The notes under the pieces were generated by a model, which saw nothing but the letters and a program-made list of their open reading frames with translations, ran no database searches and had not been told where the DNA came from. A DNA stretch of 64,000 nt from positions 47,740,001 through 47,804,000 of the forward strand of contig JAGIQG010000011.1 in the NCBI GenBank assembly GCA_024679065.1, given 5' to 3'. How positions within the stretch are numbered: the stretch's first letter is position 1; every line of letters starts with the position of its first letter. The DNA is from Sphyrna mokarran (Eukaryota). The position numbers and the translations under genes were made by a program. This document shows positions 1 to 64,000 of the stretch, piece after piece.

Positions 1-335
1 TCTTTTTTTGATAGTAAAATGTGCAAGACAGAGGCTGTGTGTTAAAAATAAAAATTGCAGTGTGAAGGCTACCAAACTTTTTAGCATTTCCTTTGACTGA
101 AAGTATGTTATGTTCTAGTGTAAATCTATTCCCGAATGTACTTTAGGAATAATTTGAAATATCCGGTACTAAAAAAAGTGAGTCTTGACATTTTTGTCAT
201 CTAACTCACTTGCAAATTTCAATTTCACAAATTTTAACTTGTCAAATGGATTCTTAAAAGTTTGGTAGCCCACACACTGCAATTTTTAGTTTAATACACG
301 GCCTCTGTCTTGCACATTTTATTATCAAAAAAAGA
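1..335. mobile_element. MITE-like foldback element with ~100 bp imperfect terminal inverted repeats, possibly cut by the window start
   Basis: 1-35 is the reverse complement of 301-335 with 1 mismatch; complementarity continues inward to about 105 versus 237. Confidence 0.7.
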
Positions 336-489
336 ATAATTTCAATCTCTTATCTCCATCCTTGCTGTCTCTCTCCTCTAAGCTCACAGTTTTCTGCTCC
401 CTGGTGATTTCTCCTTTCGTTAAAGGTTACCCAGCTATTACCATGGCTTTGCCCTTCATCTTACTACATCCCATGGCTTTTCTGTGTCC

Positions 490-690
490 ATGGTCTTATC
501 CCTGGCAAAACGCTGATGCAAAGTTAAAAAAGCCCACCAATATCTCTACCTTCTCGGATATAAGGAAACTCATCCATTACGTCTCTCACTAATTTCTACA
601 GATGCACCACAGAAAGCATCCTTTCCGGATGTATCACAGCTTAGTATGGCTTCTCTTCTGATCACAAGAAACTACAAAAGGTTGTGAAGA
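490..690 (+). mobile_element. Rex1/Babar-type LINE fragment
   Basis: Similar to 29720-29940 (tcctgg...aaagcccaccaa...ctctac...aatttctacagatgcaccacagaaagcat). Confidence 0.65.
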
Positions 691-1033
691 CAGAAACTAG
701 AATGGGATTCGATAACAGAAATTCACGAGGGGAAATCTGCTCTGATAAACATTTTATTATTCAGCATGCCCAATGTGAAAAGGAATAGTTCCAGACAAGT
801 TGTTTTTAAAATGTTAAGTCATAATAAGTACTTTTCATTAATATCAGTCCAGGACCATAAATATTTAAATTGATCTTGCAAAACTTTGTTACAATTCTGT
901 TAGAAATGTGTGGAAACAGCCAAGTTCTATTCAAAGCGCAAGTCATAGACAAATAAAATTAGATTGTGGATGATCTTAAAAATTAAATCAATTCTAAAAC
1001 ATAGCTAGTGTAGAAAACAGAGCCGTAAGAAGG

Positions 1034-1951
1034 AACCAGGAGTAAAATATATGCTCAAAGCATGAACAAAGATATATTTTGTCTTTACTGAAGCTTTTAT
1101 TTATTATTTGACCTTGAATTCACAGTAATCCTCCAGTGAATTGGAAACAGCGGAGGTAGCATTCAAGAAGGTAAAACCAATCTGGGCTTGTAACAAAAGC
1201 AGCAGAAGGTAAGCTTGTACTTTACGTATTCTACAACAAGGTTATGGTGACCTGAAAAAAATTGTCCCTAATAACAGTCAGGACAAAAATAACAGATGGT
1301 CCTGCTACATGGCTTAAAAATGTAGGGCATAAAGTAGGACACTTTGATAACTTTGCAGTTGATCACTGATATTCATAAATCAAACTACTCTAGATATGTA
1401 CTGCATCTGTGTCAAAATAAGAAACAGCAGGAATCTTTATGTGGATAGTGGCAAGTTACATTTGTCCAAGATGACAAAATCACAAGTAGAACAATTTCAA
1501 AGTCCAATCTGAATCAGGAATAGTGGTGGGTGGTCTCCTCCAATTGTAAAACTTGATATGCTATCGTAACTCCAATTTACTGCTTGTTTCTCCATCCCCT
1601 GCCAATGCTCAATTCTTCATTCCCTGCCTTTGATGTTCTTTCTCTTCAGTCCATCACTTCTTTTTCCTCTTACCAGTCTAAGATATGCTATCAGTGCCGT
1701 AATGAGGCATTAATAATACACATCAGGATGGGATGTCTACCCCATCATGAAGTGCTCATGAAGATCCAGTGAAATACAGGTCTTCCTTGACAATCTCAAA
1801 AATAGCATCTTGAATGACATAAAAAAGTCTTAAAACAACCAGGAGTAAAATATATGCTCAAAGCATGAACAAAGATATATTTTGCCTTCACTCAAGCTTT
1901 TAATTTTTGTTATTTGACCTTGGATTCACAATAATTCTCCAGTGAATTGGA
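1034..1951 (+). repeat. Local direct duplication of ~112 bp (1034-1145 and 1837-1951)
   Basis: aaccaggagtaaaatatatgctcaaagcatgaacaaagatatattttg is identical in both copies; the remainder to ccagtgaattgga is diverged. Confidence 0.9.
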
Positions 1952-3324
1952 GATGCCTCACAGAGTACAAGAAAGAAAAATGAACAGATAGCAAGGATGG
2001 GACTTACAACCTGCCATGTGTTTTGCAGCAGTGTGAGGTGGCCTGTCATTGGCCAGCAACAAGATCTTCTGCTTGCATTGTTGTGAATGGGTTTCCCATT
2101 GAATGAACCCCTCGCCACCATGACAATCCTGGCAGGAGTGCACCATTGGCTAGAATGGAAGATTCCTGCTGGCATGAACAACCGGACAGTTCCAACTCAG
2201 GTACTGCTGTACCAGGAGAAAGATTAGAGAAGGCAAACAAAGATATTGCCAGATCAAGTTTGGCAAGAGTTTTTAAAAGTTTTTAATGAAAGTTCAATGG
2301 TTGAGATATTAAAGCTTCTGGAGTATGGGATAAGGGAAACAAAATAGATCAGAGTTGGAATAGAGTATAGCTGAAACATTTGGCTGGAGGAGATTACAGA
2401 GATGGAGCAAGATATTTGTAAGCAAAAATAAGATTTTGAAAGTCAACACATTAGGACAGGGTGTCAATTTAGATCAACCTTGACAATGGGCAGGTAGAGG
2501 AAGCAGCAGCTGGAGTTTTAAATAAGTTGATTTTAGAAGTAGGATGATATTCAGGTCAACATAAGGTCATCAGAGAAGTTAAGTCCAAATGTGAAGAAAG
2601 GTTTGAATGAAGATTTCAGCGATGATAGGGCTGTAGTAAGGGTAGAGATACTGTAGAGGTGGACATAGACGAACTTAATGATGAGTAAGATGTGATGTTC
2701 AGCTCGAGATTACATAGGATGCTGAAATTGTACAACATATAAAGTTGAGCTTCAGAAAACAGCCAGGATTTTGGGGGGCGTGTAGCCTATTGAGGATAAT
2801 CACAGGCTTCAATACAGATTACAATTATCTGTGATCTTCCAATGACTTGGTTGCCAAGTACACAACCAACATACGATGGGATATTTCAGCTTTCACCCAT
2901 TGTCTGTATTGAGTTCAATGGTCTCTGCCAGGGCAGCTTCTGGGAATGAATAATAAACTTCAGCATCCCTGTGACAAATGGTTACAGTTTTGAAACCATT
3001 ACATATCCACTGGTCTTGCTGAAAAATGCATGCATATGGATGTCAGAACTGAACAGGATCAGGTTTTGCTACACTGCAGAGTGACACAGCTTCCTGACAC
3101 AGCTTCCTGACAGTTGCTAGCGATATTCACAAGAGGAAAAAAATTCACCTGGTCAGGTACCAGAAAGGCAGCTGCAGAATAATAAAAAAAAGACGTGCAA
3201 GTATATTGCTGCTTTCACCAACTCAAAGCATCCCAAAATACTTTGCAGCCAATACAATACTTCCGAGGCGTAATGTTGAAATCTGTATCTTAGCCCCTAA
3301 GTGTTCTCCATTGTCGTAAAATAG

Positions 3325-3628
3325 AATCTCATAGAATCTTACAGTACAATAGGAGGCCATTCGGCTCATAGAGTCTGCACCAGCCACAATCCCACCCTGG
3401 CCCTTTCCCCATAACCCCATGCATTTAATCTTGCTAACCCCCCACCGACAGTAAGGTGTAATTTATCAGGGCCAATCTACCTAACCCACACATCTTTGCA
3501 CTATGGGAGGAAACCACGCAGATACGGGGAAAATGTACAAACTCCACACAGATAGTGACCCAAGCCGGGATTCAAACCCGAGTCCCTGGCACTGTGAGGC
3601 AGTAGTGCTAACCACTGTGCCACCACAC
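3325..3628 (-). mobile_element. HE1-type tRNA-derived V-SINE
   Basis: Minus strand reads gtggcacagtggttagcact (A box)...gggtttgaatccc (B box)...gtgtggagtttgtacattttccccgt, ending in a CR1-like tail. Confidence 0.85.
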
Positions 3629-3629
3629 A

Positions 3630-3925
3630 GCAAGCTTCCACAAACAGCAATGAGATGCTGACCAAATAATTCTGTTTTGTTTTGTGACATTGATTGAGGA
3701 ATAAATATTGATCAGGAGAGTGCAGATAACTGTTAGTCTTTTTTGAAATAGTGTCATGGGATCTTTCACAACCAACTGAAAGGACAGACATACCACCAAA
3801 AGTGTATCATTCCCTCAGTACTACTCTGGAGTGTCAACCTAGATTTCTGTGCTCAACACTACAGTGTGACCTGTATTCAGAACCTCTAAGTCAAGAGTGC
3901 TATCAACTGAGCCACAGCTGACACC
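3630..3925 (-). mobile_element. DeuSINE (SacSINE1/AmnSINE1-like) remnant
   Basis: Deu-domain-like motifs (ccacaaacagcaatgag, ccctcagtact...ggagtgtcaacctagat); related copy at 24750-25120. Confidence 0.65.
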
Positions 3926-5039
3926 TTGAACGCATAATTTATAAGGTACTGCAGTCAGGAAAAGGGGAGAAATTCAAAAATTTTCTTTAGAAATCAAGTC
4001 TTCAGGAAGCATCCAAAATGATAGTCACAGCAAACAGATATTAACTTAGTTGTGCTATAACAAATTCTGTCATAGTGATAAACAATACATAATTTAATTC
4101 TTTTAATTTACTGGCACTTTCATTTCACAGGTCAACACAGTCTTGTTAATTATAATTAACTTTTCTGATAAACATGCTTATTTTGTTCTCAGTAAGAATG
4201 TTTTATTTGAAGTGTACGATAAGTTAAGCTGAAGAGGTCAATATTGGAATCAGTTGACATTTTCATAGCATGTGTTCTTTGTGCAATTTATTTTTGTCAA
4301 ATGTTGCATAAAAATAGTTGTTAATTCTTAATCTTTCTGCATTAATAAATAAATCATGATTAGTCTTAATAACAGTAAGAAGTTGGCAGGTCATAGACAA
4401 ACATGAAAATAACTAAATCATTTGGCTTGATTTTGAATTACACAAGAAAAGGCAACAACAGCACATTATAATTATCATCTGTGAATAAAGCAATAACAGA
4501 ACATACAGGGAGTTTATGAAATGTAGCCAAATGCTCACTGCTCCAGTTCTGACTAAGAGTAATGGGAATAACTGTTACATTGCTTGCTCAAATTAGGAAA
4601 AGAGGAGCTTTGCACATATATTCAAACATGTGCAGAGTTTTGCTCTTTGGCTTCCATATACTGGTGGAAATTCTGAAGTCATGCATTGATTGAGCCATAG
4701 CTTTCAAGTTTCTTTCTTTTAAGTCAATAAGTTAGCTGTGGTTAATGTGTAGATCAGTGTGGTGTCATCACTAATCCCAAAGAACTTACTCGCCAAGCTC
4801 TCTCCTAAAGATACCAAATTTAAAGTGAGATAAAGTTCTCCAAACCCAGTGTCTCTTCTTCAAATGTGAATCTGGATGGTGAGCAATAGTGTCAGGAATA
4901 CTGCAGTCATCCAATCCTGCAGTCCACAGAAGACAGTTAGTAATGTGCAAGGAGAACCCCAGAAGGTTCCTCCACCCTGGAGGATGAACCCAGCAAAGAA
5001 AAGTGATTGAATTTGAACCTTATGGTCTGCAGAGAGTTC

Positions 5040-6380
5040 AGTTATTTACTCTTTTCACAGTAAAATTTCCCTACGTTTATGTTCCATTCCTCTTGCAATA
5101 AACAGCAATATTTGCCTTCCTAATCATTTGTTGTCACTATGTGTTAACTTTGTGTGATTCATGTACTTGGACACCCTAGTTCCACTTGGACTACTTATTT
5201 CCACAATCTCTCTCCACTGAAATAGTATAATCTTTCTATTCTTCTTGCCAAAGTGGACAAGTTCACATTTTCCTAAATTGCATACTCAAAATTTTTTGCT
5301 CAATTACTTAATTTGTCTGTTATCTCCTTGTAGACTTCTTGGGTCAAATTCTCTACTGTTCCTGCCAGTAGTTCAGTGACAGATGGGGCAGAAATTGGCT
5401 GGAGGGCCAGAATTGATTTTGCATCGGCAGTGATTTCCTGTGGAATCTCCTGCTGGTGCTTGCCATGACGGATTAGGAAACCTGCTGGAAACTGCATGAA
5501 ACTGATTTACATCCCACTAATGGGAAGCGGGTGAAAGCCTGACCAGAATCTTCCTTTCACGCCAGATTCTCTGATATGCCAGCAGGAACAAGTTTGAAAT
5601 AATGTGGTGTGCAGAAATCAGGATTTTCCTGAAGCTCTGGAGTTTGGAATGGAAGCCACCAATGAGTGGAACTTGGGAACATCACAGTAAATCAGTGGTG
5701 GGTGCATCTATCAGGTGAATCTTCCAGCATAGTGTCATCCAGGAGGTTCAACTTCCAGGTTCAGATTGTTCCTGGCGATCCATGTCCTCTTCAGGACGTC
5801 CATCCCTTTTCTTCAACAGTGGGTCAATGATGTTGAGTGCCTTTTAAATATGGCACCCCAATATGATGACAAGATTCTATTTTGGTGCGACCAATAAATT
5901 TAACTACCACACATTCAGTCCCTTCATTCAAGTTACAGCTTGCCAACCTGAAAATTTCTCCCTACTCTGCTTTCTGCTGGCTAACCAATCCTTTATCCAC
6001 GCTAATATGTTACCACCTAAACTGTGCTTTCATCTTGTGTAATAACTTTTGATGTAGTACCTTATTAAATACCTTTTGGAAATCCAAGTACAGTGTGTAC
6101 ACATTTCCCTTTGTCATCTTGCTTGTTATATCTTCAAAAAACTCTAACAAATTTATTAAACATGATTTCCATTTCACTAAACCATGTTGACTCTGCCTGA
6201 TCCCATTTTGATTTTCTGCTGGATTCCAGCAATTTCCCTGTAATAGATCCAAAGCTTCTTTACTCTTTGCCTAAAGAATACTGAAAGATTATAACCAATG
6301 CCTCTGTCATCTCTACACTCACTTCGTGCAACACTCTAGGATGAAGACTATCTAAGTCATGGGGACTTGGCAGTCTTTAG
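5040..6380 (-). mobile_element. Degraded CR1 LINE, interrupted by another repeat at ~5380-5900
   Basis: ORF 6010..6252 has the CR1 RT motif QHG..K.KSCLINLLEFFE..T....YLDFQK.FNKV.H. Confidence 0.7.
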
Positions 6381-6384
6381 TTTA

Positions 6385-6712
6385 GAACCATAGAATCCCT
6401 ACAGTGCAAAAGGAGGTCATTTGGCCCACTGAGCCCACACCAACTGCATTCCCATGCAGGCCCTATTCTCTTAACCCCATATATTTACCCTGTTAATTCC
6501 CTTGATGCTGAGGGGCAATTTTAGCTTGGCCAATCAATCTAACCCACACATCTTCAGAGTGTGGGAGGAAACTGGAGCACCCCAGAGGAAGTTCACACTG
6601 ATACGGGAAGAACATGCAAACTCCACACAGACAGTGACCCAAGGCTGGAATTGGACCCAGATCCCTGGTACTGTGAAGGCAGCAGTGTTAACTGCAGTGC
6701 CACCATGCCACC
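6385..6712 (-). mobile_element. HE1-type V-SINE
   Basis: Same head, body and tail as the other HE1 copies. Confidence 0.85.
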
Positions 6713-8019
6713 CAACATTCTTGCCCTGATAATGGTGATTGTTTTAGGTTCCTGCCTCCCTTTCACTCCTTGATTTTCAAGTATCCTTGGGAAGTTTACT
6801 AAATCTTCTGTAGTTAAGATGGACACAAAGTATATGTTCCATGCCTTCTTCTTTTCCTTGTTTAATCTTTTGGAATTCTCTATCCCAGAGGCTCATGGAT
6901 GCTCCATTGTTGAATACATTTAAGGCTGAAATGGACAGATGTTTTAAATCTCTGGGAATTAAGGGATATGGGAATGAGTAGGAAAATGGAGTTGAAGTCA
7001 AAGATATGCTATCGTTGTGTTGAATGGCAGAGCAGGCTCAACGGGTTACTCCTGCTCCACTTAGCCTCCTTCTCTCCAGACTTTCCACTCAGTATTCCTT
7101 CAGGCCATGCATCTTGGCAGTGCCAATAGAGCTCTGCCCTTGGCACTATTGGCCCCAAGGGAGCTCAAACAGGTAGGTCCAGTGGACATTTGTCTCTCTG
7201 CTGCTGCCAGACTACAGAGGATGGGTCCCTCAAGGATCCTGGGGATTGGGTGGGTTCAGGGGAAAGGGTTGATCTCTCCACTTTCTCCTGAGGTGGGGTG
7301 TCATGGCTAGACTTGAAGATCACCTCTAGCATGATGATTTGAGGCAGTGCTGCGATTAATTTCTGCATTCTTGTCTGTCAGCTGTGTAAATTTTGAAAAT
7401 GCATGGTCATTTTAACCTCCGTAGCCCCGGCTACCCAACAGAATTTCAAATCATTGCAGCACTCCATTCTGCAGCAGAGATTTTTCTTTCTCTTTGTTAG
7501 AAGCTGCAGCTGAGTGCAGATCCCTTTAAAGATCTTTGTTAGAGAGGAGATGTCAATTTCACCAGATTGGGGGAAGGCTGGGGAGTGGTGGGGGGGATGC
7601 GATGGCTGTGAAGGGTGTTCCCTTCAGCACAACTATGCACTCAGCCCCAGTGTATGTATACAGCTTTGATTTGAAGCTGTTGTGGCTTCCCAGCAAGCTG
7701 AAATCATTGAAACCTTTGGTCAATAACAAATGCAACACCTGGTAAAAGATTCAGCTGCAAGCTCAATGGATTTCTATCATCCTCCATCCACCTGTATTTT
7801 TTATCTCCCTTCATGGTTGAACGCAGCTCAAATACTGCATTGATCCTGACCAAAATGTTGACAGAGTCTAAGCCTGCTTGACAATTTGTGTTTAACTTCC
7901 TCCCCCCATTAGGTGAAAATGACATCCCCTCTCTCTGATTCATTTTGATAAGAAGGATGCGGAGAGACAGTATAAATAAAGATATGACTCTAAAGGGAGC
8001 AAAGAGCAAAGCAACCTGG

Positions 8020-9090
8020 CTGTATATGTGCATATATCATTGAAAATGGCAGGATGGTTTGAAAGCATGGTTGATAAAGCATGCAGACTTCATTAATAGG
8101 GACACAGAGTACAAAAGAAAGTTATATTAAATTTCTATAGTATACAGGTTTGGCCTCAACTGGAATACTACATCCAATTCTGAGTACCACACTTTAGGAA
8201 GATTGTGCACTTTAGTAAGCATGTGAACACATTAGAGGAAGTACAGAAAGCATCCACAAGGATGATGCAAAGGGTAAGGAAGTTTGTTTACACATATTGG
8301 AGAAGTTGGGACTGTTTTCCTTGGAGAAGAGTAGGCTGCAAGGAGATTTGATAGAGGTATTCAAAATCATTAGGAGTATGGACAGACTCTCAGAGAAGTG
8401 GTGGCATAGTGGTATTGTCAGTGGACTAATAGTTCAGAGACCCAAAGTAATGCTCTGGCTACTTAGGTTTAACTCCCACCATGGAATGTGGTGAAATTGG
8501 AATTCAATAGAAGTCTTGAATTAAAGATTGAATGATAACCATGAAACCATTATCAATTGTTGTAAAAATCCAACTGATTCACTAAAGTCCTCTAGAGAAG
8601 GAAATCTGTCGTCCTCATCTGGTCTGGTTTATATGTGACTCCAGAAGCACAGCAATGTAGTTGATTCTTAAACACCCTCTGAAATGGCCTAAGTAAGCTA
8701 CTTAGTTCAAGGGCAATTCAGGATGGACAATAAATGTTAGCATTGCTGGCAACACCCAGGTCCCACGAACAAAGTTTTAAAAAACTGTTCCTTTTGGTAG
8801 AAGGATTGGGAGCAAGAGGGCACAAATCTAAATAACTGGCACAAGAATCACTGACAACATGAGAAAAATAGTGTTTAGGATCTGGAATGTAGTGCTACAA
8901 AATGTGGTAGAGGCAGCTTTAATCAAGGCATGCAAGAGATAATCGGGTTATTATTTGAAAAGGAAGATTACGCAGGTCTACAAGGAGGCACAGGAGTAGA
9001 ATTAGGTGAATTATTCCTTTTGAGAGCCAGCACAAAAACAATTGGCCAAATGGTGAGCTAAATGCTCTAATCATCCTATGATTCTGTAAA
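8020..9090 (+). mobile_element. Old CR1 3' portion with a nested tRNA-SINE (8395-8780)
   Basis: LEKLGLFSLEKSRLQGDLIEVFKI motif; CR1 sequence resumes after the SINE. Confidence 0.75.
8395..8780 (+). mobile_element. tRNA-derived SINE with Meta-like central domain; related copies at 19155-19535 (+), 39370-39632 (-), 51025-51360 (+)
   Basis: Shared core gtgactccaga..cacagcaatgt.gttgactcttaa..gccctctgaaatggcct in the plus-strand copies; the minus copy shares the head and ggaaggaaatctgcc motif. Family name is from memory. Confidence 0.65.
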
Positions 9091-9599
9091 AATAATATTG
9101 TGCAGTAAAAGATTCTGAACTAGAACTAGCCTCAAATGCAAGAATAGATTGTCTGATCCTGCTCCCACAGACGTGTTCCACAGTAACAAGTGCCCGGTCT
9201 ATTTCACCTGTCAATCACTCACTTTGAAGCTCTGCCATTGTAAACAACTAACCAGTACTCTCGTTGTACAACTTTATGAACCTGATCACTCTACTGCCTC
9301 TTAGCTTAACTTCTTAAAACATATTTTTATCTTGTTACATTTTAGGGCAGATTTCATTTTAAGTGGTATTTAAATGTTTTTTTATTTCTGAAAAAATTGT
9401 CTTATTTTATTATCTATGGCCACGAGTTGTAATCAGCAGGATGTACTTGATTCCCTCCTGACTTTTCATCTGCTCTGCCAATATAATAATTCATAGCCAC
9501 TTTGAGTCTATTTTAAAATGACTTGATTTGTTTTCAAACAAATATAGGCAAATACTTAATACATGCCTTTAAGTGATGCAAACTGAAATTGGTTCTTAA

Positions 9600-10230
9600 G
9601 AACATAGGAATTTGATACAGAAAAAAGCCATAAGGCCCCTTGAGCACTGATTGCTCTTTAAGCTCAATGAAAGCTCTTAATTCCCTTAAAATCCAAAAAT
9701 CTATCAATCTCAACTTTTAATACACTCAATGATGAAGGATACACTGCTCTCTAAGGTCAAGAATGCCAAAACAATTTGCAATCCTCCCAGTAAAGATATT
9801 TTCCTTGGCTTCAGGGCAAGGGAACAGTTAATTCTGACTGTGAATTTTTCTGAGTTTTTGACTCTTCTCTCAGGGAAACATCCTTTCAGCACTTACCCTG
9901 TCAAGCCCTCTCAGAAGATCATACATTTCAATGAGATGACATTCCATTTTTCTAAATTTGACAAGTGCATATTGTAAGAAACAATTTAGTGAAGCCTCAT
10001 TGCACCCTCTCTAACTCTCTAAAAGCCATCATTGCATTTGGTTTCCTAAAAGCCTGATGTAACTACATGTTGACTTTCTATTTCTGTACACAAGGATATC
10101 CAAATTCCTTGCTGCACAAACATTTAATAGCTTTTCATAATTTAAAAACTATTGTACTTTGCTTTTCTACTTCCTAAATATCTGGAACGTTTCCACCTAG
10201 CTTTGTATTGACAGCAAACTTGGATATATT
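9600..10230 (-). mobile_element. Highly degraded CR1 fragment
   Basis: aagaacatagga tail and CR1 3' motifs in antisense. Confidence 0.55.
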
Positions 10231-11221
10231 GACCCTTGACTAGGGAACATTTCAAGCAATAACGTAAAACCAGAAAAGCATGAACTAAAGTAGAACGAGT
10301 TCTTTTCTTGTGGATAACCACATACTGGAAATACTTCTTTGTTTACACTTGTCTGTCAATGAGCCAAAGAATCTTATTTCATCACTTCTCGAAAGTGCAT
10401 AAAACAATGGCCATTACATTGAGCAAGAGGACATTCAAGTGTGATGACAAGGAAACTACTTTCCATTGCATTAATTTTACAAAATAAACTGCTTATCAAA
10501 AGCAATGGAATACCGAGAGCTGTTGTCTAAAAGCTGTTTAAAGAATAGTGTCATTTGTAAACAGGTAATTACTTATCTATGTTTTCCTCAAATCCCTCAG
10601 AGATATTGGACCTGATTTCTGCTGTGTCACAATGGAGGCGGCTGGGCTTTAAGAATGTTGTGCAGGACTCTAGTCTGAATTTCCTGCCTCTATACACATC
10701 AACATTAGCTGACTAATCAATCAATTATAAGATCGTATTACAGGATTCAATTGACATAGTAATGTACAAATCTTAACACTGTTTAATGTAAAAGAGCATC
10801 TTATCTATGTAGGTGCACTCTCATGGATCTAGTGGTCATTTACATTTCCTAATCAAAGCCCTATCAAAAATTTCTGAATTAAGACCATTTTAATTTATCA
10901 TACAACACCATCTCCAGCCTAGAGTTCTTATTGGTTCATGACTGCTCGGAGAGCTGTGAATTATATCCATTATCCAAACAAACTCAACCTGATCTCATGT
11001 AAATAGTACGGATTTTGAAGTGCCAACTCTTGCAATGCAGCCGGCAATGTTAGGACTGCTGCATGCAAGTTTACTACTTGCAGCGTTATCTTGCTGTGCT
11101 AAAAATAGCCAATGATGAGCAATGCAACAGATGGTTATGTGTTCCGTCACTGCAAAGGCTTTAGTGTATTCTGTTCATTATTGGCGTCGCTGGTGTGAAT
11201 GGTGAGAAAGTTGCAGCCAGG

Positions 11222-11515
11222 GTAGCATAGTGGCACAGTGGTTAGCACTGCTGTCTCAGTTCCAGAGACCCAGGTTCAATTCCAGCCTTGGGTAACTGTG
11301 TGAAATGTGCACATTCTCCCTGGTCTGCACTGGCTTTCTCCCACAGACCAAAGACATACTGATTAGGTGAATTGGCAACGATAAATTTCCTCTACGTATC
11401 AAGGGGATTAGCTGGCTAAATGCATGGGGTTGCAGAGATAGGGCCTGGGTGGGATTGTTGTTGGTGAAGGCTCGATGGGCTGAATGGCCTCCTTCTGCAT
11501 TATAGAAATTCTATG
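11222..11515 (+). mobile_element. HE1-type V-SINE
   Basis: gtggcacagtggttagcactgctg...caggttcaattcc; tail gatgggctgaatggcctccttctg. Confidence 0.85.
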
Positions 11516-11889
11516 TCATTCAGATACATAAATGAATGATTTTTGTTTTTCCATAGATTCATTTTGCAGGATATGAAATTGATAGGCAAATAATAATGGC
11601 CATCAATGACTCTCCAAAATGACAAGCCAGCATTCCAGCCTGAGACTGCCTTTTTTCAGTTCGTGAAATCAGGTTTCATGCTGCTTTTAGGAACCTAATG
11701 CCATTTTTGTGGAATTTTAAAGGGATCACTGAATTTTGCTCAAAATGTAATCACCTATTTATTTTTAAATGGAAGATGAATAATCCTCTACCTGTCTGCT
11801 GCAGCAGTCTCCTCTTTCCAGCTAATTGCCTTAAACGTGACCTTCTGGCTTGGATCCACAAAAATGGGAGGAAGTGTTACAGCTTCTAG

Positions 11890-14770
11890 GTAGCATTAAA
11901 ACTGATAAATCTCCGGGGCCTGATGGCATTTATCCCAGGCTGCTTAGGAGGTGCGAGGTGAAATTGCTGGGCCTCTGACGCAAATCTTTGTCTCTTCCTT
12001 GGACACAGGTGAGGTCTCAGAGGACTGGAGAATAGCTAATGTTGTACCGTTGTTTAAAAAGGGTAGGAGGGATAACCCTGGAAAGTGTAGGCCGGTGAGT
12101 TTGACGTCAGTGGTAGGGAAGCTGTTGGAGGGGATTCTTAGAGATAGGATGTATAAGCACTTTGAACGTTGCGATCTGATTAGGGATACGCAGCATGGAT
12201 TTGTTAAGGGGAGGTCGTGCCTTATAAATCTGGTAGAATTTTTTGAAATGAAAATGGTGGACGAAGGGTGAGCCATTGATGTCATCTATATGGATTTTAG
12301 TAAGGTGTTTGACAAAGTTGATAAGGTCAAGGCTAATGGGATACAAGGACAGGTAGCTAGATGGATAAGTAACTGGCTTGGTAATAGGAGTCATGATGTA
12401 GCGATGCCGGCGTTGGACTGGGGTGAACTCAGTAAGAGTCTGGCAAAACCAATTTTAAATCCAACCCATTTATTTGATAGTAAATCTGCTAGCTTTCAGC
12501 CTTTGTAGCCTTCATCAGGCGAATGAGGTGTTCTGGTCTCCAAAAGCGCACACATCAGCACAGATAGTTTACAGATTGCTGATTAGAATGCAAACCCTTA
12601 CACCTAACCTGCTATTCAAGTCTTAAACTGGCTAACAATGTGGGTGGAAGGAATATTGAGCACAGGTTAGAGGGATGTGTATTGTCTCCAGATAGCACAG
12701 TAAGTGAGGTTTTTTGCTAACCCAGGCAAGTCATGGGGGTTACAGATAGTGTGACTTGGCTTCATGTCACACTATCTGTAACACCCATGACTTGTCTGGG
12801 TTAGCAAAGAATCTCACTTACTGTGCTGTCTGGAGACAATACACATCCCTCTAATCTGTGCTCAATATTCCTTCCACCCACATTGTTAGCCACTTTAAGA
12901 CTTGAATAGCAGGTTAGGTGTAAGGATTCTCATTCTAATCAGCAATCTGTAAACTGTGCTGATATGTGTGCTTTTGGAGACCAGAACACCTCATTCGCCT
13001 GATGAAGGCTACAAAGGCTGAAGCTAGCAGATTTACTATCAAATAAATCGGTTGGATTTAAAATTGGTGTTGCCAGACTCTTACTTGGTAATAGGAGATA
13101 GAGAGTAATAGTGGAAGGGTGATTTTCTAGCTGGAGGTCAGTCACTAGTGGTGTGCCGCAGGGCTCAGTACTGGGACCTCTTCTATTTGAAATATATATA
13201 TAAATGACTTGGAAGAGAGAGTAAGTGGAGTGATCAGCAAGTTTGCAGACGATACAAAGATGGCTGGACTTGCGGATAGTGAGGAGCATTGTCAGGTGAT
13301 GCAGCAGGACATAGATAGGCTGGTAGCTTGGGCAGACAGATGGCAGATGGAATTCAATCCTGATAAATGTGAGGTGATGCATTTTGGGACAAAGAATGTA
13401 GGGGGGAGGTATATGATAAAGGGTAGACCTATTAAGAGTATAGAAACGCAGAGGGACCTGGGGGTGCAGGTGGATGCTAGAGGGAGTTTTTTCACACAGA
13501 GGGTGGTGGGGGTATGGAATGTGCTGCCAAGTAAAGTGGTGGAGGCAGGTATTCTGGTGTTATTTAAGAAATACTTAGATGGGCACATGAACAGAATGGG
13601 AGTGGAGGGTTATAGAAAACTGGTTTAAAATAGGAATCATGAGCCTTGGGAGTCTCTGAAGGTGGCAGAGCAAGTGGAGAAGGTTGTGAAGAAAGCATAT
13701 AGTATGTTAGCCTTTATAGGAAGGGGTATAGAGCACAAGAGCTGGCCTTTAATGTTGCTGTTGTATAAAACATTGGTTAGACCTCATTTGGAATACTGCG
13801 TCCAGTTCTGGTCGCCTTACTACTGGAAGGACGTGGAGAGTCTGGAGAGAGTGCAGAGGAGGTTTACCAGGATGCTGCCTGGTATGGAAGGTCTGAGTTA
13901 CGAGGCAAATTGGGACTGTTTTCCTTAGAAAGACGTAGACTTAGAGGAGATCTAATAGAGGTATACAAGATTATGAGGGGTATAGATAGAGTAAACAGGG
14001 TTAAGCTCTTTCCTAGGATGGACTCAAATAGCACGAGGGGTGACGAGCTTAGGGTAAGGAGGGGTAAGGTATAATTTGGATGCTAGAGGGAGTTTTTTCA
14101 CAGAGGCTGGTGGGGGTATGGAATGCGCTGCCAAGTAAAGTGGTGGAGGCAGGCACTCTGGAGTTATTTAAGAGATACTTAGATGGGCACATGAACAGAA
14201 TGGGAATGGAGGGTTATAGAAAACTGGTTTAAAATAGGGATCATGAGCCTTGGGAGTCCCTGGGAAGTGTGTAAATAGATTATGATATTGATGTACTTGC
14301 TTTTATCCTACAGGTGCTTTGGTCCACCTTGTTGTCTAATGAGGGGCATACATGCGATGGGTCGTGAGAGGGCTGCTCTTGGATTTTTTTTTGGGAGTAT
14401 CCTAGTGCTTCACGTCATTAGTATACGCTTGAACTGGACCATTTGATGGGCAATACGACAGCTCAGTGACTATCGCTGTGCTGTGCAGATACATGGATTT
14501 GGGCTTGTGTCTGTGGGAGTTTGTGCATTCTCCCCGCGCTTGCATGGGTTTTCTCTGGGTGCTCCAGTTTCCTCCCACATCCCAAAGATGTGCTCTTAGG
14601 CTGATTGGCAGAACAAATTCTCCCTAAATTGTCTCAAATTTGGTTTTTAATCCATAGATGTATAAACATAGACAGGGATCGCGGATAGAGGTGGGAACAT
14701 CAGGGAGGCGGCGCAGGCTCGTTGGGCTGAAGGGCCTGTTTCCCGTGCTGTTTTGTTCTTTGTTGTTTGT
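11890..14770 (+). mobile_element. 5'-truncated CR1 LINE with long 3' UTR, interrupted by a Penelope palindrome and an internal duplication
   Basis: RT motifs in ORFs 11951, 12290, 13209 (KFADDTK) and 13662; 3' end gggcctgtttcccgtgctgttttgttctttgtt. Confidence 0.9.
12391..13085. mobile_element. Penelope-like element pLTR inverted dimer (arms 12431-12755 and 12766-13085) with TSD
   Basis: Long inverted repeat with a 10-nt loop. The right side begins with codons GFMSHYL*, matching the end of the PLE ORF near 60860. cttggtaataggag is duplicated at 12377-12390 and 13084-13097. Confidence 0.88.
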
Positions 14771-16799
14771 AATATATTTGACAGCCCTTTGCAGATGAGT
14801 GGCTGCCTATGAGCACAACTTGTTGTCATTATCTTGACGAGGTCCTGCCGCCAAAATGGCTCAGGCCTCCTACCACTATGATAATGTACACATGTTTATG
14901 CTTGATCAACATTAAATCAGGTCTAATGTACTTTAGCACAATGCATTATAACAACAAAAAATAACATATTTTCCATACAAAGTTGGTGCCTTTGAAAGGC
15001 GACAATATCCTCCAGTTGGTGACTAATTCATAGAATCCTATAGTGCAGAAGAAGATCCATCAAGTCCGCATGGATTCTTACCCAGGCTTCCCCTGTAACC
15101 CCATGTATTTACCCCACTAATTCCCAGAACCAATAATTTTGGGCTACTAAGAGGCAATTTAGCACAGCCTTGGGTCATCCACAGATTGAATAATTCAGAG
15201 ACCCCATCAAATCCTTAATTTTTTAATCCCTCTATGGTTGACCACCCTATCGTGCGTTCTTTCTGCAAACTCCTCCAGCAACATATTATCCCCAAATCTC
15301 ACTGTTTCTTTGACTCCAGCCTCATGTCCAATCTACTTGCTTTCACCCCAATGTTGGTATTTTGTGTATTCAATCATTTGGGCCTTACTTTCTGGGATTT
15401 ACTGTCATTTACCCTCTTTTTGGCCAAGCTGAGGTGATACACGGAATACAGTGTTGAAGCTTTACATCATGCATCCATCAGGACATTGCACAAGAATATC
15501 AATAGTAAAGGGAACAACAATTTATACTATATGAGAAAAGAGTGCTGATTGGTTGGCAAGTGGATTCTGACTGGTAGAGATGTTACCGAGGAGACTGCAC
15601 CTCGAACAGTTAACTGCCAAGCTTGTGCTCAAATTCAAATTGAGCATTCTGATTGATCAAGGCACTACCAAAGGGAATGAACCAGGAAATGGCGGTTCCC
15701 TCAAATTTTTGCTTAGTTGAAAAAAGAATGCAGAGGCATGCTCCTTCTGTCTGAGAAGCACAGGGCTGTGTGTGTGAATATATGTGGCTTCTAGCTCATA
15801 TAAGAAAACCACATTACGTGCACAATGTCTTGACAACATGTCTCTTTTTTCAGTCATACTCAAGTCTGGTACTACCAAACAATTATAAACTTGGAATCGT
15901 TCCTCATAATTTCTGTTTCTTTCTGATGAACAGCAACAGTGACAATGGCATTGTAATATCTATTACTGCACCTTGAGTGACATTAGGACATAGTGGCCCA
16001 GGCAATGGCCTTATCCAACATCAATATTAGACACATCAGTCAGGATACTGTCATGCAAGTCTGACCCCATTGCAATTTTCAAACAATCTAAGAACCTTCT
16101 GCTAAAGAGAAGGCATTCACTCAAAACTCAGCTTTGCAGTCAGTCACAATTGTACTTGTGTCATTATTTAAAGAGCACTTGCAGATAAGTGGATGAATCA
16201 TTGGATCTGTTGTGACATACATTACTGATTTCTTCAAAGTTGTTGAAGGTTTTTTTCTGGACTTGAGGAACTCCTTAGAAGGCAGATAGTCTGATTAAAA
16301 TAGGAGTAATTACAGTACTTTTTAATAGTGATGGAGGAAGAAAAGCAGGAACAGTAGCAACAACACGGAGAACCATAACTGCTGAGAAGACAGCAAGAAT
16401 CTTGCAAGGGAGCAAGAGTATGACTGCATCCAGTACTTACAATTATTTATCACAACTTTTTGATGGAGTAATTAGTGCAAAGGCCATGAAATTGTAACTG
16501 CACAGTGTCACCCACTCCAGTCTGACTTGATCCAACATATAATGAGGGTAATGCTTTGCCAGTGAATGTCAAGATGACTATGGCCCAAACTCCTTTTCCT
16601 CTGTGTCCATTCGAGCTGCAGCAAATGACATGGTGCCTAATAACTAATCTGTCTAATGGACAGATTTTGTGTTTGACAGACAAAAATGCCTTATTTCAAA
16701 AGACAGCAAGTACAGATCTTTTTCCATGGAAAGCAGAGGTTAATCTGAGTGGACTGTTTGCTTCTGTGGGATCACAAAGTAAGAAGGACAATAGATTTT

Positions 16800-17115
16800 T
16801 TTTGCAACTTTATTCCAATCTAATCAAGTCAAATTAAAGCCAATTCAGAGTCCCAACAAGTTGGGACATTCCCGATCCAAGCTGACAAGACAGGGCTCTC
16901 ACCACCTGTCTTGGGCTTGATCTATATGATCCAAGCTGATTGGAGTAAGTATAGCTCCTCCTCCAAGGCTTGAGCTAAGTTGTATTTTAGCCAAAAGGCC
17001 GAGATGCCGCTTTAAAAAATTGCTTCAAATGAAGCTGAAATGTAACCTAATGACTTCAACCAAGTACAACATGTCGACACTACACTTGATCTTAGCCAAA
17101 AGGCCGAGTAGCGAA
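16800..17115 (-). mobile_element. U2 snRNA-headed retroposed element with short A-tail and 16-bp TSD
   Basis: 17079-17114 on the minus strand equals U2 nt 2-37 with 1 mismatch; second U2 match (nt 7-24) at 16987-17004; TSD aaggaca[a/g]tagatttt at 16784-16799 and 17116-17131. Confidence 0.85.
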
Positions 17116-17741
17116 AAGGACAGTAGATTTTATACAGGTGCTGATGTCCTCACAATGAGTGTAAGACAGAGTGCACAGGAGGATCAAGTTTTAAAGAGCA
17201 GGAAAGTGTCAGCACAGTGACATTTGCTGGGAAAAAAGTGCAACCACTAGATAACAATCTGTAGCTCATGCTTCCCAATGAGGGGTCCACACACAATAAT
17301 TTGACCTCTCATAGTTTTTATCAAGTAGATCTTCCAATTGTCCCACATATCAGCATCAAATACCTGTATATGTTTTACATTACAACAGTCATTATCATCA
17401 AACTGGATCAAAAACTACTTGAAACTGCTTGTTGGCATCTGTACCAAAAAAGTCTGCAATTTCATTGCATCGAGCCAACTTTGTAGTATTTCTTCATCTG
17501 GAGGAATTTAAGCTTCAAGAACAGGCTAATTTCAGGCTGTTTCTATTATAATGTGATCCTTTAGGGCAATAAAACAGAAAGAACTTCCTTGAATCTTTTC
17601 ACTATTACTTTAAAGATGGAAAATGTTTTTATTGCAGCGCCGTGAAACAGAATCATTTGTGCGACCTTAAATTGGACAACTGTCCTTCAAACCTGACATT
17701 ATTTTCCAACGTAAAGAAAATATTTTAAAAGTTGTATTTAC

Positions 17742-17988
17742 CTTTTCCAGATGGAAAGAAGCACTCCATCTCCACACTGCTGCGTGAATGAGAAATGCAG
17801 AGTGTACTGCTGGGAACCAAACCTTCTAATGGAGGACTTCTATCTGTCGTACGCACTAAGCACCAGCCAGGTCTTTCACTTGGTCTCTCCAATAGCTCAA
17901 CAGTCTGTCCTATTTGGATGCTGAGTTCACTGTTGTTGCCGGCTAAGAAGTCTTGTAACACTACGGTCAATTCACAGCCTCCAGAAAG
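17742..17988 (-). CDS. KALRN: Kalirin first SH3 domain exon (LSGGCELTVVLQDFLAGNNSELSIQIGQTVELLERPSERPGWCLVRTTDRSPPLEGLVPSSTLCISHSRSSVEMECFFPSGK)
   Basis: Inside ORF 17725..18180. Acceptor tttccccaacag|CTT, donor AAAG|gtaaat; 247 nt, phase 0 to 1; kalirin-type SH3 sequence. Confidence 0.96.
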
Positions 17989-20371
17989 CTGTTGGGGAAA
18001 CAGATGTTTTGATATAATGACAAGTGTTTGGATTATAATAATATAACATGATGATAACAATTTGGCAAAAAGGTTGAAATCTTTGAAGATTGTAGGATTT
18101 CTATTACATTGAGTTTGTTCTTTTTCAAAATTTTTGGTTGAAATCAAATAATGTTTCTCTTCATGTGAGCCAATGCTCACGGACCTGAAACATTAACTCT
18201 GTTTTTCTCTCCATAGACATGCCAAGTGCTTCCAGCATTTTCTGCTTTACTTCAATACTAAATCAACATGTTTCAAAGGTTCAATAACTTCTCTTCAAGC
18301 ACAGCTGACCAAGCAAAACTTGTAGCTGTATGGACTAAATTGTTCCATTCCTATAATCAGGCTGTTTAATTCCCCATTGGTCAGCTCAGCAACCATTTCC
18401 CTCTCCAGAAGTATCCTAATCCTGCAAGTCACACATTTTACTGTCCCTGTTTCAAAAATCATTCGAGGTTGTATACTAGTATTGCACACATTGGTGTTTG
18501 CAGTCAATTGCATCAAGTCAAAATGTTTGCATTCCTTCAACAGAGGATGCTTAATCTGTCATAAGGAGGGCACTTTCAAACTGTTTCTGAATAACATGAT
18601 CCTTTGTGGTAGTGTCTTTATAGAAATAACTTTGTTGATCAGGTAAATGATTCTTCTACTGTTGATGACATTCACAGCGCATTGAAGTTGTCAACCTCCA
18701 ACAGCTTTGCAAGTCCAGATTTGGGACCCAAATACGGTACTGAGTTGCATTGATCTGATAAAGTTTAGTTTAACAATTGCATAGGTTGCTAGTTTCTGTT
18801 CAAGCACAGTTTGCTGAGACTATATCTTAATTTGAAAATCTTATTTAAATTTTCAGGATTACAATTTAGAGATCTTTTTCTAAAACCCATATAAAATGAA
18901 GCTCACTTAATGGGTAACCGTGAAATCCATGATTTAACTTGTCAGGCTAAAGTATCAGTCTCTGAAAATCTACAGCAACTCCAATGGAACCCTATTGTAA
19001 CCTTGGCAACAACTCATTGGAATCAGTTTGGAATACAGATGGACCCGGTTCCAGAATTAAACCACAGTTTCTAAAATGGCCTTTTGAGGGCTTGAACCCA
19101 CCTGTTTCTACAAGACCATCAACATAAAGGAGGGTTAAACCTTCCTATAATATGGCAACATGGTAACATAGTGATAAGGTAACTGGACCAGTAATCCAGA
19201 AGCTGTCTCTGTTGGGACATGGATTCAAAGCATGAATCCATGCAGCACAGCAGCTGGTAGAGTTTAAATTAATTTAATACACCTGGAATATAAAATTAAT
19301 CTCAGTAATAGTGACTATGAGGACTGTCATCAATTGTTGTAAAATGTCCTCCAGGGAAAGAAGTCTGTTGCCCTTACTTGGTCTGCTTTACATGTGACTC
19401 CAGACCCACAGCAATGTGGCTGACTCTTAATTGCCCTCTGAACTGACCCAGCAAGTCGTTTAATTCATGGGAAAATTTGGGGGGCCCACAAATGCTCAGC
19501 CTGCCAGCAATACCCACATTCTGTAAAAGAATAAGAAATAAAATTGCAAAATTGCAGATCTATCCTATTCATACTACATGATCATTTAGTTTCTTTTCAA
19601 CACATCACATTAAGTGCCAGTCTGTCATCACCTAATTGGTTCCTGGTCCAGCAAAACCTCACATTTTAAATTCTTACTCTTATGTTCAATCTCTCTATGG
19701 TCTTGCCCTTCCCTTTCTCTGTAACTTCCCCAGCCTATATTGGCACAATGTAGTGGACTTTGTGGAAAATGGATCAAATATATCAGCTGTTCTCTCTCTT
19801 CTACATCATTTAATTGGCATTAAAATCTGTTCTTACTGAACAAAATGTAAATTTAGATAAGCAGTTATAGAGGGCATTTGTGTGTGTGTTTGTGTGGATG
19901 GGTGGGGTTGAAATTTAGATGCTAATTTTAATTATCCACTGAATTTATTGAACTGAATCTATCCTGAAGTGGCCAGTTCGTGGAGTGAAATCAAGTTGCA
20001 TTCTCGCATCCTCCAGAAGTATGGCTGTACAGGATCTGGCACATTACTAACTGTCTGATACTAATGATATTCTGAAAGAATCTTGTCAATCATCAAATTC
20101 AAATTCTCTTCCTGCTTAGCCGCCAACATTGATGTCTTATCACATTCCGAGTACTTACACCATTGTGCCTTATTCCACATTTTTCCATGTTAAAATTCAT
20201 CTACCTCAAGTGGTTCTTTCTACTTATTATCTTTTCACAATGTTTTCTGCACATCAGTGAATTCAGAACACCAGGGAAACCATAAATTTCAGTGGAACCA
20301 GAGGAGGTAATTCAAGAGTATGCATTGAGTTGGATAAAATGCACGTTCGAACAATGGCATAAAAATATAAT

Positions 20372-20525
20372 GGTGTGGAGATGCCTGTGTTGGACTGGGG
20401 TAAACACAGTTAGAAGTCTCACAACACCAGATTAACCTGAGGAAGGGTCAAAGCCCGTAAGTTAGTGGCGTTTAGTATCAAATACACCTGTTGGCCTTTA
20501 ACCTGATGTTACAAGATTTCTTACG
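20372..20525 (+). mobile_element. Short Penelope pLTR insertion with degenerate hammerhead
   Basis: Same inverted extension (gatgcc.gtgttggactggggtaaacacagt) and terminus (ctg.tgtt..aga.ttcttac) as the 12391 and 45711 copies; aaatataatg is repeated on both flanks. Confidence 0.7.
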
Positions 20526-20582
20526 TAGGAAATATAATGCAGAGAAGTATGCATGCTGGGAAATGGGTGCCATGGACTGTTT

Positions 20583-21562
20583 CTTATTGTCATCAGGGCG
20601 GCAGTCTGTGCTTCAATGGATGGGGAAGCACTGCTAGGTCATTAGCAACTTAACTGGGGCTCTTCTGCAGTTTCCAATGACGGTGCCATATATTCTACTG
20701 ATGTCAACTGGGCTTTGATGATATTGCCACAAATGAAAGCTTGTGACTAAAGAGTCACAACTTTCAGCTGCTATACATCATTGAAAATTGACTCAAACCG
20801 AACATATAAGCATTACTATCCTTGAAGAAGCTTTTTGTACTTGACTATGGCATCCAAGGACTCCAAAGCCTATGGCAAGCTTCTCCTTGACCTTTGTTGA
20901 GATGGTAGCACATCCTTATCCAGTTCTGTGCTCAGTCACAGAACACAAGGATACTAAAGAGTATGGAACAGGATCTTGCAATTATCACTGGATACCCATT
21001 AACAAGCTCTACATCACACGGAAGATGATCTTGAGAAGAAAATCTGTGCTGCAGAGAACAATGTTTACTGATCATCACCAGGGTCTGTGCTACACCTCAC
21101 AAGATATGACATACACAGTATAGACTGAGGCAATGTTAGTGTTTGTTTCATCTTTCTTCTTGAAGCCAATGGCAGCTGCAGGAACAGTAGCGTCTATTCC
21201 TCCTGGTACAGGCCATTAACTAGAAATCACAAGACTCTTGTGGATCTTAGAGAACAAAGTGGAAATATCAGCAAGTCTGATTTCATGAAAGCAGAATCAA
21301 ATGCACACACTCTTGCAAGGATTTGAAGTAAATGGCTCCACACAGTTTATTTCCCCATAGATCAATGAGCTACTATTCTCAAGAGTATGGGTTGTAAGTG
21401 AGCCTACTGCTCTTCTTCATAATAATAGCAATAGCAGTTGACATCAGTAGAATATATGGCACCGTCATTGGAAACTGCAGAAGAGCCCCAGTTAAGTTGC
21501 TAATGACCTAGCAGTGCTTCCCCATCCATTGAAGCACAGACTGCCGCCCTGATGACAATAAG
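20583..21562. repeat. Perfect 128-bp inverted repeat (20583-20710 / 21435-21562), plus outer 32-bp inverted repeat (20006-20037 / 21567-21598)
   Basis: Base-by-base reverse complement with no mismatch seen. Confidence 0.92.
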
Positions 21563-21602
21563 CATAAGATCCTGTACAGCCATACTTCTGGAGGATGCTT
21601 TC

Positions 21603-23018
21603 GAACATAGAACATAGAACATAGAACATTACAGCACAGAACAGGCCCTTCGGCCTTCGATGTTGCGCCGACCAATATAAAAAGCAATGCCCCTCCAAAC
21701 TTAAACCATTCCCTTCTCTTCCATATACTTATCAACTAACCTCTTAAACGCCACCAAACTTGGCGCATCCACAACTGCTCCAGGCAGGGCATTCCACTCC
21801 CGAACCACCCTTTGGGTAAAGAACCTGCCTCTGATATCCGTCCTATAACTATCACCCCTTAATTTACAGCTGTGTCCCCTCGTGCTAGCTTTTTCCATCC
21901 TAGGAAAAAGGCTATCACTGTCCACCCTATCTAAACCTCTAATCATCTTATATGTTTCGATCAGGTCCCTCTTAGCCTCCTCCTTTCTAACGAAAACAAC
22001 CTCAAATCCCTCAGCCTCTCCTCATAAGACCTGCCCTCCATACCAGGCAACATCATGGTAAACCTCCTCTGTACCCTCTCCAATGCCTCCACATCTTTCT
22101 TATACTGTGGGGACCAGAACTGCACACAATACTCCAAGTGCGGCCGCACTAGAGTTTTGTACAGTTGCAACATGACGTTGCGGCTCCGAAATTCAATCCC
22201 TCTACCAATAAAAGCCAAGACTCCATATGCCTGCCTAACAACCTTCTCGACCTGACTGCCTACTTTCAGGGATCTATGCACATACACACCAAGATCCCTC
22301 TGTTCATCTAGACTACTAAGAATCCTACCATTTGCCCTATACTCTACACATTTATTATTTCTGCCATAGTGCAGTACCTCACACTTTTCCACATTAAACT
22401 CCATTTGCCACCTCTCGGCCCAGCTCTGCAACTTGTCCAAGTCTCTCTGTAAACTATAACACCCCTCTTCACTATATACCACTCCACCGACTTTAGTGTC
22501 ATCTGCAAATTTACTAATCCATCCTTCAATACCCTCATCCAGATCATTTATAAAAATTACAAACAGCCGGGGCCCCAAAACAGACCCCTGAGGTACACCA
22601 CTTGTCACCGAACTCCAAGATGAATATCTCCCATCAACCACCACCCTCTGTCTTCTATCTGCTAGCCAATTCCTAACCCAATTAGCTAAATCACCCTCTA
22701 TCCCATACATCTGCATTTTCTGCAGAAGTCTTCCATGGGCCACCTTATCAAACGCCTCACTAAAGTCCATATATACCACATCAACCGCCTTACCCCCATC
22801 CACCTCTTTGGTCACTTTTTCAAAAAACTCAATGAGGTTAGTAAGGCACGACCTACCCTTCACAAAACCATGCTGACTATCTCCAATCAATCCATTACTC
22901 TCTAAATAACTATAAATCCTATCCCTAATTATTCTCTCCAACACTTTGCCCACCACAGAAGTAAGACTCACTGGCCTATAATTCCCTGGAAGGTCTCTCT
23001 TCCCCTTCTTGAACAAAG
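21603..23018 (-). mobile_element. Young 5'-truncated CR1/HER1-like LINE (RT domain)
   Basis: 351-aa ORF with [19 protein letters not shown] and FADD motifs; (TTCTATG)n tail; one frameshift near 21961. Confidence 0.95.
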
Positions 23019-23469
23019 GAGAACTGCCTCTTCAGATGTCTTCAAAAATGGAAGTCACACGTGAGTAAAGATCTTCCCAGCTTCAGGAATGAAATGAAGC
23101 AACCTTTAAGTATAAAATGATGTTAATGAAAGAGCGTCTTGTTCTGTAAACTGTTATGGTGGAGCATGTCTGTAGGGGACTGGCTCTTCTCTAACACTGC
23201 CTAATTCTCTTGGCTTACATGACTGCTGATGACTCAGCTTTCTTTTCCATCTCCAACATTTAAAAAATAACGTAGCAAATAATATTCACATGTTTTTGGA
23301 TGTGGAAGATTCAGTGTGGCCAAGCTTTTTGATTTTCTGAGGGAAGTGCTTACCCACATCAACTGTAGTAAACCCTACAGAGAATGTTGTTTATTTAAGA
23401 ACTTCTAAAAGACATTTGCTAAATAATTCAATGCAAAACTTGAGTTTTGGTGTCACAAGTTGGCTTACA

Positions 23470-23700
23470 TTTATACTGCAATTAAGTAACTGTGAAAATC
23501 CCCTAGTCGTGTCACTCTGGTGCGTGTTCAGGGACACCGAAAGAGAATTTAGCATGGCCAATGCACTTAACTAGCACGTCTTTTGGACTGTGGAAAGAAA
23601 CATTTGTAGATGGGGAAAAACATGCAGATTTCACACAATGGTCCAAGCCAGGAATTGAACCTGGATCCTGACACTATAAGCACTGTGTCACCATGTCATC
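23470..23700 (-). mobile_element. HE1-related SINE, variant tail
   Basis: Head like HE1; tail gactaggggattttcacagt shared with the 33045 and 58600 copies. Confidence 0.7.
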
Positions 23701-24749
23701 CATAAGAAACCGATGGAGAGAGAGAAAACAAGTACTTGTTAGAAAGATGATGCCAGTGTAAAGAGAAATAATGCATAGAATGTCTCACTACTCAAGTGCT
23801 AGGACCTTTCAATGTTGAGGCCACTATCATTTTTAATGTATAACAATGACATCAATTCTGAAACCATGGCAAATTTGACCAACTTGCAATGTGATACACA
23901 GATACGTGGTAAGTGCGTATAGAGTGCCAACCCAGCGCTAATTGATCCTTTGGGGAATTTATGGTCCAGTAATTTACGCCCGTCCAAAGTCCAGGACCGG
24001 AATCAAATGAGAAATTCCTTCACAGAAATTAGCACGCTGAAGACTGATGCTGCAGAATTCAACAAGTGGTATTGACTTCACATGATGAGATAGGTAAATG
24101 TAGATGAATCAGTCCTGCAGGCAATGGTACAAAATTTCCAGCAGAAGCAACGTATATGGGGTCAGGTGTTAAATCTGGGCATAGCCACTTCTCTTTGAGG
24201 CTGCCAGTTAGATGGTAAACCGTGAACTGATCTTTACAGTCCAGCAAACTGATATTACTATTTCCACAAGTCAAAGGCATGACTTCCAGCTCTCCATACT
24301 GCCTTTGACAAGGGATGAGTATCTCTTGTCTGGGTCCCTGAGATTATTAAATATCTCTCCTATTAAGGATAGGAAGGAAGGTTGCAGGGCCCTTTGTCTT
24401 AGGAGATGACCAGACCATCCTGTTTTGTGAAATGCAGATGGTCTTCCATAGCTTTCTTTGAATTCGGCGAGTACAGCCTACAAGCAGTTGTTTTTGGCTC
24501 CCTGGAGATAACAATGTGTGAGTTTCCTCGATATTGCCAGGTAGCTTCTTTTGTTCAGGGTTACATGCAGACATCGGTTCAGCTAATTTTTAAGGTCGTT
24601 GTCCAGCTATAAACACTTTAGAAATAGCCATGATGATATTTATAAATCTTTTATAAAAAAATATAGTGCGAGGTTTTAGACCCCCCTCACAAAGACTTGG
24701 TCGAATATAGTTCTTTCCATGACCACCAGATTCAGAGTACCTTTCAGCT

Positions 24750-25120
24750 GATGAAGCACCTTTGAAGGGTTGTCTTTGTTACAATGCAGTTTGCGCAGCA
24801 GGTAATTTGCACACAGAAAACTCCCACAAACAATAAGGAACAGAGAATCTGTTTTTGTGATGTTGATTGAAGGCTAGGTATGGGCCAGGGCACTGGGTGG
24901 AATGCCCGTGCTCTTCAATGAGATGGTGCCATGGAGACTTTTACATCCATCTGAGGTGGCAGATCTGATATCCCAACTGAAAAACTACACCTCCCACAGT
25001 ACAGCACTCCCTCAGTATGGCACTGGACTGTCAGGTTAGAGTTTTTGTTCAGGCCCTGGAGTGGAACTTGAATGCAGAACTCTGTGTCTCAGAGGCAAAA
25101 GTACCGAGCAACACTGACAC
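24750..25120 (-). mobile_element. DeuSINE remnant
   Basis: ctcccacaaacaa...ctgtttttgtgatgttgattga...cagcactccctcagta.ggcactgga.tgtcag; related to 3630-3925. Confidence 0.65.
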
Positions 25121-25762
25121 TATGATTGAACACATGATGTTTAAACAGTTGTTCAGTTCAAAACTTGAAATGTAAAGTGTACATCGGACTTCACGTTGCT
25201 TTCAGCTCAAAGAGCCCTTGTTTGAAATGCTGCTTTTGCATCAGTAATGCTTTTATCAGCTCACATGCTTGTAACCTTGGGGCCTTAAAATGGCATATTA
25301 CATCAGAGCGATAGATAAGAGACTGTAAATGAGGCCAAAAGTTAAGATGAAGTGTATTTAAACAGACAAGTTCACGGGTTTCAATTATTGTCACAGGGAT
25401 TGATCAAAGATTTGTAAAAAAAATCCAACTGCATTTTACAGAATTTTAAATGTCAACGACAAAAAGTTTGTATTTAGGTTTACCTGGTAGAATATGTTCA
25501 GTTTTAAACAATCAGCACAATAATTCTTTCATTCAAACTTCCTTCTATAGTACATGGTGTTAACAACTCTGATAAGATTAATCAATTTGAGCATTTACCT
25601 ACTACCAGGTTAAAATAATGACTTTTTTTTCCTAGTCTGTATCTGATCATGCGCAGAGATAATGCACTAACTAGGAATTTCCAGTCTGGAGTAACAGGTA
25701 CATGGATGTGAATTCCCTTGCCTTACATTTAGTTAGAGGCAAAGAATTCTTAACTGGAGTCC

Positions 25763-26095
25763 TAGAATCATAGAACTCTACAGTGCAGAAACAGGCCTTT
25801 TGGCCCATCAAGTCTGCATCGACCACAATCCAATCCAGGTGCTATCCTCACGTCCCTACACATTTTACCCGCTAATCTCTATAACCTACACATCTCAGCA
25901 CACTAAGAAGCAATTTTAGCATGGCCAATCAACCTAACACATCTTTGGACTGTGGAAGGAAACTGGAGCTAACTGGAGGAAACCCACGCAGACACAAGGA
26001 GAATGTGCAGACTCCACACAGACAGTGATCCGAGCTGGGAATCGAACCCAGGACCCTGGAGCTGTGAAGCAGCAGTGCTAACCACTGTGCCGCCA
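25763..26095 (-). mobile_element. HE1-type V-SINE
   Basis: ggcggcacagtggttagcactgctgcttcacagctccagggtcctgggttcgattccc on the minus strand. Confidence 0.88.
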
Positions 26096-26189
26096 ATAAC
26101 AGAAGAAACACATCCTGCTTTATAAGCGGTATATAAATTGACCTGACACATAAGCTGATCTTCTTTTTCCAGCCCTAAAAGCAATGTTT

Positions 26190-28640
26190 CTATATATACT
26201 GATAGTTTCAGTGGGGCTTGGGGCTCATGTTGCGTGCATTTCCCCTGGCCGTTCAACGACCCCCAGGGAAGAACCAACCCCCATAATGTCGCTCTGGTTT
26301 CTGTGCCATTCTCCTGCTGCATGGGCTCTATGGTTTATTGCTGACATTGAATCACAATCCTGCTAATAGTTACAAGAATCAGGTCTGGCACCAGTCGCCT
26401 CCAGTCAAAAGAGCTCAACAGCTATTGACATGGCTCTTCACACCACGTGGACTCTGCAGTGCTCCCTACAGTGGTCACCCATCGCCTAAAGGTTGCCACC
26501 ATCTGTCTGAACTTTAAGGTGTTCCTGGAAGCCAGTGCAGCAGAAGACCAGGTGGGTGCACTCATGTCTATGCTTCAAGGGTTCCCAATGGGGACTTCTT
26601 GCTGCCACCCTTACGTCACCTGTGCCCATGTGGCAAAGATGTGTCAAAGATCAGCACCCCGTTGAGATGGCACATAGCACCAGCAATGGTGCCAGGTTGT
26701 CAGCATCAAGACTCATGGTGACAAGGATAATTGGGAGGGACTGAGCTACTTGGGATGGAGAATATTACGGGCTCTCTCTATCTCCTTCTCTCTCCTTTCT
26801 GCTCCCTCTCCCTGCCCCCACCAAGGATGGGTTTCTCGTGGGCCCCATATGATCATGGTGTGCCCTTTTCATCAGAAAGGGTTCCACTCCCTTAATGTGC
26901 AGATAGCGTGTGGCCACCTAGCTGATACAGCACCCAGAGAGCACGCACAATAGCTACATCCTGAGGAGTTTGGATATCCCTGGAGACAGGCCACGCTGCT
27001 GGGATGGCTCATGGAGACATGGGCTAATGGCTGATGGCCCCAGTGTGGAGGCCCGAGACCAAGGCACAGACCTATTATAATGAGGTCCAGGCTGCCACCC
27101 AGTCCATTGTTGAACAGCGCATCAGGTTCATGAAGATGTGGTTCTGAGGCCAGGCCTGCTGTGGCAAGACCCTCCAGTACAGCCCCTTGAGAATCTCCTG
27201 CATCATCGTGGTCTATTGTGCACTTCACAACCTCACACAGCAATGGGAAGACATCCTGGAGGAAGAAGTCTAGGCAGATGCCCCTGGAAAAGAAGGAGAC
27301 AACGCAGAAGGATGTAAAGGATGAAGAGGAGGAGGAGGAGAATGGAGGACAGGAGGTGGCAAGGGTTTGGCAGAGCAGGACAGTGATGGGGAGCCTCATT
27401 GCAGCAAGGTTCACCAACTGGGAAGTGTGGTGTACTGCCATCCACACCAACACATCCACAATCCCCACCATGAGTACCGTTAACATCACAGTAGAGTGAT
27501 GGGCCTGGGTTGGCCGTGTTATTGAATTACTAGACCAGATTTCAGGGTGATGACAACTTGTTATGGTATAGTTCAGCACAAGAAATCTGACTCCTAACCT
27601 GTTCTTGGCAGGCATCCCCTTGAGGGCTGGTACCTGGAAGCCCAGGCTGACTTTTGGATGTTACAAATAACACCCTTTTTTTGGCCCACTTACCATGATA
27701 TGCACCAGAGTCAGAGAGGGGAATACAGAAAGGCTAGGGATGCCTGGCCTCCTGGGATGAAAGGCCCTGGAATGGGCTTCTTCCTCCTGAGGAGTGCCCT
27801 TGAGCCTGAGGCACTCTATGGGACAGTGGAGCGGCTAGAGGGAACTCCAGAGGCCTTTACAGTCACCTGGCTCTGCCAGTTCTAGTGGTCCAACTCCATT
27901 GCACGTGAGCCCTCGGAGTTGGTCCTCTGAATCAGGATCAAGGTCTGCACTCCCTCAACGACAGCCATCTGAGACTGGGCCAAGCTCTTGAGCCCGCAGC
28001 CATAGCATGCTGCGACTGGGTCATTCAAAGCCTGCAGCCATGACCCACTGATTCTTGAGGATGCTCCTGAGGCATTCAAATCACAGTCCTCTTGGACTTG
28101 GCCATGCCTTGGATTCTGCTACCCATGGCAACCATTTTCTGCTCCAGGCTTTCTTGCCATCTTCACAGTGCCAGTTTGGACATCATGCAATACCTGCATT
28201 ATCTACAGTGCTTGAAGACTGTAGGACTCCTCAAAACTGCCTTGCAGTTGCTGGGATATCCCTGAGAGCCCCACTCCCGGCTCTGCCTCTACATCTCCAG
28301 TAGCTTCAGGAGAACTGATCCCAGAGGATTGGCACCTGGCTGCAGGTCAGCTGTCTCCTTGGTTCCAGGTGACCTCCACTTGACTGGACCTTTGGACATT
28401 CCCAGCCATATGATGTGCTTCTACGGCTATGTAGTGCTCACCACAGAACGTCCCTGAAGCCTCACTGCTAACATGTCCCGTCCGTGGTGATTGTATCTGC
28501 ACTACTGGATTGTGCAGTTGATGCCTGTGCCAATTGGCAGGTTTCTTCAGTGCTTTTCTCCAAGATTTTCTCGGACATTCCCTCTGGGGTATTGATGGGG
28601 GTCGTACTAGTGGTTCAGGGTGGGGCATCAACCCCTAATA
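26190..28640 (+). mobile_element. Decayed PIF/Harbinger DNA transposon (HARBI1-like transposase on +; probable Myb/SANT-like second ORF remnant on - at ~27700-28630)
   Basis: Frameshifted motifs QKGFHSLNVQIAC (26870s) and LQYSPLRISCIIVVYCALHN followed by an acidic EEEE tract (27170-27340); GC-richer than the flanks. Confidence 0.8.
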
Positions 28641-30325
28641 GCCTATCCAGATTGGAATCATGACACAAATCAATTCTGCCTGCCTAGAAAACCTGGATCC
28701 ATTACAGTTTGCCTACTGCTGCAACAGATCTATAATAAACATCACCTCCCTGGCTCTGCACTCAACCCTGGAACACTTAGGTCACAAAGGCACTTATGTC
28801 AGAGTCCTACTTATCCACTATAGCTCAGGTTTCAACAACAATTATTTCGACGAAACTCATCTCCGAACTTCATGACCTGCGGCTCTTCATGACAATTCAA
28901 ATGACTTCATAATGATAGATGTCAGAGCCACCGGATGATGGTCATTAAGGCACGCTGCCTGGCTTTTCTTTGGGATGATGTTCATCTTCTTGCAGCAGTT
29001 AGAGACCTCAGACTGTTGTAAAGAGAGGTTGAAGATGTCTACGAATGCCCCCAGCTGGCCTGCGCAGGATCTGAGTGTTCATCCGGGTATTCCATCAGGG
29101 CCAATCACTTTGTGGGTCAACCTCCAAAAAAGCTGCTCTGACATATGCAATGGTGATCTCAGATACAGATTCGTCCAAGGCTTCTGGGATGGAGGAATCG
29201 GTAATAAAAACAGAAAATTTTGAATAAACTCAGCAGGTCTGATAGCATCTGTGGAGAGAAATAGAATTAATGGCTGTGATTTACACAAAAAAAAAAGGAG
29301 GAATTTTCCCTGGGCAATTGGATCCTGAACTTCCTAACCAACAGACCACAATTATTAAGGATTGTCAACAACTTCCTCCACAATCATCTTCAACACAATG
29401 CCCCATAAGGCTGTGTTCTCATCCCCCTACTATACCCCTTATACACCTATGACTGTATGACCAAATTCCCCCAACTCAAGTTATCAAGTTTGCTGATGAA
29501 ATCCAACCCACTATGGCGGTATCAAACGATGATGAGATGGAGTCCAAGAAAGAGATAAAGAATCTGGTGAACTGATGCAACAAAAATAATGTCAACAAAA
29601 CGAAGGAGATAGTCACTGACTTCAGGAAGCATAGTGGAAGACATGCCCCTGGCTACATCAATGGGAAGAAAGAAGAGATGGTCAAGAGCTCTAAGTTTTT
29701 AGGTGTTCAGATCACCAACAACCTATCCTGGTCCTTCCATGCCAACACTATAGTTAAAAAAGTCCACCAACGCCTCTACTTTCTTGGAAGAGTAAGGGAA
29801 TTTGGCATGTCCACTACAACTTTCACCAACTTTTACAGATGCACCACAGAAAGCATTTTTTCTGGTAGTATCACAGCTTCTTGATACCACAGCTCCTGTT
29901 CTGTCCAAGACCACAAGAAATTACAAAAAGGTCATGAATAAAGCCTAGTCCATCACTCAAACCAGCCTCCCATCCATTGACTCCATTTACAATTCCCGCT
30001 TCCTTGGCAAAGCAATCAGCATAATTAAGGACCTCACATACCCTGACACACTCTCTTCTACCTTCTTCCATCAAGAAAGACATACAAAAGTCTGAGGATA
30101 TGTACCAACTGACTCAAGAACAGCTTCTTCTCTACTGCCATCAGACTACTAATGGACCTACCTAGGATTAGGTTGGTCTTTCTCTACACACTAGCTACGA
30201 TTGTAACACTACATTCTGTGCACTCTCCTTTCTTTCTCTATGTATAGTATGCTTTGGCTGTATAGTGCCAAGAAACAATACTTGTCACTGTATGCTAATA
30301 CATGTGATAATAATAAATCAAATCA
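28640..30325 (+). mobile_element. Rex1/Babar-clade LINE, degraded and internally rearranged
   Basis: LDPLQFAY..NRS....SLALH..LEHL..KGTYVR, KFADE, KFLGVQITNNLSW...K..QRLYFL motifs; tail ataataaatcaaatcaa; inverted segment at 28890-29170. Confidence 0.8.
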
Positions 30326-33044
30326 ATGTTGGATGGTGAAGACAATGAATTCAATGAGTTTTATAATGCTTCAATTGTAGTTAATGTATCTCGGTCGAGG
30401 TAATTCATTCGATAAACCATGCCATATTATTTTAATATGATGTAATTTTTTTCACATTTCAAAATCACCCGCATTGGCAGTTCATATTTTCTACTAAGTG
30501 TATAAGTTGACCCCAATTTTTGAAAGGAGTTTGGAGGCTTCAGAGGTCTATATATACCTGGAGAAGTTTCACTTTTGTTGCTGGGATCTATGCACAGCTT
30601 CATTTTTCCAATGAGCCATCAGAGCTCCTTGGCTGATCTTAAATGTTGAGCCTTAAAAGCTAACTCCTGTGCCAAACATAGGATGAAGGCCAGTAGCAAG
30701 AAACATAGCATGAACAATGTTACGCATAATTTGGTATTATTAGCCTATGTCCATTCACATACGGGCAGATGCATGTTGTATGACATAGCTCGCTGATTAC
30801 AAGTGTTCCTCTTGAGCAATACTCCTGTAAACTCCAAATCCATCAAAAATGCATTTGTGTTTGTTGGAAAATCCAGCTAATATTCTGGAATCAAAAAGTT
30901 GTTGTAATTACACATGTGCTAGCCAATGTTTCTGAATGAAATTGCTGAATTGAAGCCAGTGTATTTTTGTAGACAGATATTGTAGGAAATATTAAAATCA
31001 AGAAATAACAGATATATTTAAGGGGAAGTTAGGTAGGTACATCAGGGAGAAAAGATTAGGGTGGATGGATTTTATGGGTTGAGAAGAAGTTGGGTGGGAG
31101 AGGAGCTGCATGGAGTATAAACAATATCATTGATCTTTTGAGCCAGATAGCCTATTTCTAGACTGTAAATTAAATGTAAAAAGTTATTCTCCCTCAGATC
31201 ACCTATTCAACATATTCAAATTTATTAAGACATTACTCGTGTTAATGTTTGCATGTGTCTAACATATGAAAAATCAATTTCTTTAAAGTTTTTTGTTTAC
31301 AAATTAATTCTTTCACTCCCTGAAGAAGTACTAGTCACATTGTTTTGTTTAAGATAATTCTGCCATCAGTCTGAGTGACTGACCGTATATTTCATTACCT
31401 GTGTTCTCAAAATTAAGTTAACTAACTGCAGTCCAGTTCTCCTCTGTATTGGTTGTACAAAGACAACAATCCATTTGGCACAGCCTATATCTCTTCCCTC
31501 TGAGACTTGAAACAATTGGATTTGTAACTCCCTTCCTTGCTTACCTACTTAATAAGGGGTAAACTGTATGACTTGTTCAGGGCCGATCTAGATGCTACCA
31601 TTCATTCCCTTGCAGCCCTAAAATGGGAAGGGTGTCTATTAAAGATGGTATGTAATATGCTCACATACATCTACTTGATAATAGCATGCAATATTGGAAA
31701 AAGATGGTTTTTAATGACAATGCTATGCTTGAGATTGCACATTTGACAGAAAGCATTTTAAATCATTAACAAGATACATTTAACATCTGATCTGATTCTA
31801 AACACAAGAAATAAATATGACAATCATTGAGTCCAAAAACTTTGATACACTACAAAATCATTCTGCTTCCTGAAGTGCCTCTATTTGGAGATTTCAATCT
31901 TCTAAATATATTGTTTCTTGCCCATTTGGCCATTATTTTTAAATGCCTTCTGAGAACAAATGCTTGATAGAGGTCTTTAAATTATGAGGGGCTTTAATAG
32001 GGCAGGTGTGGGGAGAAAGCTTTCTCTAACAGTGTCCAAAACTAGGGACCATAGAAACAAGATACTTGAGTGAATAATAAATCCAACAGAGAAATTCAAG
32101 AGAAGCCTCATTATGTAGGAATGGTTAGAATGTGCAACACGTCTACGATGAAGACTCATTTATGCAGATACCATAGATGCATTTGAAGGGAAATTTGATA
32201 AATATATGAGTAAAAAAATTTTTAGACTAGAAAGATTACACAGAGGGGAATGGACAATGCCTTTTTTTAAACCAAGAGAAATTTTACTTCAAGAGTACAA
32301 ACCATACTGAAGAAACACCAAAGCAGCAAAAAAAAAAGGAGGCCTAACTGCAGCATAAACACAGGTAAAGCTCTGTTGGGTTATATGTGTGCTGTGAATT
32401 TGATGCATTAACTATTTTGTTAGGACTAAATTAACCAAAGTACGTTTTAGTTTGTCAAAATATCAAAGCGAGAAGCACACATGAATTTTCCATGTGGAAG
32501 CAGAAGACAGATTTATAAAACAGAAAATCAATGCAGCATTGATTTGTTTTTCTCTGGAATAAGTATTCCCAGCTGACCACAGCTTCTTTTTCCAAATATT
32601 GCATCACATTGGATGATCAAGTCCATATGAGATTAAACCTAATCCACAAACCATTTGATAAACATTACACTTCCACACATTATAAATCTACACACAGTCA
32701 CAGCAAACAGCTTCCTTAATAACAACCATATCTCTTACCAAAATAACCAGCAATGTAGAAAGTGAAAAAAGGATGAATTCATTTACTTACTTGAGAAATA
32801 TAAAGAAAAGGTAGTTAGAGATACCATTAGTTTTTATATATTCTTGGTCCTTAGAGAACAGTTAATATCTGGAGTACTTTTAAGTGTAAGAGTGAAACAT
32901 CAAAACATAAACCAGAATCAAAGAGATGTTTAAAATCAAGTTATTTTACAGTTAATAAAAGACCACTGCTGATGAGGAAAAGCCATTGAGCTCAGAATAT
33001 CTGCCATTACCCCCAATGTAGGTGTTGTAAGAGTGTTAAGGATG

Positions 33045-33315
33045 GAATGGTGCCATAGTGCCTCACTATGCATCAGAGGCCTGGATTCGATTCTAGCTTG
33101 GATCGCTATCTGTGCAGAGTCTACTTGTTCTCCCCATGTCTGCGTAGATTTCCTCTGGGTGCTCCGGTTTCCTCCCACAGTCTGAAAGATGTGCTGGTTA
33201 GGTGCATGCTAAATTCTCTCTCACTGTACCTGAACAGATGCCGGAATGTGATGACTAGGGGATTTTCAGAGTAACTTTATTGCAGTAAACGTACTTGTGA
33301 CAGTTATAAATAAAC
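33045..33315 (+). mobile_element. HE1-related SINE, variant tail
   Basis: V-domain tctccccatgtctgcgtag.tttcctctgggtgctccggtttcctcccacagtc. Confidence 0.8.
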
Positions 33316-35659
33316 AATTATAATTGTAGGACTTGGGTGAAGTTATTCATACTTTCCAATCTGTTACCAATGTGCTGCATGCCTACCGTTTGCTGTGTAA
33401 TGAGCTCCCTCCAATGTCTTGAATCCCAAATAGTCCAGAACGGTTTTCAACTTCTCTTCAATCACCAAAAGCCAATTCCCATTAACCAGTGGACCAAAAT
33501 TCCAACTTGGCCTAATCATTAAAGCATTCACCAAAATCTGTCAATTGAAACCTCATGGCTGAAAATGAAGACGCATATGTTTTAATTCAAGGAGAAAAGT
33601 GCTCAATTGAGACTAAAATAAATTCTGCCCAGAGTTCTGCAAATGTGCCAGCAGTCCTGTTACAGGACAGGCGGTGGCACCCAGCGTTAGCTTTGGGAGC
33701 AGCAGCCAACTACTAGTTGCTTCCAAGTCTGCCGTCATATTGAAGCTGGTGGCATACCTCCAGAGCTGCTGGCCCAACAGAGAGTTGCCAGTTGAACAGC
33801 CTGAGTGATGACCATTGCTGGGACTGCAACTAAAGGATGACAGTGCATAAATGATTGAACCCTCAAATGGAAATAAATGGAGTGGCTCTGGGACAGAGGC
33901 AGGGTAGGTAAGTCACTGTAGGAAGGTGGTGCTATTGCTATGATGGCATTAGTGACCAAAAATGACAGTCATTTTTTTCTTTAAAGAATATATGACTGAA
34001 AAAGGATATATGGTAGCTCATTTACAGCCCAAGCCTTTTAATTACAATTTATTTGCTTTTGAACTTGAGAGTAAATATCAGTTTTTACAGGAGGCTATTT
34101 TTGGACAGGTAATGGAGCTGCACTTTACCATGTGCCCACTCAATGTCATCAGTCTAAGATCCACACTATTTTGATGGTTGAGTCCCAATTATTTCATTAG
34201 TGGATTGCACAAATGTTTCCAATGTTGGTCAACAGCCTACCCAGCACACTATTTTCTCCAGGATCAGAGCTCATTTTAAAGTGAATGTATCTGTTAAGTG
34301 GAATGTCATTAAATACTGGAAATCTTGCTTCTGTTGAATGCTGGCAGGTTGTTAAAGAGCCTCATGTTATAGGCATGGACCCAACAATTCTCCAGCAGAG
34401 AGGTGGCAGTAATCGTGGAATACGAGAGCAAATGGAGACAGGCAATATGAACTCCCATGGCACCACCCCTAGGATATGTGATATACTGCAAGAAGCAGCT
34501 GGAGTAGAAATAATCTTTTCCTGTGTGTGTTTCCCTGTATTAGATCTGAACATTTCCCTCCCCTTTTTTTTAACAAGCTTCTCCATCATTATAATAACTA
34601 ACAAGACGAGGAGGCTCCACACATATCCCCATCCTCAATGATGGGGGGAGCCCAGTAGATCAATGCAAATGTCATGACTAAAGCATCTGCAATGTCCCTC
34701 AGCCAGCAGTGCCAGGTGGATGATCCACCTTGGCCTAGAGTCAGAGTTATAGGGCGAAATGTTCCCATCCCGTCCACCACAGGAATTGTTACGGGCAGGA
34801 CACAAACTATGCAGAGTTTCATTGATCTCAGGCAGGATTCTCTGGCTTTGGAGCGAGTGTGGCTGGTAACACACTCCAAACCTATCCAGGTGCCAGCAAC
34901 AGGACTTAGTCCCAGATGGGAGAATTACACCAGACATTTCAGCAATAATACTTAAGATTTGTTCTCTCGAATTAGCTGTGCCCCCAATCGAGCTTTTCAA
35001 ATACAGCTACAATACTGGCATCAACCTGACAATGTGGATAGCTGTTCAGGTGTGTCCTGTCCACAAAAAGCAGGATAAATTTGACCCAAGTAATTACTAC
35101 TCCATCAGTCTACTCTCAATCATCAGTAAAGTGACAGAAAGTATAGTCAATAGTGTTATCAAACAATACTAACTCAGCAATAAGCTATTCTTTGATGTTC
35201 TATTTGGGATTTGCCAGTGCCACTCAGCTCCTACCCTCATTACAACCTTAGTTCAAACATGGCCAAAAGAAGTGAAATCCAGAAATGAGGAGAAAGCGAT
35301 TGCCTTTGATATTAATTCTACATTTGTCAACAGTGGCATCAAGGAGCCCGAGAAAAATTGAAGTCAATAGGGATTAGGGGAATTGATTGGAGTCATACCT
35401 TAGCACAGAGGAAGAAGTTTGTGGTTTCTGAAGACCAATTGCCTCAACATCCAGGACATCACTGAAGGTTTTTCTTTAGATGTCCAAAGTCCAACCATCT
35501 TCAGCTGCTTCATCAGTGACTTTTCTTCCATCATAAAGTCAGGAGTAGAGATATTCTCAGATGAATGTGCAATGTTCAGCACCATTCACACCTCCTTTAA
35601 CACTGAAAACCCTCCGCAAACTACAGTTTAATGTGGAAAAGTGGAGGCAAAGTGGAGGT

Positions 35660-37000
35660 ACTTTGTTGTGGGCAAAGTATTGGAAAAAATTATTAGGGAT
35701 AGGATTTATCGTTATTTAGAGAGAAACGAATTGATTGGGGATAGTCAGCATGGTTTTGGAAGGGTAGGTCATGCCTTACTAACCTTATTGAGTTTTTTGA
35801 AAAAGTGACCAAAGAGGTGGATGGGGGTAAGGCAGTTGATGTGATATATATGGACTTTAGTAAGGCATTCGATAAGGTGGCCCATGGAAGGCTTCTGCAG
35901 AAAATGCAGATGTATGGGATTGAGGGTGATTTAGCTAATTGGATTAGGAATTGGCTAGCAGATAGAAGACAGAGGGTGGTGGTTGATGGAAGATATTCAT
36001 CATGGAGTTTGGTTACAAGTGGTGTACCTCAGGGATCTGTTTTGGGGCCCCTGCTGTTTGTAATTTTTATAAATGATCTGGATGAGGGTATTGAAGGATG
36101 GATTAGTAAATTTGCGGATGACACCAAAGTCGGAGAGTGGTAGATAGTGAAGAGGGGTGTTCTAGTTTGCAGAGAGACTTGGACAAGTTGCAGAGCTGGG
36201 CCGAGAGGTGGCAAATGGAGTTTAATGCGGAAAAGCGTGAGGTAATTCACTTTGGCAGGAATAACAAATGTGTAGAGTATAGGGCTAATGGTAGGACTCT
36301 TAATAGTGTTGATGAACAGAGGGATCTTGGTGTATATGTGCATAGATCCCTGAAAGTAGGCAGTCAAGTCGAGAAGGTTGTTAAGAAGGCATATGGAGTC
36401 TTAGCTTTTATTGGTAGGGGGATTGATTTTCGGAGCCGCAACGTCATGTTGCAACTGTACAAAACTCTAGTGCGGCCGCACTTGGAGTATTGTGTGCAGT
36501 TCTGGTCCCCGCTTTATAAGAAAGATGTGGAGGCATTGGAGAGGGTACAGAGGAGGTTTACCAGGATGTTGCCTGGTATGGAGGGCAGGTCTTCTGAAGA
36601 GAGGCTGAGGGATTTGAGGTTGTTTTCGTTAGAAAGAAGGCGGCTAAGAGGAGACCTTATTGAAACATATAAGATGATTAGAGGTTTAGACAGGGTGGAC
36701 AGTGATAGCCTTTTTCCTAGGATGGAGAAAGCTAGCATGAGGGACATAGCTTTAAATTAAGGGGTGGTAGTTATAGGACGGATGTCAGAGGTAGGTTCTT
36801 TACCAGAGGGTGGTAAGGGTATGGAATGCCCTGCCTGCTGCAGTTGTAGATGCGCCAAGTTTGGTGGCGTTTAAGAGGTTAGTAGATAAATTTATGGATG
36901 AAAAGGGAATGGTTTAGGTTAGAGGGTCATTGCTTTTTCTTAATTGGTCGGCGCAACATCGAGGGCCGAAGGGCCTGTTCTGCGTTGTAATGTTCTATGT
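35660..37000 (+). mobile_element. Young 5'-truncated CR1/HER1-like LINE
   Basis: ORFs 35805 and 36137 are nearly identical to the 21603 and 54319 copies, in the opposite orientation. Confidence 0.95.
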
Positions 37001-37758
37001 AATTCATTTGGTAAGAGTAACTGGAGTACAGAGTATAGGGCTATCGTAAGGACTCTTAGTAGTGTTGACGAGCAGAGAGATCTCGGTGTACATGTGCATA
37101 GCTCCCTGAAAGTTGGCACTCAGGTTGATAAGGTTGTTAAGAAGACGTATGGTGTGTTAGCTTTTATTGGTAGAGGGATTGAATTTCGGAGCTGTGAGGT
37201 CATGTTGCAGCTGTACAAAACTCTGGTGCAGCCGCACTTGGAGTATTGCATACAGTTCAGGTTGCCACATTATAAGAAAGATGTGGAAGCATTAGAAAGG
37301 GTGCAGAAGAGCTTTATCAGGACGTTGCCTGGTATGGTGGGAAGGTCTTATGAGGAAAGGCTGAGGGACTTGAGATTATTTTCGTTAGAGAGAAGAAGGT
37401 TAAGAGATGACCTAATTGAGGCATCCAAGATGATCAGAGGGTTAGATAGGGTGGACAATAACAGCCTTTTTCCTCAGATGGTGATGGCTAACATGAGGGA
37501 ACAAAGATTTAAATTAAGAGGTGGTAGTTATAGGACGGATGTTAGATGGTAGGTTCTTTACTCAGAGGGTAGTAAGAGCATGGTATGCCCTGCCTGCAGC
37601 AGTTGTGAACTCACCAACTTTAAGGGCGTTCACATGGTCAGTGGACAGGCATTTGGATAACATTGGAATAGTTTAGGTTAGCGGGTCATCAGATTGCTTC
37701 CACTGGTCGGCGCAACATCGAGGACCGAAGGGCCTGTACTGCGCTGTAATGTTCTATG
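37001..37758 (+). mobile_element. CR1 3' portion of a related subfamily; its first ~40 bp lie at 35620-35650
   Basis: ORF 36944..37552; agtttaatgtggaaaagtg..gaggta / attcatttggta is split by the younger copy. Confidence 0.88.
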
Positions 37759-38789
37759 AAACACTTCATGTCCATGTGCAGCAAGATCTGGACATCATTT
37801 GGGCTTAGGCTGATAAATGGCAAGTAACGTTTATGCAACACAAGTGACAGATATTGACCATCTCCAACATGAGATAATCTGGCCATCACCTTATGACATT
37901 CAATGAGATTACCAATGCTGAATCCCCCCACTATCTTGTGGATTACCACGGACTAGAAATGGAACTAGACCAGCCATGTAAATATTGTGGCTATAAGAGC
38001 AGATTAGGGACTAGGAATTCAGTCAGAAAGAGAGTAACTCACTCCCTGATTCCCAAAGCCTATCCACAATCTACAAGGCACAAGTCCACAATGTGCTGGA
38101 ATATTCTCCACTTGCCTGAATGACTGCAGCCCCAACAACACTCGAAATTCAACTTTCCAGGACAAAGCAGCCCCTTCCAACATCTCCAATATCCACTCCC
38201 CGCAGCACTGATGCACAGTGTGTATCATCTACAAGATGCACTGCAGCAACTCAAGACTCCTTCAACAACACCTTTCAAATCCACAACTTCTATCACCAGA
38301 GCGACAAATGCAGCAGATGCACGGTAACACCACCACTTGCAAGATCCCCTCCAAGCCACACAGCTGTATTTTCATGTTCACTGGGTCAAAATCCTAGAAC
38401 ACCCTTCCTAACAGAATTGTGGTGTATTACAACATTTGGACTGCATTGGATCAAAAAGACAACACACCACTATAGCTTTTCAAGGACAATTAGCAATGGG
38501 CGATAAAAGCTGGTCCGGCCAGTAACACCAACATCCCATGAATGAATGTTTAAAAAAATCATAATGTACTACACAAACTCTCCTTTGCAATTCCGTCTGA
38601 TGCATACGCATTCCTGTTGCCCTCATGACTTCTACTAACAGCATTCCGCTTTATTTGGTAACAACTACAAAGCCTTTCAGTCTCCTGCTTTTCAATTGGC
38701 ATATTGACAGTAATTGTGCCTCTGATTTAGAAAATTATAAGTTCAAGTCCGACTGTGGAGATCTGAGCACATAATCTGGGAGAACACTT

Positions 38790-39170
38790 TGTCATAGAGC
38801 CTTACAGTACAGATTAGATCCTTAAGCCTATCGAGCTTGCATCAACAAAACAACAATAAATCTACACTGATCCCCCTTGCCAGCACTTGGCCCACAACCT
38901 TGGATGTTATGACATTTCAGGTGCTCAACCACAATTTTTAAAGGTTGTGAGATTTCTCACCTTTACTACTCTCCCAGGCAGTGCATTCCAGACTCTCTCA
39001 ATCCTTTGAGTGAATACCTTTCCTCAAATCCCCTCTAAACCTCCTTAAAATTGCGCCCCCTCATTATTGACTCTTCAACTAAGAGGAACAGCTGCTTCCT
39101 AGCCACCCTGTCCATACCCTTCATAATCTTGTACGCCACAATCTAGGCGCCCTCAACCTTCTCTGCTCAT
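38790..39170 (-). mobile_element. CR1 3' end fragment
   Basis: Antisense CR1 3' motifs (ccaggcagtgcattccagact, ccaccctgtccatacccttcataatcttgta). Confidence 0.7.
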
Positions 39171-42100
39171 AGGCTAATTCTTCCCAGGTGGGTAATAATC
39201 AAATGAACTCTTCAAAACTGTGTGATTAGAAGCTGTGATAAACTGTGAGAATTTAGAATTTATAGTAGATCTGAGTTTAATTCTGTATGAACAGACATTA
39301 GGAAACCCTTAAACTGATATAATTCAAAGCAGTCAATGTGATTTATCCAAGACATTAAAAAATAATTTATCCAAGATAAGGAAGGCAGATTTCCTTCCCT
39401 AAAGGAAGTTAATGAACCAGATGGGTCTATGTAAGGTTCAAGTTACTCCACAAGGATTGGATACATGACAATTGATGGTCACCACTTCTGACACTAACTT
39501 TATATTCCACATTTATTAATTGAACTTAAATTCCATCAGCTGGCATAGTGAGATTTGAATCTATATCCTCAGAGCATTAGCTTGGACCTCTAGATTAATA
39601 GTTCAGCAAAATTACCACAATGCCACCATTCCCCCATCCATCCACTCAGCTTACTTTTGCATACGTACGTAAGGCTCATGCTAACACCCTCACTAATATA
39701 GTGTTCGGAAGAGAAGTGGGCACCATTTTTCCACTAAACTGGCAGCCATAGCATTGAAACTGCTGGCACCCCAAAGCCCAATTCTGTGATGCAGAAATCT
39801 AAACAACTGCCTTTTCTCTGGACAAATACATTTTCATTAATTTCCCATTTGTAAATGAAAGCAAGACTGATCTATGCATGGACATTTCCACAGGCAACAC
39901 TAATATCCTAAAATGAAAGTAAACTACTGCAGAAGCTGGAATCTGAAACAAAAACAGAAAATGCTGGAAAATCTCAGCAGGTCTGACAGCATTGTGGAGA
40001 CAGAATAGAACCAGTATTTTGAGTCTGGATGACTCTTCGGAACATTGATATCCTTCATTATTTTTGCCATATTTGCTGTAAACTAACCAAGATTGGCATT
40101 GTTCCTTGATTTTATTTTCAGGAATCACTTCAGCAAATTGAATGATGGTTTTATCCAATTTGGTGAGTTTGGAAGGAATGTTGAGTACAGTTAACTGACA
40201 TAAATCAGGTTTCTTTTCCCATTAGCAGAGGAAAATATAGCTGAAAAGCAACACCTCTCACTTAAATAATAAGGTTGCAACTGCTAACAGGACTTTTGAC
40301 TTGTTATATCTGTTGATCTCCGCATTCATTTCTATGCTGGCTTTGAAAGACATAGCTGGCAAACATCAAATCAGGCTCTGTGAAACTCTCTTTCACAGGA
40401 AATTCTCTTCCACACCCAAAACTTTTATCCAAGAAACAGAAGAAGACGCAAGGCTGTTATACTGACATGGCAGTTTACTGATCTATGCTATGTAACTGTA
40501 TGTACCTTATTTTAGTTGTCACTTTGTAAAATGTAATTGACATTACTGTGCTCTTATTATCAATGTATGTCGTTGAAAGACTTATAAAGGTCTGGTGTGT
40601 TAAATGAGCAGTCGGTGCCCAGCTAATAATCTCAAAGCGAACTCGGTACACTATTCTTTCTGAAAACATTTTTAGTGTGGAGTCTGCTTGATTTAGATTC
40701 CTGTTTGAACTGTTGATCATGATTTGAAGCTTTTGACACCACAGCTTTTGGAAATTGCTTTGAATAATAATTTCTTCAGATTGAAGTTTTGGATTCCTGA
40801 CAAAAAATGTAGCTTTCAGTGGCCAGAAAGACGCATATGATGAACATTCAGTAGCACTGAATAATAAAATATTAATGAGCCATAACTGATATTACTACAA
40901 CAAATGATATAGTTACAAAGATGTGTTTTATATTAATCCTTCCATAAGTTTCTTTTTTAATTGCCATTTTATACACAGCCTGTTGCATTCACATTGCTAT
41001 TTTAGTATTTGGTCACATGTACATTTTTTAAAAGCCACATCTGCGGAAAGAGTACAACCGTCCATAGAAATACATGTCTGTTTTGACAATTATGGAGGAG
41101 AAAGCCAAGGCTCTACTGAACTTCCTTTTGCTTCCTTTTTCCCGCTCTCTTTCTCTCACTTGAAGAAATTGACTTGTTGCTGGATTATGCTCCACGCATT
41201 TGTACCTCACTCATTTACATAATAGTTTTGACAATGAGTTAAGGCAAATGATTCAAAGGCAGTCAAGCTAGATGATGCACCCATCTGATGATGAACACAC
41301 AATTGTTTCCAGGAGTTAGTGGATAAAGCTCAATATCAGCTTACTTTCAATATTGTGACATGTCGCTTCTGCTTCATCTGCTTTACTAAACAAAATAACT
41401 GATTTCTGGCAGCATAAAAACCCACTCTGCCAGGCCTTAGAGCTAAAATTAATAACCGACAGGGTAGTAACTTACCTTTTCTTATGCAAATTGGTTGATC
41501 AACTTCATTATCTCACATGCTGTCACCCACTAGTTTTCTGGTTAGATGAAATCATTTTGTCTCTGATCAGCTGGATTCTAGCAAGGTCTTACTCAGAGTG
41601 CTATACTGCAGCAAGCCTTAAATAAAGAGTTCTTTATATACTGTTAAAATCTATTTTGGAAAACCATGAAGTATGCCATAGTGAATTTCTTTGGATGCGC
41701 TTTTGGATAACCTTACATATACGATATTCAATATCTGACTAGATTTGTAGAACAAATTCACAATTACAAGTTCCAAAGCACTATACCACGCAACTGGCAA
41801 CATGCTGATGAATCAGTTTCTTATTAACTAGATGTGTAATGACTCATACAGATGTTACATATGAATCAAATGACATTTTCATTTGGATTATGTTCAAATA
41901 AAATTTTCAGGCTAAAATTTGTTTCCTTTTATAATGATCAGGCGAATAACATTGGTAAAACTTCAGGAAAATTCACCAGTTAGATCAAAATGCAAGAAGC
42001 AAAGTATTTCATTTTGCTCAATGAAACTAATGAACCTTTAGTTACCACAAGTCACAAATGAAACCCAGGGTTCATTAGTCCTGAAATATTATACTTCATT

Positions 42101-42309
42101 TCAAAAGCCAAGTCTAGTTCTACTATTTTGCATTGTAATGAATTACTCTGAATAAAATTGTGTGACTTTTAAGAATATTATTTTGATAGTGGGCATTACA
42201 AAGGGTCTCTGGAGTTACAAGTAAAAAAGAAATTTTACCCTGCTCAAATTCCTTGGTAATTTTGAAACCTCTTGCAGAGAATCCTGCAGAGTGGGGTCAT
42301 GTGATCTCG

Positions 42310-42455
42310 AACAAAAACAGAAAGTGCTGGGGAAACTCAGCAGAAGAGTCACATGGATTCAGAATGTTAACTCTGATGTTGCCAGACCTGTGGACATTTT
42401 TCCAGCATTTTCTGTTTTCATTTTAGATTTTTAGCATCCGCAATATTTTGCTATC
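42310..42455. mobile_element. Inverted pLTR remnant of a second Penelope-type family; related fragments at 18175-18255, 29200-29270, 39920-40042, 57405-57520, 63575-63650
   Basis: aaaaacagaaa.tgctgg.aaactcagcag followed by its reverse complement; hammerhead-like remnant gaagagtca...gactc.aaa. Confidence 0.6.
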
Positions 42456-42762
42456 AACCAGGTGATTTGGATTAGGTTGGATCAAGACCAAATTTGAATG
42501 AATGACAGTGTCAACATATTCACACAGCTAAGATAGTTAGGGATCTGATGTTGAACTTAAGATTGGCACAAAAAATGTCTTAAGGCCGGAGTTCATGTGC
42601 TTCTTTCCTATGGAGTTTTAATGTAAACATATAATAAAATTTTCAAACGAATTAAAATTCATAGACTAGCACTCACCAAGTCCTGTGATGCTGTAACATT
42701 TTGTATTTTATTCCCTTGGGAGTTAAACAAATGGTGTCAACCTCAATGGGGATGCATAATGA

Positions 42763-45400
42763 TGTACTTTCAAAGACTTTATTAGCAAAACAAAAAGGGG
42801 TTTATTTATAAGTTAGTTTCAGGTATGCATACATATAAATAATCCGAAGTATCTCTGCACCAGGAGAATATCCTCTCCTGGAGAGAATCTCTCCTCTGAA
42901 TCCCAATTCGTCACACAGACCATGTGACCCTCACTCAGTTATGTTAAAGGCACAGTCATCACATCCCTCCAACATTAACTTCTTTACAAAAACTTCAATA
43001 ATCAATTCACTTGGTCCTAAATTCAATCTATTCATCATATTTAGGTCAGACAACAATAAATCAAGCCTTTAATGGGGTTTCCTGTCTCTTGTCAAGTGGT
43101 GCAGTTCTGTTTTCTGGGATGCTTCCCCAGGATTGACATTGACTGCAGTAACTTTTGTTGCTTATCTCAATATTAGCATCAGTGCCAGGCCACCACACAT
43201 AACTCTCAGCAAGCATCCTCATCTTAGAGATATCAGGATGAGCACAGTGTAATTCAGTTTTGAAGCAGCCCTCTGCCTGGTACAGGAATGACAATTCTTG
43301 TACACAAGACATATGACGCTATTCTGACAACTCAATTCAATTTTGTAGGTAAAGAATAGTTTCATTTCCTCAGAAACTCAGAATGGTTTGTCTTCTTCAT
43401 TGTCTCATTTACCCATTCTATAATTTACCCATTCTATAAAAATACCCACCCTATTTCCTAGGATGGACTCAAATAGCACGAGGGGTCACGGGCTTAGGGT
43501 GAGGGGGGTAAGGTATAATTTGGATGCTAGAGGGAGGTTTTTCACGCAGAGGGTGGTGGGGGTATGGAATGCGCTGCCAAGTAAAGTGGTAGAGGCAGAT
43601 AGTCTGGAGTTATTTAAGAAATACTTAGATGGGCACATGAACAGAATGGGAATGGAGGGGTATAGAAAACTGATTTAAAATAGGGATCATGAGCCTTGGG
43701 AGTCCCTGGGAAGTGTGTAAATAGATGATGATATTGATGTACTTGCTTTTATCCTACAGGTGCTTTGGTCCATCTTGTTGTCTAATGAGGGGCATACACG
43801 CGATGGGTTGTGAGAGGACTGCTCTTGGACTTTTTCGAGAGTATCCTAGTGCTTCACGTTGTTAGTGTATGCTTGACCTGGACCATCTGATGGACAACAC
43901 GACAGCTCAGTGACTATCGCTGTGCTGTGCAGATACATGGATTTGGGCCTGTGTCTGTGGGAGTTTACGCATTCTTCCCATGCTTGCATGGGTTTTCTCC
44001 GGGAGCTCCGGTTTCCTCCCATATCCCAAAGATGTGCTCTTAGGCTAATTGGCAAAACAAATTCTCCCTAAATTGTCTCAAATTTGGTTTTTAATCCATA
44101 GATCTATAAACATGGACAGGAATCGTGGATAGAGGTGGGAACATCGGGGTGGCGGCGTGGGCTCGTTGGGCCGAAGGGCCTGTTTCCCGTGCTGGTTTGT
44201 TCTTTGTTCTTTGTTCAAATAAGTATCTTGTTCTCACTTTGTACAGAAGCGGATTCTGTTTGGTCCAGATCCAAATCTGCTTTGCATAGACTGGTAATGT
44301 GCCTAAAAGATTTAATGCCATGACCATTTTTTCTGGTGCTGGAGTACACGTGATATTTTCTTTATGAATAGTTGATTAACATCCGCATTTGCTAAGTGTA
44401 TCCCAGGTCAGTGCTTAAAAATATATTTGTATGCAAACAGAATTGATGCCATCACTGAATTTTGGTGGAATACCCTTGTCCTCTTTGAAAAGGCCTACCA
44501 GTGGCTTGTGGTCAGCAACGATGCCAAAGTGTCTACCTTCTAAGTATTGGTGAAATTTCTTGATGCCAAAGACTATTGATAGTCTTCCTTCTCGATGTGT
44601 AAGTGGCATTTCTTGGCTTCTGAGAAGGTTCCTGACACATACCATACTGGGCTTTCAGATCGGAGGTCCATCTCTTGGGACAGTGCTGTATCAACACCAT
44701 ACAGAGAGGTGTCAATATCAGTTCCTTAGCGGGTTTGAAATGCCCTAACAGGTTTGAAGATTGCAGCAATTGCTTCATTCTGTTGAAAGCTTCCTCCTGG
44801 GGAATCTTCCAAGACCAATGATAGCGTTTCTTTAGCAATACATGCAAGGGGGATAACACCATCAATAAGCACCATCAATCCATAAGTAATTTACTATACC
44901 CTAAAACCATTTGAGTCCAGCTGTGTTTGCAGGGGCAGGCACATTTTTTATCACTTCGACCTTATCTTCCACAAGGTATAATTCTTGTGTCTGTACATGC
45001 TGTCTCATGGAGGTTACCTCAGTGGCTTGAGAAGTGTTCTTTTTCTTGAGGTGAACGCTAACCTCCTAAAATCTCTTCAACACCTCTTTTAAGTTTATTA
45101 GATGCTTGGTCTCTGTCAATCCAATTATAAGGACATCATTCAAATATACTACAACCCATGATAGTTCCTATAGCAGACTTTTCATTGTCCTTTGAAATAT
45201 TCCATATTTCCAAATGGCAGACGCATATACTTGAATAGGCCTTTCCATGTGTTTCTTGTGACATACCTCTGGGAACTGTTATCTAATTCAAGTTTCTAGT
45301 ATGCGTGACTCTGGTATGCAGGTCTTCTGTTCATTGTGTTCTGGTCTAGGGCAGGTACTCAAGTCCCATAGGTAAGAATGTTGAGTATTTACCCAGGAAG
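42763..45400 (-). mobile_element. Decayed Ty3/Gypsy LTR retrotransposon (RT, RNase H, integrase zinc-binding remnants; putative 3' LTR 42763-42963), interrupted by a CR1
   Basis: LSIVFGIKKFHQYLEGRHF.IVADHKPL (RNase H), LH.AHP.ISKMRMLAESYVWWPG.DANIE (integrase), VYLNDV near 45140; ggaggga purine tract followed by TG...CA with AATAAA. Confidence 0.82.
43452..44215 (+). mobile_element. CR1 3' end with long SINE-containing 3' UTR, same subfamily as 14010-14770
   Basis: Colinear, high similarity to 14010-14770 over ~760 bp. Confidence 0.9.
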
Positions 45401-45710
45401 GTTAATTGAGGAGGTTTTCCATCCCTACTTTGCTATTTTATCTTTAGAGGACTGTGTCTTTGGTTATATGTAACCAAATCTAAAAAGCCCCAACTAGCTA
45501 TTGTGAAAAGGGAGGGTCACCTGCTTCCACCAGTTAAGTACTGAATGTCAACCTAGATTTCAGAGCCAGCACAACACTTAAGCTTTCTAAACTCATCTAA
45601 CTTTCTAAATCTTGGTCTATAGGCCTGTAGGTTATAATGTTTCAAGGGCAGGATTTTTCAGATGGTGGGTTATCACTCTACAAACACATCCCTGCTGATC
45701 ACATCAGCAT

Positions 45711-45913
45711 GATGTAGAGATGCCGGTGTTGGACTGGGGTAAACACAGTAAGAAACACAGTAATCTGTAAACTGTCTGTGGTGTTATATGTGCTGTCTGA
45801 GACCAGAACACCTCATTCACCTGACGAAGAGGTTGAAACACCTTGAAAGCTTGTGAGTTTACTATCAAATAAATTGGTTGGACTTAAACCTGGTGTTGTC
45901 AGACTTCTTACTG
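45711..45913 (+). mobile_element. Short Penelope pLTR insertion with intact-looking hammerhead core and 15-bp TSD
   Basis: TSD tgatcaca[t/c]cagcat at 45696-45710 and 45914-45928; body homologous to 12925-13085. Confidence 0.82.
45818..45855 (+). ncRNA. Minimal type I hammerhead ribozyme motif
   Basis: CAC-CTGACGA-agAGGT tgaaac ACCTt-GAAA-GC-TT-GTG: stem I CAC/GTG, core CUGANGA and GAAA, palindromic AAGCUU in place of stem III. Confidence 0.7.
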
Positions 45914-46077
45914 TGATCACACCAGCATCACATCCCTTTAACACTCCGAGAAGTATCCAATTCATCCAGGCCCTCCTAATTTCATACACCTCGATTCAAT
46001 TTCTCCTCAGCCTTGGATTTGGAAGCAGGAAGTGAATGTACTATTATCAAGTTTGCAAATGGTGAGGATGGCACAAA

Positions 46078-46201
46078 GGATGGAATTTTATCATCATGCC
46101 TGCCCCGGAATCAGGGCAGGTGAGACTCACAGAATGGAATTCTCTGTTGGCCTTGGCAGATTTTACGAGCTTCGCCTGAGCGAGGTCGTAAAATCCTGAC
46201 C
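46078..46201. mobile_element. 124-bp Harbinger-type MITE inserted in a CR1 fragment
   Basis: Imperfect TIRs ggatggaatttta / taaaatcctgacc, 3-bp flanking duplication aaa; CR1 sequence continues on both sides. Confidence 0.6.
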
Positions 46202-46912
46202 AAAGAGTCTAAGGGGATATAGATAGGTTAAGTGAGTGGGCCAAAATGAGGCGATGAAATATAATGTAGTGGTACTTCTGGGATGCACTCTGATTTGCAA
46301 AGTGAGGGCAAGAGTGGGGAATGGGGAACATGCTTGCCTCCAATTAACAGCTCATTAAGCTCTTTGAAGAACTTGCTAACTGGCCAGGGAGGGTGAGAAT
46401 GCAATTTACAATGTAATTTTAATGATGACATTAGTATTGGATTCAAAGCTCCCTTGGCTTGTTGCAAAGAGACTATCTTCAAAGAGCTGCCAGGCGCTGC
46501 GCAGTTGGGGGCCATGCTTAAAGTGGTAAAATTGAATCCGTCTTGAAAATAGCCCTAAATAGGGCCTAAACTGTCCTAATTGGCTGCTCATCTCCAAGCA
46601 ACAGCATTCCCATGGGAAATTCCTTAGAAGATGGAAACTTTAGGAGGCTGTCTCAATGTGGCCCTCTTCTTTCCCTGGCCTCTCTGTCTCCAAACCCTTC
46701 TCCACAAGGCCGGAGAAATCCAGCCCTCTGTTTCCGTAATAAAATTCCAATCTGTTTCTTTCAACCCTAACAAGATCAAAGTGCACTAATGTTCACATTT
46801 TTCAAAGCCACGTAGAATAGTTTTGGATTCCAAATAATATTTACTGCTATACAGAATATTGCTGACACATTTTCTGATAGCAGAGCCATTGCTTCTATGC
46901 ACTTACACCTAC

Positions 46913-47015
46913 CTTATCACTGTCCATAGTATTCTGTGAGGTTCTTGATGCAATGGAAATAGTGTCTGGCTGGCTGCTGCCATCTCCCTGACTATCTCCG
47001 TCTTCTCCCATATCC
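46913..47015 (-). CDS. KALRN: Kalirin linker exon ([R]DMGEDGDSQGDGSSQPDTISIASRTSQNTMDSDK)
   Basis: Translated by hand. Acceptor tcctcttatccctag|G, donor AAG|gtaggt; 103 nt, phase 2 to 0; conserved DSQGDGSSQPDTISIASRTSQNT motif of kalirin/Trio. Confidence 0.96.
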
Positions 47016-47369
47016 CTAGGGATAAGAGGAACATAACATAACTGAATGATCATTCATTCACAGAAGAATTGCCCGGAGACCTATGGAGCTCTAGGAGAAT
47101 GGTAAGTTTGGTGATGATGATGCTCAGTGCCACAATCAGGCATAGAGTTGAGATCAAGGAACCCACCCCCCGCTACTCCACAAATAAATCCAACAGAACC
47201 TGTTGTGTGATTGGCCTGCATGGCAAGCCTCTGCCTATTACTGGGGATGAATCCATAAGTAACTAATTACAGGCTTTCATTAGCCCCTAAGTGGGAAGGC
47301 CATCCCAAACTTTTCCTGCTCAATGTCTTCCCACACAATTAAATGCACCCCACCTCGTCTCCAAGCCTG

Positions 47370-47680
47370 CCTGCCATTCTTTTAAACTAAATTAAACTAA
47401 ATTAAACAAACTATAGGACAAACAAAAAGGGCAGCCCCTTGAAGAGGAACCACTCAAAACAAAAACAATGTATAAATGAACCTGAAACATTAAATCAAAG
47501 GGTGACTAAAAGTTTAAATAACACACTCCAGTCCCTGCAGTGCCCAATGGGCACACAAGGCCTCAATAGTGCCCATGCTCCCTCCTCGTAAATATAGCAG
47601 CGGCAGATGGGCAGATAGTCAGATCAGATGACCCTCTTGATTACGTGCTGCCCAGACCTATTGACACAGCCTGCCTGCCA
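47370..47680 (-). mobile_element. Probable Tx1/L1-clade LINE 3' end
   Basis: GC-rich ORF-end-like segment followed by a T-rich UTR with (tttagtttaa)2 on the minus strand; recognised by resemblance only. Confidence 0.4.
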
Positions 47681-47754
47681 AGGGAATTATTTAACTTAAT
47701 TTGTTAGAGAGGAAATTCGAATAGTCATTGAGGGATTTGTGCTTGTGAAATATA

Positions 47755-48035
47755 CACTTACAGTACAGGAGGAGGCCATTCAGTTCATTGAGTCTGTACC
47801 GACCACAATCCCATCCAGGCCCTATCTCCATACCGTACCTAAGCTCCTGGCACTCAGGGGCAATTTAGCATGGCCAATCAACCTAACCCGCATACCTTTT
47901 GACTGTGGGAGGAAACTGACATTGACATGGGGAGAATGTACAAACTCCACACAGATAGTGACCCAAGCTGGGAATCGAACCTGGGTCTCTGGAGTTGTGA
48001 GGCACCAGTGCTAACCATTATATCACCGTGCCATC
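47755..48035 (-). mobile_element. HE1-type V-SINE with internal deletion
   Basis: ggcacggtgat..aatggttagcact...ccaggttcgattccc on the minus strand. Confidence 0.8.
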
Positions 48036-48284
48036 CAGTTCAGTCTTCTAGAACTACAGTAAACTATTAATCACTTCAGCTTTTTGTAACTTCTCGAATT
48101 GTTTATGATATATGGCTGGGATTATACAAACCCTGTAGCAAAATCTGTAGCTTTCATATTTTGGAAGTGATTGTTTCTTGTAAAGTTTAAATTTTGTCCA
48201 CCCACCCATTATTATACTAAGCTGGAGCACTCAGACTTTTCTCTGCTACAGATGTTTGCTGAATTAGTTTCATTTTAGCTCAGC

Positions 48285-48905
48285 TGGGGATTGGTGTAAC
48301 TCAGTTGGGATGGATGGTTTGTTTGTGTTACAGAGTGACACCAACAGTGAAGATTTAATTCTCATACCATGAGGTTACTCATGAAGGCCCTACCTTCTCA
48401 CCTTGTCCCTGAAATGAGGTGTGGTGACCCTCAGGTTAAATCACCAAAAGTCAGCTCTCCCTCTCAAAGGGGAGAGCAGCCCATGGTCACTTGGAACAAT
48501 GGCAACTTTACCTTTATGAGCACAGTAGAAGGGCATTGTGTCTTCAAGCTTTAGGAGAATCATATTTATTCTATCTCTACTGTTTGCATAAGGATGGTCT
48601 TGAGGTACAATGATAATGTCCCCACCTGTGGGCCAGAAGCTCCAGGTTCAAGTCCCACTTCAGGATTTAATGACCATGGAAGATGTGTGCATAATGTAAA
48701 CTAACAGGTTAATTACCAGGTTCTCAATCCTTCCAATATGCCTGATGGTCGGCAGTCTGTACAGGACAGTTTCCTGGTTAACCATGTTGTGGAAGGCAAT
48801 AACAAACCACTGCAGTATTTTGCCAAGCACAATCATGGACCAATTCAATGGAGGTCCATGATCGCCACAGTCTCCTTTGGCCATGATACCTGAAGAAGCA
48901 GTCAA
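48285..48905 (+). mobile_element. Two adjacent tRNA-type SINEs (48285-48515 and 48590-48905); the second has an RTE-like tail
   Basis: A/B-box-like heads; tail ggaaggcaataacaaaccactgcagtattttgcc resembles RTE/Bov-B-type 3' ends. Confidence 0.5.
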
Positions 48906-50546
48906 CTCTACTCTTCAATCTGTTTACAGTTCACTAAGTCTGACCAATAGACTACAGCCTAAACCAATAACATATCATAATTATTATTCTGTCTCCTCAT
49001 AATGTGGAAAGCATGTGGCAAATCTAATAAGCCAAAACACAGATTCTCTGTTCGAAGTCTGGTCTCATTGTATTTCCTTGAATTTTGGACAAAGCTAAAG
49101 AATACTCTGAGGCACAGGCAGTGACTCTTTGCATATTTGGGCAGTCTGCAGTGGCAAACCTAACTCAGAATTCCAAATTATAACACCAACTTTACTAAGG
49201 TGGCTCATCATCATCTCCTCGAGGGCAAGTGGGATGATCAGCAAATGCTCGCTTTGCCAGTAATGCTCACATCCCATGAAAGAATAAAAAGACAATTAAT
49301 TAGATAGAAATTGGGAATAACAAAGCAATTTAGAATCCCAGCGGATGGGTATAATATATGGGTGGTTCATATCACATTGCACTGGGGAACCCATGAAAGA
49401 CAATACAAATTCTGATATCTTTGTGTAAGCAGATCCAGCTAGTATATTAAGAATGGGAATCAAGACGCACTTGGGAGACAGCAATTACAGAAAAACACAA
49501 AATGAGGAAGGCTATTCTGCATCTGGTTCAGGAGCAGCTGATTCTAAGGAGGTGGTTTAGAAAAACATACAATATGAATTGAATAAAAAATGTAACTTGT
49601 TGGAACAATGATGAATTAAATTTAATAATGACAAGTATAAAGTATACAACCAAAGAAGATGCAATAGTTGAGATACAAAGAACACCAAAAAGATAAGAAT
49701 GAAATTGAAAGTGCTCTAGTGATCATCATAAACATGAAACTCCATGTTGTTCATTATGTATAAGCTGTGTACCGGTGTGGGCATTTATTGGTGTTTCAAT
49801 TAAATCCCAATAAATAGACACAGGCTGAAAGCATGGCTGCTGTGTTAGGGGGTGTGAGATAGTAATGTGTAACTCTGGAAATAAAAATAAAATCATTTAA
49901 AGATTGACTCCAGTTGTGTCCTTTGTTAATTGGCTTTTTGGTCCAACCACTGTCAAGCAGCAAAACAAGCAGCCAAACAAGAGAGTACACATTAAACAGA
50001 CATCATTACAGTGAGACCAGGAATGCTGGATCCAGTTCTAGGAACCAAGACATAAGAACCTTGAAAACGTTTTGAAGAACAACAACCCCAATTTCTAATG
50101 CATTGTGTGAAAAAATGGATAAAACAAACAGTTTTGAAAGGAAGAGAGAGAAATGTAATTTTATCTATAATGTAAATAAGAAAATTGAAAATGTAACTTC
50201 AGAATATTACTTCAAACTAAGTTGTGAGAGTAAAACAGGACACAAGATCAAACTAGAAAACTACAAATTTAGAAACTGGTAACAGGAAGTTCTACACAAA
50301 AAAAAGTACGGACTAGAATTTTAGTAGAGAATTAGGGGTAAAAGCACTGGAATAATTTAATAAAAATGTGAAGATGGATAAAGGTATCCTTCTGGGTGGA
50401 CACACTAAGAAGAGCTAAGTGGCTTTCTTCATATTGAGCTTGTGATTTTAGGATGGATTTAATGAGATAAAATAAAAGGTTTCAAATATTCTGTGCTATG
50501 ACAACATACACAAATAATACAGTACAAATAGCAAGGAAGACTCTAC

Positions 50547-50689
50547 CTTTTACTGTTATTCCTTTGTTTTGCTGGGGTTTTGGGTAGCTGGATAGGTTCT
50601 TTCAGAGCTCCTTTCAGGTGAATAGTTCTCTCCTGTATGACCTCCCGAATATTTTTAATCCAATCCTGCTTTGTTTCAATGTTGGAGGC
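50547..50689 (-). CDS. KALRN: Kalirin exon, end of PH1 (ASNIETKQDWIKNIREVIQERTIHLKGALKEPIQLPKTPAKQRNNSK[R])
   Basis: Not in the ORF track; translated by hand. Acceptor cttttccttag|GCC, donor AAAAG|gtagag; 143 nt, phase 0 to 2. Confidence 0.96.
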
Positions 50690-51529
50690 CTAAGGAAAAG
50701 CACAGGGTGCCTCAAAAAATTTTATTACCATGGTTGCTATGTCCATGCTCCTGGAAGCTTATTGTGCATTTGCAAAGTTACAGCAGAGGAGCAGAAAAAG
50801 CATCTGGGAAATTCCTGGCCAATGCGTCAGAATTATTGGGTGCATTTACACGATACTAGTGAAAACAGAGTACATCATAGGAATCAATAGTTAAGCACAT
50901 CTGATTTATTGACAGTGTATTAAAGATTTCACATCTCCTTCTGGACATGATTTCAATTATTTTCCAATTGTGTCATGAACAAACCCTTCAACTTAGAATT
51001 AACAATTACCACCTTAATAGTACCGGGGTATAGTAGTAAAGTGGTTATGTTATGAGGCTGAGAATCAGACCAATGATTCAGAGAGAGGTCAAACTTCATT
51101 TATGGCAGCTGGAGAATTTAACTCAGGTTAAACAAATAAATAACCAAAAGCAGTGAAGCTACTGGATTGCTGTAAAAATATCTCAGATTCACTTACATTT
51201 GCCACCTTTATTTGCTCAGGTCTATACATGACTCGAGACCCATAGTAATGTTATTGATCCTTAACTACTCTCTGAAATGGCCTAGCATGTTAGCCAGACC
51301 ACAACTTGTTGTTAAGGACATTAGGACCAGCAATGGCTCTATCCCTTGAATGAATCAAAAAGCAAACACTTCACTGCCACTTTCATATAATTCTTGTACA
51401 GCTGGTGACAAACGAACCCAAATGTGCGAATTTTTAAGATTAGTGACCAGAAAGGCCATTTTTTTCTTTTTGTTGGATTTTCCTATCTGTTGCCGGATAT
51501 TTAGCCACCAATAGATGAATTTTATCTAA

Positions 51530-54500
51530 AACTAGCAAAAAACAAAGTTGGAGATAAATGGCTTATTTTCAAAGTGGCAAATTATAACTACAGGGGAGCC
51601 ACAGCTGTGGCGCATCAACTTTTTACAGTCTATATTAATAATGTGGATGAGGGGCTGAGTATACTGTAACCAAATTTGCCGATGTTACGAAGATAGGCAG
51701 GAAAGCAAGCTGAGAAGGGAACAAAAAATCTGCAAAGGAATATAAATAGGTGTAAAACTTAGCAGATGGATTATAATTTGGGAAAATATGAAGTTGCCCA
51801 CTTTGGTAGGAAGAGAAAGGCAGAATACCATTCAAATGGAGAGAAAGTGAAGACTGCTGTGGTATAGAGAGACCTGTATTTTGGATTGGGGAGAGCGGAT
51901 TTTAGTAAAATAAGACAGGTTCTGGCTGGGGTAGACTGGAAACAATTACTACTGGGAGAATCTACAGAAAAGCAGTGGAGGCGGGGGCAGGATTCAAAAA
52001 AGAAAATGGGGAAGGTGCAAGCCCAGATTGTTTCCTGTAGGGTGATGGGCAGAATAACAAGACCAGAGAACCATGGATGACTAGAGATATTCAGGATACA
52101 ATGAGAAGAAAAAGAAAAACTTTTAAAAAGTACAAGGGGAGAAGATCAGTGGAGGCATTAGTGAGGCATTGAAAGTGTAGGGTGGAGCTTAAGAAAGCAA
52201 TTAGGAAAGCAAAGAACGGATATGAGAAAGCTCTGGCTGGTAACAGTAGGGAAAATCCCAAGATATTCTGTAAGTAGATCAATGAGAAAAAAGATAACCA
52301 GAGAAAGAGTAGGGCCCATTAGGGACCAGGAGGCAATCTGTGGGTGAAGCCAGAGGACAGTGGTAGAATGGTGAATGAATACTTCACATCCGTCTTCACC
52401 CAAGAGAAGGAAGATGATGGTATGGAATTCAGGACAGAGACTGAAGTTCTTGAGCAAATTAACATATGGAAGGACAAAGAAAAGTGGACTTAAAAGTGGA
52501 TAAATCTCCAGGTCCAGATGAATTGTGCTCTAGGCTGCTGTGGGAGGCAAGGGAGGAGATTGCTGGGCTTTGACCCAAATTTTCAATTCCTCTCTGACCA
52601 TGGGGGAAGTGACAGATGACTGGAGAACAGCTAATGTGGTTCTGCTATTTAAAAAGGATTGTAGAGACAAATCAGGGAACTAAAGACCAGTGAGTCCCAT
52701 GTCAGCAGTACAGAAATTATTAGAGAAACTTCTGAAGGAGGAGATCTATCCTCTCTTGGAGAGGCAAAGCATGAACAGGGATAGTCAGCACGGCTTCATC
52801 AGAAAGAGGTATTGCCTAAAAATTTTGACTGAATTTTTTGAGGAGATGACCAGGTGTGTAGATGAGGGTAGTGCAGTCAATGTAGTTTATATAGATTTCA
52901 GCAAAGCCTTTGACAAGGTCCCACATGGGACACTTGTAAAGAAGATAAATTCATATGGGACGCAGGGTAATTTGATAAAGTGGATTCGAAATTGGCTCAG
53001 TTGTAGGACTTGGGCTGATGACAGAAGGCTGCTTTAGTGACTGACTGGAAGCCAGTGTCCAGTCACATACACAAGGATCTGTGCTGGACCCCCTATTATT
53101 CATCGTTTATATAAATGACATTGATGACTATGTGACAGGGGGAGATGGAGTCAATAAATGGTAGGACACTGTGGAACAAAGGGACCTTGGCACGTTTGTC
53201 CACTGATCTCTGAAAGCGGAAGTCATGTTAGTAGGGTGGTGAAAAAGGCATATGGGATACTCACCTTCACCAATTGAGGCATATGTTACAAAAACAGAGA
53301 GATCATGTCGGAGTTGTATAGCATTTTGGTGAGGCCGCAACTGGGGTACTGTGTGGAATTCTGGTTGCCATTTTATCAGAAGGATGTGATTGCACTGGAG
53401 AGGGTGCAGTCTGGCATAGAAAAGTTAAGCTATGAAAAGAAGCTACATAGGCTTGGGTTGTTTTCATTGGAGCAGAGAAGATTGAGGGGAAGGCCTGATC
53501 CATGTGTACAAGATAAGGAGAGACATGGACAGAGTGGATAAAGAGCAACTGTTCCCTTTAGTTGAGGGGTCAGTCACAACAGGACATAGATTCAAGATGA
53601 AGGGAAGGAGGTTTTGGGGAGATGTGAAGAAAAACATTATTACCCTCCCAGGCAGCATATACCAGACTACCACCACCCTCTGGGTAAAGAGGCGGTTGCC
53701 TCACATCCTTTAAGAAATATCTGGATGAACATTTAGCACATCATAACATTCATGGTTATGGGCCAAGTGATGGCAGATAGGATTAGGTAAGAGTTCAGGT
53801 GTTTCTAATGTGTTGGTGCAGACTCGATGGATGAAGGGCCTCTTTGGTGCTGTATGGTTCTATACGTGTCCTGGTACAAAGAGTTAGCATGCAGGTACAG
53901 CAAGTAATTAGGAAGATATAGTGAAGTTTTGCTATAACTGAATAGGGCAGTGATGGGTGACACATAGGAGTACTGTGTGTAATTTGGGTCTCCTTGTTGA
54001 GGAAGGAGTACACTTGCATTGGAGGCAATTCAGAGAAGGTTTATTATGTTGGTTCCTGGGATAAAGGAATCTCAGATTTCCAGGTTGTGATATGAAATAG
54101 TTGGACATATACCCATTGGTTTTGGAAGAATGAGAGGTGATCTTATTGAAAAATACAATGTTCAAAGGGCCCTGATAAGGTAGATACTGAGAGGATTTTC
54201 CTGTCTGGGAAAATCTGGAACCGGGGCACAGTTTAAAAATAAAGGGTCTCTCATTTAAGACAGAGAGGTGGGTTAATAAAAGATAATTAATTTAAGATAT
54301 TCTTTATCCCACAGAATATAGAACATAGAACATAGAACATTACAGCGCAGAACAGGCCCTTCGGCCTTCGATGTTGCGCCGACCATTATAAAAAAGCAAT
54401 GACCCTCCAAACTAAACCATTCCCTTCTCTTCCATAAACTTATCAACTAACCTCTTAAACGCCACCAAACTTGGCGCATCTACAACTGCCGCAGGCAGGG

Positions 54501-55820
54501 CATTCCACTCCCTAACCACCCTCTGGGTAAAGAACCTACCTCTGATATCCGTCCTATAACTATCACCCCTTAATTTAAAGCTGTGTCCCCTCGTGCTAGC
54601 TTTCTCCATCCTAGGAAAAAGGCTATCACTGTCCACCCTATCTAAACCTCTAATCATCTTATATGTTTCGATAAGGTCCCCTCTTAGCCGCCTCCTTTCT
54701 AACGAAAACAACCTCAAATCCCTCAGCCTCTCTTCATAAGACCTGCCCTCCATACCAGGCAACATCCTGGTAAACCTCCTCTGTACCCTCTCCAATGCCT
54801 CCACATCTTTCTTATAATGTGGGGACCAGAACTGCACACAATACTCCAAGTGCGGCCGCACTAGAGTTTTGTACAGTTGCAACATGACGTTGCGGCTCCG
54901 AAATTCAATCCCCCTACCAATAAAAGCTAAGACTCAGTATGCCTTCTTAACAACCTTATCGACTTGATTGCCAACTTTCAGGGATCTATGCACAAATACA
55001 CCAAGATCCCTCTGTTCATCAACACTATTAAGAATCCTACCATTAGCCCTATACTCTACACATTTATTATTCCTGCCAAAGTGCATTACCTCACACTTTT
55101 CCACATTAAACTCCATTTGCCACCTCTCGGCCCAGCTCTGCAACTTGTCCAAGTCTCTCTGCAAACTATAACACCCCTCTTCACTATCTACCACTCCACC
55201 GACTTTAGTGTCATCTGCAAATTTACTAATCCATCCTTCAATACCCTCATCCAGATCATTTATAAAAATTACAAACAGCAGGGGCCCCAAAACAGACCCC
55301 TGAGGTACACCACTTGTAACCGAACTCCACGATGAATATCTCCCATCAACCACCACCCTCTGTCTTCTATCTGCTAGCCAATTCCTAATCCAATTAGCTA
55401 AATCACCCTCTATCCCATACATCTGCATTTTCTGCAGAAGCCTTCCATGGGACACCTTATCGAACGCCTTACTAAAGTCCATATATACCACATCAACTGC
55501 CTTACCCCCATCCACCTCTTTGGTCACTTTTTCAAAAAACTCAATAAGGTTAGTAAGGCACGACCTACCCTTCACAAAACCATGCTGACTATCCCCAATC
55601 AATTCATTTCTCTCTAAAAAGAATAGTGGTGGCTGTTTCATTGAATATATGCAAGGCTGAAATAAATTTTTAATCTACATGCAAGACAAGGCTTATGGGG
55701 AGGCATGCAAGAAAATGGAGTTAAGGCCACAATCAGATCAGTCGTAATTTTTCTGAATGGTAGGGCAGGCTTGTGGGGCTAATTGACCTTCTACTTATTG
55801 CTCCCATTTCTTATGTTCTA
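51530..55820 (+). mobile_element. Nested CR1 cluster: old CR1 (51530-51880, 53870-54312, 55620-55820) interrupted by CR1 51880-53860 (+) and a young CR1 (-)
   Basis: RT motifs in ORFs 52690 and 53305; host sequence resumes after each insert. Confidence 0.8.
54319..55618 (-). mobile_element. Young 5'-truncated CR1/HER1-like LINE
   Basis: ORFs 54934 and 54412 are separated only by a point stop codon; (TTCTATG)n tail; possible 6-bp TSD agaata at 54313-54318 and 55620-55625. Confidence 0.95.
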
Positions 55821-56177
55821 AACAGCTGCACATGTGGCCTGATGATTCCTTATGAGGCATTGTGACATAATTTGTTGCTGGTGTTATGACAGCAGTGTTT
55901 AGTGCATGCACACTCCTCAAGCTGCTATAGTTTATCCGCACAAGATACCAAAAGCTACTTTGCAGTCAGTTTCCACAAAGACTCGCTACAGCACTGGGAC
56001 TTCAGCTGTGCCAAGATCCCACTCATGATACAAAACACCTTAGTGTTTTCACAAAATTCAACAGACAGATGAATCTTTAAAATGCTATTCATAAAGTTAT
56101 CTCTGTCTTCTGAATAATTGGAAAATCCTATTTATTTTCATTCAAAAAACAGGACTTCTAAAATTTAATAAGATTAC

Positions 56178-56279
56178 CTTCAGGACAGTCTTGTTGTCTG
56201 AAGAAGGTGTTCGGCCCACCCACAAGGCAAATTTGCAGGGATCACCTTCTACGTGCTCTGTTACCCCCAACTCCGATGT
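56178..56279 (-). CDS. KALRN: Kalirin exon, PH1 domain (TSELGVTEHVEGDPCKFALWVGRTPSSDNKTVLK)
   Basis: Acceptor ttaatttccag|ACA, donor AAG|gtaatc; 102 nt, phase 0 to 0; peptide continues the previous exon as in kalirin. Confidence 0.96.
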
Positions 56280-56689
56280 CTGGAAATTAAAGTAGATATG
56301 GGGAAGTATCTGATAAGTAAAAATAAACCTCACAAATATTTATTTTTCTTTGATAACATTGTGACAAAAAGAAATTAATCTTCAGTATCATTAATTGGAT
56401 CTATATAAATATACACTGATCTCTCTATGTGCTCTGCTCCTACCCCATATATAAACCTACTGGAGGCCTGTTCTATTAAAACCTACACCTACAATCAGGA
56501 CATGTCCTTGATTTCTGTGGCTGCACATGCTACTTTCTAGGGAATTCAAGCAGAGATACTTGTGATGCAGGTACACTGATGTATCAAATCAGTTTGACTC
56601 ATCTAGCAGACCAGCATAGGACATGCATCTCTAATGGTATCCTGCAAGTTCCACAACTGTCTGGATCTGCAAATTTGCGTCCTGAGAGT

Positions 56690-56936
56690 AAAGGGTACTT
56701 GGTTTATATAGCGTACCATGATTGACAAAGAACCGTACACATGATGTTTATTGTAGGCTGAATGGTCATGTGATGAAGTGAAAATGCAGTTACTTAAAGG
56801 TCATGTTTTGGAAGTGTGGGCATTCTCCCTGGAAAGCGGGCAGAGTGGAAGCATGCAAGCGTTGCTCAGAGTACTTCATAAACTATGGTTCGTATAAATC
56901 CTTGGTCACCAGTCATTAAAACCCAGTACTTCTACA
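56690..56936 (+). mobile_element. Possible solo LTR
   Basis: ggtcatgtga motifs like those in the 42763 LTR; attaaa followed by ...ctaca terminus; 5' boundary unclear. Confidence 0.3.
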
Positions 56937-57794
56937 TTATGACACTCTTTCAAGGTAAACAAGCCTGTTATCAATCATGATAAACCTTGGTTATTGATAT
57001 GCTATTCAACCTTTTGTTGCTAGGCTTGGTGCACATTAAGACATTTTTTCAAATGTATGTCCTTTGTCTTTGATAAAGATTCACCAACTATCAGGATACC
57101 TCATGTTACAGAAGAGAAAGCTATAGCAAAGATGTTTCTCCTGCCTGTTCAGTCCACTCATTAGAAGCTGTTATAGAAATATGTTTACACTGAAATGGAG
57201 ACTTGGAATGTGCACAGAAGGATACATCCGTGCGAGGTTACAACTGCTGCCCTTTGCACCTGGAATAGTAGCACTAGGTGAAACAAATTAGACAGGGAGT
57301 GCAGCACAAAAAGGTTGTTTTGGCTATAGGAAGGTAAAAAAGGCTTTATCCCAGGACATATAAAATGAGACAGAGAATGTTCAAAACAAACAGTAAGGCA
57401 GATAAAGGCAAAATACTGTGGATGCTGGAATCTGAAACAAAAACAAAAAATACTGGAAAATCTCAGCAGATCTGACAGCATCTGTGAGATTAGTTAACAT
57501 CTCAGGTAGTAATCCATTATCAAAACTAAAGGATATTATTGATCAACAAAAAAGACCCAGAAGAAAAGGGAAGGCAATGGAATAACATACAGACACACTC
57601 AAAAAGAAATAGAAACAAAAATCCTCTCTAAAATGCTGACACTCATAGATGTGTTGTGCATTGCTTATATTTTCTGTCTTTTGCCCAATTCCAGCATCTG
57701 CAGTCTTTTTTATTAATATCTGTTGAGACTGGATTGTCTAAAACATGCAAATGAAAAACTGAAGATGTTGAATTTCAAATGATACTCCTTGAAA

Positions 57795-58575
57795 TTGGAG
57801 TCACAGGTGGACAGGGTGACGAAGAAGGCATTCGGCATGCTTGGTTTCATCGATCAGAACATTGAATACAGGAATTGAGACGTCTTGTTGAAGTTGTACA
57901 AGACATTGGTAAGGCCACACTTGGAATACTGTAAGCAATTCTGGTCACCCTATTATAGAAAGGATATTATTAAAGTAAAAAGGGTGCAGAAAAGACACTA
58001 GGATGCTACCGGGACTTGATGGATTGAGTTATCAGGAAAGGAAATTGGGATTTTTTTCTCTGGAGCATAGGAGGCTGAGGAGTGATCTTACAGAGGTTTA
58101 TAAAATAATGAGGGGCATAAATTGGCTAAATAGTCAATATCTTTTCCCAAAGGTAGGGGAGTCGAAAACTAGAGGGCATAGGTTTAAGGTGAGAGGAGAG
58201 AGATACAAAAGTCACATGAACAGAGGGATACAAATGAATGGTCTATTTGGACCAATGAGCAGCGCAGGCTTGGAGGGCCAAAGGGCCTGTTTCCTTCGCT
58301 GTATTGTTCTTTGTTCTTTGTGTGCAGAGGGGCAATTTTTTCACACAGAAATGGTGAGTGTCTGGTACAAACTGCCAGAGATAGTGGCAGAGGTGAGTAC
58401 AATTCCATTTTTAAAAAGCATTTAGATAGTTACATGGGTAAATGGGCATAGGGGGATATGAGCCAAATGTGGGCAATTGGGATTAGTTTAGGGGGTTTTA
58501 AAAAAAAGGGGCAGCATGGACAAGTTGGGTCAAAGGGCCTCTTTCCATGCTCTAAACTTCTATGACTCTATGATA
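57795..58575 (+). mobile_element. CR1 3' portion with a nested short CR1 tail (58211-58322)
   Basis: MLPGLDGLSYQE..LGFFSLEHRRLRSDL motif; insert ends in gggcctgtttcc...ttgttctttgttctttgt. Confidence 0.85.
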
Positions 58576-58599
58576 TTGAAAGACAATAGGAGCATAAAG

Positions 58600-58900
58600 G
58601 GATGGCACGTGGCACTGGTAGCAGTGCTACCTTGGAACGACAGGGATCCAGGTTCAATTTCCAGCTTGGATCACTGTCTGTGCGGAGTCTGCACATTCTC
58701 CCTGTATCTGCACAGGTTTCCTCCGGGTGCTCCGGTTTCTTCCCACAGTCTGAAAGATGTGCTGGTTAGGTACATTGGCCATGCTAAATTCTCCCTCAGT
58801 GTACCCGAACAGGCAGAGTGTGGCGACTAGGGGATTTTCACAGTAACTTCACTGCAGTGTTAATGCAAGCCTACTTGTGATACTAATAAGTAAACTTAAA
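58600..58900 (+). mobile_element. HE1-related SINE, variant tail
   Basis: V-domain plus gactaggggattttcacagtaacttc tail. Confidence 0.82.
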
Positions 58901-59294
58901 CTCAAATTAAAGACATTTACGAGATACAGAGACTATGTGGATAGCTGATGGGCTGGGAGGATGAGGCAGTTAGAAGTAGATGCATAAAAACCTGCAAAAT
59001 TCGTGCAGTTTCTAGCAACCAATAACAAACATAGGAGAATAACAAAGTACACAGAACATGATGCTTTCTCAACAGTGTTCCTTCCAACTTTTGTACTGTC
59101 CCTTTATGATGGAACTGCAGCTGCACATGCGCACATTAAACATACTATCACTTGTCTGCAGCAACCTGCGCAACCATATTTAGAAGGAATGTGTTGAGTG
59201 TGATGTGGAACCTAAAGAATTCTGAAACTACTGCAAATAAGTTCAATCCAAATAGTTATAAAATAAATTGCAGTCATGTAAGAACTGCACTCAC

Positions 59295-59485
59295 GAGTAA
59301 TTTGTGCTTGTAAACATATTTGCTGTGTCCTGAGGAATCCTTAATTTCTTTGCTAAAAACCAAGGATAATTCAAAGAGAAACAAATGCCGCTCCCGTCCT
59401 TTTCGAATGAGAGATTTGGGGTCCCAAACTTGGAAGGTGTCCTGAAGGATGAGTTCACCCTGAACGTCAAAATTTTCATCAAACC
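59295..59485 (-). CDS. KALRN: Kalirin exon, N-terminal part of PH1 domain (GFDENFDVQGELILQDTFQVWDPKSLIRKGRERHLFLFELSLVFSKEIKDSSGHSKYVYKHKLL)
   Basis: Peptide matches vertebrate kalirin PH1 as recalled (DVQGELILQD, KSLIRK, EIKDSSGH favour KALRN over TRIO). Acceptor ctatcctcag|GG, donor CTC|gtgagt; 191 nt, phase 1 to 0. Confidence 0.96.
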
Positions 59486-59741
59486 CTGAGGATAGAAGAT
59501 GAGAAAAATAAAGTAGTTTTAGAATGGCAAATTTTGCAAAGTAATTTCTGTGAACTTTTAGCAATAACACTCTATTATTATTTAATATGCATGTGAATGC
59601 GATCTTATTTAAATATTTATGCATGTATTTAAACATGTGAGTGTGTGTGTCCAATTGTGGTTAACAAAGCATTTAAGCAGGCTAGTTTCTGAGGTCTGTA
59701 TCACGATAATCTGATTAGATTTTGGTGGAGTCATGTCATAA

Positions 59742-61186
59742 ATACTTCATGCGCAGGCTCGAACAAGACCTTTTTACCACACAGGATCTTCTGATGCTGT
59801 ACACTGAGTATATCAAAGACATTTTCTTCCTTTGGACTCATGGTGAACAATCAGTGAAACAACTACATGATGGCATCAATAAGTTCCATCCCACCATCAA
59901 ACTCACCATGGACTACTCTCTGGAATCGACTGCATTCTTGGATACACGCATCTCCATTAAGAACGGTCACCTTAGCACTTCATGGTACTGCAAGCCCACG
60001 GATAGCCTCACGATGCTCCACTTCTCCAGCTTTCACCCTAAACATGTTAAAGACGCCATCCCTATGGATAAGCCTTCTGTATACACAGGATCCGTTCAGC
60101 TGAGGAGGATCACAACAGACACCTCCAGATGCTTAAGGATGCCCTCATAAAAACAGGATATGGCGCTCAATTTATTGATCGACAGTTCCAATGCGCCACA
60201 GCCAAAAACCACACTGACCTCCTCAGAAGTCAAACATGGGACATGGCAGACAGAGTACCCTTTGTTGACCGGTAGTTCCCCGAGCGGAGAAGCTATGACA
60301 TCTTCTCTGAAGCCTTCAACATGTCATTGATGAAGAAGGACATCTTGCCAAGGTCATCCCTACACCTCCACTTCTTGCCTTCAAACAACCGCACAACCTC
60401 AAACAGACCATTGTCCACAGCAAACTACCCAGCTTCAGAACAACAGTGACCATGACACCACACAACCCTACCACAGCAACCTCTGCTAGACATACTGGAT
60501 TATCAACACAGATGACATCATCTCATATGATCGCACATCCACCAGGTATACAGTACATACACTTGCAACTTGGCCAACATTGTCTACCTGACACGCTGCA
60601 GGAAAGGATGTCTCAAGGCATGGTACATTGGGAAGACCATGCAGATGCTACGACAATGGATGAATGAACATCGCTTGACAATCATCAAGCAAGTGTTCTC
60701 TTCCTGTGGGGGAACACTTCACAGTCATGGGCATTCGGCCTCTGATCTTTGGGTAAGTGTTTGCCAAGGCGGCCTTCACAATACACGTCACAGAGTCGCT
60801 GAGCAGAGACTGATAGCCACGTTCCGCACACATGAGGATGGCCACAACCAGGATTTTGGGTTCGTGTCATATTATCTGTAACCCCACGACTTGCCTGAGC
60901 TTGCAAAATCTCACTAACCATCCTGGCTGGAGACAGTATACACCTGTTTAACTTGTGCTTAACCCTCTTTCTATTCACATTGTCTGTACCTTTAAGACTT
61001 GATTACCTGTAAAGATTTGCATTCCAACCATTATTTTGTAAATTGAGTTTGCATCTTTATATGCAGTGTTTTGTGAACTGAAATCCCACTCACCTGATGA
61101 AGGAGCAACATTCCAAAAGCTAGTGGCTTTTGCTACCAAATAAACCTGTTGGACGTTAACCTGGTGTTGTGAGATTTCTTACTATG
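59742..61186 (+). mobile_element. 5'-truncated Penelope-like retroelement: RT C-terminus, GIY-YIG endonuclease and pLTR with hammerhead motif (61091-61125)
   Basis: YIKDIFFLW...INKFHPTIKLT...FLD.....WYCKPTD (PLE RT and thumb); NIVYLTRC..GC..AWYIGKT...LRQ..NEH (GIY-YIG); pLTR cacCTGATGAaggagcaacattccAAAAgctagtg with the G of GAAA mutated. Confidence 0.92.
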
Positions 61187-62299
61187 CATTCATAGATTTT
61201 TGGAGCAGAATAGGGATGGTCTTTCCACTTTTGTTGAGTTAGATGTCTCAATCAGGATAGTGGCCTTATTAACCCGAGCTAAGAGGACTACAATTTGGTG
61301 AAGGTTCCCAATGCTAATTGTTATCCAGTGTTTCTTTTTTAATGCAGATGCATGTGGACATTTGGCTAGGCCTGGATTCAGCTTGGCTATGATATTGCAG
61401 ACCCCAATCACCAACCCCACCACCAAACCGCACCGCCCTCCCCCCCCACCCACCAGCACCACCACCTCACTAACCCTCAGAACTTTAAGAGCCTGCCAGA
61501 ACTCATCATTTATAGGCTCGCTTCTGAAAAAATTGTTACTTAGGTGAGAACTAAACAGTTTTTGGAATAATTCCCTAGTCTTCAGGAAATGGGAAGGGTG
61601 GAGAGAAAGCTGGCAGCAATTGGAAGGAATCGGGTAGCTGGGAATGAGTCAAAAATGCAGAAAATATTATAAAACAGTAGGTTTATGAGCTACAGAAAGG
61701 GAAAGGAGTGGTTCACACTTAAAGTACAGACATTCAAAAATCCTCTCCAAAATTCTCACATTCATGGTTCTGCTGTGCATTTCTAGCATTTTCTGTTTTT
61801 ATGCCCAGTTCCAACATTTGCAGTAATTCCTATTAATGATTGTTGAGACTGAGTTTTTTTTATTCATTCGAGGATTATGGGCTTCGTTGGCTAGTCTATC
61901 ATTCATTGCAAATTTCTAATTGCCCTTGAAAAAGAGTTGTCTAAAGTCGAGTTGTCTAAAGATGAAGGTATCTTTGGTGAAAGTCTGCAAATCAGCAAGT
62001 TTGAGTGTTGTATCATCTAGACAGGGAAAATTCAGGATTTTCATTTTTTTTGGCTCTATCTAGCTCTGTAATGGTCCAAATCTTCCAAGGAGTGGTAAGC
62101 AGATTACCACTCTGCTCTTATTTTTGTCAGCCTTGCTGGAGCGCTGTATTTCTGGCCGGAGCATCTGCAGAAATGCAGAGTTTATAGTCCCTCAAAGACT
62201 TTTTTTGTAGCTTTGAAGTGTTAGGGGAAGACAAGGCACTTTTTAGGGCACTAACTGTCTTATTCTGTAAGAGTTTAAATGGTCTAAAGCTTCTTTGAA

Positions 62300-62720
62300 A
62301 AGCTGTGAGGAGCAGGTAAATGGTTAAGGGGTTGGGGTGAGTAAGGTAAGTGGGTAAAAGAGTAGGATGGCAGGTGGGTGAAGTGGTCAAGTGCTAGTTG
62401 GGTGTTGGCAGATGGATAGGGCATCTGGTGGTTAGGATGACAAGTGGGTGAGTGGGTAGGCAGGTTGGGAGATACATTGAGGGATAGTCATATAGAGAGT
62501 GGGTACAAGTTGGATTGCTGGATGGAGTTGGGTGGTGGAAGCCAGTCAGGTTAGATAGGTGTGTGGGTGTTGAGTTGGGCCAGGGGCTAATCAGGTTGTA
62601 TTGGAGGTGGAAGTTAGACTGTGGGGGCTAATCAGGTCAGGGCTGTGAGTGGCTGGTAGGGTGTAGTCAGGAGCTCAGGGGATCAAGGGGCAATCGGTCT
62701 GAGGGTTGGTGAAGTTCAAT
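62300..62720 (+). repeat. G/T-rich low-complexity tract, probably the interior of a non-autonomous DNA transposon
   Basis: Many ggg/gggt/gtgggt runs with very few C. Confidence 0.5.
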
Positions 62721-63149
62721 TTATAGGTCTAGGAGATAGACTTTTTTTTAATCTAACATTTCCTGGGTAATGATTCAGGTAAATAAGTCAGAAGTGTCCA
62801 AAATCTCTGATTCTAATTCAGAGTTGGAGGCATTTTTAGAGCATCGTGGGGAACAAGGGAATGTTTGTGGGGAAGCCCATTACTTTGGAAGTTCAAACTT
62901 CCCAGCAATTCCCAGGGAGAGCTTGCTGAGGCCTTTTAAGTTGGCCGTAACACATCTTCTGGGGTATGTCTGGTTTTCAACCATTAGAGATCAGAAGATC
63001 TGGACTATTGCATGCTAAAAAATACACTACCTAGAAATAGTCCTGTGAACATTACAGGAGAAATTTATTTGTGTGGGACTTCAATTTAACAAGTGTTGCT
63101 TTGTGGCTCATGTGACATTCATCATTGATCATCATGTTGATCATCACCA

Positions 63150-63507
63150 GGCAGAATGGTAGCACAATGGTTAGCACTGCCGCTTCATAGCTCCAGGGAT
63201 CTGGGTTCAATTCCCGGCTTGGGTCACTATCTGTGTGGAGTTTGCACATTCTCCTCGTGTCTGCGTGGGTTTCCTCTGGGTGCTCTAATTTCCTCCCACA
63301 GTCCAAAGATGTGTGGGTTAGGTTGATTGGCCATGCTAAAATTGCACCTTAGTGTCCTGAGATGTGTAGGTTAGAGGGATATGAAAGTAAGGCCTGGGTG
63401 GGATTGTGGTTAGCGCAGACTTGATGGGCCCAATGGCCTCTTTCTGCAATGTAGGGTTTCTAATCAATCCTAGGGTTTCTAATCAATAGAGTTTCTAATC
63501 AATCCTA
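63150..63507 (+). mobile_element. HE1-type V-SINE ending in three ~19-bp tandem repeats
   Basis: Full HE1 body; (tagggtttctaatcaatcc)x3 at 63452-63507. Confidence 0.88.
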
Positions 63508-63879
63508 TGTTCAGCTACTTTTAAATAACTTTAATTGTTCTTGCTTTGAAGAAGATTTGTCTATTGGAGAAAAAATGTTAACTCTGTTTCTCCCTCTACA
63601 GACACTACCAGACCTGCTGCGTTTTCCCAGGATTTTTTATTTCAGATCTCCTGGATTTGTTTTGATTTGACTTTTCACAACTCAATATGCAGTTTTATTG
63701 TGCAGACTGCAGTGCACACATTTTAAATTCAGATCAACACTCCAGAAAGCTGAGTGCTATTACAAACACCAAAACAATTGTTACATGCCACCAAAGACAT
63801 TTAGGCCATCAGAAATGGTTTGCAATGTTATTGATCAGATCAGAAACCATTTGATAACAAAATGATTCTGGTACTAATG

Positions 63880-64000
63880 ATCATAGAATACCTACAGTGC
63901 AAAAAAAAATCCCATCGAGTCTGCACTGACCACAATCCCACCCAGACCTTATTCCCGTAACCCCACATTATCTACTCTGCTAATCCCTTCACGCTATGGT
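63880..64000 (-). mobile_element. 3' part of an HE1-type SINE, cut by the window end
   Basis: atcatagaa..cctacagtgcaaaa...ccatcgagtctgcactgaccacaatcccaccc matches the other antisense copies. Confidence 0.75.

Follow-up and report, generated by a model that had tools for sequence, protein, structure and literature searches.

SINEs headed by a piece of small nuclear RNA, termed SINEU, were described from crocodilians by Kojima (2015; PMC4494074), who found none outside them, left their transcription open and proposed as their partner Tx1-Mar, which falls in a group clustering with Keno. The part of a 2017 review that takes them up cites them for crocodilians alone (PMC5381603), and the relevant part of a further article has their transcription as undemonstrated (PMC5786205). 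Keno and Utopia have 3' flanks that begin at U2 nt 39, according to the sections that give their targets (PMC4640811; target string PMC6136364). No U2-headed SINE from a shark appeared in the open literature that we searched, a scope that left Repbase Reports, Dfam, SINEBase and Kojima and Fujiwara (2004) outside.

The element analysed here lies in a window of 64,000 nucleotides (the whole stretch of Sphyrna mokarran DNA that was read), where it occupies 316 bases of the minus strand, 17115-16800. It is intronic, in sense orientation relative to its host gene, and sits about 600 bp downstream of an SH3 exon on the same strand; we take the host gene, from this exon, to be Kalirin/Trio-like. The original prediction, made from the letters of the window, had reported a U2 nt 2-37 head with one mismatch on the minus strand, and this is what we see. 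Its end point at about nt 37 holds for that match, but when the comparison is made with this genome's own U2 gene the homology runs on to nt 40 (37/39 identical over nt 2-40). Rfam also matches the head to U2 (E=4e-6, under the gathering score); at the gathering score the whole window gives 0 matches, and a local run near the element returns only U2 at E<1. The 16-bp target-site duplication (TSD) at 17116-17131 and 16784-16799, with 1 mismatch and a plus-strand edge reading ...GATTTT/A, is present as had been predicted, as is the A-run: an AATAAA at 16814-16809 is followed by a run of 8 A. The copy is also highly structured, as foreseen, with a folding z of -3.0 and 0/100 shuffles equally stable. 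The body, predicted as about 280 nt of non-U2 sequence, needs one correction: it contains U2 8-27 (16984-17003) and, next to the head, U2 11-39 in degenerate antisense form. The parts of the locus are as follows.

17725-18192, minus strand: open frame with the SH3-domain exon of the host gene (Pfam SH3_1 above cut-off)
17116-17131, minus strand: 5' TSD, 16 bp, 94% identical to the 3' copy
17076-17115, minus strand: U2 snRNA head, U2 nt 1/2-40, comprising stem-loop I and the branch-site recognition sequence (37/39 against the genome's U2 gene)
17044-17072, minus strand: degenerate antisense U2 11-39, predicted to form a long hairpin with the head (18/29 identical; helix 1 of the structure)
17011-17035, minus strand: short hairpin, then an A-U6-A stretch (sequence and predicted fold)
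16984-17003, minus strand: U2 nt 8-27 repeated, within an extended stem-loop (helix 3; 95% identity with the head)
16928-16976, minus strand: hairpin module 1, its outer stem motif common with module 2 (repeat families, fold)
16874-16923, minus strand: hairpin module 2, outer stem as in module 1 and inner stem different (repeat families, fold)
16850-16867, minus strand: 3' hairpin with a compensatory change among subfamilies, U-A in A/B and C-G in C (alignment, fold)
16809-16814, minus strand: AATAAA polyadenylation-type signal behind TTGATTGG-like repeats, also in B and C copies
16796-16803, minus strand: A-tail, its final four A overlapping the TSD (sequence)
16784-16799, minus strand: 3' TSD (repeat match to the 5' copy)

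The A-U6-A stretch is, by our assumption, Sm-site-like without the closing G, and doubles as a Pol III stop signal. T-runs occur both in the head (T4) and near nt 97 (T5-6); given these internal runs and the lack of any Pol III head (tRNA, 7SL, 5S) in Rfam, we rejected a classical Pol III SINE. A U1-like ATACTTAC in the window copy was likewise set aside as a private variant that the family majority does not have. Elsewhere in the window, at 21961-23031, 36122-37552 and 54412-55674, RT-like frames mark several broken LINE copies, presumably of CR1 type, a class that we assigned from the translation.

A single-copy body was to have refuted the prediction, but the body is multicopy: one 22-base motif within it occurs exactly 1,181 times across the 2.77 Gb searched, and the reversed control 0 times. 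An element search returned 3,527 candidates; among the 40 that were scored, the 39 others are 89-94% identical to the window copy over nearly its full length and have unrelated flanks. The family has at least 1,200 copies, and its true size is likely to be 2,000-3,500, an estimate made from sequence matches, because just 16/30 of the best copies hold the body motif exactly. More than 99% of copies lie outside U2 genes, and U2 3' flank was found in 0/60 sampled dispersed copies. The body was also expected to occur mostly with its U2 head, which it does: of the first 30 loci chosen by this 3' motif alone, 23 align through the head, while the other seven start at scattered points (query 60, 74, 97, 113, 162, 189 and 190), one of them having the head behind an internal gap. 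TSDs of 8-20 bp flank 20/60 copies compared with 3/176 swapped-flank controls. Where the head is intact (48/60 copies), the match to U2 climbs from 0.54 at +1 to 0.9-1.0 by nt 16 and has fallen to 0.00 at nt 41; upstream of +1 the match to 15 U2-promoter bases is at chance (0.08-0.40). The head-body junction is thus fixed at U2 nt 40 family-wide. The TTTT/A edge of the window copy does not extend to a family-wide target consensus, since 20 sites are A-rich before the cut with T or G after it.

A tree of 63 copies, whose layers were not sampled at random, resolves three age layers: subfamily A (7 copies, median 12.0% from its majority), B (22 copies, 7.5%) and C (34 copies, 5.3%), the last of which includes the window copy. 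The body majority carries an octamer motif, exact in 46/63 copies and mutated in the window copy (window ~16976-16985), and a CCAAT box in 44/63 (window ~16935-16941), with reversed CCAAT repeats near the tail; judged from sequence, these could be due to chance or be enhancer-like. Fourteen of the 24 listed sequencing runs (7 studies, at least 6 organisms), one of which may be the window's source, hold 0.29-0.57 of sampled C-copy words, which suggests that the family may be distributed more widely in sharks. The word fractions of 0.14-0.25 in five runs guessed to be RNA and of 0.07 in one recorded RNA run are not evidence of expression. Short 5' extensions, common or U2-like, precede the head in five copies (L004, L015, L009, L023, L030), and in two of these the extension lies inside the TSD. 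Four SINE copies (L107, L111, L122, L188) have a similar downstream flank, which suggests a possible second preferred target within another repeat.

The antisense arm abuts the head, and its 18/29 identities to U2 11-39 are equalled by 11/2000 shuffled bodies; 7/11 of its differences are A>G or C>T, with G-U pairing kept (p=0.04). In each of the three subfamily majorities the predicted fold pairs this arm with the head, so covering the branch-site recognition sequence. After the arm come, in order, the small hairpin, A-U6-A, U2 8-27, hairpin modules 1 and 2 with their common outer stem, the 3' hairpin and the tail with its AATAAA. Differences among the A, B and C majorities fall in 11/169 paired and 19/83 unpaired columns (Fisher p=3e-4, with the structure taken from B alone), a value that is optimistic because changes between subfamilies are clustered. 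When this structure is laid on 37 single copies, 93% of cells are paired and double changes number 24 compared with 15.6 +/- 4.2 after shuffling (8/500, relatedness among the 37 copies being uncontrolled). Only one pair, 266-278, is clearly compensatory (UA 17, CG 12 and UG 5 of 37 copies). RNAalifold on the 37 raw copies gives a weak and different structure with a covariation term of -0.31. Since the changes between majorities avoid stems while raw copies fold weakly, it is likely, on this modelling, that the structure was selected in the masters and that dispersed copies simply decay.

The genome holds a U2 array of four intact genes in a tandem repeat of about 8 kb (G000:C949:17326629-17351148). 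The original prediction had suggested an element resident in a U2 locus, and one was found in the 200 kb around this array, at the site used by Keno and Utopia (G000:C949:17389709-17390582). It has a single head and reads, in order, U2-type promoter, U2 1/4-37, A-type body, six A, U2 40-191 and U2 3' flank. On C771, a B/C-type copy without a promoter runs into U2 39-126. Genome-wide, U2 41-57 is preceded by an A-run in 13 matches, which fall at five places: the C949 resident, the C771 copy, two Tx1 3' ends and one unassigned place. An exact pattern joining B/C-type tails to U2 40+ gave 0 matches, and misses the known case too. Many dispersed U2 pseudogenes (L037-L047) include 20-30 nt of genomic 3' flank and, on sequence, seem to have been copied from 3'-extended precursors.

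Candidates for the master copies that the original prediction had said to look for, with a promoter upstream or U2 downstream, are the C949 resident, the C771 copy and a small set of promoter loci, although all the promoter-bearing ones are decayed. The U2 promoter pattern has seven matches, five before intact U2 and two before the element; a sixth U2 gene was found with another promoter pattern. The variant proximal-promoter motif has four matches, three directly before an element head (C949 twice, C557) and one unrelated. We label this motif a PSE on the assumption that its position and its conservation among U2 loci, together with the general PSE consensus, identify it as such. Three of the roughly nine U2-type promoters found thus precede the element, whose density is about one per Mb. 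No octamer (one mismatch or fewer) was found in the 700 bp upstream of an intact U2 gene. The C949 resident and C557 have about 900 bp of upstream flank in common at about 80%, the same repeat insertion included, and a genome search found no third locus with this flank. The body begins as A-type at the C949 resident and as B-type at C557; a shared flank with differing bodies is as expected if the promoter locus was a master lineage, and we read the two loci as probable relics of one. All three promoter-bearing loci are 14-15% from their majority, one of them has lost 11 bases before +1, and at C557 a Tx1 piece breaks off the body after its first 14 bases. Searches by promoter pattern, proximal motif, flank and tail found no subfamily C copy with a promoter or in a U2 gene; the assembly may have collapsed the U2 array, or the C master may have been lost.

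The retroposition partner had been expected to be of Tx1 type. A LINE 3' end joined to U2 46-191 adjoins the C949 resident copy, and Pfam identifies in the partner LINE, which has older and younger classes, a Tx1-type ORF1 domain (RBD_ZCCHC3) and a reverse transcriptase (RVT_1); an endonuclease/APE domain was not confirmed by Pfam in a 142-aa fragment. When Tx1 loci of about 3 kb each were collected with queries devoid of SINE sequence, the SINE body was present in 7/30 older and 10/30 younger loci (17/60), compared with 0/16 and 0/14 in controls (0/30). Neighbours agree in age, older Tx1 lying with A copies and younger Tx1 with B/C copies. At L163 one TSD is found three times: it precedes Tx1, separates Tx1 from the SINE and follows the SINE; similar arrays occur at L183, L195, L198, L206 and L207, and a SINE-SINE tandem at L002. 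U2 sequence from nt 39 follows the Tx1 3' end in 4/28 distinct younger loci and 0/29 older ones, queries excluded. From these sequence features the partner is a putative Keno-like LINE of relaxed specificity, and very probably it is this Tx1-type partner that mobilises the SINE. The other proposal, a Keno-type non-autonomous element, fails if it is taken to mean a deleted Keno, because the body has no homology to Tx1: the best match to a near full-length Tx1 plus the younger 3' part is 15-17 nt (E at least 0.21). Neither of the two Tx1 5' ends read carries the U2 head or the SINE body.

Several further arrangements were seen at Tx1 loci. Younger Tx1 3' UTRs form short tandem trains far from U2 genes (L179, L183, L187, L196, L202, L206), with spacers made of U2 38-50/60 pieces; the sequence suggests either that U2 flank was carried along by 3' transduction or that a transported target was hit repeatedly. 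Inverted SINE heads or full copies lie directly at Tx1 ends at L180 and L207, possibly through twin-priming-like events. The L163 array with its near full-length Tx1 (G000:C668:3905501-3915500) lies within a PRDM9/7-like gene, in an intron that separates the zinc-finger exon from the SET exons; the latter are 97-100% identical to a Mustelus asterias protein, which supports a shark as host. A PRDM7-like protein of M. asterias (P0001) joins KRAB-SET to a Tx1 ORF1 frame that is 79% identical here, and for this reason the insertion appears to be common to both species, the frame in that protein being either exonised or mis-annotated.

We put a probability of roughly 65% on the following reading: the family is a U2-headed SINE whose masters sit in U2 genes at nt 38-40 and are driven by the U2 promoter, and which a Keno-like Tx1 LINE retroposes. 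The cycle would begin with a U2 gene being broken at the Keno site by a short insert. Transcription by Pol II from U2 +1 would then cover U2 1-40 and the insert, and would stop at the AATAAA/A-run of the insert. The antisense arm over U2 11-39 would mask the branch-site and U6-pairing sequence, so that the chimeric RNA would be harmless to splicing. With no 3' tail in common between the two elements, the Tx1 ORF2 protein would take the A-tail for target-primed reverse transcription, at A/T-rich and loosely specific target sites, and sites cut earlier could be used again. Dispersed copies would likely be dead on arrival because the external promoter is lost, but a copy landing back in a U2 gene would regain one, so that masters could be renewed by re-targeting U2. 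The chances seem about even that the family is, in this fuller sense, a SINE that renews itself while lacking its own promoter, in which the head is the 5' part of the gene targeted by the Keno-like partner, re-insertion into U2 makes the masters and the antisense arm masks the branch-site sequence. As a counterpoint, a Keno-type endonuclease would put copies in U2 genes whether or not these acted as masters. Transcripts from snRNA promoters normally end at a 3' box, and such promoters are poor at making polyadenylated RNA, which counts against the proposal.

The same SINE and Tx1 partner could also be combined with a different source of transcripts, the masters using unrelated flanking promoters, co-transcription with Tx1 or an internal Pol II element, and the copies resident in U2 genes being a dead end. 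Such flanking promoters were proposed for crocodilian SINEU (Kojima, 2015; PMC4494074), and the 31-36 nt 5' extensions of L004 and L009 inside their TSDs, the SINE beside 17/60 Tx1 loci and the octamer (46/63) and CCAAT box (44/63) of the body would each suit one of these sources; the decay of the resident loci and the failure to find a promoter-bearing C copy also speak for it. It is harder to reconcile with copies whose 5' side ends at U2 +1 and has no shared sequence upstream, with an element behind 3 of ~9 U2-type promoters, which is far above a density of ~1/Mb, or with a single flank lineage whose promoter loci take in both subfamily A and subfamily B, and we regard it as unlikely. A functional U2-derived non-coding RNA gene, that is a variant snRNA of which the copies are processed pseudogenes, is a quite improbable source. 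It would account for the structure kept among subfamily majorities, for the Sm-like stretch between two hairpins and for three copies behind an snRNA-type promoter, but the genome holds no intact conserved locus (all three are decayed), the Sm-like stretch lacks its G, AATAAA and an A-tail stand in place of a 3' box, and successive subfamilies turn over, matched to Tx1 age classes.

Least probable by far, and largely refuted already, is that each copy arose as an independent template-switch chimera of U2 snRNA and a LINE 3' fragment, in the manner of mammalian U6-L1. Switching to U2 is documented (PMC4494074) and L009 has a duplicated U2-like 5' extension, but independent events would have to share a junction fixed at U2 nt 40 and a head in 23/30 copies picked by the 3' motif, with the other seven starting at scattered points. 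No copy extends into a longer shared element and the body matches no Tx1 part; furthermore, the body is complementary to the head, and therefore head and body evolved together.

The family offers named candidate source loci, in which a U2 promoter immediately precedes the element at the target site of Keno. The question of SINEU transcription becomes testable at these promoter-bearing loci, and U2-targeting Keno LINEs and U2-headed SINEs, which have been described separately, are linked in one proposed life cycle. Shark repeat annotation gains several thousand intron-embedded U2 fragments, by which U2 pseudogene counts are inflated. If masters are indeed renewed by re-insertion into U2 genes, the transcription of snRNA-headed SINEs would be explained, the target gene of a LINE would prove to be a possible source of a SINE head, and SINEU would have arisen in sharks independently of the crocodilian families.

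Likened by published description, the shark element comes under the general definition of SINEU and is a SINEU-type family outside crocodilians. It has a U2 1-40 head, about 300 nt of non-coding sequence, a poly(A) tail and TSDs, and the subfamily tree shows one fixed structure in many copies; mobilisation by the Tx1 clade is indicated by the 17/60 against 0/30 loci and by repeated TSDs, evidence that is circumstantial, as it was in Kojima (2015). Like crocodilian SINEU-1, -2 and -3, it is shorter than 500 bp with a 5' piece of U2 (or U1) and extra snRNA piece(s) in the body (PMC4494074). In both, TSDs and a poly(A) tail are present, oligo-T runs rule out Pol III, the 3' tail is not that of a LINE, a TSD is sandwiched by tandem insertions, and shared targets point to a Tx1-clade partner. 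The 5' extensions of L004, L009 and others resemble the recurrent 5' additions of crocodilian SINEU. Unlike SINEU-1, -2 and -3, it has a shark host and no Mariner target preference was seen; unlike SINEU as described (PMC4494074), it has copies at the Keno site, within or following U2 genes, and an antisense fold-back over the head.

The resemblance to Keno (Tx1 clade) and Utopia, as far as the target sections of their descriptions go (PMC4640811, PMC6136364), lies in a 3' flank that starts from U2 nt 39-40, in both resident-type copies and several Tx1 3' ends. In contrast to those LINEs, the shark element is 300 nt long and non-coding, has no sequence of the local Tx1, carries the U2 5' part and disperses. 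By analogy, and from the part of the account that covers them, Drosophila R2 SIDEs would be the closest precedent for a short element using its target gene's promoter: they too are short non-autonomous elements in a LINE-targeted multicopy RNA gene, with host-gene transcription, which is proposed here (PMC3414825). In that same account R2 SIDEs are deleted LINEs with a LINE 3' end and a ribozyme that cuts the host RNA, and are confined to rDNA (PMC3414825), whereas the shark element keeps the 5' end of the host RNA as its head and has spread genome-wide. Finally, U2 retropseudogenes and snRNA-LINE chimeras (PMC4494074) have in common with it a U2 5' piece, a TSD and an A-tail, and truncated U2 pseudogenes also occur in this genome; the shark family differs from them in its one fixed structure, its more than 1,000 copies and its subfamilies.
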